From positions 62,001 to 126,000 of the forward strand of contig NW_003314381.1 of NCBI RefSeq assembly GCF_000143415.4: 64,000 nucleotides of DNA, read 5' to 3'. This document shows, piece after piece, positions 1 through 64,000 of this stretch; within the stretch, counting starts at the first letter, position 1, and each line of letters starts with the position of its first letter. The stretch is from Selaginella moellendorffii. Its lineage: Eukaryota; Plantae; Lycopodiophyta. The notes beneath the pieces were generated by a model, which saw only the letters and a program-made list of their open reading frames with translations, searched no databases and was not told the origin of the DNA. Made by a program: the position numbers and the translations under genes.

Positions 1-472
1 TTTCAGAGCTTGCCCCGGGAAGTTCACACCAAGAACGAGCTCAACTCAATGACACTCGAGTTTAGATGCGAGTGCAAACGAGAAAACACGATCAATGCCT
101 GTTCCAGCCTCGAGATCGATGACAAGAACGACGAATCAAGCTCCACTTTCACGCACCTCTTATATCTGGTTGGTAGCGACAAAGAAGTGAGCAGGAGTCG
201 AACAACGTGGAGAAAACCAAGCTTTTAGAAAATTGATAAATTCTTGTTCAGTTCAGTTGAAGAATTTTGGTCAGGCAGGGCTTTAGCAAAATCCTCATTG
301 AAGACTAGATATTTGGGTTATTCGAAAGACAGGCTATACTAGCAAGTGCAAGACTATCCTAAACCAGCAAGAGTAAAATCAAGTATCCAATAGTTCTTAA
401 GTTTAATATATATTTTTATTATTTTATTTACATTTATAAATTATTTTCTTCAAAAGAATATTGATTTCACTT

Positions 473-3400
473 TGTGAGTGTATGGAATATGGAAAGGGAA
501 TACAAGAAATATATATATCTAACTTATATAGAAGAGTGAGTAGTTTGGATTGAAACCAATCTGACATTTACCAAAATCCTATTATGATAATATACTATAA
601 CATCATAATTGTACACTTAGACTTTATATCATCCCCTCATCTCAGAATGATGGAAGCCCGTCATGGTTCTTTCATGAATGGGCCAGAACATTAGGGGGAG
701 GCATTAGTGGATTTATAGATGGTGCTAATTATTCTTAATCCCTTTGTACGAAACATTTTAGCTGCTGCACATACACAATTTTTGGAGGATCTGCTTGTTG
801 AACGTCATGCCGAACCTCATAAACTTGTAGTCCAACTTACCACAACACTCAATATAGTCCTTTCCACTGAGTAAGAAGCCCTTTAGATAAACCACATATC
901 GTAAAATAGGGAAAACAAATTAACACCAAGTCATCCACTTTCTACTTTGCAAGTGGATGATGATGGGAATTGTAGTGCCATTATTGTCCCACTTGCATGC
1001 GGCAAGGTGTTTAGTAAATTTTGTTCTGACAAGATGCTTGTCAAATATTGATCCCACAACCTAGCATCACTTGCCCACGGCAATTATAAAAGTAAACCCA
1101 ACTCCGTTGGCAATATTGGATCATGACCATATAATAGTTTGGTGAAACATCAATAAAACTTTACACTTCTATAACATACATATACCGAAGAGATGGCAAA
1201 TAACCATCCTAATTCGAATGCTAAAAGTTCACATACTTCGCGATCATCCTTTTAAAGGTCCAAATGAGCCGTTCCACCAAACTATATAACTATAGATGAT
1301 AAGCACTTGTGAAAGTGTGGCGTATCCCCAACCAAGGCGTCAAAACGTGAAATGCCTCAGCCATAAATGTAGGACCATTATTTAAAAAAATCTGCTTCAA
1401 ACAGAAATGTTGGAACACCACTCTATTGAGGAGGAAGTATCTAACAGCAGTTATAGATGCATTAGCAAAATCACTAACTTCCACCCAACAAGTCAAGTAG
1501 TCAGAAGCAATAATATTATACTCATTGCCAGCAGTTAATCATGAAAAATGCCCCATTAAATCAAATGCCATCAACTCAAAAGGACAGGTAACTGCAATTT
1601 ACTCCAACCGCCTTTCCGCAACACGAGGGGGAGTATTACAAGCTTGGCACCAAACGCAATTATACATATACCAATTAACATCATAATGCATCTCTAGCTA
1701 ATAGAAATATTTGAGTAGCTTTTCGATCACACAATGATGTCCCATATGCCCCCCTAGAATAGGAGAATCATGGTAGGCATGAAAAAACGTGGAATAAAGA
1801 TCGAAGGCACCACTAGCCGTAAACGATTATCAAGATCTATCCCCACAAAAATAAATAAAGTTGTCCTCAAGGCGATATTGAGAATGTAAATGCCAGAATG
1901 GCAAATCATCAATAAATGATGCAAAATTCTTAAACAAATCTCGAAGCTTTCGAATCCATGGCTCAATATTTTGAGCTTCGCGAGCCTCATCAAGAGAAGG
2001 TAGACTTTGTTTTACACCTTGTGGACACTGAACATCAAGTACAGCAACCGCCGATGGCACAGAATCCTTGTCTAGAAAATCCACAAATGCTAGAATAACA
2101 TGTTCATCAAAAACATAAGAAGAGAGCGAAGAAGGAAGAGGAGCTTGAGAAAGGGTATCGACATCAGCTATAAAACTCCCCGAGTGATAAACAACATTAA
2201 AACCATATATTTGAAGTTTCAAAGCCACTAAGTAATATGACTAACTAGGTTCTTCCGCTTTAATAATGAAGTAATAGCAGTATAATCACTTTCTAGTAAC
2301 ATTTGAAAACTATATAGATATGCATGAAATTTCTCGAAACCCCAGACCATTGCTAAAGACTCCTTCTTTGTTGTGGAGTAATTCACCTCCGCTAGTTGTA
2401 ATATATAGCTTATATATAAAATAGGATGGCATTGACTAAGCACACTCAGGCTCTTTTGCATCAGCACACATTCAAAACCAATATTAAAAGCATCTACGTG
2501 CAAAATAAAAGGTCAAGTGGGGAGTCGTCAATAGCTTTTTGAGATCCATGAATGCCCCTTCACAATCTACAAACTAAATGAAAGATGACTTTGATGATTT
2601 CAACAATGCTCGGAACGATGCAGTGTAATCAAAAAGATGATCCACAAAACAACTGAGATACTGCACTTTGCTCAGGAAGTGTTACACATCATTCATACAC
2701 TTTAAAGTAGGGAACTTTAGAACAGCTATAAATTTGTCAAGATTAACTTGCAAACCCTCATGAGAAATATGGTACCCAAGATAAAATAAAATACGACATA
2801 TTCCTCCTACATCCCCTCCGAGAGGATCAAGACATCATCAATAAAATCAATAGTCACCTCCGACATATCATAAAAAACCTTGTCCATCATCTGTTGAAAA
2901 GTTGTTACAACATTATTTAAACCAAATGGCATTACCAAGAACTTGTACAAACCAAACAGTGTACGAAAAGCAATCTTAAGAATATCTTCTTTGGCCATTG
3001 GTATTTGCCAATATCCAGAAGAAAAATCTAGCTTGGTGAATCAACGACTTTTTCCTAGACAATCTAAAAAATCAATAGTGTGAGGAAAAGGGTACACATC
3101 CAGGATTGTTACTTCATTTAACAAATGATAGTGGATGCAAAAACAAATACTCCCATTACGTTTTGTCACAAAATGAAGTTCACATGCCCAAGGATTTCAC
3201 GACTTTCGAATAACACCCTTTTTTAACATCTCCTTATCGTTTGCACATAAAATTTTGATTTCCTTAGGTGATCGATGACAAATAGAAACCTTGATTGGAT
3301 GAGCATCCCTAATTGGAATCAGATGATGTATGGCAACCTTCGCCCCAGACAATAGGTCAAATTTAAAGAGATTTGCATACTCTTTCATGAGCTGGTCAAC

Positions 3401-4418
3401 TACTATAACACAAAGACCGTCAGAGGGATCAGAAAGGGGAAAAGCAGAACAAAACAAAAATATAGAAGGATGCATAAGTCCTACAAAATCTTGACAAAAT
3501 GCTAACCACAACATTCCTACCTTAATCTGCTTTGACATATTTGGCTTCACACAAAGCAAAAGGCTTCAAAAACAAATGCCAAATTGTATCATCGACTCAG
3601 ATGGCCCTTAACAAAGATGATGCAATTGTTGGAAAGCATTAATCACAATCCTCAGCATGTCCAAATGTGTGTTTGAAGACATCCAAGAGAATACTCTAAT
3701 CCCTATGAGTGGTTGCACTTAAACTATTGTACCACTGTAGCACTATCCCTTTGAGACATATAAGAAACTCACGTAAATATTAAACAATATCCCAAGAATG
3801 ATATGTTGCAATCACCATGAAGTGATCGAACCCATAGTACACATCATCCTTAGGATTCCCATGAAAGAATTCCGGCTAAACGCGAGGATTGGCACCAAGA
3901 GGAGGAGGAGTTATACTATGTGCCGTGAATGCCACCACCATCAATTGAGTTTAATTGTTCAATTGCAATTGCATAACTTCAAGCAATTGCACCAACTACT
4001 GCTCCAGAGTCAAAGGAGGAAGAAATTGCTACTATGCTATGAAGATAAATAAAAAGGAAGGAGTAAAGAAAAACTAGAAGGAAAGGGAGATCTAGATAGT
4101 ACAAAATCTAAACTAAAATCCCAAAAAAAAAAGAACAAAATAAAGGAAATGGAAAAAATTAGATTTAAACGATGCAAAACCTACATCTAAACTAAATCCT
4201 AAATCCAAGCACTCCTTAGGGACAATCAAAACTACCTCTCATCTTCATTAATGTGAGTGCGTAGAATATGGAAGGGAATATAGAAAATGTGTATATTAAT
4301 TAGCCCAAAAACCATACCTTATATACAAGAGTGAGTGGTCTGAATTGAAACTAATCTGACAACTATCAAACTCCCACTACACTAATATTAGCATATAGCT
4401 GTACACTTGGACTTCATT
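473..4418 (-). mobile_element. Degenerate Ty3/gypsy LTR retrotransposon (copy 1), short LTRs 473-628 and 4252-~4418
   Basis: Direct repeats start TGTGAGTG at 473 and 4252. The minus strand carries RT (VMPFGLNN, FIDDVLI), RNase H (VDAFNIG, NYSTTKKES) and integrase (HTFTSAYH) fragments in gypsy order. PPT-like AGATGAGGGGA abuts the 3' LTR. Many stops and internal deletions. Confidence 0.92.
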
Positions 4419-4696
4419 TAGAAAACTTCATTTAGAATATCATCTTCATTTTAAAAAATTGCTATTAATATTTCTAGTAATTAATTATTTATATAATTAT
4501 TTTATCACCTTTAATTAGACTACTCTATTTAAAAGTAGCTAGAACCTTCAAATAAATATATTTGGAACCTATTTATAATTTGAGCTATGAACTATGTTAA
4601 ATCATAATTAAATTAGAAATAAATAATATATATAAATATATAGCAAGCAGTTTGTGATATTAGTTTTTGGGAAGTACACATTTTAACAGTTTATTA

Positions 4697-4817
4697 GAGT
4701 TTAAATATAGAGAAAAAATACTTATAACATCTAATTTTTTAATTGGGATATTTAAGATTAATCATTTTTTGATATTATTAGGTGACCTTTGGGGGAGTTT
4801 AAATTCTAGAGCTTAAA
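4697..4817 (+). mobile_element. Highly decayed Cassandra-like LTR remnant
   Basis: AAATATAGAG..GGGATATTTAAGATTAA..TTAGGTGACCTTTGGGGGAGTTTAAA is colinear with the LTRs at 12236-12818. Confidence 0.45.
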
Positions 4818-7266
4818 GTGTACCTTAGTTAGTCTTGTATAAACAAATAAAAACATATGTGTGCTTAATTTGTATTTATGTAATTCAAAAAATAATATTT
4901 TAAACACAACTTTTTTAACATAGAGGCATACATTGGTATTTATCACATATGCATAGCAAAGTCCAGGACAACATAAAGTCTACAACTTTGTATGTTGCAT
5001 AAATTTTAACAAGAAAATTAGTAAATTAGTTAACCTATAGTAACTACACCATGCTCTTTTGACTCCATACAAGGCATGTACTTGAAAACTGTAGGATTGA
5101 TATACACTAGCCACTTCCTACAAAATTATAGGGATGAATTCTAATTTCAAAATGCATACACATTTGCTATGATATATAGGGTGATTGCATGGTTATATTA
5201 ATGCAAAATCTAAACACTAACCATGCAAACGAAGTATTTTCACACTAAGAACAATATCTAAAAAATAGACATTTCCCACCATCTCTAGGATCCCATAACT
5301 TTTCAATGGTAGACTATAGAGAAAGTTACAAGGTGATGGTAGCCATATATCTAACTATATGTTATTTATGTGCAAAATTTTTAGCTCCTTAATTGTAGCA
5401 AATATCTAAAATGAAAAATACATACATTAGCATGTGCATTAGAGAAGAATGGGCATAATTAATTACTTACTTATGAGTAAGTGTTGCATTCCAATGCTTC
5501 TTATTCACCATAATTCAATTATTGCAACAATTACGAAGTTCAAGCCAAGAAGAAAAACCCTTAAAAAGAAAGCATTACATTTTCAATTTGCAACACACTT
5601 AAATGCAACAAACCATTGCAATGAAAAACATTTTATATATGGTTAGGATCACAAGAAATTGATAAATATAACTTTATTACAGTTATAATAATATCCATTT
5701 GCTCATAGAAAAACCACCAAACTCGATACCCAGAGCACCCAAAGAAATATTTTACCTTCAACTCCATGTTCCAATTGATCATGCTCACCTTTGTATTAAT
5801 CTTTTGCTGAGAGTGTTAACCTACAAACAAGCCAGGAAAAAATAAAAGGCACTTTCAGGAGTGATCAAAGCACCATGTTTACATTAGAGCATACTACGAT
5901 CAAAATATGCCTTCAATTTGCAAACAATGAGCCAACTAAAAAAAAGAGAGATTATCATAACTAAATGATAACAAATCTGCTAAATGACACAAAAATAAAA
6001 TTAAAAAAAAATTCACTAGACTTTTGGTGATGTCATGTTGTCTGAGATAATATGGTAGCATTTTTCCCATATATATCCCATACATATATAAAATATCCCA
6101 TGACAAAAATATTGTACGGACAATCTATTTTAGATTGCTTATATAGCAATTGAAAAGTGATTATATACATAATAATTTTCATGCAATTCAAAAAGTAAAA
6201 ATAAAAATAAATCTACACATATGTAATATATAATGCAGGCATATGTACATTCATTACCATGATAATTGTAGTATTAAAAATATAAAAATAAATAAAAGGA
6301 TATAAAAAAAATATAATATCAAGATACTAGCAAATCCAATAGCTTTATATATAAATATGCCTTGAAATACTACATGATACATAATTGTTTGTATTAAATT
6401 CATATAAAGTATTTTTGGAAGTTTGCTTACTATAACAATTCTGAACAGTAAAGTATATTGGTTAAAAACATTCAAGTTTAAAATTGCAATATTTATTGAA
6501 GAACCATACTATTTTATCATAATATTTTAAAATAAATTCCTATTATTTTGCAATTTCAAACAAAAGTTCATAATATTTTTTAATGATTCTAAAATTATTT
6601 TATCTTTTGATTACGCAAAAAGAATATAACTAATTTTTAATATTGATTTATTTTTTTCATTAGGAGAGACCGAAAAATCTATCACTATAAGAACTTGTAT
6701 TGTAATATAAAATAATAATCATCAAATTACAATAAAATTAATCATGAATATATTTATATTAATTATATGTGGTTAAAGTATGAGAATTACCTGTTTTGAA
6801 ATTATATTTTAGTTTATATTTTATAGCATTCTTAATAAATTTTGAAAATATTATATTATGTTTACACCTTTCATATATACATCTGTGTTTTAAATAGGCA
6901 TTTATTTTTATATTTAATAATTATATAAGTAATGTTTTTAAAGTAGTAATTTTAGTATTATCTGTATAAGTTGTTGGACAACTAAAATTATAATCTATTT
7001 TCTCTAATAATTTATAAAATGGTGCAATAATTTTACCAATATCACATGAATTTAATTATGTTATATTTGGAGTAAGTTTTATTAAAGTTTGTGAGGCCCA
7101 AATGTACAATTACAATGCTATATACTAATATTAAGATAGTGGGATTTTAGTAGTTGTCAAATTAGTTTCAATCTGGACCACTCACTCCTGTATATAAGCT
7201 ATGGTTTTTGGGTTAATTAATATGCACATTTTCTATATTCCCTTTCCATATTCTACACATTCACAT

Positions 7267-7284
7267 TGGTGGAGATGAAGGGTA
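7267..7284 (+). other. Primer-binding site resembling the complement of a tRNA-Ala 3' end
   Basis: TGGTGGAGATGAAGGGTA lies 1 nt after the 5' LTR. Plant tRNA-Ala ends ..CATCTCCACCA (recalled, not database-checked). Confidence 0.7.
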
Positions 7285-8509
7285 TTTGAATTGTCCTTAA
7301 GGAGTGCTTGGATTTGGGATTTAGCTTAGATGTAACTTTTGCATTGTTTAAATCTAATTTTTTCCATTTCCTTTCTTTTGTTCTTTCTTTTAGGGACTTT
7401 TGTTTAAATCTACCTTTTACATTGTCTAGATCTCCCTTTTCTTTTAGATTTCTTCATTTATTTTCTTTTGCTTTTTCCTTTACATTCATATTCATGGCAA
7501 AGCAGCAATCTCCTCCTCTTTCGACTCTGGAACAACAGTTGGTGCAATTGCTTGATGCTATACAATTGCAATTGAACAACTAAACTTAGTTGATTGCAGC
7601 ATTCACAGCACGTGATACAGTTCCTCTTGTTCTTAGTGTCAATCTTTGACTTTGGCTAGAGTTCTTTCATGGGAATCTTGGGGATGATATGTACTATTGA
7701 TTTGATCACTTCACAATGATTGCCATATATCATTCTTGGGATGATGCTTAACATTTGCATGAGTTTTCTACATGTCTCCAAAGGACAACACTACAGTGGT
7801 ACAATGGTTTGAGCATAGCCACTCATAGGGATTGAAGTATTCCCCCAGACATCTTCAAACGTGCATTCAAACATGCCAACGATTGTAATGATGCCTTCCA
7901 ACAATTGCACCATCTTCGTCAATGACCATTTGAGTCAGTGATATAATTTGGTGTTTGTTTCTAAAATCTTTTACTTCGTGTAGAGCCAAATATATCAGAG
8001 CGGATCAAGCTGGGAATGTTATAACTAACACTTCCTCAAGATTTTGTAAGACTTGTGCATGCACTTGCTCCAGCCACCCCTAACGAAGCCCTTCACTTGG
8101 CACAACATTATGAGATGTTGCCTCTTCCACTTCTTGTTGCCACTCCTTGTGGGAGATGGTCTTATTCTAATGGAGGTTGATGTTGCTGTTGCCTATATTT
8201 CTGTCTTGTTTTGCCCTTCCTTTTTCTGATCCCTCTAACAGTCTTTGTGTTGTAATGGTTGACCGGCTCATGAAGGAGTATGCCAATCTCTTTGAATTTG
8301 ACCTATCATCTGGGGCCAAGATTGCCACACATCATTTGATTTCAACTAGGGATACTCGTCCAATCAAGGTTCTTATTCGTCATTGATCACCCAAAAAGAT
8401 CAAGATGTTACATGCAAATGTTAAAGAGATGTTGGAAAAGGGTGTTATTCGAAAGTCATGGAGTCCTTGGGCATGTGAACCTCATTTTGTGATAAAGCTT
8501 GATGGGAAT

Positions 8510-8707
8510 TGTCACGAATATGACTTCAGGTATCAAAAGTTACATGTCGACTAGTCCTTTCAAATATTCTTTCCTTACTATCACGACAGTAGAAAGTTAG
8601 TATTGCTAGACCCATTATCAATCTCCACTTAAGCTAGTTGAGAAACTGGTCATGTTATCTTATGGTAAATCACCATAAGATAAAGGGTAAAAACCACATG
8701 CGCTACA
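8510..8707. mobile_element. Solo LTR (198 bp) inserted in the gypsy RT
   Basis: TGTCACG...GCTACA flanked by 5-bp TSD GGAAT (8505-8509, 8708-8712). Absent from the homologous site in copy 1. Confidence 0.9.
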
Positions 8708-11700
8708 GGAATATTCATTTCTGCATCAACTATCGTCCGTTAAATGAAGTGACCATCCCTGATATATAACCTCTTCCTCACACTATTGATCTTTTGCATT
8801 GTCTAGGGAGAATTTGTTAGTTCACAAAGCTAGATCTTACTTCTAAATACTAGCAAGTACTTATGGTCAAAGAAGATATTCCTAAGACTGCTTTTCGTAT
8901 AGCATTTGGTTTATATGAGTTCTTAGTGATGCCATTTGGTTTAAATAATACTCTAGTGACTTTCCAGCGGATGATGGACAAGGTTCTTTGCGATATGCCA
9001 AAAATGACGATTGACTTCATTGATGATGTCTTGATCCACTCGGAGGGGATGTGAGAGGAATACGTTCATGATGTTCATAAAGTATTAGATCGGTTACGGG
9101 AAGTTAGTTTAAAACTGAAGCGGTTGAAGTGCGTATTTGGGTCCAAGGACACAAGTTATCTTAGGTATTGTATTTCTCGTGATGGTTTGCATGTTGATCC
9201 TGACAAACTTATAGCTATTCTAAAGTTCCCCACTCTAAAGTGTGTGAATGATGTGCAGTGCTTCTTATGAAAGGTGCAATATTTTAGTTGTTTTGTGGAT
9301 CATATTTCTAATCGTACTGCACTATTGCGAGCATTACTGAAATCATCAACATCATCTGGTCTGCAAACTATAAATGGGTGTTTATGAATCTCAAGGAGCT
9401 ATTAACAATTCCTCTGGTTTTAGCATATCTTGACTACACTCGACCTTTTATTTTGCGCAAGGATGCTTCTAATATTGGTTTTAGAGGTGTGTTGATGCAA
9501 GAGATTTTAAGTGTGCCTAGTCAGCACCATCCCATTGCATTAAGAAGCCGTACATTACAATTAGTAGAGGCAAACTACTCCACAATAAAAGAGTGTTTAG
9601 CAACAATTTAGGGATTTGAAAAACTTCATGCATATCTATAGACATTACTAAAAGGTGATCATGTTGTTGTTACCTTATTATTGAAGTGGAAAAACCTAAT
9701 TAGTTATATTGTTCGGTGGGCTTTAAAGCTTCAAATATATAATTTTGATGTTGTTTATCATTCGGAGAGTTTTATGGCTAATGCTGATGCCCTTTCTCGA
9801 GCTCCTTTTTCTTCTTTGCTCTCTTTTTATATTTTTTATAAGCTTGTTATTCTAGCATTTGTGGATTTTCTAGACAAGGATTCTATGCCATTGGTAGTTG
9901 CTATACTTGATATTCAAAGTTCACAAAGTGTAAAGCAAAATCTACCTTCTTTTGATGAGGTTCGTGAGGCTTAAAAGATTAAGCCATGGATTTGAAGGCT
10001 TTGAAAAGGCTTTGAGAATCTTGTATCACTTGTTGATGACATACCATTCTGGCATTTACATTTTCAATATCACCTTGAAGATGGCCTTCTTTATTTTGTA
10101 GGGACATATTCTGATGATCATTTACGGCTGGTGGTGCCTTTAATCTTTATTCTATGGTTTCTCCATGCCTACCATAATTCTCCTGTTCTAGGTGGGCATA
10201 TGGACATCGTCATGTGACCGAGAAGCTATGCAAGTCTTTCTATTGGCCAGAGATATGACATGATGTTATCTAGTATGTGCATATCTATGTTTGGTGCTAA
10301 GCTCGTAATACTCCCCCTCATATTGCAAAAGAACAGTTGGAGTTAATTGTAGTTTCTTATCCATTTGAGTTAGTGGCATTTGATTTTATGGGACATTTTC
10401 CATGATCAATTGCTGGCAATGAATATGTTAAAATTGCTTTTGACTACTTGACTCGCTGGGTGGAAGTTGATGTTTTTATTATTGCCTCTGCAATTGCTAT
10501 TAGGTACTTCCTCCTCAATTGAGTGGTGTTCCAACATTCTTGTCCAAAGCAGATTCTTTTGAATAATGGTCCTGCATTTATGGTTGAGGTATTTCATGTT
10601 TTAACATCTCAGTTGGGAATACATCACACTTTTACGAGTGCTTATCATCCACAAACAAACAGTTTGGTGAAATGGCTTATTTGGACATTCAAAAGGATGA
10701 TCATAATATATGAACTTTCAGCATTCGGATTGGGATGGTTATTTGTCGTTTCTTTAGTATACATATGTCATAGGGGTGTAGAGTTCTATTGATACTTCAC
10801 CATATAAACTCCTATATGGTCATGATTCAATATTACCAATGGGGTTTACCTTCATGATTATCATGAGCTATCGATGCTAAATAGTGGGATCAATATTTAA
10901 CGAGCATTCTTCCACTTGTCCAAGCAAAGTCTGCCAAACACTTGGGCCACGTACAAGTGGGAAAATAATAGCATTACAACTCCTATCATCATCCACCTAT
11001 GGAGTACAAAGTGGATGACTTGGTGTTAGTCCGTTTTCCCCATCTTACGGTACATAGTTTATCTAAAAAGTGTAAGCGACTAAATTTTCTATTTTACATT
11101 AGTCACTTAACCACATTTCCGACCACTTGGAAGAGTCTCACTCACAACTTCCAAAAATCTTATTCCAGATTTAGGGCTTGCTAGCCCCAAGAATGGCATC
11201 CATGCCACTCAGCCTTTGCACTTGGTCCAAGTGCTCCTCGTTTCTAATTCCATAAATGACACCCAAGGTACCACCCATATATCAGCCTGTTATGTTAAGG
11301 CCATGCCTATTCATCTTTGTCATACTGATGATTTAGCACCACCTACATCATAGTCCTGTCTCTTAAAGACTAGATCATCTGTCCATAAGTGATCATCCCA
11401 GATCCACTCCTTACCATCCTTAGGATGCCTGCAAACATAGGGAGGAACCTTCCCTAATATCCCTCTTTCGGTCCCCACTAAGTCCCCTTTTTATCCTTGG
11501 CCGTGTTTGCCAACACTGCCACTAAGTCAAGGCCCACATACTCGACCACTAAGTCCCATTGTCCTCTAAGACTTCTTTACCATGTGACTATATTTTTGGT
11601 CACTACACTAGAGGATTGCTCCTTTTTCTTTTCATAATCCGAGACTTTGGGATAACATTTCAAAACATCATGGCCCTACGTGAGCCTCATAGGTACTTTT

Positions 11701-12083
11701 CCCACCTTCCGCCTTTGGGTGCTATAGCCATGGAGCTTGAGTGAGGTTCCGTTGAGCCATGCCAAGTTCCAAGTAGGTAGTACCACCCACACTTGGATTG
11801 GGAGCATTAACCATTTGATCTCCCAAAGGAGCTAAAGCTAGAGCTAGCTCTTGAACACTTCACTAAACTACCCCATTTTCTATCTGTATTCACTCTAGCT
11901 TTGGACTCCTTAGTGGATGTATCATCACCCAACATGTGAGTATAGCATTCTTAGGTACACTAGCCTTTCCTGGCCAAATTGGTCCAACCCCCACACTCTC
12001 CCTACTATACTTTTGGAACACCCTGCAACCCCCTCGGGGGATGATCGCTTTAAGCTTTCACCCAACAGCTTATATTAGTATTT

Positions 12084-12230
12084 GGACTCAAACTCAAACT
12101 CAGACTCGGAGTTGGAACTCAGTCTTGGACTTGGACTCGGACTCGAAGTTGGACTTGGTCTTTGACTCAAACTCGGACTCAGACTCGGTCTCGGTCTCAG
12201 TCTTAGTCTCAATTTTATCTCAGACTCCAT
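12084..12230. repeat. Degenerate hexamer tandem repeat (GACTCR/GACTTG)n
   Basis: Visible 6-nt periodicity. Confidence 0.85.
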
Positions 12231-12235
12231 CTCGG

Positions 12236-12818
12236 TGTAAGCAACTAAAGAGAACGACTCAAGAGATGATCCATAGGGTTCAAATATAGAGGGAAAAGGC
12301 CCATGAATAAGATTGCACCCCTTTTTCTAATTGGTTAAGGGTTTTGGGATACTTAGGGTTAAACGTCCTTGGGTTTGAATAGTATTAGGCTGGGTGACCT
12401 CCTAGGAAGTTCAAACTCATGATCTTACATTTGGTATCAAAGCAGGTTTTAAGTTTGACTTTGTTGATTGGCTAGGGGAATCACACCACATGTTAATTGA
12501 CATCTAGTAGGTCCAATGTGCTCCGACTGAGCTCGACCTGAGGGTAAGGTGTCAAGAGAGTAGGGCTCTCGAGAGAGTTGTGGCTCTCAACTTCCATTCA
12601 CAAGGGCGTGAACTTGTAGGGAAGCATGGTGGATTGTAAAGAATGACTCGAAAAATGGTCCATAAGGTTCAAATATAGAAGGAAAGGGCCCATAAATAAA
12701 AGTGCACCCCCTTTTCCAATCGGTTAAGGGTTTTGGGATACTTGGGGTTTAGTGTCCTTGGGTTTAAATAATATTAGGTTAGGTGACCTCTTGGGAAATC
12801 CAAACTTAGGAGTTTACA
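12236..12818 (+). mobile_element. Cassandra-type TRIM with 5S-rRNA-related LTRs (12236-12429, 12635-12818)
   Basis: TG..CA LTRs, perfect 5-bp TSD CTCGG, iMet-type PBS TGGTATCAAAGC and ~200-bp non-coding interior. LTR segment GTTAAACGTCCTTGGG..AGTATTAGGCTGGGTGACCTCCTAGGAAGT resembles the 5S rRNA A-box to C-box region. Confidence 0.93.
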
Positions 12819-13494
12819 CTCGGGTCCTTTTTCTAAAGACTAACTTATTGCTTGCTTCAAGCTTGTTCCTCAAGCCCTTCATTGGGAGTTCCACTCCTAC
12901 TCTTGACTTTTCAAGTCAGAACTTTTAATCTAAACATGTTACATTCGTTTGGCTTTCGCTTCGGCCACTACCCTTTCAGCTTCAATTTGAGGCTTAGAGA
13001 TTTATGTCTCACAAGGGGCTCCTTGCTTAGTGGAAAGGACCATATCAAGGGTTGCAGCAAGTTAAACCGCAAGTTTATGAAGTTTGGCATGACGTCCAGC
13101 AAGCCAATCCTCCAAAAATTGTGCATGTACAACAGTTGAAATGTTTTATACAAAGAAATCAGGAACAATTGGTACATGTTCCTCCAAATCCTGGCCCACT
13201 ACAAAAGAACCTTGATAGTCTTCTATTATTTCAAGAGGAAGGGATAATATGAAATTCAAATGTACGGTTACGATGCCATATACTAATATTAACATAATGG
13301 GATTTTGGTAGCTATTAGATTAGTTTTAATCCAGACCATTCGCTCTAGTATATAAGCTAGGGTTTTTAGGCTAATTGATATGCACATTTTTTGTATTCTC
13401 TTTCCATATTCCATGCACTCACAAGTTAAGAATTAAAATAATTAAAATATATAATTATTTATAATTAATTTATTCATTTTAATTTAAATTATAA

Positions 13495-14035
13495 CTTTGA
13501 GTTTGAGGTGTATAACTATAGTTTAATATACTATTATTAGCATAATGGAATTTTATAGCCTTTACTTGCTTCTATATATAAGATAGAGTTTTGTATTATT
13601 TTAATATGTACAAATGAGTAGTAGTTATGATTGTGTTTAAATATATATACTTAGTTTAGATAAATTTAATTAGCTTTTTTCAAATTTTTTATTTTATTTT
13701 CTTCTTTATTTTATTTAACAGTATACTCCTCCTTTCTTCTCCTCCTCTAGTTTTAAAGTAGCAATTGATATGTGTTTGTCACTAAATAATTAGACTCATT
13801 TGAATATAATGTTCATGGCATATAATGTACCAAATTTCTTCCATGGAAATCCTAATTATTAATTTAGTCATTTTGTGATAATTGACACCTATCATTTTCA
13901 GGATACTACTTAGTGTTTACATAAGTTTTTCATATATTTCCAAGGGATAACATTGTAGTACTTTTGCAAATTTGAGCCTTCTCCCAAATGTCTTCAAGTG
14001 CGCATTTAAACATGCCAATGACTATGACAATGCAT
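13495..14035 (+). mobile_element. Third, truncated and more decayed copy of the gypsy LTR+gag region
   Basis: Colinear with 7090-7895, e.g. TCTTCAAGTGCGCATTTAAACATGCCAATGA vs TCTTCAAACGTGCATTCAAACATGCCAACGA. Confidence 0.75.
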
Positions 14036-14262
14036 ACTTTTGGCTTCATGGTTCACTGCTAGAATCCCAACCCAGCTAAATCAAGCTTCTCCACTGGCAC
14101 TTGGGTCCTGCCCTGAGCCTTAAAGTGACAAGAACTTGACAAGTTAGAACCAGAACTAAAGAAATTCTTGGCAACTGTCATGAATATGAAAAGCAACCAA
14201 GATTAGTATGAAAATCTGTAACATAATCCTATGAGCCAAGAAAGAAAAATCAAAGAAGAACT
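14036..14262 (-). pseudogene. Fragment of a third 4CL-like copy (exon 2/intron 1)
   Basis: Matches 15495-15770 (ACTTTGGCTTC..TGCTAGAA..AGTGACAAGAACTTGA..AGTTAGAACCA). Confidence 0.8.
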
Positions 14263-14548
14263 CTAGATTGATGCCAAATAATGGAGACAAGTCTTTTTGA
14301 GCCACTACAGTTAATTAGCTATAGAAATATGCTAAGGGGAGGATATGCACCAAGAGGTTTAGCAAATCACTGGGATGAACATGTTTCACAAACATACAGA
14401 CCATATTTCTAGACTTTTTTGGCATGGACTCAAACCCACTTTCACCCTCTAGGCATGACTACATACTAGTCTTATGAGTATTGTGACAGTGTCCATTTGT
14501 AAACCAGCCCTTGTAAGCTAGATGATGTCTAGCTTGATGGTGCGGCAA
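14263..14548 (-). mobile_element. LINE endonuclease-end remnant, duplicate of the ~23800 junction
   Basis: GATGATGTCTAGCTTGATGGTGCGGCAACTAAGGTAACACCATC matches 23803-23846. Confidence 0.55.
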
Positions 14549-14589
14549 CTAAGGTAACACCATCTGGAGCACACCACGCTGTTGTATTA

Positions 14590-14830
14590 ATGCTGAAAAA
14601 GAGACACCATAGTTGAACACATCCAATCCAAGGCTACTGAACTCTCTCCATTTTCCATGTATCATTTTGACGTTGAAAGCGTATACATTTCCAACGACGT
14701 ATTCCCCACAAAATGTGCTTATCTGGAGGCAAAGTCCTCTTTTCTCTGTCCATGTTATTGAATAAGTGCAGAGCCACCAAACCAAGCATTTAGATGTTTC
14801 ACGATACAGCACTTCATTGTGTCTCGCCGT
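14590..14830 (-). pseudogene. PPR-like gene fragment duplicated with the 4CL unit
   Basis: Encodes VALHLFNNMD-like pieces and is near-identical to 23860-24090. Confidence 0.55.
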
Positions 14831-14864
14831 AGCATGTCTTGTGTGGGAAGAATTTTACCTATAG

Positions 14865-16833
14865 TCACAACTTGGAGCGGGAGCGAGTAACTTGGAGCAG
14901 ATCCTTGCAAAGAATTTTCCCTGTTGCTGACTTTGGAATCGAGGGTACGAAAGTCACTGCCCGGATCCTCTTATAAGAAGCGACCTGGGATGAAAAGGCA
15001 AGAATAAAGATCACTGGAGAAAGAAACTGTGCTTTTTACCTGTCTCGCAATGAAATCCATAACTTCGTCTTTCGAGAGCGATTTTCCTTCTTCGCCGGAT
15101 CCACGAACAACGCAGGCGAGAGGAATCTCACCAGCATCATCATCCGGGTACCTGGAAGAATATTTAAAACACGACGTTGGCAAAAGATAAATGTGGTGTC
15201 TGCTTACGGAATAACGGCTGCGTCGGCAATGCCTGGATGAGCGAGAAGAAGAGCTTCCAGTTCCGCAGGAGCAACCCTTTGTACTTGATGAGTTCCTTGA
15301 GCCTGTCGACGATGAAGAGAAAGCCATCGTCGTCGAAGTAGCCAATGTCTCCGGTGTGGAGCCAGCCCTCTGGATCGATGGTGGCGGCGGTGGCGGCAGG
15401 ATTGTTGAGGTAGCTTTGCATGATGCAAGGGCCTCGCAGACAGACCTCGCCTCGAGAGTATGGAGGCAGTGTCTTTCCCGCATCCACGTCCATGACTTTG
15501 GCTTCGTGGTTCGCTGCTAGAAGCCCGGCCGAGCCGAATGGAGCTTCTCCAGCACCAAGACCAGTTGTCTCAGTCATGCCGTAAGCCTTGAGTGACAAGA
15601 ACTTGAAAGTTAGAACCAAAACCAAAGAAAATTCCGGGACAACTCTGATGAAAGTCATGCAAAAGTTCTAAGAACCAAAGAAATTCTCCGATGAACATGA
15701 AAAGCTAACCAAAATCATGCAAAAGGTCTATGAGCCAAGCAAGGAAAATCGAACAAGAAGACCGTGAAGAACTAAGAGCGTACCTGACTAAACTCTTGGA
15801 TTTGTGGAAACTTTGCTAGAAATGCTTCCAAAGTCTCCTTGGCCAGTGGAGCAGCGCCCGACCCGGCCTTCCTCAAAGAAGATAGATCGTAGTTTCCCAC
15901 CGCTGGGTGCTTGAGGAGCGCGACCACGATCGGCGGCACCATGGGCAGATTGGTGATCTTGAATCGCTGGATGCACTGGAGCATGTGGAGGAGGTCGAAT
16001 TTCCTGACCACCACCATCGTCACGGCGAGATAGATCATCATGCAGCCGCTATAGATGAGCCCGGCGATGTGGAAGAGCGGCAAAAGGATGAAGGTCACAA
16101 CCTTGTCATCGTTGTCCCTGGGCTTAGAGGCGAGGATCGAGACCGCGGCGATGAGATTTCCATGAGAGAGCACCACGCCTTTGCTCGGCCCCGTGGTCCC
16201 CGACGAGTAGAGCAGCGCCGCTGGATCGCCCTGCCGGATTCTCACCGCGCTAGGGAATTTGCTCTCATCCACGGCAAGGAGGCTCTCGAATCGCACGAAG
16301 CGTGGATGATCCCGGAAGAATTTGGCGCCGACATTCTCCCCGTCGAGGATCACCGTGGGGAAACCCTGCCCGTTCTTCCCGATCTTGGCGACCAGGTCCG
16401 GCATCGTCACGACAAATCCCGCCCTGGAATCTCGCATCTGGCGCTCGATCTCGGCAGCGGTGTTGGCCGGATTGGCCGTGGTCGCGACGGCGCCGATGGA
16501 GAGAACGGCGGCGAAGAGGATCGGGAAATACACCGTGTTGCCGAGCAACAGGAGGACGACATCACCTTGGGAGACTCCGAGAATCGATGAGAGGCCCGAC
16601 GCCACGGATTTGGCGAGGCGCTGGAAATCGCCGCAGTGGATCGTGAAGCCGGTGGTGGAATCGACGAGCAGCGGAGACGAGGAGTTGGATGGATCGGCGA
16701 GAGGGCCCGAGAAGAGCAATGCTGGGAGGTTGTGATGCGTCTGGAGTGGAATCGGGACTGGAGGGAACAAGCTGCGATAGATCCCGTCCTCTCCATGGCC
16801 GCCTTTTGCTGGATTCACCTCTGCCATAACCAT
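14865..16833 (-). pseudogene. 4CL-like/OPCL-type acyl-CoA ligase copy A, frameshifted
   Basis: Exons 16833-15784, 15586-15208, 15151-15040, 14984-14865 with YSSGTTG box. A 7-bp deletion relative to copy B at ~15276 breaks the [13 protein letters not shown] motif. GKILRK is changed to GKILCK. Confidence 0.88.
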
Positions 16834-17149
16834 AGCCGGGAAAATAGGGATTATGGAGCTGGTACGGCTCAAGCTCGCGCTGTGGCGCTGTTCTCGCGCG
16901 ATCGGCAAGAACGCGAGCGCAAGAGATCATCTTGCATTTTGTTTTGGTGTCTAGAAGATTTCAAGCTGTGATCTTTTGCGCTTGCCCTTCCTACGCGTCT
17001 TCAAGATCTTGGATGATTGTCGCTTGCATCGCGTTTGTGATGTGGATCTGACGACGGAGTTCCATGCATGTTATGTACTCGACGAGATGCGAGGTGGCGG
17101 CCTTTTTTGCGAGGATGGCACGTTTCTTTGGTTCAGTCAATCGGAACTC

Positions 17150-20100
17150 CGCTTAGGCAGGGCAAGTCTTGAGGGGGTGTGTGTCACTGTTTCTATCTCT
17201 GTGGCACAAACCAAACCGGGTATTGCGGGAGCTTGTCGCGCCGTCCCAGCTTGACCAGGACGTTGTGGGCCACAGTTGACGTAGAAAGTTGATCGTAGAT
17301 ATCTGGGCCAAATATCGCTGTTGGATCGTGGTATTTTGTGAGGTGTTCCCTTCGCTGGATCCAGGCTGCGAGGAACCATAGCTCCAGTTCTTCTTCAAGG
17401 GCTTTGGAGGTATTCCTTGGAGGTCCAGGATGAAGCTTGTCGTCCACCTGTCCACTGCGTGCCACCATCCCTTGCCCTGTTGTTGTGTGAGTTGTTGAGA
17501 GTCGATGATTGCTTGGTCCGCGAGCTTGCCATGCGGGAGAAAATGGCTCTTACGTAGATATTGGATCATTTGTCACCATGCCATGTTCTCGAGGGGGAGG
17601 AGGCCAGCCTCCATGAACATAATTGGGAGTGCTACGTTTGTTGAGATACCAAGCTCGTCGGAGGTGAAAGTCGTGGCAATAGTTTCCATCTGAGCCCACT
17701 GCTTCTGTCGCCCTTGAGCTGCTCATGAAAATGATATAAAAGTGTCTGTTCCCATAACTTAATGTGTGCCTCAGCACCATACAAGGCCACTGTGGTGATT
17801 TGTTTTGAAAAAATAAATCTTCACGTCCCAGCAGGTCATCCGTGCTCTTTGACAGTCGAATTGCATGGCTCTCTTTGCAGTTCGCCTATGTGCTTGGATG
17901 CTTTGGTTATGTGAATAATATGTACTCATCCACTGCTTCAATTTTCTTGCCATCGTACCAGAATTTGCTTGTCTGGTCTGGGCAAAGACCATTACCTTTG
18001 TCTTTCCAAGGTTGATTCGCAGGCAGAAACGGTAAAGTGTGTCCAGAGCTGGCTTGCGGTTTGTTATGAAATGGGGACACCCAGCCTTGTGAGCGCAGCA
18101 GCGCTCCATGCTGGGTCCACCTTTATTGCGGAAGACGGATCAAGAACAGAATGTGTCAGGCGTGATCACCTACAGAACCTAAACGGATGTGTCCCTTCTG
18201 CTGACGTGGCATCCCAGCTTGAGATTGCGGCTTAAGTCCTCAACACTCCCACTCGAGCTAAGCTGGGATCAGCCTCGAGCAACTGCACACCAAGAGCTTG
18301 GACATGCTTGGAGAATGCAGCTAGGGGCAGAGCTTTTGTGAAAACATCTGCCACCTGATCTCCCGTCGCACAATACACTAGCTCCATTGTCTCCATGGCA
18401 ACCTGCTCACGAATAAAATGAAACTGTACCTGTATGTGCTTGGTACTCCGTGATACTGCTCCCACTGCATAGGCTATGTCTGGCCTCGTACACACCATCA
18501 GGTACACTAAACTTCCCACCATCTGCCTATATGGGATCCGCTTCATATGTTCCTCCATAGGTGTGGTTGCTGGGTTCAGCTCACTGAGTTGAAACCTCTG
18601 AAGCACGTCCAGAATGTACTTCTTCTGAGACATCTGAATCACTCCCTTCCTCCTGTCTCGGAAGATCTGAATGCCAAGGCAGTAGTGAAGAGGTCCCATG
18701 TCAACCATCTTGAATCGGCACCCCAAATCCAGCTTCAACTGCTTCATGGTAGCACCTTCACTTGAGAAAAGGATGCAGTCATCCACATAGAGAGCTATCA
18801 TGGCTCGAAATTCTCCCACTCACTTCAAGTACACGTTACTGTCAGCTGAAGTCTTGGAGAACCCCAAACCCAAGAGATAAGCGTCCATTTTCTCGTACCA
18901 GGCCCTGGGTGCTTGTTTAAGGCCATATAAAGCCTTCTTCAACCGGCACACTAAATGTTCCTTCCCTGGAACAACAAAGCCCTCTGGTTGCGAGATAAAG
19001 ACCTCCTCATGTAGATCTCCATTCAGAAAAGCTGTGGTGACGTCCATCTGCTCGACTTCCAAGTTTTCTTGAGCAGCAATGTTCAGCAACATCCTGATCG
19101 ATGCATGTTTCACCACTGGTGAAAATGTTTCTGCAAAGTCCACTCCTTCTACTTGAGAAAATCCTCGAGCTACAAATCTGGCCTTGTAACGATCAATAGA
19201 GCCATCTGGCTTATACTTGATCCGGAACAGCCACTTTGTACTCACGATTCTTCTGCCTGTAGGAAGCTCCACCAAGTCCCACGTTTCATTTTCCATCAGA
19301 GATTGATACTCTAGGAAAATTGCATGCTGCCACTCTGCTGCATTTGGACCAGCCAAGGCTTCTTGCAAGGTCTTGGGTACTGTGGCTTCTGCTTGGTGAA
19401 AGAGTGCTAGAAAGTCGAGTTCCATGTCCTCAGAAGGAACTTCCTCCTGCTGCTGGGACGGTGAGCTTGCAGCATAATAAAATGCTGCTGAGGTTACTGG
19501 AGGTGGCTCAGATGCACTGCGATCACGAGCTGCTCTGGCTTCAACTCTAGAAGCCTCAAGAGCCTGCTTTAATGCCACATCCTCTCTGTACTGCTGTCCT
19601 TGTTCAGTCAAGACACGAACACGACTGGATCTACGAGGTGCTGCTGCTTCCTGCTGCTGGCTGCTTTCCTGCTGCTGGCTGCTCTCACTAGAGCTGCCTT
19701 CCTCGAAATTGAGAGAAGGTGAGAGATCTGAGACACTCCTTGGAAGAGTTCGGCCTGCCCTGGGAGGAACTTGAGCCACGACTCCACCTCCACCTGTAGC
19801 TGCTCCGCCTGAGTGTGCACGCTGCCGTCGAGAGGCATCTTCCTCCTCGCTGTCGCTATCCTCAATTAGGGTTTGCTCACCACTAATGAGTAACGGCATC
19901 TGCTGCGAGGTGGTTGCTAGCTGGTTCTTGGTGTTGTACATCTTAGACTCGTCGAAGATGACATTCCTGCTCGTGATCACCTTCCTGGTGTTCAGGTTGA
20001 AGAGCTTGTAACCCTTCATCTTGCTGGCATAGCCAAGGAGAATGCACTTCTCACTTCTACTGTCCAGCTTCTTGGGCTCGTCCTTGAGTGCATAAGCTAC

Positions 20101-23100
20101 ACACCCAAAGATCCTGAGATGGCTCACGTCTGGTGCCTTCCCATACCACACCTCATAAGGTGTTCGTCCCTTGACAGCAGAAGTAATCAGCCTATTCCTC
20201 AAGTAGGCTGCTGTCTTCACAGCATCACACCAAAAGAAATTTGGCATGCCTGTCTTGCAAGATCGCTCGTGCCATCTCCACAAGAGTTCGGTTCATCCTC
20301 TCAGCCACGCCATTTTGCTCAGGAGTTGAAGGCACTGAAAGTTGCCGCTTAATTCCAGCTTGCTCACAGAACTCCTTAAAGGCGTTAGAGGTGAACTCTC
20401 CACCACCATCACTTCTCAGCATCTTGATTTTTCTGCTTGTCTCAAGCTCCGCTTGCAGCTTGTAGACCTTGAAAGCTTCAAAGGCCTCTGACTTGTGCAG
20501 CAAAAACTTCACTGCTACCATCCTTGAAAAATCGTCGATGAATGTGACAAAGTATTTCTTCTTTGTCCTTGACATGGTCTGCATTGGGCCACATAGATCA
20601 GAGTGTACCAGCTCCAGGACATCCTTCCCTCTTTCACTTACACCTGAGCGAAATGGAAGGCGATGCTGCTTACTGAGGACACAAGGCTCACAAAATCCAG
20701 CTGATGATGGAGCAATGTTCAGTCCTCGGACAAGTTGTCCTCTTGCTAGCTGCTGTACTCTCTTGATGGAAGAGTGGCCTAATCTTCTGTGCCAAGTGTC
20801 TAGTGTAGCTGGTTTGTCTTCCACGCTGCTACTGAGCATTAACCTCTCAGGATACACCACTTCAGCATTCAGGCATGTCGGCGTCCCGATGCTAGCTCAT
20901 AGCCTTCTCGTGAGATGGTGCACCTTTTCTCGTTAAAGTCAATCTTGCAGCTTGCGTCTGCTATCTTCCCCACTGAGAAAAGAGTCTTCTTGACACCAGG
21001 CACATAGTAGACATTGCTCACGTCCACTTTCTGACCATTGGCAAGTTTCACCTTGATTGTCCCAACTCCTTGCACACTGTGCGAGTAATCGTCACCAAGG
21101 TAAATCCTCTTGTCGTCTGGAACTGGTCTCAGCTTGCCAAACAGCTCTCTGATGTATGTCATGTGCCTGTTTGCTCCTGAGTCCACCCAGATTACTTCTG
21201 CTTTCAACAGACCATGTTTTGTCACCTGCTGATCCTCTAACGAAGCCATGAACAGACTGCCATGCTCGTCATCTGAATCAGCTGCTGCAAAGTTAGCCAC
21301 TTGCTTGCCTTTGTCTCGCTTTCTAGCTTCCTTGGCTTTCTTTGCTTCTTCATTGGTGCAGTCTCTTGCCCAATGACCAGGTTTCTTGCAAATGTTGCAA
21401 AGGCCGTCGTTTTTCTTCTTCTTCTTCTTGGACTTGCTCCCACTGGTTCCATCAGTCCCTGGAGAATTCACTGGGCCCAACCTGTCCCACACTGTTGCAG
21501 ATCGCTTGCCCTTTGAAGATTGACCAGCAAATAGCGCTTGATCTTGAGATCCAACTCCCTCATTGGTCTCCATCAAGTTCTCTGCTGACTTCAACTGAAG
21601 GACCATTTCGTCAAATTTCTTTGACGAGTGAGTAGTCGCTGTTGTCAGAAGATACTTCGCCACGCCTTTGATGACAACCGACTTGAGCTTCGGTTCACTC
21701 ACTGGTGTCTTCGTGATGCGTGCGATCTGGCTTGCTACCTTCCTCAACCTTCCAACAAAGGCTTGAATGGACTCACCTTCATGCTGTCTTACAGAACCGA
21801 GTTCTGTCTCTAAGTCCAGCAATGTGGTCTCATTCTCCTTTCCGAGGGTTGCTTTCAGGTTTTCCCAGTTCTCGTGCGCAGTCTTCGTGATGTCGAGATG
21901 GCAACTGAACACCTTGGCCTCTGCCTAGAATGCCCAAGGCCTTGATGTTCTTTCCATCCCACTCTTTGCGGTCAGCCTTGTCCGTTGTGGGAGGGCGCGT
22001 CCAGGAACCGTCGACCACTGGCCACAGCTCCTTCTACTCGAGTTGCTCCTGCCATCCGCTGAAATCCTTGCCATCAAAGATCTCTATGGCGTCGCGCACA
22101 CTCCCCATCTTCAGGATCGTTCTTCACACGCGCTCTGATACCATGTTATGAAATGGGGACACCCAGCCTTGTGAGCGCAGCAGCGCTCCATGCTGGGTCC
22201 ACCTTTATTGCGGAAGACGGATCAAGAACAGAATGTGTCAGGCGTGATCACCTACAGAACCTAAACGGATGTGTCCCTTCTGCTGACGTGGCATCCCAGC
22301 TTGAGATTGCGGCTTAAGTCCTCAACAGTTCTTGCTAGCAGCATCCTGTCACCGGCGTATAGCAGGAGGTAGAGTAGCATGCTAGCGAGTTGGATGGTTG
22401 AAAGCTCTTCATCGCTATCCTCCATCAGCTTTTCCAAACCATCCATGAATATGCCAAAAAAAAAGTGTGGGTGAACTTCAGTGTGACATGAGATTTGCGC
22501 TTGGCCTTGGACGTCGGCTTTGACATTCGTATAGAGCTGTTGTATGACTTTGATCAGCGTGCAGGGGGACTGAAGCTCGACGAGGTGTTGGAAGAGCTTT
22601 GTTCGTAGCACCATGTCGAAGGCTTTGGTGATGTCGACAAAGCAACTGTACACCGCTCCATTTCTCCAACTTCAGCCTGTCCATCATGATCCGGAGAGTC
22701 ACGAAGTGGTTGATACAGGAAAAGTGTGGGCGAAATCCTGCATGGCCTGCCTTCTTGCTCCACTGGACGAGGTGTTTCTCCATGAGCCGTGCAAAGAGCT
22801 TAGTGAAGATTGTTGACACCATGGTCGTTCCGTAGTTTCCAGGCTGTGTTGGATCCCCTTGTTTGTAGATCGGGATGTCATGATTCACATTCCAGCTCGT
22901 TGGGAAGCCATCATGGATGATGTTGTTGAAGATTGAAACTTCAACCGGGAACAAGCCCAACAAGTCTGACACAACCCACACCAAGCATACAAAATCTTCA
23001 AGAAGAAGAAAGTGCCAGTCCTTGTTGACAAAGTAGAGATCTAGATCCAACACATTCAACAAACTTAGGAATCTGCCAGCAGAGGAATGTGACATCCCAC

Positions 23101-23830
23101 TAGCCTACTACAGACAAATCAAAGAAGTGATCAACACCTGCAAGGACCCTCATGAGGCATTGCATATTCAGCGTTTGGAGGAGTTTCGCTGTGAAGCCTT
23201 TTTGCTGCGGCAGATGGTTGATTGCTTCTTTGATTTGTTCCTAAGTAGAAGGTCAGTGGGATGTCATATTGGATCTCCTCTACTGGCATATTAGTTCGTA
23301 CAGTTGTTGAATGCAAATCTCTACTTCATCAATGAGGACTGGTGCTCTTTTCTTTTCAAAAATTTTATATGCATGATGTGGGTCGTGTCAAACTTGCCAA
23401 GCTTGTTCCTGGTTGAAATTTCGATCATGCTAGTGTCAGGGTGCTCTTGCCACCTTTTGGAATTGTGGGTGGGGGTGGTCAGCGTCTGGGTGGCAGTCTC
23501 GTTTTGCTCTTTTGTATGCTTTGTGGAGTTTTGTACAGTGCATTTCTTGACTGGCAATCCCTTCGTCTGCCAGTCAGGTTTGAGATATAGGTCCTCGTCC
23601 TGGTGTTGTTTGATGGCTGCACTATGCCTCCATGTCCTAGTCCCATGGAAGTTGCTTTCCAGTTCCATGCACTGTGTGTGTGGAAGCTTGGGAGGTCAGG
23701 GACCCTGCTCTGCTGGTGTTCCCACGTTTCAACCAGTGCGATGATGTCAAAATGCCCATATTCCGCTAGACCCAGTCCACAGTCGTCCAAATTTGCAACC
23801 TTGATGATGTCCTGCTTGATGGCGCAGCAA
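17150..23830 (-). mobile_element. Degenerate non-LTR retrotransposon (LINE; APE endonuclease + RT) split by a copia insertion
   Basis: DIIALVETW/GHGGI (endonuclease), PIYKQGDP..NY, GFRPHFSC, CFVDITKAFD, LLYAGD, then INLGKTKVM on the other side of the copia. Boundaries approximate. Confidence 0.85.
18062..22327 (-). mobile_element. Ty1/copia LTR retrotransposon, defective, with identical 184-bp LTRs (18062-18245, 22144-22327)
   Basis: TG..CA LTRs, iMet PBS TGGTATCAGAGC, PPT GAGTGGGAG. gag CCHC knuckle, protease VDSGA, integrase (WHRRLGH, HSDLCGP, QNGVAERMN), RT (KARFVARG, YVDD). Confidence 0.97.
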
Positions 23831-23859
23831 CTAAGGTAACACCATCACCACGCCGTTGT

Positions 23860-24100
23860 ATTATTGTTGAAAAGGAGACACCATAGTTGAACACATCCAA
23901 TCCAAGGCTACTGAACTCTCTCCATTTTCCCGATGTTGAAAAAATGTAGGATCTACAATACATTTCCAACAACGCATTCGCCACAAAATGTGCCTATCTC
24001 GAGGCAAAGTCCTCTTTTCTCTGTCCATGTTATTGAATAAGTGCAGAGCCACCAAACTCTCTCCATTCATGATACAGCGCTTCATTGTGGCTTGCCTATG
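23860..24100 (-). pseudogene. PPR-like gene fragment
   Basis: NGESLVALHLFNNMD and ANALLEMYCRS are PLS-PPR-like pieces in different frames. Confidence 0.6.
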
Positions 24101-24182
24101 AATAGTCGATCAGGCCCACTTTCTTTCTACGTATGCTGAGAGGTCTTTTCCACGCGTGAAGGGAAAAGAATTTTACCTATAG

Positions 24183-26161
24183 TCACAACTTGGAGCGGGA
24201 GCGAGTAACTTGGAGTAAATCCTTGCGAAGAATTTTCCCTGTTGCTGACTTTGGAATCGAGGGTACAAAAGTCACTGCCCGGATCCTCTTATGAGAAGCG
24301 ACCTGGGATAGAAAAACAAGATCACTGGAGAAGGGAAACTGTGCTTTTTACCTGTCTCGCAATGAAATCCATAACTTCGTCTTTCGAGAGCGATTTTCCC
24401 GCTTCGCCGGATCCACGAACAACACAGGCGAGAGGAATCTCACCAGCATCATCATCCGGGTACCTGGAAGAATATTTAAAACACGATGTTGACAAAAGAT
24501 AAAGGTAGAAAATGGTGGTGGGCTTACGGGATCACGGCTGCGTCGGCAATGCCTGGATGAGCGAGAAGAAGAGCTTCCAGTTCCGCAGGAGCAACCTGGA
24601 AGCCTTTGTACTTGATGAGTTCCTTGAGCCTGTCGACGATGAAGAGGAAGCCATCGTCGTCGAAGTAGCCAATGTCTCCGGTGTGGAGCCAGCCCTCTGG
24701 ATCGATGGTGGCGGCGGTGGCGGCAGGATTGTTGAGGTAGCTTTGCATGATGCAAGGGCCTCGCAGCCAGAGCTCGCCTCGAGAGTGTGGAGGCAGTGGC
24801 TTGCCCGTATCCACGTTCGTGACTTTGGCTTCGTGGTTCGCTGTTAGAAGCCCGGCCGAGCCGAATGGAGCTTCTCCACTGGCACCAAGACCAGTTGTCT
24901 CAGTCATGCCGTAAGCCTTGAGTGACAAGAACTTGAAAGTTAGAGCCAAAACCAAAGAAAATTCCTGGACAACTCTGATGAAAGTCATGCAAAAGTTCTA
25001 AGAACCAAAGAAATTCTTGGACAACTCTGATAAACACGAAAAGCGAACCAAAATCATGCAAAAGTTCTGAGCCAAGCAAGGAAAATCGAACAAGAAAACC
25101 GTGAAGAACGAAGAACATACCTGACTAAACTCTTGGATTTGTGGAAACTTTGCTAGAAATGCTTCCAAAGTTTCCTTGGCCAGTGGAGCAGCGCCCGATG
25201 CGGCTCTCTTCAGAGAAGATAGATCGTAGCTTTCCACCGCTGGGTGCTTGAGGAGCGCGACCACGATCGGCGGCACCATGGGCAGACTGGTGATCTTAAA
25301 TCGCTGGATGCACTGGAGCATGTGGAGGAGGTCGAATTTCCTGACCACCACCATCGTCGCGGCGAGATAGATCATCATGCAGCCGCTATAGATGAGCCCG
25401 GCGATGTGGAAGAGCGGCAAAAGGATGAAGGTCACGACCTTGTCATCGTTGTCATTGGGCTTAGAGGCGAGGATCGAGACCGCGGCGATGAGATTTCCAT
25501 GAGAGAGCAGCACGCCTTTGCTCGGCCCCGTGGTCCCCGACGAGTAGAGCAGCGCCGCTGGATCGCCCTGCCGGATTCTCACCGCGCTAGGGAATTTGCT
25601 CTCATCCACGGCGAGGAGGCTCTCGAATCGCACGAAGCGTGGATGATCCTGGAAGAATTTGGCGCCGGCATTCTCCCCGTCGAGGATCACCGTAGGGAAA
25701 CCCTGCCCGTTCTTGCCGATCTTGGCGACCAGGTCCGGCATCGTCACGACAAATCCCGCCCTGGAATCTCGCAGCTGGCGCTCGATTTCGGCAGCGGTGT
25801 TGGCCGGATTGGCCGTGGTCGCGACGGCGCCGATGGAGAGAATGGCAGCGAAGAGGATCGGGAAATACACCGTGTTGCCGAGCAACAGGAGGACGACATC
25901 ACCTTGGGAGACTCCGACAATCGATGAGAGGCCCGACGCCACGGATTTGGCGAGGCGCTGGAAATCGCCGCAGTGGATCGTGAAGCCGGTGGTGGAATCG
26001 ACGAGCAGCGGCGACGACGAGTTGGATGGATCGGCTAGAGGCCCCGAGAAGAGCAATGCGGGGAGGCTGTGATGCGTTTGGAGAGGAATCGGGACTGGAG
26101 GGAACAAGCTGCGATAGATCCCGTCCTCTCCATAGCCGCCTTTTACCTCCGCCATAGCCAT
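24183..26161 (-). CDS. 4-coumarate:CoA ligase-like peroxisomal acyl-CoA synthetase (copy B, intact, ~553 aa)
   Basis: Exons 26161-25121, 24916-24528, 24463-24352, 24302-24183 splice in frame. Motifs [45 protein letters not shown]. Ends RSRSKL* (PTS1). Confidence 0.95.
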
Positions 26162-26236
26162 AGCCGGGAAAATATGATATGAACTCTAGGTTAGGGTTTT
26201 AGCGCAGGGATTGTGTCTGGAAGGAGTGATGGCGGC

Positions 26237-26535
26237 TCAAGCTCGCGCTGTGGCGCTGTGCTCGCGCGATCGGCAAGAACGCGAGCGCAAGAGATCATCT
26301 CAACAGGTACTTGCATTTTCTTTTGGTGTCTAGAAGATTTCAAACTGTTCCATCAGCTACCAGCGGATCTCGTACCGCGAGCGATGGCGAGAGAGTGTCT
26401 TCGAGCTCGCGCTGTGACGATTGTCGGCAAGAACGCGAGAGAAAGAGATAATCTCACAGGTGCTTGGGCCAGGCTTGTATTTTTCTTTGGTGCTATTTTG
26501 CTTGTCTTAGAAGAAGTCAAGCTGTTCTATCAGCC
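26237..26535. repeat. Two diverged ~125-bp direct repeats upstream of 4CL-B; one copy also upstream of 4CL-A (16868-16968)
   Basis: AGCTCGCGCTGTG..TCGGCAAGAACGCGAG..AGAGAT recurs. Confidence 0.7.
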
Positions 26536-27197
26536 GTGGCGTGGACTAGCGAATCTCGTGGAAGAAAAAGGCCGTAGGTCTGTCAAGAGTTATTTTTTTC
26601 TCTTTGTCGAGCCAAGATCTAATTGGCATATCTTTGATTGTCTGTTTTCTTTGCACGAGCTTGGCGGACGCATGAAGATAGGTATGATTTTTTCGTTTTG
26701 GCACTTCATAAGTTCGTCGTTTCGTGATTTCAGTAATTTAACTTCTGTGTCAGATAGAGCTCCCAAATTCTATCGAGCTGCAAACTTTGATTAAGCAAAA
26801 GAGAAAGAGGCCGAATGGACCTGGGAAAATAAAGAAAGGCATCGCGATCGTGCCACACCTGTCGTTTGCCAGAGAAAGACGGGGAGATATGAGAGGAAAA
26901 AACTTTTTTGCGGCATTAACATCTTCTACCAAACGAGACGCTGTCCAGACCCACTTTTGACAAATTTCGGAAAGTCAGCCGAGACACGGCTAGCACTCAA
27001 TGGTGCTCCGCAAAGATATGGTTGCAGAAATTATCCAGGTACGAGCGCGCACTCCCTCTATCAACTTGAGAGGAATTTCCTGCTTAAATCTTGCTCACCC
27101 ATGTTTTTTTTCTCTCCAGACAATCCGAGTTTGTTGATCCGAAGTTCTATCCCAGCGGGTCTCTTTAGAGGAAGGAAGAAAGAAGAGCGAAAGAAGA

Positions 27198-28808
27198 ATG
27201 GTACGATTCCCTCCACCAGCAGCAGCAGCAGCAGCAGCATATCTTCTGTTTCTATTCACTACCAGTAGCTTTGTTCTCGGCAAAAGGTATGAGCTATCGC
27301 CCGGCTGGACTGCTGTGAACAACGAGAGCTTGAAAGGGGCTGGAAGCGATGGCGGTTCTAGCTATCGGATTTTAAGAGCTGGGGAGGATCCTATAGTCAG
27401 TGACAATGGAAGCTTTAGCTTGGCCTTCTACGACCCCCAGGGAACGAACAGATACTTCCTGTGTGTGCTGCTAAACGTTGGGAAATCCAAGCCAGCTCCA
27501 GCCTCTCTCGTGGTTCCAATCTGGATTGCAAACTCCAACTCGTCATTCTCCGGCAAGGCAACTCTGATGCTCACAGGAACACACAAAAAGTTCATACTTC
27601 TCGACTCCACCGGGACTTTGAAGTGGAGTAGCGGTAGCGTGGTCGGAATCTCCAGCTTGGAGCTCGATGAGACAGGGAACCTGATGCTGATCAGCGAAGA
27701 TGGCAGCGTTCTCTGGCAGAGCTTCGAGCACCCGACGAATGTTCTCGTTCCAGGACAGACTTTGCGGCCGGGAATGTCGATCACAAGCGTCAACTCGAGC
27801 TCCCAGCAGCCGGGACCGTTTAGAGGCACTATGGAAGCGAGTGGCTTCGTGTTCTACGTTCTTCCAGAGACGGAGCCGACCATGGCCGATATGCTTCGCA
27901 AGCCGCAGCCGTATCAGGTGTGGAGCGTCGGTTCTAGCAGCAGCAGCCTCGAATCCGCCTTGAAAGTTTGCGACTCTTCCAAGGCGGTGATGGCCGTGAC
28001 AAGCAGCGGCATCGTGATCTCCTACGAGCGTTCCAGCAGCGGCGAGTGTGGCGGCGATGGGAAATCCTTACAGGTGTATAGAAACGACGAGGATACAGCA
28101 GCGGAGAGCCAGTACTGGAAGCTCGAGGAAAATGGCGACTTTGTTCTTCGCGGGTTCCACGAGCGGGAGCAAAACTGGGCGACGGTGTTCGCTCTCTCGA
28201 CCCGGGCCAACGATTCGTGCAAGCACCCGACCGCGTGTGGGAGCTACGGGCTTTGCAACAGCCAGGGGAAATGCCAGTGCGTGGGAAACGAAGAACTGGA
28301 CGATCACACCTCGCACTCTTGCGGCGCTCCGTCCGGCGTCTCGGCCTCTTGCCTCGCGAACGAGGCCGCGAACCACCACTTCGTGAAGATCCCCTCCGCG
28401 ACTTACTTCTCCAACGCGTTCTCCCGGCCGGATCTCCGCAGCTCGTCGCTGGAGGATTGCTCCGCCGCGTGCGCGTCCAATTGCTCCTGCGCCGCCGCGT
28501 TCTTCAGCCGGAGCGGCGGCGGCGATTGCTTCCTGGTGGACGAGGTCATGGGCAGCTTGAGCTTGGTTGGGGGCGGCGCTGGAGCGGAGGAGGGGGATTA
28601 CACGGCGCTGGTGAAGATCCAAAACGCGCAGCTCATCTCGGCGCCACTGTCCGCTAGCCGGGGGAAGGGGACGAGCAAATCCGCGCGGACTGCCATCATC
28701 TTCCTGGCGGTGCTGTGCGGTGTTCTAGCGGTGATGCTGGCGGCGGGCGGCTACATTATCAAGATCAAATATCCCCACGCTTACAACAAGATGATGAGGA
28801 GGTCGTGA
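27198..28808 (+). CDS. S-domain (bulb-lectin/EGF-like/PAN) membrane protein without kinase domain
   Basis: Intronless 536 aa: signal peptide, LWQSFEHPT, C..PTACGSYGLC, C...CASNCSCAAAFF, TM helix and a short basic tail. Confidence 0.92.
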   Translation: MVRFPPPAAAAAAAYLLFLFTTSSFVLGKRYELSPGWTAVNNESLKGAGSDGGSSYRILRAGEDPIVSDNGSFSLAFYDPQGTNRYFLCVLLNVGKSKPAPASLVVPIWIANSNSSFSGKATLMLTGTHKKFILLDSTGTLKWSSGSVVGISSLELDETGNLMLISEDGSVLWQSFEHPTNVLVPGQTLRPGMSITSVNSSSQQPGPFRGTMEASGFVFYVLPETEPTMADMLRKPQPYQVWSVGSSSSSLESALKVCDSSKAVMAVTSSGIVISYERSSSGECGGDGKSLQVYRNDEDTAAESQYWKLEENGDFVLRGFHEREQNWATVFALSTRANDSCKHPTACGSYGLCNSQGKCQCVGNEELDDHTSHSCGAPSGVSASCLANEAANHHFVKIPSATYFSNAFSRPDLRSSSLEDCSAACASNCSCAAAFFSRSGGGDCFLVDEVMGSLSLVGGGAGAEEGDYTALVKIQNAQLISAPLSASRGKGTSKSARTAIIFLAVLCGVLAVMLAAGGYIIKIKYPHAYNKMMRRS

Positions 28809-29138
28809 TCGACGTGATTTTCAAATTTAAATGTCAGAATATGCTCTAGGGGTTTGAGGTGGCAGTCACAAGCTGACATGTCTGATGACGGCACGAGTTT
28901 GTGTTGTTGTGTTGTGACTGCCACGTCAAGCCCTAGACACAGGTGGCAATAATGCATAGTGCCAGATGACATGGCACGAGTGACGTGGCATTCTTTATTA
29001 CTTGCAGTTCCCGCCGACCTGTGCTTCAAAGGTACTGTGATCAATGAATGCCAAAATCGAGGGAGTGAATGCCCTGGCTATTAGGTTAACCAGTCTAGAT
29101 AGATCCATTGTTGGATTGGAGGGCGGAAGAAGCCAGCA

Positions 29139-31814
29139 ATGCCGCCACCGATTGCGAGTAGAAATCTCCATTCCATCTCCGCGATTCTCCTCCTGCTCTT
29201 GGCCGGGCTCACAGGATCGCGGCGAGCAGCGAATGCGAAGAGGTATGATCTTCCTCCGGGCTGGATGGGGAACAACACCCGGGGCGCGCTCACTGAGATC
29301 CGTCTCTCGGATGGTTCTTTCTATCGGATCCTCAAGGCGCCAATTATCGGCGGGCAAAGGCATGATCTAGAGGATGTTACCAGCGACAATGGCACATTTG
29401 CCCTAGCCTTCTTCCATCTCCACGGTGGCTTCTATCTCGCGGTGGTGCTCCAGGCCCCTGGCCATGGCGAGATCTCTTCTTCGTCTTCCTCTAGCAGTGC
29501 CATTCCTGTGTGGATTGCGAACAGGGGTGGCGCCGTGGATGACAATGCGACGCTGCTGCTCACTCCCCAGAACGGCAAGATCATCCTCCTCGATTCCTCT
29601 CATAACTTCCGGTGGGGGCCAAATTCGGAGGCGATCGCGGGCGTGGAGCTCTTGGAGTCCGGGAATTTAGGGTTCTTCACGGCGCAGGGCGCGGTGGTGT
29701 GGCAGAGCTTCGAGCTCCCGCAGGAGGTGATCCTTCCCGGCCAGGCTCTCAAGCCGGGAATGCAGCTCACAAGCAGCGGCACGAATCGATCCAGCCTCTA
29801 CAGGGCCCAGGTCCGCGGCGATGGATTGGTCTTGAGCGCTGGAGATCCCAAGATGATCGTCCCACAGCCCTACTTCGCCTGGAGATTGAAGGAGAAGTGT
29901 GATGGATCAGAAGCAGTTCTAGGATTCACCGGCGCAGAGATCACACTCTCCTATCCAGGCGCTTGTCGATCGCTTGCACTGTCCATCCCGCTCAACACTG
30001 CCGATCCAATCCTTCTTCCGTTCGTGCGACTCGATCCAGATGGCGATCTCGTCGCTTACAAATTCCATCCTCGATCCGCGACCTGGGTGCCCGGATTCCA
30101 GCTCTCGGCTCTCCAGCCCGATTCGTGCAAGCTCCCCAGCGCGTGTGGTACCTACGGCATTTGCGAGCTCGGGGGCAAATGCCGGTGCCTGGAAGTCCCA
30201 CACCGCGGCGGCGAAAGCTACCGCGAGGGCGCGCCGTCAGCTGTACCGTGCGGTACTGCGCCGCCACTTGGCGCACCGCACGGACTACCGCAGGCCGACC
30301 AATGCGCCGACGAATACGTCAACCACCACTTTTTAAATGTGAGTGGCGTGAGCTACTTCGCGGTACCGTTGGCGGTACCCGATATGCGCGGCGCGTCGCG
30401 CGAGAAGTGTGCCGCGGCGTGCCGCTGGAACTGTAGCTGTGCCGCGCTGTTCTTTGATAACCGGACTGGGGAGTGTTTCTTTGTGCTGGACGAGATCTTG
30501 GGCAGCTTGACGATCGATCCCGCGCGGAGCTCCAGCATGATCGCGATGCTCAAGTTCTCGAACAGCCGGATCCTCAAGGGGCCGCAGTGGGGCGCTACTT
30601 CATCGCCGGCGGGGATGGAGAGAGCAAAGAGGGCGATTCTCATCGCCGCCGTGGCTGGCGTGACAGGATTCGCGATGATCTCTCTGGCGGTCTGCCTGGT
30701 GATCGTGCTCGCGCGGCGGTCGAGATCATCCACCCAAGCGAATCTGGAGGAGATGGAGCTGGATCTCGTCTTGAGCGGCATCCAGGGGCTGCCACAGCGA
30801 TTCCAATATTCCGTTCTAGAGGCCGCGACGTGGGGATTCTCCAGGAAGCTTGGAGCTGGAGGATTTGGCTCGGTCTACGAGGGATTCCTGGAGGATGGCA
30901 AGAGAAGCATCGCGGTGAAGAAGCTCGAGGGCGCCAGCGCGCAGGGCGCGCGGCAATTCATCGCCGAGGTCGCGACCATCGGCAGCATCAGCCACATCAA
31001 CGTCGTCAAGCTCTGTGGATTCTGCGTGGAGGGATGCCACCGGATGCTCGTCTACGAGTTCATGCCCAATGGCTCGCTCGATCGCTGGCTCTTCGTCTCG
31101 AATCAAACACCGGAGCATCCGCGAGGAGTCCTGAGCTGGGATCGCCGGGTGGAAATCGCGCTGGGCACTGCTCGCGGGCTGGCCTATCTCCACGAGGAAT
31201 GCCGCGAGCCCATAATCCACCTGGACGTGAAGCCCCAGAATATCCTCCTGGATGAACGGTTCGTGGCCAAGGTCGCGGATTTCGGAATGTCCAAGCTGCT
31301 GGGCGGCCGCGATGTGAGCCACGTGGTGACGTGCGTGAGGGGGACGCCTGGATACTTGGCCCCGGAATGGCTGCTCCATTCCATCGCGACCAAGAAATGC
31401 GATGTCTATAGCTTCGGCATGGTTCTCCTGGAGATCATTGGCGGGCGGAAGAATCTCGAGGTTTCCAGGATGAACAGCGATCTGGCGTGGTACTTCCCGG
31501 CGTGGGTCGTGAACGAGGTCCGGGAGGGGCGATTGATGGAGATTGTGGACGAGAGGATTAGGGCTCTTGTGAGCGAGAAGGCGGCGGCGCAGATGATCCG
31601 GATCGCGCTGTGGTGCGTCCAGGAGAGCGCGGCGTCGCGGCCGACGATGCCGGAGATCGTCCAGATGATCGAGGGGCACAGGGATGTGGAGGAGCCGCCC
31701 ATGGCGTTCCATTTCGCGGTCCAGACAATGGTGGACATCACGGCGTCCAGGGATTGCTTGTCCATGGCCTATGTCACTCCTCCCAGCTTCGATGTCTCGA
31801 GCTTGATCCGGTGA
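29139..31814 (+). CDS. G-type lectin S-receptor-like Ser/Thr kinase (SD2-type, non-RD)
   Basis: Intronless 891 aa: same ectodomain plan, TM, kinase motifs GAGGFG, AVKKL, HLDVKPQN, DFG, GYLAPE. Confidence 0.97.
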   Translation: MPPPIASRNLHSISAILLLLLAGLTGSRRAANAKRYDLPPGWMGNNTRGALTEIRLSDGSFYRILKAPIIGGQRHDLEDVTSDNGTFALAFFHLHGGFYLAVVLQAPGHGEISSSSSSSSAIPVWIANRGGAVDDNATLLLTPQNGKIILLDSSHNFRWGPNSEAIAGVELLESGNLGFFTAQGAVVWQSFELPQEVILPGQALKPGMQLTSSGTNRSSLYRAQVRGDGLVLSAGDPKMIVPQPYFAWRLKEKCDGSEAVLGFTGAEITLSYPGACRSLALSIPLNTADPILLPFVRLDPDGDLVAYKFHPRSATWVPGFQLSALQPDSCKLPSACGTYGICELGGKCRCLEVPHRGGESYREGAPSAVPCGTAPPLGAPHGLPQADQCADEYVNHHFLNVSGVSYFAVPLAVPDMRGASREKCAAACRWNCSCAALFFDNRTGECFFVLDEILGSLTIDPARSSSMIAMLKFSNSRILKGPQWGATSSPAGMERAKRAILIAAVAGVTGFAMISLAVCLVIVLARRSRSSTQANLEEMELDLVLSGIQGLPQRFQYSVLEAATWGFSRKLGAGGFGSVYEGFLEDGKRSIAVKKLEGASAQGARQFIAEVATIGSISHINVVKLCGFCVEGCHRMLVYEFMPNGSLDRWLFVSNQTPEHPRGVLSWDRRVEIALGTARGLAYLHEECREPIIHLDVKPQNILLDERFVAKVADFGMSKLLGGRDVSHVVTCVRGTPGYLAPEWLLHSIATKKCDVYSFGMVLLEIIGGRKNLEVSRMNSDLAWYFPAWVVNEVREGRLMEIVDERIRALVSEKAAAQMIRIALWCVQESAASRPTMPEIVQMIEGHRDVEEPPMAFHFAVQTMVDITASRDCLSMAYVTPPSFDVSSLIR

Positions 31815-31940
31815 GAAGATCATCCAGTAGGGCTTACAGAAGAGGAAGAAGCATCTTTTTTTAACACAAGAATATTCTCCTTGGCGCGAGTTGTAAACTC
31901 TTAGGGTTCTTCTTTGGGTTCATTAGTAAGCCCTAGTGGA

Positions 31941-34142
31941 ATGGCGCTTGCGATTTCTTCCGGCCGCGGCAAGGCGATCCAGCTCCAGCCGGTCTCGCAC
32001 ATCGCGTTCGTGGTACGTGACGCTGCTGATTCGGCCAATGTGCTGCTTGTGCGATCGATCGCTGCTGCCGATCTGGAGCCGGGCGACTCCGAAATCTGGG
32101 ACCTTCCCTGCTTCGATCTGCCGAGGCTCGGCAAGCGGCAGCAGCTGAGAGGCAGCATTGATCATCCACAGCTCGTTTGCAGCGTGGAGGCGGCTCTTCG
32201 AGAGGCTGGAGTGAGAAATTTTGCCATTGAGGAGGCTATTGAGAAGGTGAGGTCTACTTTTTCTTTGCCTTTGTTGGACTTTAGTGTTTGATATGTTGCG
32301 TTTTTTCTTCCTCTAGGTGCAAGCGCTGGTGCCTACGCCTTTACATTTTGTCAGCCTTTGGAAAATTGTTAGAGAGCCAGATTTTGGACCCAGGGCCCCG
32401 ATACAAACCGTGGTGTTGATCGTGGAAGCACCACGATATGTGTCGTCCTTGGGTGGGTTTGATCTTTTTGTTTTTCTTTCTTTTTCTCTTCATACGAATG
32501 TATCTTTCATCCAGGTTCTTGTGAGTGGTTTGATCCTCAGAGAGCGCTGGAGCTGCTTGTGAATGAGACTCGTGATGCCGAACGCGTCGGTGTTCTCGCT
32601 GCTAGTTTTTTCTATCCCTTGTTTCCAAAGGGTACTTGCAGCGATCTTAACTTGGAGTGTTTCTACCAGGTTTGTCTTGTGATGTTGTTTAAGATTATAT
32701 GCCATTAACATTGGATGTTTTGCCAGGAGTATCCCCCAGGAGTGTTAGTCATTCCTATGCTGTCGCGAACTTTGAAGCCTTTTTGCAAAACTAACTTGGT
32801 CATAAGCGCACCAACGAGTTCACGGTTTTTAGATGCGGACGTGAACATCAATGATAGTACATTTACTGGACAGGCTTTGATTGTAGATCCTGGTTGCTCA
32901 GTTCCGACATATAACGAGGTATGGATTCTTGTTTTTCGTTTTTCAAGTTGCTTTACAAGAGAACTTTCTGCAGAACAGCTGGTTGCAATCGTTAGATTAT
33001 TGCCCAAAAAGCTATTTGTTTTTCTAACTCATCACCACCTAGATCACACTGAAGGTCTCCCCGCTGTTAAACGAGCCAACTCCGAGGCCATTGTCATAGC
33101 GCACGAGAAAACTCTCAAGAGAATTGGTCCAGGTTTGTGTGAAATCTATTCAAGTGCTCATGCAAAATTGTATGAAACAGCTCTTTATGGCATCAAGTAT
33201 GTATCAGTAACTGGTGGAACGAAGCTACTTATCAGCGGACAACGTTTTGAGATCATTGCCGCTCCTGTAAGCTGTTTGCGTGATCTATTCTTTAGGCAAG
33301 CAAGCAAGCTTCATTGTCATGGCAGGGCCACACGGATGGACATCTTTGTTTGTTTCACCTCGAAACTCGGACTCTTGTCGCTGGCGACCACTGTGTGGGG
33401 TATGCATAAGTTTTCCAATCGAGTTTCTAATCGACGAGAATCTTTGCAGTGAAGGAAGTTCCATTGTTGATGGCAACTCTGGAGGAAATCTTCATGTAAT
33501 AAACCAGGCTCTTTTATATTTTTATTCTGATTCTTTTCTCCTTGCGTTTACAGGACTACATGAACACTAGCCATCGCCTGTTGGAGCTCGCGCCTAAGGT
33601 AGTGGTGCCGATGCACGGACGGCCCAATCTCTTGCCTTTGCAGCTTCTCAAAGGATACATAAAGTGAGTGATCTCTAAAGCAAATTCGCTGGTGGCAACA
33701 CGTAACTTTGTTTTTTCAGGCATCGACAAACCAGGGAAGCTACTATCTTAAAGGCTATCGAGGCCGGCGCAACGAGTGCGTTCGCCATAGTTTCTAGTGC
33801 GTACAAGCAGACAAACATATTGCTCTGGCCAGCAGCGTTGATCAACGTAAAGGTTCACGTCGACCACCTGCAAAGGCAGCAAAAGCTACCACAGGTATAA
33901 TTCTCACACCAGCGCTGCTATCGTGTATCGGCTAAACATCTACCGCGTTCTCATCGCAGGGGTTTTCCGTGGAGAAATTCAAGCGTAGCTGCGGACTCGC
34001 TTTCAAAGTGCGATGGTTTGCGAGATTCGTCGGTTCGTACGCTTTCCAGCGTAACGCATGGAGACTCCTGGTATGCCTTGCCGCGATTTTCTTCGTTTGG
34101 TACAAATGGGGCCAGGGATCGGGCGAGGAAGAAGAGTGGTGA
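31941..34142 (+). CDS. Metallo-beta-lactamase/hydrolase superfamily protein (LACTB2-like), multi-exon
   Basis: THHHLDH (HxHxDH), PGHTDGH, VAGDH and PMHG across exons. Hydrophobic C-terminal segment. Confidence 0.85.
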
Positions 34143-34691
34143 ATCTACCAACTTTGATAGGTGACTATAAAACTCTCTTATACAGCATGGGACTAATATA
34201 ATGCTCCTGACAATGTTATAAACAATGTATATACGCAAATTTCTTCCTTCTAGAACAAGGTGGTGGATCGTCAAAGCTCTAAGATATGATATATCCAATC
34301 AGACAGAGAAACTCTAGCTGCTGTTACTCTATACGTGTAACAATGATAATAGCTGGTCTTGTAAACAATGCATATAGCGAGCTTGACTAAGCCTCGTAAA
34401 AGCAGGAGCCTCTGCTAGAGTAGAAGTGATACCTGGCATTCCACCGAGGACGCTGCTTTAGACAATGTGACGCCATGCTTGAACACCACGCTTGATTTTC
34501 CCCTGCGTTGAAGCTTTCCACCGCCCGCTTTTCTTTTCTTTTCTTTTTTTTCTTTCTCCGAAGTATTGCTTCGTCAGTAGCTTCTCCAGTCCCTTTATCA
34601 AAGCGAGACGTTGATAGCTCTCGATAGAAGAACGCTCGCTCGATCGAAGAAGAACCGTGCCGAAAGAAAGAAATCTACTTGGCTTGCGACG

Positions 34692-34946
34692 ATGGCTCGT
34701 GGAAGTTTTTGCTGCTCGACCACCACGGTGGTGCTGCTAGTCGCGGCATTCTTGCCGCTGCTGTGTGGAGCTCAAACTTTCCCAGCTCCGGCACCTGGAC
34801 TGGCCTATGGATTCTACAACACCTCCTGTCCCAGCGCCGAGAGCACCGTCCAGCAAATGATGCAGTCCATTCTCACCTCCAACATCTCCGAGGCCGCTGG
34901 GATCATCCGGCTCTTCTTCCACGACTGCTTCGTCCAGGTTACTCGA

Positions 34947-34985
<39 letters not shown>

Positions 34986-35969
34986 CTTCCGAGTTGTTCT
35001 AGGAACTTTGCTGTGATCGCAGGGATGCGATGGCTCGCTTCTCATCAATGCTACCAACGGGGAGCTCTTCTCGATCCCGAACTTGACCATTCGTCGCTCT
35101 GCTATTGCCATCGTGGAGCAGATCAAGGCGAGATTGGAGTCGGCCTGTCCGAACACTGTCTCTTGCTCGGATATACTCGTCTTGGCTGCTCGAGAATCCG
35201 TGACCCAGGTACTAGCAAAGTCCTGTAAGCTCTTCTCGCGCCAAACCTATGTGATCCTTTGCTGTGTTCTTGCCTTCTAAAAGGCTGGAGGACCATCGTT
35301 TCCTGTTCCAACCGGACGTCGCGACGGCACCACCTTCGCCAGTAACCAGACTGTTCTCAGCTTCATCCCGGCTCCCAGCTTCAACTTCTCACAGCTTAAC
35401 TCCTCCTTCCAGACCAAAGGCTTGAACGAAGCGGACTTAACAGCTCTCTCAGGTAAAGCAAGCTCCAAAACTTCTCTTGGACCGTTCCAAAAACTCTGTC
35501 CTCGCTGCCGCTGCTTTCAGGAGCTCACACCATCGGAATCGCGCACTGCTCGGCCTTCATTGGGAACCTGTATCCCAACGTCAGCTCCCGTTTCAACTCT
35601 TCCTTTGCACAGACCCTGTTGCAGTCCTGCCCAAGCAACACTTCCAACAACGTCGTCAACATGGACCTGGTCACCCCGAATGCCTTCGACAGCCAGTACT
35701 TCAGCAACGTTCTCTCTGGCTCCGTCGACTTCGACTCGGACGCTGCTCTTCTTAACAGCACCACCACGCAGAGCAGCGTGCAGGCTTTCGCAGCGAACCA
35801 GACCCAGTTCTTCAACCAGTTTGCCGTGAGCTTCATCAAGATGAGCATGATCGAGGTCCTGACCAACTCGAGCGGGAACATTCGCAATGTCTGCTCGGTC
35901 TTCAACTCCAACAGCAGTAGCACTATTAGCCTGAACTCGTCCCCTGAGAACCTTGTCGAGCAAGTGTGA
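34692..35969 (+). CDS. Class III secretory peroxidase, 4 exons, C-terminal extension
   Basis: Signal peptide, FYNTSCP, RLFFHDCFV, VSCSDIL, GRRDG, GAHTIG, IRNVCSVFN. Confidence 0.96.
34951..34981. repeat. (CT)n microsatellite in peroxidase intron 1
   Basis: Direct reading. Confidence 0.95.
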
Positions 35970-36018
35970 GATTCACATTATTTGGCAATATCTACAAGCG
36001 AGACTTTCATCACCGATC

Positions 36019-36930
36019 TCAGTAATGAGAAACCTGTTGTTCTATGGGAGCGTTGTAGTGTCGCCTGCGAAGTTCTGATTCCGGCTCCAGAGGCTGTTGG
36101 AGGTACAGTCTTGTGGGATCGTTTGGATCGATATATCTGCGAAAAGAACAAAAGTTCAATCGGATTACCGCACGAGGAAAACAACCAGACTCACGCATGG
36201 CGTATCATGTCGTCCACCGGTGCCTGGGTCTCTGGAATGGGATTTTGAGCAGCAGCACGCATGGATTCCGTAGCACGGATGGATCGCAACAGGCCGAAGA
36301 AAATAGGAATGAAAGTTCCAACACCACCTTCTTTGAACAGAATCTTGAAAGGATATGGAGCGTAGAGTGCGGGATTGGCACCCTCTTGAATAACCTTCAA
36401 AAAAAGAGAGAAGAAAGTCACAAACAAATTTCGATGAAGGGAAAAACGATTTCTTAAGTCTGAAGAACTAGAAAAATTAACAAAAGGAAGGAACTTACAG
36501 GATGGACCTTCCCGGATAAGTTGTTGCAAAAGAAGATAGGCTGGTTGAAGCTCTCTTCGTGAATAAACATCTGTGGCAACAAAGGAAAAAATCACAGCTT
36601 TGTCAGGAAAAAGAGAAGATCTTGCAAAATAAATGCTTTGCGTAAATTACCAGAGGCATGTCAAACGCGAAGAAATTCCCTACTGGCTGTCGCGCAACGA
36701 AGACGAGGCGAATATTGGACAGATAGATCGTCCCCTTGGTGACGATCTTGCCACTGGGAACACTGAAAAACCCAAAGAAATCCATGACTCGATGGAATCG
36801 ATCGAGAATGCAATGCTTACTCTGGCAGCTTCTCGACCTGGAACTCCACGCCATCCCTGGCGAGCGCCAGAACCTCGTTCACAAACGGCAGCGGGAACCC
36901 GGATGGATGGAGCTGCGGATTGAGCGCCAT
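36019..36930 (-). CDS. WW-domain-binding protein 2-like / GRAM-PH-fold protein (UPF0664)
   Basis: MALNPQL..PFVNE, KGTIYLSNIRLVFVA, AFDMPL, FKILFKEGGVGTF, AYVDPNDPT across exons. Confidence 0.88.
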
Positions 36931-37006
36931 CGCCAAACCCTAAAATTTCGCCCAGGGATAAAGAACCCTAATATCTGAGAGGGGTTTAAGATAGAGTAGT
37001 CGAGCT

Positions 37007-38491
37007 ATGGTGTTGCGCCAATGCGTCTCGGCCCCGGCGGCGCTCGCTAATCGCTCGCTCTTCCCTTCCAAGGACTGGCGCACTGCGCTCCAGAGGAGCG
37101 GGCGCGGCCAGCGCGGTTTCCAGTCGGCGGTATGCGTCCACGGGCCAATGCTGGGCAGGATTCGCGCGAATGCGACGAGGAAGAAGCCCGTGTCGATCGA
37201 TTCTCTCAAGAACAAGAGCCCGCCGCCAGTGGTGAGCTTGACAGGAGTGTCGCCGCATCCAAATGTTTACAGGGATTTCTCGGATGGAGACGACGAGGCC
37301 GAGCCAGAGGGTAGCGTCATCCAGCTCAAGAAATCTCCCTCGAGCAAGAAGAAATCCAATGCCAGGCCCCCAAAGAAGGAGCTGCGATTCAGTGACTCCG
37401 AGGAGGAGGAAGAAGAGATCGATGCTCAAGTAAGTGATAGTGATAAAGAGCTAGAAGAAGAAGATGATGATCAAACCGGAGAGATATCGCGAAAACCAGT
37501 GCTCACACTTCCGCAAGAGAAAGACGTGGAGGATCTCATGAACAGCTCTCGAGCGATTCTCTACGAGAGATTCGTGTTCAAGCATCTCGGAGAGAGGCCG
37601 ACGAGGCAGCTGTTTGGATCAAACATCCACGTCCTGGCCAACGCGTCCCGGGTGAAGATAAACTCGGTGGAGTTTATCAAGAGCAGCGATGGGATCAAGG
37701 ACTGTCCCATGGATGGTTTTCCAGAGGTGGCTTTCGTTGGGCGATCCAATGTCGGGAAGTCCTCGCTCGTGAATCTTCTCATGGAGAGGAAGAGCTTGGC
37801 TTTGGTGTCGAAGAAACCCGGTAAGTTCTTCACGGTTTTGATCTTCTTCTTGGAAGAACTTTGGAATTTCTTTTTGCCAGGGAAAACGCAGCTTATCAAC
37901 CATTTTCTCGTCAACAAGCGATGGTATCTGGTGGATTTACCGGGTTACGGGTATGATCTTTCAGCGTTTCTCGTTGTTCTTCGATGGTTTTAACTCTTGG
38001 TTTTGGTTTCTTAGTTTTGCAAGCGCTCCAAAAACTTTGTGTGTCAAGTGGAACGAATTCACCAAGGATTACTTCCTCAAGAGGAAGACGCTCGTCATGG
38101 TTGTCCAGCTGATCGACTCCTCCATCCCCGTGCAGCAAATCGACATCGATTGCGCGACTTGGCTCAAGCAACACAACGTAAGTCTCGATCGAGCGAGCGA
38201 GTATTCGCTCGATCTAGCTCTCAAAAACTCCTTTTTTGTTGGTTTTAATCCTTGGTTTCTTGGCGATCGTAGATCCCATCGACGCTGGCTTTCACGAAGT
38301 GCGATCGAAAGAAGAAGAAGAGGAAAACCGGAGGAAAGCATCCGGTGGACAATGTGGTGGAGTTCTTGCAGGAAATGAGGCTGGTAACTACGCAAACTTA
38401 CCCGTGGATTTTGACGAGCTGCGTTACCGGGCAAGGCAGGGACGAGCTGATGATGCACATAGAAGAGTTTCGAAATTACTGGCACAGTTAA
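37007..38491 (+). CDS. EngB/YihA-type ribosome-biogenesis GTPase with transit-peptide-like N-terminus
   Basis: [25 protein letters not shown]. Confidence 0.93.
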
Positions 38492-39000
38492 AAAGTAAAT
38501 CTTGGTTAAAACAGAGGGGTTTAAAAAACTAACCGGCGGGGTTTAACAAGTGGCGCCGCTATGGGCGAAGCGGCGCCACCAACCTCACGATATAAAATGT
38601 GTTGCCATAAACCCTAGTTTGTGGAGTGGAGGGAATTTAGGGCGAGCGCGGAAGAACACGACGCAATGACCCCAGCGCGCGCGAGGCAGGGCAACGGCGC
38701 ACTCCGGATTCGGCTGTGAGTCTCGGATTCTCCTCAGCTTCTCTCCAGGTTGGTCTTTTCTTTCTTCCTTCGGATTTCCTTCGTGTCGCGTGTAAATCTC
38801 GTTGCTCGTTTGTGGATTCCGCGCAATCGCTGTGAGTGTGTCGAGAGTGGGAGGGAATTGGGAGAGATCTAGTGTAGGAAAATGCGGTGTCGGGATGGAT
38901 TAAGAGAGGGAAAGAGGTGTTGACGGAATTTACATGTGAGGCGTTCTTTCAAGCTAGTTTTTGGGGGGGGGAGGGGAAGGGAGAGGGAGAGATAATAAAA

Positions 39001-40028
39001 ATGCCAAACTCCACGGAGGAAGGGGGAGGGAGCTCTGGGGGTAATCACTCTGGGTCGGGGTCTAGGAAGGAGAAGAAGAAGCAGGCCAAGGAAGAGAGGG
39101 ACCGACTCAAACAGGCCGAGAAGAAGAAGCGCAGGCTTGAGAAGGCGCTAGCAACTGCGGCGGCAATTCGATCCGAGCTCGAGAAGAAGAAGCAGCGGAG
39201 AAAAGAGGAGGAGCAGCGGCTGGACGAGGAAGGTGCTGCTCTCGCCGAGGCTGTGGCTCTGCAAGTTTTGGTCGAGGAGGACTTTGAAGGTGGCGGCAAA
39301 GTAGAACAGGAGGAGGTTTGTAGCTTGGAAAGTGATGAGAGCGTTGTTGGTGAGACGAGGAGGCAGTCGGGGGGTGTTTTCAGTGGGCAGCGAGTGTCGG
39401 GAAGCTCGACTTCTACTACGGAGAATGTGAGGAAGGGGACGAACACGAACGAGAAGGGGTCATGGGTTTGTGAGTGGGACTCGCCGGTGGGAGGGGGGCA
39501 GAATGACGATGAGTTCCTTAGCAAGAAGGGACTTATCACCACGGCCGAGGAGAAGGCGAGAGTTAGCACCGAGAGAGCTAAAGCAGCGGAGATGGCCGCT
39601 GGACTTGCTGCTGCGCAGGCTGTGGCTGCTCTCAGGATCGCCGAAGAGGCTCGAGCTGAGGCTGAGGCTGCCAAGAAAGCCGCAGAAGCGGCCATGATCG
39701 AAGCACTTGATCAGCGTGATCCTCAGCACAAGAGAGACCAAGAGATGGTAAACGTTCCATTTGTCCATGTTTTGGGATGACGAAACTTACCGCTTTCTTG
39801 CAGAGTGTGGTGCGTGAACCCGAGGAAGACAAGGCGGAGTTGAAGGCGAGGCTTATCGAGACGGAGAAGAAGTTACTGGAGAAAACCAGACGGGTTTCAG
39901 AGCTGGAGCAGAACCTTGATGAGGTTACTCAATACTTACTGGAGTTCAAAGCCAAGTTTGAGAGCGATAAGAACGCTACGATTCTCAGCTGCACAGCGGA
40001 CGGAGTTACATCACAGGTGGGACAGTAG
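39001..40028 (+). CDS. Coiled-coil protein of unknown function (2 coding exons)
   Basis: Long ORF with a KKKRRLEKALATAAAIRSELEKKKQ block. GT-AG intron ~39748-39803 joins the 39777-40028 ORF. Confidence 0.8.
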
Positions 40029-40577
40029 GCCATTTTGCGAGTAAGTCCATACGGAGGTGACGCAGCCAACGCTGCTGATCCTGTGGATCGCCTGGCATGG
40101 GGGCTCGTACGTAGTATCTATCAGTCAGTGGATCATCGTCGAGGCAATTTCTAAGGCAGCACTATGGTGGACGCTGCTGCACAGATGATGGGGTACTATG
40201 GCTTTCAGAGCTATGGAATTCCTGGTTTCGGCTGGCAATACGGGGGATAAGGACAGGGCAGGATACTGGAGCTCAGTTGCGTGGCCGAGACGATACGAAA
40301 ATGCAGATATGTTCAAGCGAGAAGGAAGCGATGAGCAGATAAAACGAAGATAATTGTCTATAGACTCGGTCGGGGGCTTCGGACAAATAACAAGCTTTAT
40401 ATCCTTGGTGGACATTGAGGCTGCTGATGTGGATGGACCAAAATCCAGTCTTGGGAATTACGTGGCAGAGTGGAGACCGCAGGGTTGAATGTTTGTTTCA
40501 CGCAAAGTCTCTCTCGGCAGCTACAACTACTCTAGCACTTGCACAATGGCGTGGTGACTGATTTGTGGAGCACCCAT

Positions 40578-43017
40578 ATGGGGATTCTATCGCCGGTGTT
40601 TGCAGCAGCAGTTTTGACACCGTCGAGGCCGTCCAGTAGCCAGCAGCAGGATGTCTTGAGCTATGAGGCCGGTCAGCGATTGTACTTGGATCCCAGGGCA
40701 GGGAATGTGTCTGCCGCTCTTGCTCAGAATTATGTGAAGCCGACTGTTTCTCGAGCAGCTAGCCAGAGAAATGATGACGCCGAAGCTGAGGCAAGGGCCC
40801 TCGCACGAGCTGTGAATGCTCCGAAGTATGATCCGGCTGAGCTCTCTAGGCGCTATGGAGGACAGCCACTCCAGGTACTTAATTTTCAGTGTTTGTAGTT
40901 TTGTCTCCCGAGAATGGAGTTTTTGGATTGATTGTTTGTCGCAGGTGACTAGAAGGACGCTGAATATACTGCTCGAGCTTGGCTCGTTTGCAGCCGATTT
41001 GTACTTGGACAAGCAAAGAGGCGAGCTAGAGCGGAACAAACGAGTCCGTGCAATTCAACTCAGGCAGAAGCTTACAAAGCTTGGTCCTACTTTTGTGAAG
41101 ATTGGCCAGGGGTTATCAACCCGTCCAGATTTGTGTCCGCCCGAGTACCTTGAAGAGCTTGCTGAGCTTCAGGTAAGCACCCATATTTCACAGCATGGCA
41201 AGTGAGTAACGCTTGCTTTCCAGGATGCTTTGCCAACTTTTCCCGATGCCGAGGCATTTTCATGGATTGAAAGTGAACTCGGGGCAAGGCTTGAAGACGT
41301 TTACTCTTCTATAACTCCGTCTCCGGTAGCAGCTGCTAGTTTAGGACAGGTTTACAAAGCGGTTTTGCGATCTACTGGAGAAGTTGTTGCTGTGAAGGTA
41401 CAGCGGCCAGGTATAGCTCAAGCCATTGGCCTCGATTTTTTTCTTCTCAGGAACGTATGCCAACTCATTGATAAGTATGTGGATGTTGTTACTACTAATG
41501 TCGTTGCTCTGCTGGATGAATTTGCTAGCCGAGTATATCAAGAGCTTAATTACGTTCAGGTGGGTGCTACATTTTCTCTCCAGTTGTGTTTCGCTAACGT
41601 TTGTTTCCTTTTTACCAGGAAGGCTTTAATGCGAAGAAGTTTATGGAGTTATATGGAGACAGGGTAGACGTCAAAGTACCCAGTATTTGCTGGGATTACA
41701 CAAGCGTGAAGGTCTTGACTATGGAATGGATTGATGGCACCAAGCTTAGCGAACAGGAGGTTATCGAAAGCCAGGGACTCAACGTTTTGAAGATGGTGGA
41801 CATCGGCATTCAGTGCAGCCTTCGTCAGCTCCTGGAGTATGGTTACTTCCATGCGGATCCTCATCCCGGGAATTTACTCGCAACTCCAGAAGGGAAGCTG
41901 GCTTTTATAGATTTCGGGATGATGAGTGACACTCCGCCTCAAGCAAGGTTCGCAATCATCGGGCATGTTGTCCATATGGTAAATCGAGACTACGAGGCTA
42001 TGGCTCGGGATTACTACGCACTTGACTTTCTATCCCCGGACGTGGATGTCTCTCCAATAGTTCCCGCGTTGAAGTCTTTCTTCGATGACGTTCTGGACGC
42101 GACCGTAAGCGAACTCAACTTCAAGACAATTGTGGACGGACTTGGAGCTGTTCTTTACCAGTATCCTTTTGATGGTACGTACCTTCTGGATTGTAAACTT
42201 GCCTCACTAATGTTTCTTTTCTCTCTTTTTCTTTTTTCAGTTCCACCATACTATGCTTTGATCTTGAGGTCCTTGACGGTGCTCGAAGGCTTGGCCCTGT
42301 ATACCGATCCAAATTTTAAAGTTCTCGCGGCTGCTTATCCATACTTCGCAAAGAGGCTGCTCACGGATCCAAATCCTTACTTGCGTGATGCTCTGGTTGA
42401 GCTCCTTTTCAAAGATGGTAGCTTCAGGTAGGCCTCCCAATTGTTTTTTTCTTTCTTCGTGTGTCTTACTCTTGTGCTTCAGGTGGCAGAGGTTAGAAAA
42501 TCTACTAGTCCAGGGACGGAAGTCGTCCGATTTTGTAGCAAAAGATGCGTTACAGCCCGTTTTGCAGCTCATGCTCGGAGAGGAAGGAGCTGAGCTCCGC
42601 CGCCTCGTCGAGAAAGAAGCAGTACGAGTCCTGGAGGCGCTCGTCATCGGTAGCACGGTAGAAGGTTACAAGTCCTTGCCGGAGCCCCTCAAGTTCGTAG
42701 TCAACAGGGGCAACAACGGGCGCGTGATCGCTCTCAAAGAACAGGAAGAGGCCCAGATGCTCAAGCTTCGCCAGCAGGTGCTTCGAGTGTGGGGTCTCCT
42801 TCGAACATCCTCGGGTTTTGATCCAGCAATGCTTCAACCAGTTGTCGAGGTAAGAGAAACTCCTTGAAAACTTCGCTCGTCACTGTTTTTATGGCAGATT
42901 CTCAGGCTCCCGGAAGCACAGTCTATGGGTGCCCACGTTGCGACAGGCTTGACTAAACGTCTCGCTGCGCGACTGTTGCAGCAACTTCTCAAGCCAGCGA
43001 CACCATTGCCAGCTTAA
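40578..43017 (+). CDS. ABC1K3: ABC1/UbiB atypical kinase, plastid ABC1K3-like
   Basis: LGPTFVKIGQ, AAASLGQVY, VAVKVQRP, FHADPHPGN, DFGM, YPYFAKRLLTDPNPYLRD. Confidence 0.88.
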
Positions 43018-43142
43018 GCACCTTGTAAAAAATTGTTCGCTGTAAGCTCAGAATTGGATTAGTGTATTAACTTGGTTTATAAAGATTCTTTATGATTAAG
43101 CTAGGGCTTGTATTCTTCCAATTTTATTTTTTCTTCAGCGCC

Positions 43143-43911
43143 ATGAAAAGGACGGGATTGGAGTTTTTCTACGCTTGACATTGCCACCAAAGAAAAGAAG
43201 AAAAGGGTGAAGGTGACACACAATTCTTTGCCGCTACCGCCAGCTTTGGAGGAGAAACCCACACTTGTGTTGGATATGGATGAGACACTAATCCATGCCC
43301 ACAAGGCCATAGCATCTCTTAAGCTCTTCAGTGGGAAAACTCTTCCACTCAAGCGTTACCTTGTGGCAAAGAGGCCAGGTGTGAATACATTTCTAGATGA
43401 GATGAGTAAGATATACGAGATCGTGGTTTTTACTCGAGTAGTAAAGCCATATGCAGACAGGATTTTGGATAGGCTCGACCCAGTTGGGAATCTCTTCACC
43501 CATCGCCTCTATAGGGATTCGTGCTTGACCAAGGAAGTCAGAGGGAGAAAGGTTGTGAAAGATCTTTCGAGATTAGGGCGGGACCTCAGACACACAGTGA
43601 TCGTGGACGACAAACCAGAGTCTTTTTGCTTGCAACCCAACAATGGAATTGTCATCCGAGCATTCAAAAACAGAAAAGGGCATAAGTATGATGAATTGAA
43701 GACAATAAGCAATCTACTCAAGGAAATTGCAAGAGTTGAAGACATAAGGCAAGCATTGGAGAAGGTAAAAAGTTCCAAGTCCGTCCACAATTGTCTCATA
43801 AAAAGAAACTCATGTATCCACTGTTTATGCTGTAACACTGCTCACTCTAGATTGGGGCATTGTTTTTCTCATGTCCAATTTAAACTTTGGAAACAATGTC
43901 AAGCATCTTGA
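43143..43911 (+). CDS. SCP1-like small CTD phosphatase (NIF/HAD), intronless, possibly a pseudogene
   Basis: LVLDMDETL, KRPGV, KDLSRLGRDL. The upstream ATG (43143) is out of frame by one base at a T-run. Confidence 0.75.
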
Positions 43912-44226
43912 GTTTCAGTCTGATTAATCACTTGAGAGCCAATAGATAATTGTGCTACTTAAGCAGCAGTGTAAAGAGAGACAATCGATATATTATGCAA
44001 AGAGAACATGTCCTGTCCTGAAACGCACCATAGAGCCTCTCAAAATCTCATGGCTCGATTAACTGGCCTATCCTTTTAGCATGGCAGTTAGCAATGACAC
44101 TGTGCATTACTTAGAAACCGTCAGAGATAACCAAGATCTCAGTAGGACGAACTTCTTAAAACTTGAGGAAAAAGATTGACAGACGTTGAGATCCTCTGGA
44201 GATATCATCAGCTGCTGGATGTGGTG

Positions 44227-44286
44227 GAGGCGGAGCAGAACCTCAGGTCAGACCCTGCTTATCTTTCTTACTATCACTCGCATGTC
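44227..44286 (+). pseudogene. Isolated Pumilio (APUM) N-terminal motif fragment
   Basis: EQNLRSDPAYLSYYHSHV resembles the plant Pumilio EELRSDPAYLSYY motif. Confidence 0.6.
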
Positions 44287-44404
44287 CAAGCCTCTTGTTT
44301 GAGTAGTTTACTGTGTGTTCTTTCTCACAGCACGAAACCTCAGAGCTATAGAAACGTTAGCTTTCAATGAAAACAATTCAAAGTTGATACTAGAGAAATG
44401 GACA

Positions 44405-46414
44405 ATGGCACATACTTTTTGCTCTCCTTTCGAGATCGTGGCACTACTAAAGTCCTGCAAGGATCTCGCCCAAGGCAGGCAAATCCACGCGCAGATTTCG
44501 GCTAGCAAACACCACAGCAAGAACATTGCCCTCTCCAACCTCCTCGTCAAGATGTATGGTAGATGTGGCAGCCTCGACGATGCATGGCGGGTTTTCGACG
44601 GCCTGGATCAGCCCAACGTTTACTCCTGGAATATCATGATTCGAGCATATACCGAAAATGGGGATATGCTGCGAGCTCGCGCCCTCTTCGACAAGATGGC
44701 TCAAAAGAATGTGGTCTCCTGGACAACGATCATAGAATCTTACGGACGAAGCGGGAATATACTTGAAGCCAAGAATCTTTTTGAGTTGATGCCTGACCGC
44801 GATGTAGTTTCTTGCAATGTGATGATCGAGGCATTTGCCCAGAACGGGCATCTCCAGGCAGCAAGGAGGCTGTTTAACGAGATGGACGACAGGGATGTTG
44901 CCACGTGGACGACCATGATCACGGCCTACTCCCAACGCGGGGATCTGGTCGTCGCCCGCGAGTTCTTTGACGGGATGCCGTACAGGAGCATTGTTTCGTG
45001 GAGCGCCATGGTCACCGGGTACGGACAGAATGGCCAGCTCCAGCAGTCGCGCTGGGTGTTTGAATCCATGCCCGAGAGGAACCTTTTGACGTGGACAGTC
45101 ATGGTTGCGGTGTATGCCCAGTGTGGGCATTTGGAGGAGGCCAAAGAGTTGTTTGATGCGATGCCGGAGAGGGATGTGGTGGCCTGGAATGCGATGATTA
45201 CCGGGTTTTCGAAGAACTTTAAATTGATGGAAGCGCGCAAGATGTTTGATTCTATGCCTCGGAGGGACTTGGTGTCGTGGGCATTAATAATCTCTGCATA
45301 TGCTCAGAACGGGAATATACTACAAGCAGAGGCTTTGTTTAACTTAATGCCTTTCCAGAACTTAATAGCAAAAAACACGATTATGGATGCGTATGCATCT
45401 CATGGTCAGATTGATAAAGCTAGATTCTTATTTGATCAGAGTCTAGAACGGAATCTAGTGTCGTGGACAACAATGATCACTGCATATGCCAGAAACGGGC
45501 ATCTGGAAATGGCAAAGGATCTGTTTGATCAGATGCCAGAGCGCGACACTGTTTCTTGGAACACTTTGATCAACGCTTACGCGCAGCAGGGCTTCGTTGA
45601 TGAGGCATTAGATATTCTCAGCCAGATGCCATGGAAAGATGTAGTGTCGTGGAACATTATCATCGCTGCAAATGCCCAGAACGGAGAAAACGAACAAGCA
45701 ATCGCCCTCTTTCGGCAAATGGACCTTGAGGGCATTCCTGCCAACGAGATCACATTTATCACGGTCCTGGACGCCTGCACAACGATATCTGATCTAAAGA
45801 TCGGGCGGGCAGTCCATGCCGAGGCAGTGACGAGTGGATTGGGAGGTGTGGAGGCAGTGACCACGGCTGCAATTACAATGTGTGGGAAATCCGGGAGCTT
45901 GCCAGAGGCTACGAGGCTATTTCAATCTATGCCGGTCAAGAGCACAGTAGCATGGGGCGCGATGATCACAATCTACGCACAGGGTGGACAAAGTGAAATC
46001 GCCCTTGATCTCTTTCGGGACATGGAGCTTGACGGGATCCAAGCGGATGGCATCACTTTCATAGCTGTGCTGTCAGCTTGCTGCCATTGTGGGAGATTTC
46101 GGGAGGGATGGGAGTTTTTTGTGAGCTTGAGGCTGGACTATTGGGTGGAACCCATGGCTGAGCACTATGAGTGTCTTGTGGATCAGTTGGGAAGAGCGGG
46201 CAAATTGAGAGAGGCGGAAGAACTGATTGAGAGCATGCCATTCTATCCCACTCCAGTTGCTTATACTCAGCTCCTGAGTGCTGTAAAGACGCAGGAGGGT
46301 GATCAAGGTGATCGTGGCAATATAATCAGGTCTAGTGCTGAAAATTTGGCTACTAAAGTACAAGAACTAGATGATCAAAACTCGTCTAGTTATGTGCTTC
46401 TATCCACCTTATAA
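44405..46414 (+). CDS. PLS-class pentatricopeptide repeat protein with truncated E region
   Basis: Many tandem 31-aa repeats, then CHCG..HYECLVDQLGRAG..SYVLLSTL*. No DYW. Confidence 0.95.
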   Translation: MAHTFCSPFEIVALLKSCKDLAQGRQIHAQISASKHHSKNIALSNLLVKMYGRCGSLDDAWRVFDGLDQPNVYSWNIMIRAYTENGDMLRARALFDKMAQKNVVSWTTIIESYGRSGNILEAKNLFELMPDRDVVSCNVMIEAFAQNGHLQAARRLFNEMDDRDVATWTTMITAYSQRGDLVVAREFFDGMPYRSIVSWSAMVTGYGQNGQLQQSRWVFESMPERNLLTWTVMVAVYAQCGHLEEAKELFDAMPERDVVAWNAMITGFSKNFKLMEARKMFDSMPRRDLVSWALIISAYAQNGNILQAEALFNLMPFQNLIAKNTIMDAYASHGQIDKARFLFDQSLERNLVSWTTMITAYARNGHLEMAKDLFDQMPERDTVSWNTLINAYAQQGFVDEALDILSQMPWKDVVSWNIIIAANAQNGENEQAIALFRQMDLEGIPANEITFITVLDACTTISDLKIGRAVHAEAVTSGLGGVEAVTTAAITMCGKSGSLPEATRLFQSMPVKSTVAWGAMITIYAQGGQSEIALDLFRDMELDGIQADGITFIAVLSACCHCGRFREGWEFFVSLRLDYWVEPMAEHYECLVDQLGRAGKLREAEELIESMPFYPTPVAYTQLLSAVKTQEGDQGDRGNIIRSSAENLATKVQELDDQNSSSYVLLSTL

Positions 46415-46461
46415 AAAGACAAAGATTTCACTTCGATGTATGTTTTAGCTTTCAAGCCACA

Positions 46462-47844
46462 TTATCTACCACTGAGTAACAACTGAATGGACTTTCGAAG
46501 TTCCATCCCTTCCTCCAGCTTTCCACCCCTCATAAGCATGTCAAAAATGCAAACATAGTGATCAACCATGCTCTCAATCCCAAAGTCCTGGATCATGGAG
46601 ATCAGGAAATGTTTGGCTTGGCAGAGTGATCCTCCATGACCACAAGAAGCAATAATGCCAATAAATGAGATCTCGTTTGGTGTCACGCCTTCAACAAGCA
46701 TGCTATGGAAGCATTCAACAGCCCTTCCAAAATGCCCAGTTCGGGAAAGTGCTGTCAACATTGCCGTCCAGGAAATGATACTTCGATTTGCCATTCTTGA
46801 GAAAACTATCTCTGCCCATTCAATCGATCCACCATTACCATACATGCTGATGATGGCATTTGCAATCTCAATCTCCTCCGGGTGTGCGACTCTCCAGTGG
46901 ATCTCCCTGCCCTGGAGAAGATCTGGGATGCTAGAACATGCCTCAATCACTGTAAGAAATGTGATCTTGTTTGGTGGCACATTCATCCTATAAAACAAAT
47001 CAATTGCCTTCCTTGGCTGGTTATTGCGTGTGTAAGCACAGATCATTGCATTCCATGATGCTGCATTTTTATCTGGCATGCTCTCAAATAAAATAATTGC
47101 TTCTTCCAATTGCCCTGCCTGTCCATATGCGGCTACCATGGCGTTCCACACAATTGTGTCGTATGAAGGCATTTGTACAAACAGACAATGGGCTTCTTCC
47201 AGGTGCCCTGCATGGGCATTTGCTACAACCATAGTTGTCCACGTCACTACATCCTTTTCAAGCATGGACTGAAAAACTTGTTTAGCTTTAGTTAAATTAC
47301 CGTCTTGGCAGTATGCTGACAATATCGTGTTACACGAGAAAATATCCCATTCAAGCATTCTATTTAGTAGAGTTTCTGCCCTATGCAGATTATTTGTTTT
47401 TGCAAAGGCTGCTAGCATTGCATTTGATGCCATGAGATTTTTTTCTGGCATTTTTTCAAAAAAGAGATTTGCCTTATCAACACAAGAACATGTGGCATAT
47501 CCAACGACAATTGCAACCCATGATTCAATGTCTCGTTCAGGGATGCGATGAAACAAAATTTCTGCTTCTTGTAAATGCCCTGATTTGGCATATGCAGCGA
47601 TCATGTTGTTCCAGGTAAGAATGTTTCTGTAGGGCATCTGGTTGAAGACGTCCAGCGCCCGTTCAATGAGACCACACTTTCCGTAAAGTTTGATGATGAG
47701 AGTGTTGAGGTAGACATTGGCATGGTGCTCACTTCTTGAAATTTCTGAATGGAGACAAATCCCCGTTCCTAGATTCTTTGTGTTATAACATGCTTTAAGA
47801 AGAGTGCCCAGTCTTCCCACATCAGTTAGGGTTGATTGAAGCAT
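46462..47844 (-). CDS. PLS-class pentatricopeptide repeat protein lacking E/DYW
   Basis: Tandem 31-aa repeats, ending shortly after HYVCIFDMLMRGG. Confidence 0.9.
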   Translation of the reverse strand: MLQSTLTDVGRLGTLLKACYNTKNLGTGICLHSEISRSEHHANVYLNTLIIKLYGKCGLIERALDVFNQMPYRNILTWNNMIAAYAKSGHLQEAEILFHRIPERDIESWVAIVVGYATCSCVDKANLFFEKMPEKNLMASNAMLAAFAKTNNLHRAETLLNRMLEWDIFSCNTILSAYCQDGNLTKAKQVFQSMLEKDVVTWTTMVVANAHAGHLEEAHCLFVQMPSYDTIVWNAMVAAYGQAGQLEEAIILFESMPDKNAASWNAMICAYTRNNQPRKAIDLFYRMNVPPNKITFLTVIEACSSIPDLLQGREIHWRVAHPEEIEIANAIISMYGNGGSIEWAEIVFSRMANRSIISWTAMLTALSRTGHFGRAVECFHSMLVEGVTPNEISFIGIIASCGHGGSLCQAKHFLISMIQDFGIESMVDHYVCIFDMLMRGGKLEEGMELRKSIQLLLSGR

Positions 47845-48189
47845 GCTAGAGCAAATCAATCAATCTATACATTTATTTCAAAGAATATTTAAAATGTATA
47901 GCAGAGAATATTATTAACAAATCCTATTACAAATCAAATTTTTGCACTGCAACATTTTAGTTTTTTTTATAGGTGTTTAATTTAGTATCTTGTCAAATAT
48001 TAAAATTAACTTGTTTATTTAAAATTAGAAAATATTAAGAGTATTAATACAAATATGCTACACTTGCAATGACAAATATAAGGTGGCAAATTTGCTTGTA
48101 AGTAAAATTTAGGAATGTCTAATTTACCTCATTCTTGAGATTACTTTTATAATTTCATCAATTAGTGCATTCTAAACCAAAAAAAAACT

Positions 48190-48213
48190 CAGAGAGAGAG
48201 AGAGAGAGAGAGA
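48190..48213. repeat. (GA)n microsatellite
   Basis: Direct reading. Confidence 0.9.
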
Positions 48214-48225
48214 TCAAATAACATT

Positions 48226-48375
48226 GGCAGGCTTGCAACGGTAGAGATCTAAGAAGTCAAGGATGGTGAAGATGGCGAGGCTCTATTTCTTTGTCCACTG
48301 ACACAGTGAATATTTGTGAATGTGATGTGGAGTGCGACTTGGGGGATGCACAGTGATTACTTGCTGAGTTAAAGA
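48226..48375 (+). pseudogene. Deleted remnant of the 3' end of the kelch-like gene (inverted duplicate of ~58076-58365)
   Basis: GTAGAGAT..GTCAAGGATGGTGAAG, ATATTTGTGAATGTGATG and GACTTGGGGGATGC match the reverse complement of 58076-58365. Confidence 0.85.
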
Positions 48376-48528
48376 GCTAGATCATTCTTTTTTCCGTTTG
48401 TTCATTCGAAGCATGTTTGTCATTGTCTGTTAACACGTTTTCACAATCAACAATCTCCGGAACTTGGAGCTTGTAAGTTCCATCCTTGTCTAAAACCGAA
48501 ATGTAATTGGAGATAGAAAATATTGATG

Positions 48529-49847
<1,319 letters not shown>

Positions 49848-49899
49848 CGCTCTCTGGAAGGACAAGTTAAAGAACAACACCAGAAAGTACACTTATCAC

Positions 49900-52233
49900 T
49901 TACCAAAAGGTAACTTGCTGAGAGAGTATCAGATCCGATAACGTTTTACCATGCCTGTCAACCCTCCTTGAACAAGTCACCCCTCCATCCAGTACATTCC
50001 TGACAACAACGTTGAGAGAATGTATCCCTTCGACCAGATAAACAGAAACTTCAGCTTCTCCGGCCTGACCAACGAAGGCCGTCGCGAATACATTTTTCAC
50101 CCATCTGGCCGTTACGACCTCTTGCAGTCGAGCTATGTCGTCGGTGCAATGCGGAATCAAGCTGAAGTTCAGTGTATTCCCCTTGTCACCAGTTCTGCCG
50201 TGAGCAATGTGATATAGAGGAATGCCAACACCTCTTGGAGCTGGAGCTGTCTTTGCAGATGGACTTGGCGTCGGTAAAACATCCATGCAAACCACGGAGT
50301 TTGATTGACAACACTCGAGCCTCCTCTGTGTGCCTGAAAACGCAGTTTTCCAGGACACGGCATCGCGGGAGACTAATTGCTTTTTCAGTGTTATTTCTCT
50401 CTTGATTCCTGAACTGCAAACGTATGTCTCGTCAGTAAAAACAAAAGACAATTATGAACGACCATACCGTATGCCACCTCCTCCAGCAGGTCCATTCGTG
50501 TAGAGCGCTCCAAACTCTCGGACAAGTGCAGCAGCCTCCTCTTCTGTACCAAATAATCCATCGACACGCAGCCGAGCTTCGTGACAGACTACTGGCGGAC
50601 TGGGACTTGCGAACAGACTATCTTTACCAATGACGCACGAAAGAATTCTTTGCTGAATTCCAGGGAACGATTCCTCCAACCACGACCGAACCTGCAAAAT
50701 ACTAGTTGCTAAGGTGAGACGACAATCTTAAGCGACAAACCAGTTTATCGGATAGATTGGCACGCTCGTCGCAATATAAGCCACCGTACGAGATTTCTCC
50801 CCAACCTTTCCAGCCACAAAACTAGACAAACAACAAGTCAGGACAGTACCTTTGTGCTGCTAAACTTACAGATGGGATCAGGCGAAGTAGCAAGCTGGGA
50901 GAACAATGAGCCTCAGCGCCGCTTACAATTACTCTGTCTTTTGAGAGCTCCCTGAAATTGACCTTGCGGAGATCTAGAATCTGTTTCGCAAGGAACATAA
51001 GAAGCGTTAAATGAAAGGTGCAGTCTGTACCACATCAGGGGTGATATACGAAGAAGGATCCTCCACTTCATATATAAGCTGCTCAGAGCATGTTCTCTCA
51101 CTTATTTCTCCCCCAGAGCCTTCGGCTTTGGCGACGACTACTTTTCCGTCCCAGGAAATGTCAGCGTATGGCAGCGAAACGTCAAGAAGTTCTGGAAACG
51201 GAAGACTTCGAAGCTTGTCACCTGCAATTTTTTTTATTTGAGTTAACAGTTTCGGAAGAGCTGGGACAGAAAGCACAACCTGGATGCACGTAGTACCCTC
51301 CTGTCAGCTGGCATCCGCATTCCAGGAGATGAGCAGCGACCGCACCTTGAGCAAGCTCTTTGTAGCTGTTCCAGTTCCAGCCAAGCTCGAAAATCTAGAA
51401 AGCATTCCTTGGAGATGTCTTTGCAAGAACTAGCTTCTTACCATCGGTCCCAGGAAAAGCGCAACATCGGCCACACGACTGGTGATGATAACATGAGGTC
51501 GACATTGCTGTAATACTTGCACGATTGGAGCTGCTCCAAGGTAAGTGCTAGAACCCTGTCGTCAACTCGTTAGATCGGATAAACATCGAGCCATATCAAT
51601 CACTTACATCAGAAGGAAGCGGATACTCGTAGGCCACAGCCACAGAGATATGAATCCCAAGTTTTGAAGAGAGCTTGAGAACCTCGTCTTGTGCTCCCAA
51701 AGGATCCACTGAAAAGACAAAGTTCCTTAAACATCTCTTTTAAAAAGCGGGAGAGACCTCCGCCCATGTTTGTGACGATGCAAACTCCTTTCTCCACTGC
51801 TACTGGAAGAAGAGAAGTCATCCATTCCGAGACTAGAATTTTTTTCTGGAAACCATCAGCCTTGCTAGAAGATGGAAGAACCAAGACAAGAAACATAAAA
51901 AGACAAGCTCTTACTTCGAGGATCATAGCCTTGGCCACCGGCGGCTTTAGCTTCCACACGCTCCACAAAGGTCCGCTCGGCGAGACACTCTAGAACCAAG
52001 TACTGCAAGCTTGGCACCCGATGGAGGAGCTTCAATGCCGCGCGGGGCCTGTCGCCAGCAAAGCCGGCGCCACATCCAATCCTCACAACATCTTTCTGCC
52101 GCAAAGGATTCTCCCTCTGAAAGAAAGAGGATCGAACACACGATTCGAGCTACTTGCTACTCACCAGCGTCACTGTGCTCTCGGACGATGGATCGGCGTG
52201 GAGCTCAAACACGCGATCGTTGCCAGTGGCCAT
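49900..52233 (-). CDS. Acyclic terpene utilisation AtuA-family (DUF1446) protein, multi-exon
   Basis: IGCGAGFAGDR, LECLAERT, GYDP, HLLECGCQLTGG, EQLIYEV, AHGRTGDKGN, DRHGKTLS. Exons join through GT-AG introns. Confidence 0.92.
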
Positions 52234-52589
52234 AGGACCTCCCTCCCGCCCTAAGATATAAATCTAATTAATGTGGAAGTTTCCAAATACAAGTTTGCTT
52301 TAACAGCATATTTTCTAAGCAAAAGGCCATTGTTTTCCATATTTTATTCGAATATATAGAATGGCCATGAAGTATATATGATAAAGTTTGTAAATATATC
52401 CAAGAAAAAACTAAGATAACCAATATTCCTCTCATCAAATTATGTAGAACAATTTACAATTTGAATGAGATAACTAGAGTTACTTTTTAGCTATTTAGTT
52501 TACTTTGACAAGCTTAACTATAATAGAACACTTTTTCCCTAAATTTCTAAATATAACTGGTGAATATTCAAGTATCAATAACTATTAAT

Positions 52590-52690
52590 TACACCCCTTT
52601 TTTTAATCAATTAAAAATTTTAGGATATTTGTTTTTTGAATAATATTGGGCTGGGTGACTTCTCGGGAAGTCTAAACTTAAGAACTTATA
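52590..52690 (+). mobile_element. Cassandra-like LTR fragment
   Basis: TAATATTGGGCTGGGTGACTTCTCGGGAAGTCTAAACTTA is the 5S-like LTR end. Confidence 0.75.
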
Positions 52691-52769
52691 AATTTATTAC
52701 TTTTGTTAATATTTTGTTTTCAAGAATTTCCTTTACAATCTATTTGATTTTCATCTTTTCTTTATTTTA

Positions 52770-53221
52770 TTAAAGGCTATAATGACAATAGGTGGTTTAA
52801 GTCCAAGGATATTTAGGTTTTTAGTTTTCTAATCAAAACCTTTAATTATGAATATGAAGTAAAAATCTTCTCTCCTCTAATATATATTTCAAGTTGAAAT
52901 ATCACTTTTGTTTCATTAAAGGCTATAATTCACAATAATGTGGGTGAGGTGGTTTAAGTCCAAGGATATTTAAGTTTTTAGTTCTCTAGTCAAAACCTTT
53001 AACTATGAATGTGAATCAAAAATCTTCTCTCCTCCTCTAATATGTAATTCAAGTTGAAATATCACTCTTAGGCCATCCCTGTTCATCATTAGTGATAATT
53101 ATAGTAGTCTATAATGCTTTCTAGTTGTCTTGCTTGTCAATTTCCCTAAATCTTACAAGTTCATCATTAGTGATAATTATAGTAGTTTACAATGCTTTCT
53201 AGTTTTTTTGCTTATCAATTT
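52770..53221. repeat. Two adjacent tandem duplications (~150-bp unit x2; ~60-bp direct repeat x2)
   Basis: TAAAGGCTATAAT..GAAATATCACT occurs twice. GTTCATCATTAGTGATAATTATAGTAGT occurs twice. Confidence 0.85.
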
Positions 53222-53259
53222 ATATGTGCCTATTTTCTTATAGATCTTTGAGCATTTCT

Positions 53260-53443
53260 TATAAACTCTTGAATTTAAATTTTCTGAGAGGTCATCTAGC
53301 CTAAACCTAAAGACACTTAGCCTTAAGTATCCCAAAATTTTTAATTAATTGGAAAAAGGGGTATATTTTTATTCATGGGCCTTTTCCCTTTATATTTAAA
53401 CCCCATAAATCATCTCTTAAATCATTCTTTCTTTTTTTTTACA
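53260..53443 (-). mobile_element. Cassandra-like solo LTR (inverted)
   Basis: Reverse complement is colinear with 12635-12818. Confidence 0.8.
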
Positions 53444-56418
53444 CTTCCATCCTCATATAATGGCAACATATTTTTAAAATTATACCACTTGTTAATAGTT
53501 TTAGGTCTAAATGTAATTAGAGGATGAAGACCAAACAAAACATCCACAACTAGTGTAAATAAAGACCATACACATCCATTGTAGTGATATATATCCCCAT
53601 GAAGAACTTCTATATAAAAAATATCATGAAATGAGCATTTTAATTGTTAATATTCATGGTTCATTATGATAGGCATTTTAAATATGTCAATAACACATCT
53701 AATTAAGATCAAGAGACATTTTTTAAAGCTCTACAATCAATCATCTAGTTTATGACACCATTATTATTGGATTCAATTGTTAATTTTGCAAGAATATTTG
53801 GTTGTATCATACCAGTTGCAAGGCAAAAATATCCTCACAATAGCCTATGTGGCAAAGTTATAATGCATGTTAGCACACATGCCCATCTAATGTAAGAAGT
53901 GATATAGGGGAGTTTTGTGAATCAATTTAAAAAAGCAAAAACTACAAGGAACTCAACTATAGCACCAAAATATATTCAAAAGATTATGTTGAAGAATTTT
54001 ATTGTTGGGCTACTAAAAGAATCTATACTAGCTTATGGGAGATATTATGTGGTCTGCAACCTAATACAAGCTTAAAGAGGTATATTTGGTAATTTTAAGA
54101 AATATCTTCCTCATTTTTTGCTTTATATAAGATTGTGCAATTCTAAAAAGGGGAAAAGTGCATCCTTAAACTAAAATAGACCTAATCATTTAATAATACA
54201 TAGTTACATAATGTTGAATATTAAGGTATCTTTGACCTTAATTAGTTTAATTACTATATCCTTATAATTTTATAGTAGTAATTTATTTCCAAACTAAGTT
54301 GTTAATGAAAATGAGGACCCTTTGGTCATAAGATGTCTATGATAAACTTGGATCTTGTCTCATATTAAATATGATTGGCTCAAGTGACTTAGTAAATTCT
54401 TAGATATATTGCATTGGGTATGAATCTTTACATATTTGTCAAATCTAATGCAAACTATAGAGTAGCTTTCACAGAAAAGGAAAATAATTAGGAATAGAGC
54501 CATTTGTTAAAATATTCATAAATGGATGAAAAAAAAAGTGATTCTAACTACCTGAATAATGACATTTGCCATTGAAAAGGCACACTACAAAGCACATGCC
54601 TTGGGCTTCATCCACTTTACATATTGGTTTTCCTTTGGTTGTGAAGATGGTGGGATGGACTTTGGAGCTACAATCTTGACATTATTCTATTCTAAGAACC
54701 CACTTCTTGACTGAGCTAGCTCAAGTGTCAGATGAAGAAAGCACATCCTAATAAGTTAAATCTCTACAATATTTTTCTTAATAAGATATATTTTGCAAAT
54801 ACAAAATTTAGATCTAATCAATTTACCTTTGAGCAATATGGTAGCTCATATACAATCTTTACCATTTTAAAAAACATTTTGTGATAGTCTTTCAAAGTGA
54901 CATTGCAATGTATTATACTATTATAACTCTTGTTGCCATTGCTTCCACTAAATGCCACAAAACGTATAATCTTGAAAGTCACCACATTACAATTTTTTTA
55001 GGTGAGGTAGGTATTTTTCTCTACATGATTTGTTGTGGTCTCAATCATTGCATTTGTCTCTAGAATCATCCCTCTCTTATGTATGGTTTGGCAATGGGAT
55101 TACTAACGTGGCTCCTCACTCTTGAACTACTGTGAGAAAAATTGCAAAAGTTAAAACTACCAACACTTAGGATGTTTTTCCCAGAGTGCAAAAGGTAATT
55201 GATAAAAAGAATCTAGTTTCAAATTTAATATTATGAACCTAACATGGATTGAAAATATTTGGAAAGAAGTCAATGTTTTTTATATATTTAAAGTGTGCCA
55301 TTCTGAAACACTCAGCAAAAACAAGTTCAACTCTTTAACTTGGGAGATGAAGAGTGGTCCACCCTCTGTTTTACTGTTTTTTCCAATACTAGTGTATGGA
55401 ATCAAATTCAAAAACAGTCAGCTACAAGAGGATGGTCATCGATGCCAGGTTTTGCCTTAAATCACAGAGGAAGCCGGCCTTGGAGGTGGTGCCACTGATG
55501 TCCATGTCACCCATGAGCAACCCCAGCACTCTATACATCACAAGGACGCATTCGTGGAGTTGTTCGTCCCAAATCTCACTAACACAGTCCCGTTTCGATC
55601 ATACACGCCCAGCGTCACCGTCTCCTCGAGAACAAGATCGCACTCCCGTCCACTCCCCTTCGTTCTCGCCTGCCACAAGACCTCGTTGCTCGAACTCTCG
55701 CTTAAACACCGCATTGCAATTTTCTCCCATCTCCAGAACGTACTCGGGCCTTCTCACTGGCAGCCGGGGTACTGAAGCTCAATCGCATCCTCTCGTAGCC
55801 TGGGGAGGGATTGTTGTAATGAGGGCTAAGAACCTGGCGTAGAGCTCGTTGCTGGCGGCATCAGTGAGGGTGTGATCGTCGTCTTGGGTGTGCATGAGAA
55901 GCTTAGGAAGTTTGCTCCAAGGATCACAGGAATAGCGTAATCATGACAATAGCTGATCTGATCGATCAGCCCCCCTCCCCCGTTTGCCCCAATTGCTGTA
56001 GCCAGAGGGAGCACCTGGCTCGCAAATTCCTCCGGATTCAAGCTGCTGGTTGCACTTGATCAGCTCCAAGAGTGCTTGCTGCTAGCGAATATAATCGGGG
56101 ACACAAGGGGGATGCAAACGCATTTGAAGTTCAAAAGCTCAATATGCTTCTTTCTGGCACACGAAGTTTCCTCACAGTCTTGTCCGACTCGGAAATAAAG
56201 ATAGCACGAAATGTGTGCCTCGTACTCCTCGCAACTATAGTCAACTATGAGTTGCGTGCCTCAGACTCTTCGCCCGGACGAGAGCGGCCGGAGCATTCCA
56301 TCTGTGCATGGTTTTTTTACGGTCTCGATCAGTGATGCGGTCACTATTTGGCCAACGCGATTCCAACCCATGGCAAGCTAGTCTTAGACGGATCTTGACT
56401 TTTACCAATGGCAAGTGG

Positions 56419-56565
56419 GAGGTTCTTAAATTCTCTTCAAAGCTTGGGATTCATATTTCTGTGGCTGTAGCCTACAAGTATCCACTTCCTTCTGATGCAA
56501 GTGATTGATATGGCTCGATTTTTATCCGATGTACCTACAGCAAGGTCGGCCTTGGAGCACCTCCT
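56419..56565 (+). pseudogene. AtuA pseudogene remnant upstream of OPR copy B
   Basis: Matches the reverse complement of ~51527-51687 (exon-intron-exon), then jumps to the AtuA/OPR spacer sequence. Confidence 0.88.
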
Positions 56566-56599
56566 TGGAGGTGTTGCTCTTTAACTTGTCCTTGCAGCA

Positions 56600-57917
<1,318 letters not shown>

Positions 57918-58075
57918 CATCAATATTTTTTATCTATCTTACTCCATTTCTATGCCTTTTCTTTGTAAGATCGTCAGGATGGAAACTTGTGTTGATAGAT
58001 TGTGAAAACGTGTTAAGAGACAATGAGAAACATGCTTCGATTGAACAAACGAAAGAAAGCATGATTTAGCATCTT

Positions 58076-60052
58076 TCACTCAGCAAATAATCCCCAGATG
58101 TTTTCTTCAATTGGATAGCACGTCCACTGCGCATCCCCCAAGTCGTATTCCATCACCCTGCTCGTCTCCAGCGAGTCTTCGTTCTCCATCACATTCACAA
58201 ATATCTTGCTCACACCGTCAGTGCACAAAGAAATACACCCTTGCCATGCCCGAGCTTTGATCGTGGTCACAAGTTTGCTCGTCCCTTCACCATCCTTGAC
58301 CTCCCAAATCTCTACTGTCTCAGTGTCTTCAATGTCAAGCGATCTTCCCACCACAAACAGCCTCCCGCCACAAGCAACCATGCTTGATCTCACGTTCTTG
58401 TTTCGACCATCGGGCTCAGTGGGCGAGAGAACTCCATCCTTTGGAAAGATATCGTCCCACACATTGTTAACGCTGTCATACGCAATCACCCGCATCTTGT
58501 TGTTGAGCCTCCAGCCCTTGACACCCTCTGGCACTTTCCCCCTGTAGAACTGGATGCTAGACAAGTAAATTTTGTCCCTGCAGCTGGAGCTCGGCCCAGA
58601 GACCGAGCAATGCCAGCCGTAGCTCCGGGCGTCAACTTTGCATGGGCCTATCGGCACGTCCCACGACTTCGTAAGGGAGTTGTATCGGTGTACGTGAACA
58701 TTGGATTCTTCCGAGTTAACTGTCTCCAGGAAGAAGTAATACAGAAAGTACGTGCGGGGCGCTTGCTGCTGCTGCTTCAGAGTTATGCCAATGAATTCAC
58801 AAGGGAAGGGAGAATATTCGTCACTCTCTTTTTGTTTTGTTGCCTTGTTCTGTATATCCTGGGCGAAGGTGGTGATGTTTGGGATTTCCTCCCAGCAGTA
58901 CGTATCTGTGCTGCCAATATAGATCCGTGCAGGGAATTGTACTAAGGCACGATACTTCCGTAACTCCGGCACGCAAATCAGTCCCAGCTCTTTCAACAAC
59001 GCTCCTTCCGCAGGCTTACAATCACAAGAACGAGGAAGCTCGAGAGCGCGTACGCTTGAATTCGAGATCAGCCATAGCAGTGATCCATCTTGACAAGGCA
59101 CAGCCTGTCGTGTTATGTGAATTGCCTTGACAATGTGAGGCTTGCAAGGACGATGCTTATGACCCGAAAACATCCTCTTTCCACCCTTTCTTTCTTCGTT
59201 AGAACCATAGCTCGACCACTCGTTGCTCTCGATGTGGTACTCAATAACACGTCCCGGAGTGCGTGCTATGATCTTGTGGTTTCCATCACTTGCGAAGAGG
59301 ATGGTCGTGTTGCTGGCGTTGTAAAAATACTCGGAGATGCAAATCATTTTGTCCGCCACCAATTTCCAGACCCTCAAGAACCTGTGGCATGAGGTTCTAC
59401 CGATTACGTACAAGCTCCCGCGGCACACAACCAGTGTGGGGTCAATGATTGAGTGATTGGAAAGATTATCCCAGCCGCCTTTGTCGACGAGAACTCCCTG
59501 ATTCACGCCCTCCAGTTCTTCGCTGTCCATGTCATATGTTGCAATATCCATCTTCACACAACTGTCAGTAGCAATGTAAGCCTTGGATCCATCAGCCGCG
59601 AGCATAAAAGAGCAGCTTCGCAAATTCCACTCCTTCTTGCAACTCCACAAACCCGTCTCCGAATCAAACACCACTACCCGGATGAAGGTTGAATCTTTGG
59701 AGATGAACCCAAACAGCTTGTAAGCAAAGAAGTTCCCCACCACCTTGTGTCTCATAGCAAACCCTATGAAGTATTCACTTCGGCTGATCTCGCTCAGCTG
59801 TATGGTTCTCCAGTTTTCCAGCAGTGGATTGCCAACAACAACAAAGGAAGCAGAAAGACTTTTCGAATTATACTCATCCGAGGTCGCCTGATACAAGCAC
59901 AGAAGGCCCAAAGCGTTTTCGATGGCTCCAACCTCCATGCCTGCACAGTTTTCCGGGAGATTGAAAAACTCCTCAGTATGCGTCGATAGATCATAAGCCC
60001 AGAGCTTGTAAGGCCTGTCCCACCGTGGGCTGGACGTCGCAAACAACCACAT
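58076..60052 (-). CDS. Intronless kelch/F-box-associated beta-propeller-like protein with two tandem modules and no evident F-box
   Basis: Internal repeat LVVCRGSLYVIGR / MVACGGRLFVVGR, each followed by VWK/IWE and EY..W motifs. Confidence 0.7.
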   Translation of the reverse strand: MWLFATSSPRWDRPYKLWAYDLSTHTEEFFNLPENCAGMEVGAIENALGLLCLYQATSDEYNSKSLSASFVVVGNPLLENWRTIQLSEISRSEYFIGFAMRHKVVGNFFAYKLFGFISKDSTFIRVVVFDSETGLWSCKKEWNLRSCSFMLAADGSKAYIATDSCVKMDIATYDMDSEELEGVNQGVLVDKGGWDNLSNHSIIDPTLVVCRGSLYVIGRTSCHRFLRVWKLVADKMICISEYFYNASNTTILFASDGNHKIIARTPGRVIEYHIESNEWSSYGSNEERKGGKRMFSGHKHRPCKPHIVKAIHITRQAVPCQDGSLLWLISNSSVRALELPRSCDCKPAEGALLKELGLICVPELRKYRALVQFPARIYIGSTDTYCWEEIPNITTFAQDIQNKATKQKESDEYSPFPCEFIGITLKQQQQAPRTYFLYYFFLETVNSEESNVHVHRYNSLTKSWDVPIGPCKVDARSYGWHCSVSGPSSSCRDKIYLSSIQFYRGKVPEGVKGWRLNNKMRVIAYDSVNNVWDDIFPKDGVLSPTEPDGRNKNVRSSMVACGGRLFVVGRSLDIEDTETVEIWEVKDGEGTSKLVTTIKARAWQGCISLCTDGVSKIFVNVMENEDSLETSRVMEYDLGDAQWTCYPIEENIWGLFAE

Positions 60053-60120
60053 GGTATAAACCAATCAATCAAACTCTAGACCTAGATAGAAGCTTTTGGT
60101 ATAAGCCCTAATCAAGCAAA

Positions 60121-61976
<1,856 letters not shown>

Positions 61977-62372
61977 AAGCTTTTCACGGAGGAAATGAGA
62001 AGAGCAAGAACAAAGAACTCCTCCAAGAACTCCAAGTCAGACAAAGCAACGATTTTTTTTCCTGGGAATTTTCCACCGAGAGAGCGATTTGATGTTTCGG
62101 GCAGTATTAAATCGTTCTTCTCGTGCCACACCCATCGCAGCTTTTGCGAAAAGTCTAATCTTTTTGGCACGAGGAATCTCTCCAGTGTAAGATCTTGCTA
62201 GTGTACCACCACCACCATTAAAAATCTTTGTTGACGATGACGTAGGGGTGGGATTGACTGGGTTGTCCACGTGTAGCGCCAGGATTGACGCCAGTGGAAT
62301 GTTCTATTGAAGATCATATATTTTCACGATTGTATGGAGTGGAGTTTCTAGGTTTTTAGGCGATCGATTGGA

Positions 62373-64000
62373 ATGGTGGACGATGGCGCCAGGGCCAGCG
62401 GCTCCAGGCGCGGTGTCTTCGATTCGGATGATTACGACACTGACAATGGGAGCGATGGATCCTTGGGAAGCAGCGATTGCAAAGGCAGCGATGCCAGCTT
62501 CGATGTCTTCTCCAAGATTATCATCGGCGTCTGTGTCATGGAGAAGAAGGTGCGTTTCTTTGGAGCTTGTAGCAGCTACTGGATTCTAGGCAAAGAATGC
62601 TCGAGCTCTTTCGAGAGATTTTGGTGATTCTGTTCTAATCCCGTGTTTGGATGAAGGCATTGTCTCCTCCGATGACGGAAATCTTGAATCGTCTACGCTC
62701 TTTTGGAGAGTTTGAGGTAAAACTGAGCTGCGATTTTACGAATGCCGAGTTTTTTTATTCGTCTCTGTGCGGCGTAGATCATCAACTTCGGAGATAAAGT
62801 CATTCTCGAGGAGCCCGTGGAAGAGTTAAGTCGCAAAGTTTGACATTGCTTGTTCTTAACGTTTTTTTCTTTTCTCCAGATGGCCCGTGTGTGATTGCCT
62901 CATCGCATTTTATTCGTCTGGTTTTCCCTTGCAAAAGGCAGAAGCATACGCGCGATTGAGAAAGTGAGTATCGTTTTCTTTTTTCTTTTCTTTTTTCTCT
63001 ACTTTTTTCAGATTGTCAAAAGGTGCTTATCATTTCAGGCCTTTTCTTGTTAATGAATTGGAACCCCAGCATCTTTTGCATGACAGGCGCAAAGTTTATT
63101 CGGTACGTTTCCTTCTTTTTTACTCTCTTTATTGGTGAAGGGACTACAACTTTTTTCGTTCTCGTTGTGTGTAGCGGCTGGAAGAATATGGGATAACCAT
63201 TCCAAACTATGCTTTGGTGAATAGAGAGTTTCCAAACCAGGAACTGGAATATTTCTCGGAGGAAGAGGATTACATCGAAGTGAATGGCAAAAGAATTTTT
63301 AAGCCATTTGTTGAAAAGCCTGTGAATGGTGCGTATAGAACTTCATATATACAGGTTTCACTAAAGTGGCTATGCAAGCAGGAGATAATCACAGCGTCAT
63401 GATCTACTATCCTAGCGCTGCTGGCGGTGGAATGAAAGAGCTTTTCCGCAAGGTGATGAAGCATTAAGCAAAATGTAACCTCTTACCCGATGTATTAATG
63501 CCGCAGATTGGAAATCGTTCAAGTGAGTTTCATCCCGAGATAAGACGAGTTCGAAGAGAAGGCTCTTATATCTATGAGGAGTTTATGCCAACTGGGGGAA
63601 CAGATGTCAAGGTAGACAACTCAACTTCTTGTTCTTAGCAGTCGCCTCTTCTGAACTGCAGGTATACACTGTTGGACCAGAATATGCTCATGCTGAGGCA
63701 CGAAAATCACCTGTTGTTGACGGGGTTGTTTTGAGAAGTCCTGATGGAAAAGAGGTACAAGAAGTTCGTTTGTTTCCTAATTCTTAAAATAGCTTGGCAC
63801 AGATACGATACCCAGTACTACTGACGCCAGCCGAGAAGCAGATGGCCCGAGAAGTCTGTGTGTCTTTTGGCCAAGCAGTAAGTACATTTGGTAACTTCCA
63901 AGTGGAAGAGTTCTCATTTTAACGGTTTTGGCAGGTGTGTGGTTTTGACCTCTTGCGATCTCAAGGGAGGTCTTATGTTTGCGATGTCAATGGATGGAGT
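62373..64000 (+). CDS. VIH: Inositol hexakisphosphate/diphosphoinositol pentakisphosphate kinase (VIH/PPIP5K), 5' part, runs off the window
   Basis: [63 protein letters not shown]. Confidence 0.95.

Follow-up and report, generated by a model that had tools for sequence, protein, structure and literature searches.

An AtuA-family gene and an OPR gene of Selaginella moellendorffii joined in spliced RNA by a 50-nt intron at the AtuA stop codon

The stretch of Selaginella moellendorffii DNA analysed here carries on its minus strand an AtuA-family gene that is followed by an OPR gene, here called OPR-A. The intergenic space between the two measures 52 nt, and 50 of these nucleotides belong to an intron that connects the last coding exon of AtuA to the leader of OPR-A. 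A second OPR copy (OPR-B) is found in inverted orientation, next to a short piece of AtuA sequence. All positions given below are those of the complete stretch of 64,000 nt, which we call the window. The features to which the text refers are the following.

49904-52233, minus strand: AtuA-family gene, 11 exons, 597 aa; exon borders from joints in RNA contigs (intron 1 putative), with the Pfam domains AtuA and AtuA_ferredoxin.
52233-52165, 52116-51915, 51832-51758, 51708-51607, 51554-51442 and 51394-51278, minus strand: AtuA coding exons, from contig joints except at intron 1.
51219-51031, 50980-50870, 50821-50738, 50688-50468 and 50413-49904, minus strand: AtuA coding exons, continued, from contig joints.
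52117-52164, minus strand: putative AtuA intron 1, 48 nt, from sequence and reading frames; RENxxRxK homology resumes just past the predicted acceptor.
49905-49985, minus strand: 81-nt hairpin predicted by RNA folding in the last 27 AtuA codons, its 3' arm ending 1 nt before the splice donor and stop.
49900-49902, minus strand: TAA stop of unspliced AtuA, overlapping the donor, from the sequence; in spliced RNA the stop is a UGA composed of 49905-49904 and 49853.
49854-49903, minus strand: bridging GT-AG intron, 50 nt, from the AtuA stop to the OPR leader; joint 49853^49904 in four of four runs, with 52-74 letters on the shorter side.
49845-49847, minus strand: OPR-A start codon in the context GCG AUG G, from the sequence.
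48436-49853, minus strand: OPR-A, 5 exons, from contig joints, translation and the Pfam domain Oxidored_FMN.
49853-49780, 49726-49584, 49526-49398, 49334-48899 and 48841 to about 48436, minus strand: OPR-A exons, from contig joints.
56419-56533, plus strand: remnant of AtuA exon 3 and intron 3, 115 nt, from sequence comparison, 36 nt upstream of the OPR-B homology.
56600-57917, plus strand: OPR-B, inverted paralogue, 97.5% identical to OPR-A, introns included.

Over its whole length (residues ~10-20 to 597), the AtuA protein can be aligned with angiosperm orthologues, which measure about 640 aa, at 52-55% identity, and it has the make-up of the family, with PF07287 and PF23544 in a protein of about 600-650 aa that terminates at the ferredoxin-like domain. 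The match to the Pfam AtuA_ferredoxin profile covers positions 1-112 of 113 and reaches to 3 residues before the stop, while the Tasmannia orthologue terminates at the equivalent place, two residues later. The C-terminus is therefore a natural one and the gene is not truncated. Searches with a full-length angiosperm AtuA query gave angiosperm matches only, and a query with the exon-10 protein, which reaches only proteins of 94-297 aa, gave no match above 59% identity. The AtuA start codon lies in the context CCU AUG G. Intron 1 is predicted because only its removal connects this ATG (52233) with the AtuA frame, but the contigs of all four runs retain it and are contiguous across 51915-52233/52263. 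Retention leaves an upstream ORF of only 27 codons, and its occurrence in all contigs is a point against the main reading proposed below.

The OPR-A coding sequence (49847-48529) specifies 362 amino acids with the usual OPR N-terminus. As in other members of the OPR/old yellow enzyme family (PF00724), a full Oxidored_FMN domain is combined with the N-terminus of the plant OPR type. The protein is OPR1-like, its best solved relatives being the OPR1 enzymes of tomato and Arabidopsis (1icp, 1vji), and a C-terminal SRL or SKL is absent.

At the junction of the two genes, the open AtuA frame reads ACC TTT TGG TAA, with the TAA at 49902-49900 of the minus strand. The letters TTTTG|GTAAGT constitute a consensus splice donor (GT at 49903-49902) that shares letters with this stop codon. 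The corresponding acceptor (AG at 49855-49854) is preceded by a pyrimidine-rich tract before the CAG that ends at 49854, and from the end of the intron it is 6 nt to the OPR-A ATG at 49847. The spliced RNA thus reads ACC UUU UGA GAGCG AUG GAG, i.e., a stop codon, 5 nt, and then an AUG in a different frame. A sequence-only reading of this DNA had described the same arrangement, and its positions for the AtuA stop, the donor, the acceptor, the 50-nt intron and the OPR ATG all hold on the sequence. The bridging intron is, as that reading had stated, of similar size to other introns here (50 nt versus 47-82 nt for the introns of the unit), and the expected TGA stop 5 nt ahead of an OPR ATG in another frame is confirmed in the spliced sequence. 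The size of the gap also agrees with the earlier remark that there is no room for a terminator plus a promoter. The bridging intron is rich in U and G.

Expression of the locus was traced in sequencing runs. The search listed 24 runs, 20 of which contained at least part of the stretch, and in the best runs about 55-60% of its words were present, a share that fits exons alone. Logan contigs of four runs, each from a different study, were aligned to positions 48100-52500. The contigs skip 14 short GT-AG introns of 47-82 nt, located in both genes, and therefore derive from spliced RNA. The proposed junction of 49904 to 49853 was present in these RNA-derived contigs in all four runs, as a joint that skips 50 nt with CT..AC on the plus strand, which is GT..AG on the minus strand. 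Record 10 of run X4 (1,864 nt) runs unbroken through AtuA exons 8-10, the joint and OPR exons 1-5, with A-type variants throughout, and record 6 of run X10 (1,923 nt) covers all of AtuA and continues for 52 nt into OPR exon 1. Neither an unspliced continuation at 49903 nor any other branch at the AtuA end was assembled in the four runs, and no separate AtuA 3' end or monocistronic AtuA form is visible in their contigs. The locus thus behaves as in intergenic-splicing read-through, with one RNA that holds two adjacent same-strand genes in four of four runs. The sequence-only reading had proposed either a bicistronic AtuA-OPR mRNA or an OPR promoter embedded in AtuA. Borne out is the RNA itself, in which splicing connects the last AtuA exon to OPR exon 1, with contigs that run through both genes; these are compatible with double translation of a joint RNA as well as with a nested start site for OPR.

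Contigs reveal no transcript starts, ends, strand or single molecules, and rare variants are dropped from them. Likewise, a nested OPR start has so far not been seen in the contigs, which cannot show 5' ends. The contigs that come from AtuA break 30 nt past position 49831, where OPR-A and OPR-B carry different bases, and this break is a branch of the de Bruijn graph with the paralogue rather than an RNA end. Adapter-tailed contig ends at 51034 and 51066 in run X1 were considered as RNA ends and are read as a coverage gap instead. Record 8 (run X3) and record 5 (run X10) show all the B-type variants of OPR exons 2-4, and some contigs may switch between the OPR paralogues (A/B chimerism). Contig depth was not used as evidence for co-transcription, since OPR-A and OPR-B share most 31-mers and both contribute to the depths. 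These complications do not affect the joint, because AtuA exon 10 occurs, within the window, at locus A only, and because the OPR side shows the leader specific to A (AGAGCG, as against CA in OPR-B) together with the base typical of A at position 49831.

The paralogue gives information on the history of the arrangement. The homology between OPR-A and OPR-B begins 28 nt upstream of the acceptor that they share; the earlier claim that copy B keeps the same acceptor just before its ATG is correct, with both the polypyrimidine tract and the acceptor preserved at 2 nt from the ATG. In the AtuA remnant close to OPR-B, the donor GT is changed to GC. The remnant and the shared acceptor indicate that OPR-B descends from an A-like AtuA-intron-OPR arrangement from which most of AtuA was lost and in which a spliceable acceptor was kept. 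The B-specific variants in contigs of X3 and X10 show that OPR-B is expressed, and it is so without AtuA exon 10. The acceptor can therefore serve another 5' exon.

Comparison of the two copies also bears on the function of OPR-A. The coding sequences differ at 16 synonymous and 9 non-synonymous positions (dS 0.065, dN 0.011), which gives an omega (dN/dS) of 0.17. The two proteins can be told apart by K6E, S72P, V156L, F204V, G217A, I269V, K283R and S307T, and by the C-terminus (ETV in OPR-A, ESTG in OPR-B). If one copy had been neutral since the split, about 27 non-synonymous changes would be predicted as against the 9 observed, and this is rejected with p ~7e-5. Such purifying selection suggests that OPR-A is very probably translated into a working enzyme, although gene conversion between the OPR copies could soften the argument.

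Linkage of AtuA and OPR was sought in other genomes. Among the best 120 full-length plant homologues, none has an OPR domain fused to AtuA and only the two AtuA domains are present; the ESM Atlas holds plain AtuA clusters only. In Brassica, a LIM gene lies downstream of AtuA and the AtuA mRNA contig is monocistronic; at the Nelumbo AtuA locus no neighbour was within reach. Of 80 bacterial AtuA loci, two have an OYE gene within 10 kb, which is near chance, and one of these cases (L017, in Variovorax) is adjacent. The Brassica neighbour and the bacterial loci lead us to reject both an ancient linkage and carry-over of a bacterial operon; the AtuA-OPR linkage is therefore lineage-specific and not an inherited operon.

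The arrangement can be compared to several known systems. Land plants are reported by Lorenzo-Orts et al. (2019; cited in PMC9768141 and PMC11892635) to possess a bicistronic CDC26-TTM3 transcript, in which a short, uORF-like upstream frame is said to be bypassed by leaky scanning and which is said to be conserved plant-wide. The AtuA-OPR-A RNA is similar in being a land-plant nuclear RNA with two protein frames, and differs in that the linkage was not found in Brassica.

Closer counterparts are the read-through RNAs of Arabidopsis, known from 271 loci, 158 of which involve intergenic splicing (Kurihara et al. 2022, PMC9768141). In view of these numbers, the earlier statement that nuclear bicistronic mRNAs are rare in land plants was overstated. 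These RNAs are minor beside the normal mRNAs and are subject to nonsense-mediated decay, and translation of their second frames is rare (PMC9768141). Here as in Arabidopsis, an intron across the gap links two protein genes of the same strand, and the long tail past the first stop holds the second frame. Unlike in the Arabidopsis cases, the intron takes up 50 of the 52 nt of the gap, the stop codon shares letters with the donor, only 5 nt separate stop from start after splicing, and the contigs display no monocistronic form of the first gene. The unusual aspect of AtuA-OPR-A is this geometry, rather than the bicistronic RNA as such.

Green algae harbor polycistronic loci with nuclear, capped transcripts and two conserved frames, for which spacers of 6-14 nt are given as examples (Gallaher et al. 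2021, PMC7896298). These polycistrons use leaky scanning, and their first frames are short, depleted in AUGs and preceded by weak start contexts (PMC11892635). The AtuA-OPR-A spacer is similarly very short, but the first frame has 597 codons and the spliced RNA contains 27 AUGs from the AtuA AUG (inclusive) up to the OPR-A AUG, which excludes leaky scanning to OPR-A.

We propose, with a probability of roughly 0.55, that AtuA and OPR-A are a single transcription unit, an example of intergenic-splicing read-through, and that OPR-A is probably translated from a nested, shorter transcript. In this reading, RNA polymerase II proceeds from the AtuA promoter across both genes. The contigs show that the 50-nt intron is spliced like the other introns of the unit, and the product is an RNA of about 3 kb with the 597-codon AtuA frame and the UGA 5 nt before the OPR-A AUG. 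As far as contigs can tell, this two-frame RNA is the AtuA mRNA, with AtuA as the first and normally translated frame. The OPR-A protein, the production of which is suggested by the purifying selection, would most likely come from a nested OPR transcript with its start site in the 3' part of AtuA, for which the bridging intron would serve as a 5'-UTR intron, with a smaller chance that ribosomes finishing AtuA restart at the OPR AUG. A nested transcript is favoured as the source of the protein because the second frame is seldom translated in the read-through RNAs of Arabidopsis (PMC9768141). Against it stand the short AUG-free leader open to such a transcript, only about 53 nt, and the fact that the two-frame RNA is what was assembled in all four runs, although its tail of about 1.2 kb and the four introns downstream of the AtuA stop would be expected to trigger nonsense-mediated decay. 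As for the origin, an OPR copy with a 5'-UTR intron probably came to lie behind AtuA and recruited the GTAAGT at the AtuA stop as a donor; OPR-B probably lost AtuA later by deletion while the acceptor was kept.

A true dicistronic mRNA with coupled translation is possible, but considerably less probable. Ribosomes would terminate at the AtuA UGA and, aided by the hairpin, restart 5 nt downstream, both enzymes would come from one RNA, and translation of the second frame would protect the RNA from nonsense-mediated decay. The 5-nt distance between stop and start and the good context of the OPR AUG (GCG AUG G) suit such a mechanism, as do the purifying selection on OPR-A and the fact that the two-frame form is the sole assembled form despite its decay-triggering features. 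The RNA structure near the AtuA stop also points in this direction. When the whole 2,981-nt spliced RNA was scanned in 193 windows of 90 nt, the window that ends at the OPR AUG ranked first (about -33 kcal/mol, z -4.46), with the next one at z -2.29, and a 120-nt fold with the hairpin had z -3.56 at an MFE of -40.8 kcal/mol. The most pronounced structural outlier in the RNA falls within the 40-90 nt before the stop, the zone in which viral reinitiation signals are found (PMC3542737). Upon synonymous recoding with the peptide fixed (n = 3,000), only 1.2-1.4% of the sequences fold as well (p ~0.013). The homologous 90 nt of the monocistronic Brassica and Nelumbo AtuA have no excess structure (z +1.3 and +0.2) while encoding almost the same peptide.

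Several observations weigh against coupled translation. Eukaryotic ribosomes reinitiate only exceptionally after a long frame (PMC3542737; PMC11892635), and translation of the second frame is, as mentioned, rare for the read-through RNAs of Arabidopsis (PMC9768141). With a mean folding energy of -22.5 kcal/mol for the recoded sequences, against -33.2 kcal/mol for the natural one, a tendency to fold is already imposed by the encoded peptide. In run X10, one pair of the stem is disrupted by an uncompensated variant at 49962, and no Rfam family matches within 48300-52400. One hairpin arm covers the unused alternative donor CAA|GTTACC, and since this donor lies under the arm, the hairpin could equally tune donor use. 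The hairpin is therefore a moderately significant lead, not proof.

Known cases of termination-reinitiation are viral, namely the TURBS of caliciviruses and influenza B virus and the stop/restart of victoriviruses (PMC3542737). AtuA-OPR-A resembles these in its long first frame, in the stop and start codons only a few nucleotides apart, and in the structured element within the 40-90 nt ahead of the stop; the AtuA hairpin places structured RNA immediately before the stop codon, as in TURBS-type elements. The pair differs from viral TURBS in being cellular and from a plant, in having stop and start 5 nt apart instead of overlapping, and in lacking UGGGA (TURBS motif 1), as no TGGGA is present on the minus strand from 49904 to 51148, that is over 1.2 kb upstream of the stop. 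The more specific proposal that OPR-A is produced from the AtuA-OPR RNA by termination-reinitiation after 597 codons, with a lineage-specific 81-nt hairpin as promoting element and with the RNA shielded from nonsense-mediated decay, is put forward as a tentative one of low probability.

It is rather doubtful that the joined RNA is a mere by-product of read-through. AtuA would then be polyadenylated in or just after the unspliced intron, OPR would have its own start, and the joined form would be over-represented only because assemblers merged overlapping transcripts. Plant far-upstream polyadenylation elements are U/G-rich, and the composition of the bridging intron resembles such an element. 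Contigs do merge overlapping transcripts and show no ends, and in Arabidopsis read-through RNAs coexist with monocistronic mRNAs (PMC9768141). On the other hand, the 31-mers that cover the junction require a spliced RNA with both AtuA and OPR sequence, contigs of the four runs pass straight through without an unspliced branch at 49903, and a poly(A) site and a promoter would have to share 52 nt.

An AtuA-OPR fusion protein is very improbable. The sequence-only reading had pointed out that the weaker donor CAA|GTTACC (exon end 49915) would be in frame with OPR, but the joint 49853^49915 occurs in none of the four runs, the joint that does occur leads to a stop codon and a shift of frame, and the alternative donor lies within the hairpin arm. 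Read-through of the UGA, the other way to such a protein, is rejected as it meets a stop after 21 codons in a frame that is not that of OPR. Among the best 150 representatives of the AtuA C-terminal domain none continues into OPR, and full-length matches end at the domain. Equally improbable is that the link is an artefact, either an assembly chimera or a mis-assembled genome: long identical stretches are common to OPR-A and OPR-B and some contigs mix A and B variants, but the same joint was found in four studies, with sequence specific to locus A on the AtuA side (exon 10, within the window) as well as on the OPR exon 1 side (leader and base 49831).

Nuclear genes of land plants are regarded as monocistronic. 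To the earlier description of the locus, the present analysis adds the comparison with the paralogue, the test for selection, the exclusion of mechanisms and the hairpin. Whereas the read-through RNAs of Arabidopsis are mostly decay-prone side products, here two complete enzyme genes under selection are joined by an intron that looks constitutive, with no room for a terminator or a promoter and with stop and start 5 nt apart behind an unusually stable hairpin. AtuA-OPR-A is thereby a compact test case for how the 3' end of a gene is formed when none is present, for where a downstream gene obtains its promoter in a very compact plant genome, and for whether plant ribosomes can restart after a long frame. 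If OPR-A is indeed translated by termination-reinitiation, land plants would possess a cellular equivalent of the viral stop/restart mechanism.

The start of the AtuA gene, which lies on the minus strand, is affected by a short inferred intron whose splicing was examined in RNA-derived contigs assembled from four sequencing runs (X1, X3, X4 and X10).

52117-52164, minus strand: inferred first intron of AtuA, 48 nt

This segment is kept unspliced in contigs from all four runs. When it is retained, the ATG at 52233 opens a frame of only 27 codons and AtuA is left without an in-frame start. Three of the runs also carry one additional T after 52123, in the pyrimidine tract of the inferred intron. 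Directly upstream of the ATG, at 52233-52263, the X1 and X3 contigs part from the window, and within their 30-91 differing letters an additional in-frame ATG (ATGCACCAGCAGCAG) is present; the X10 contigs agree with the window over the same interval. No other copy of the divergent sequence was found within the window, and it probably represents the other haplotype. Further into the gene, X1 contigs terminate in Illumina adapter sequence at 51034 and 51066, flanking a 31-nt gap in AtuA exon 6, and one of these contigs has intron 6 unspliced; we attribute this pattern to low coverage in X1.

AtuA and the adjoining OPR-A gene make up one arm of an inverted duplication, the other arm of which holds OPR-B and a remnant of AtuA exon 3. 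The arms are separated by an AT-rich spacer of ~4 kb (31-37% GC).

44315-47859: two intronless PPR genes directly downstream of OPR-A, open frames of 699 aa and 465 aa
48300-52300: left arm, AtuA and OPR-A
56400-58160: right arm, remnant of AtuA exon 3 and OPR-B
58076-60064, minus strand: Kelch/beta-propeller gene, convergent, next after OPR-B

Further long PPR-like open frames are scattered over the window. Counting both strands, the whole window has 176 copies of TGGGA, where shuffles predict 132 ± 12; none of 100 shuffles reached the observed count.

In other proteins the AtuA ferredoxin-like domain is fused to a nitroreductase domain (P0149) or to a biotin/lipoate ligase domain (P0079); in P0092 it stands together with copia-type retrotransposon domains, a combination that probably reflects a chimeric gene model. 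Of the 80 bacterial AtuA loci, only the one in Variovorax sp. 770b2 (L017:10001-12998) has an adjacent AtuA-OYE pair, in which AtuA is followed 137 nt later by a same-strand OYE gene with 42% identity to the plant OPR.
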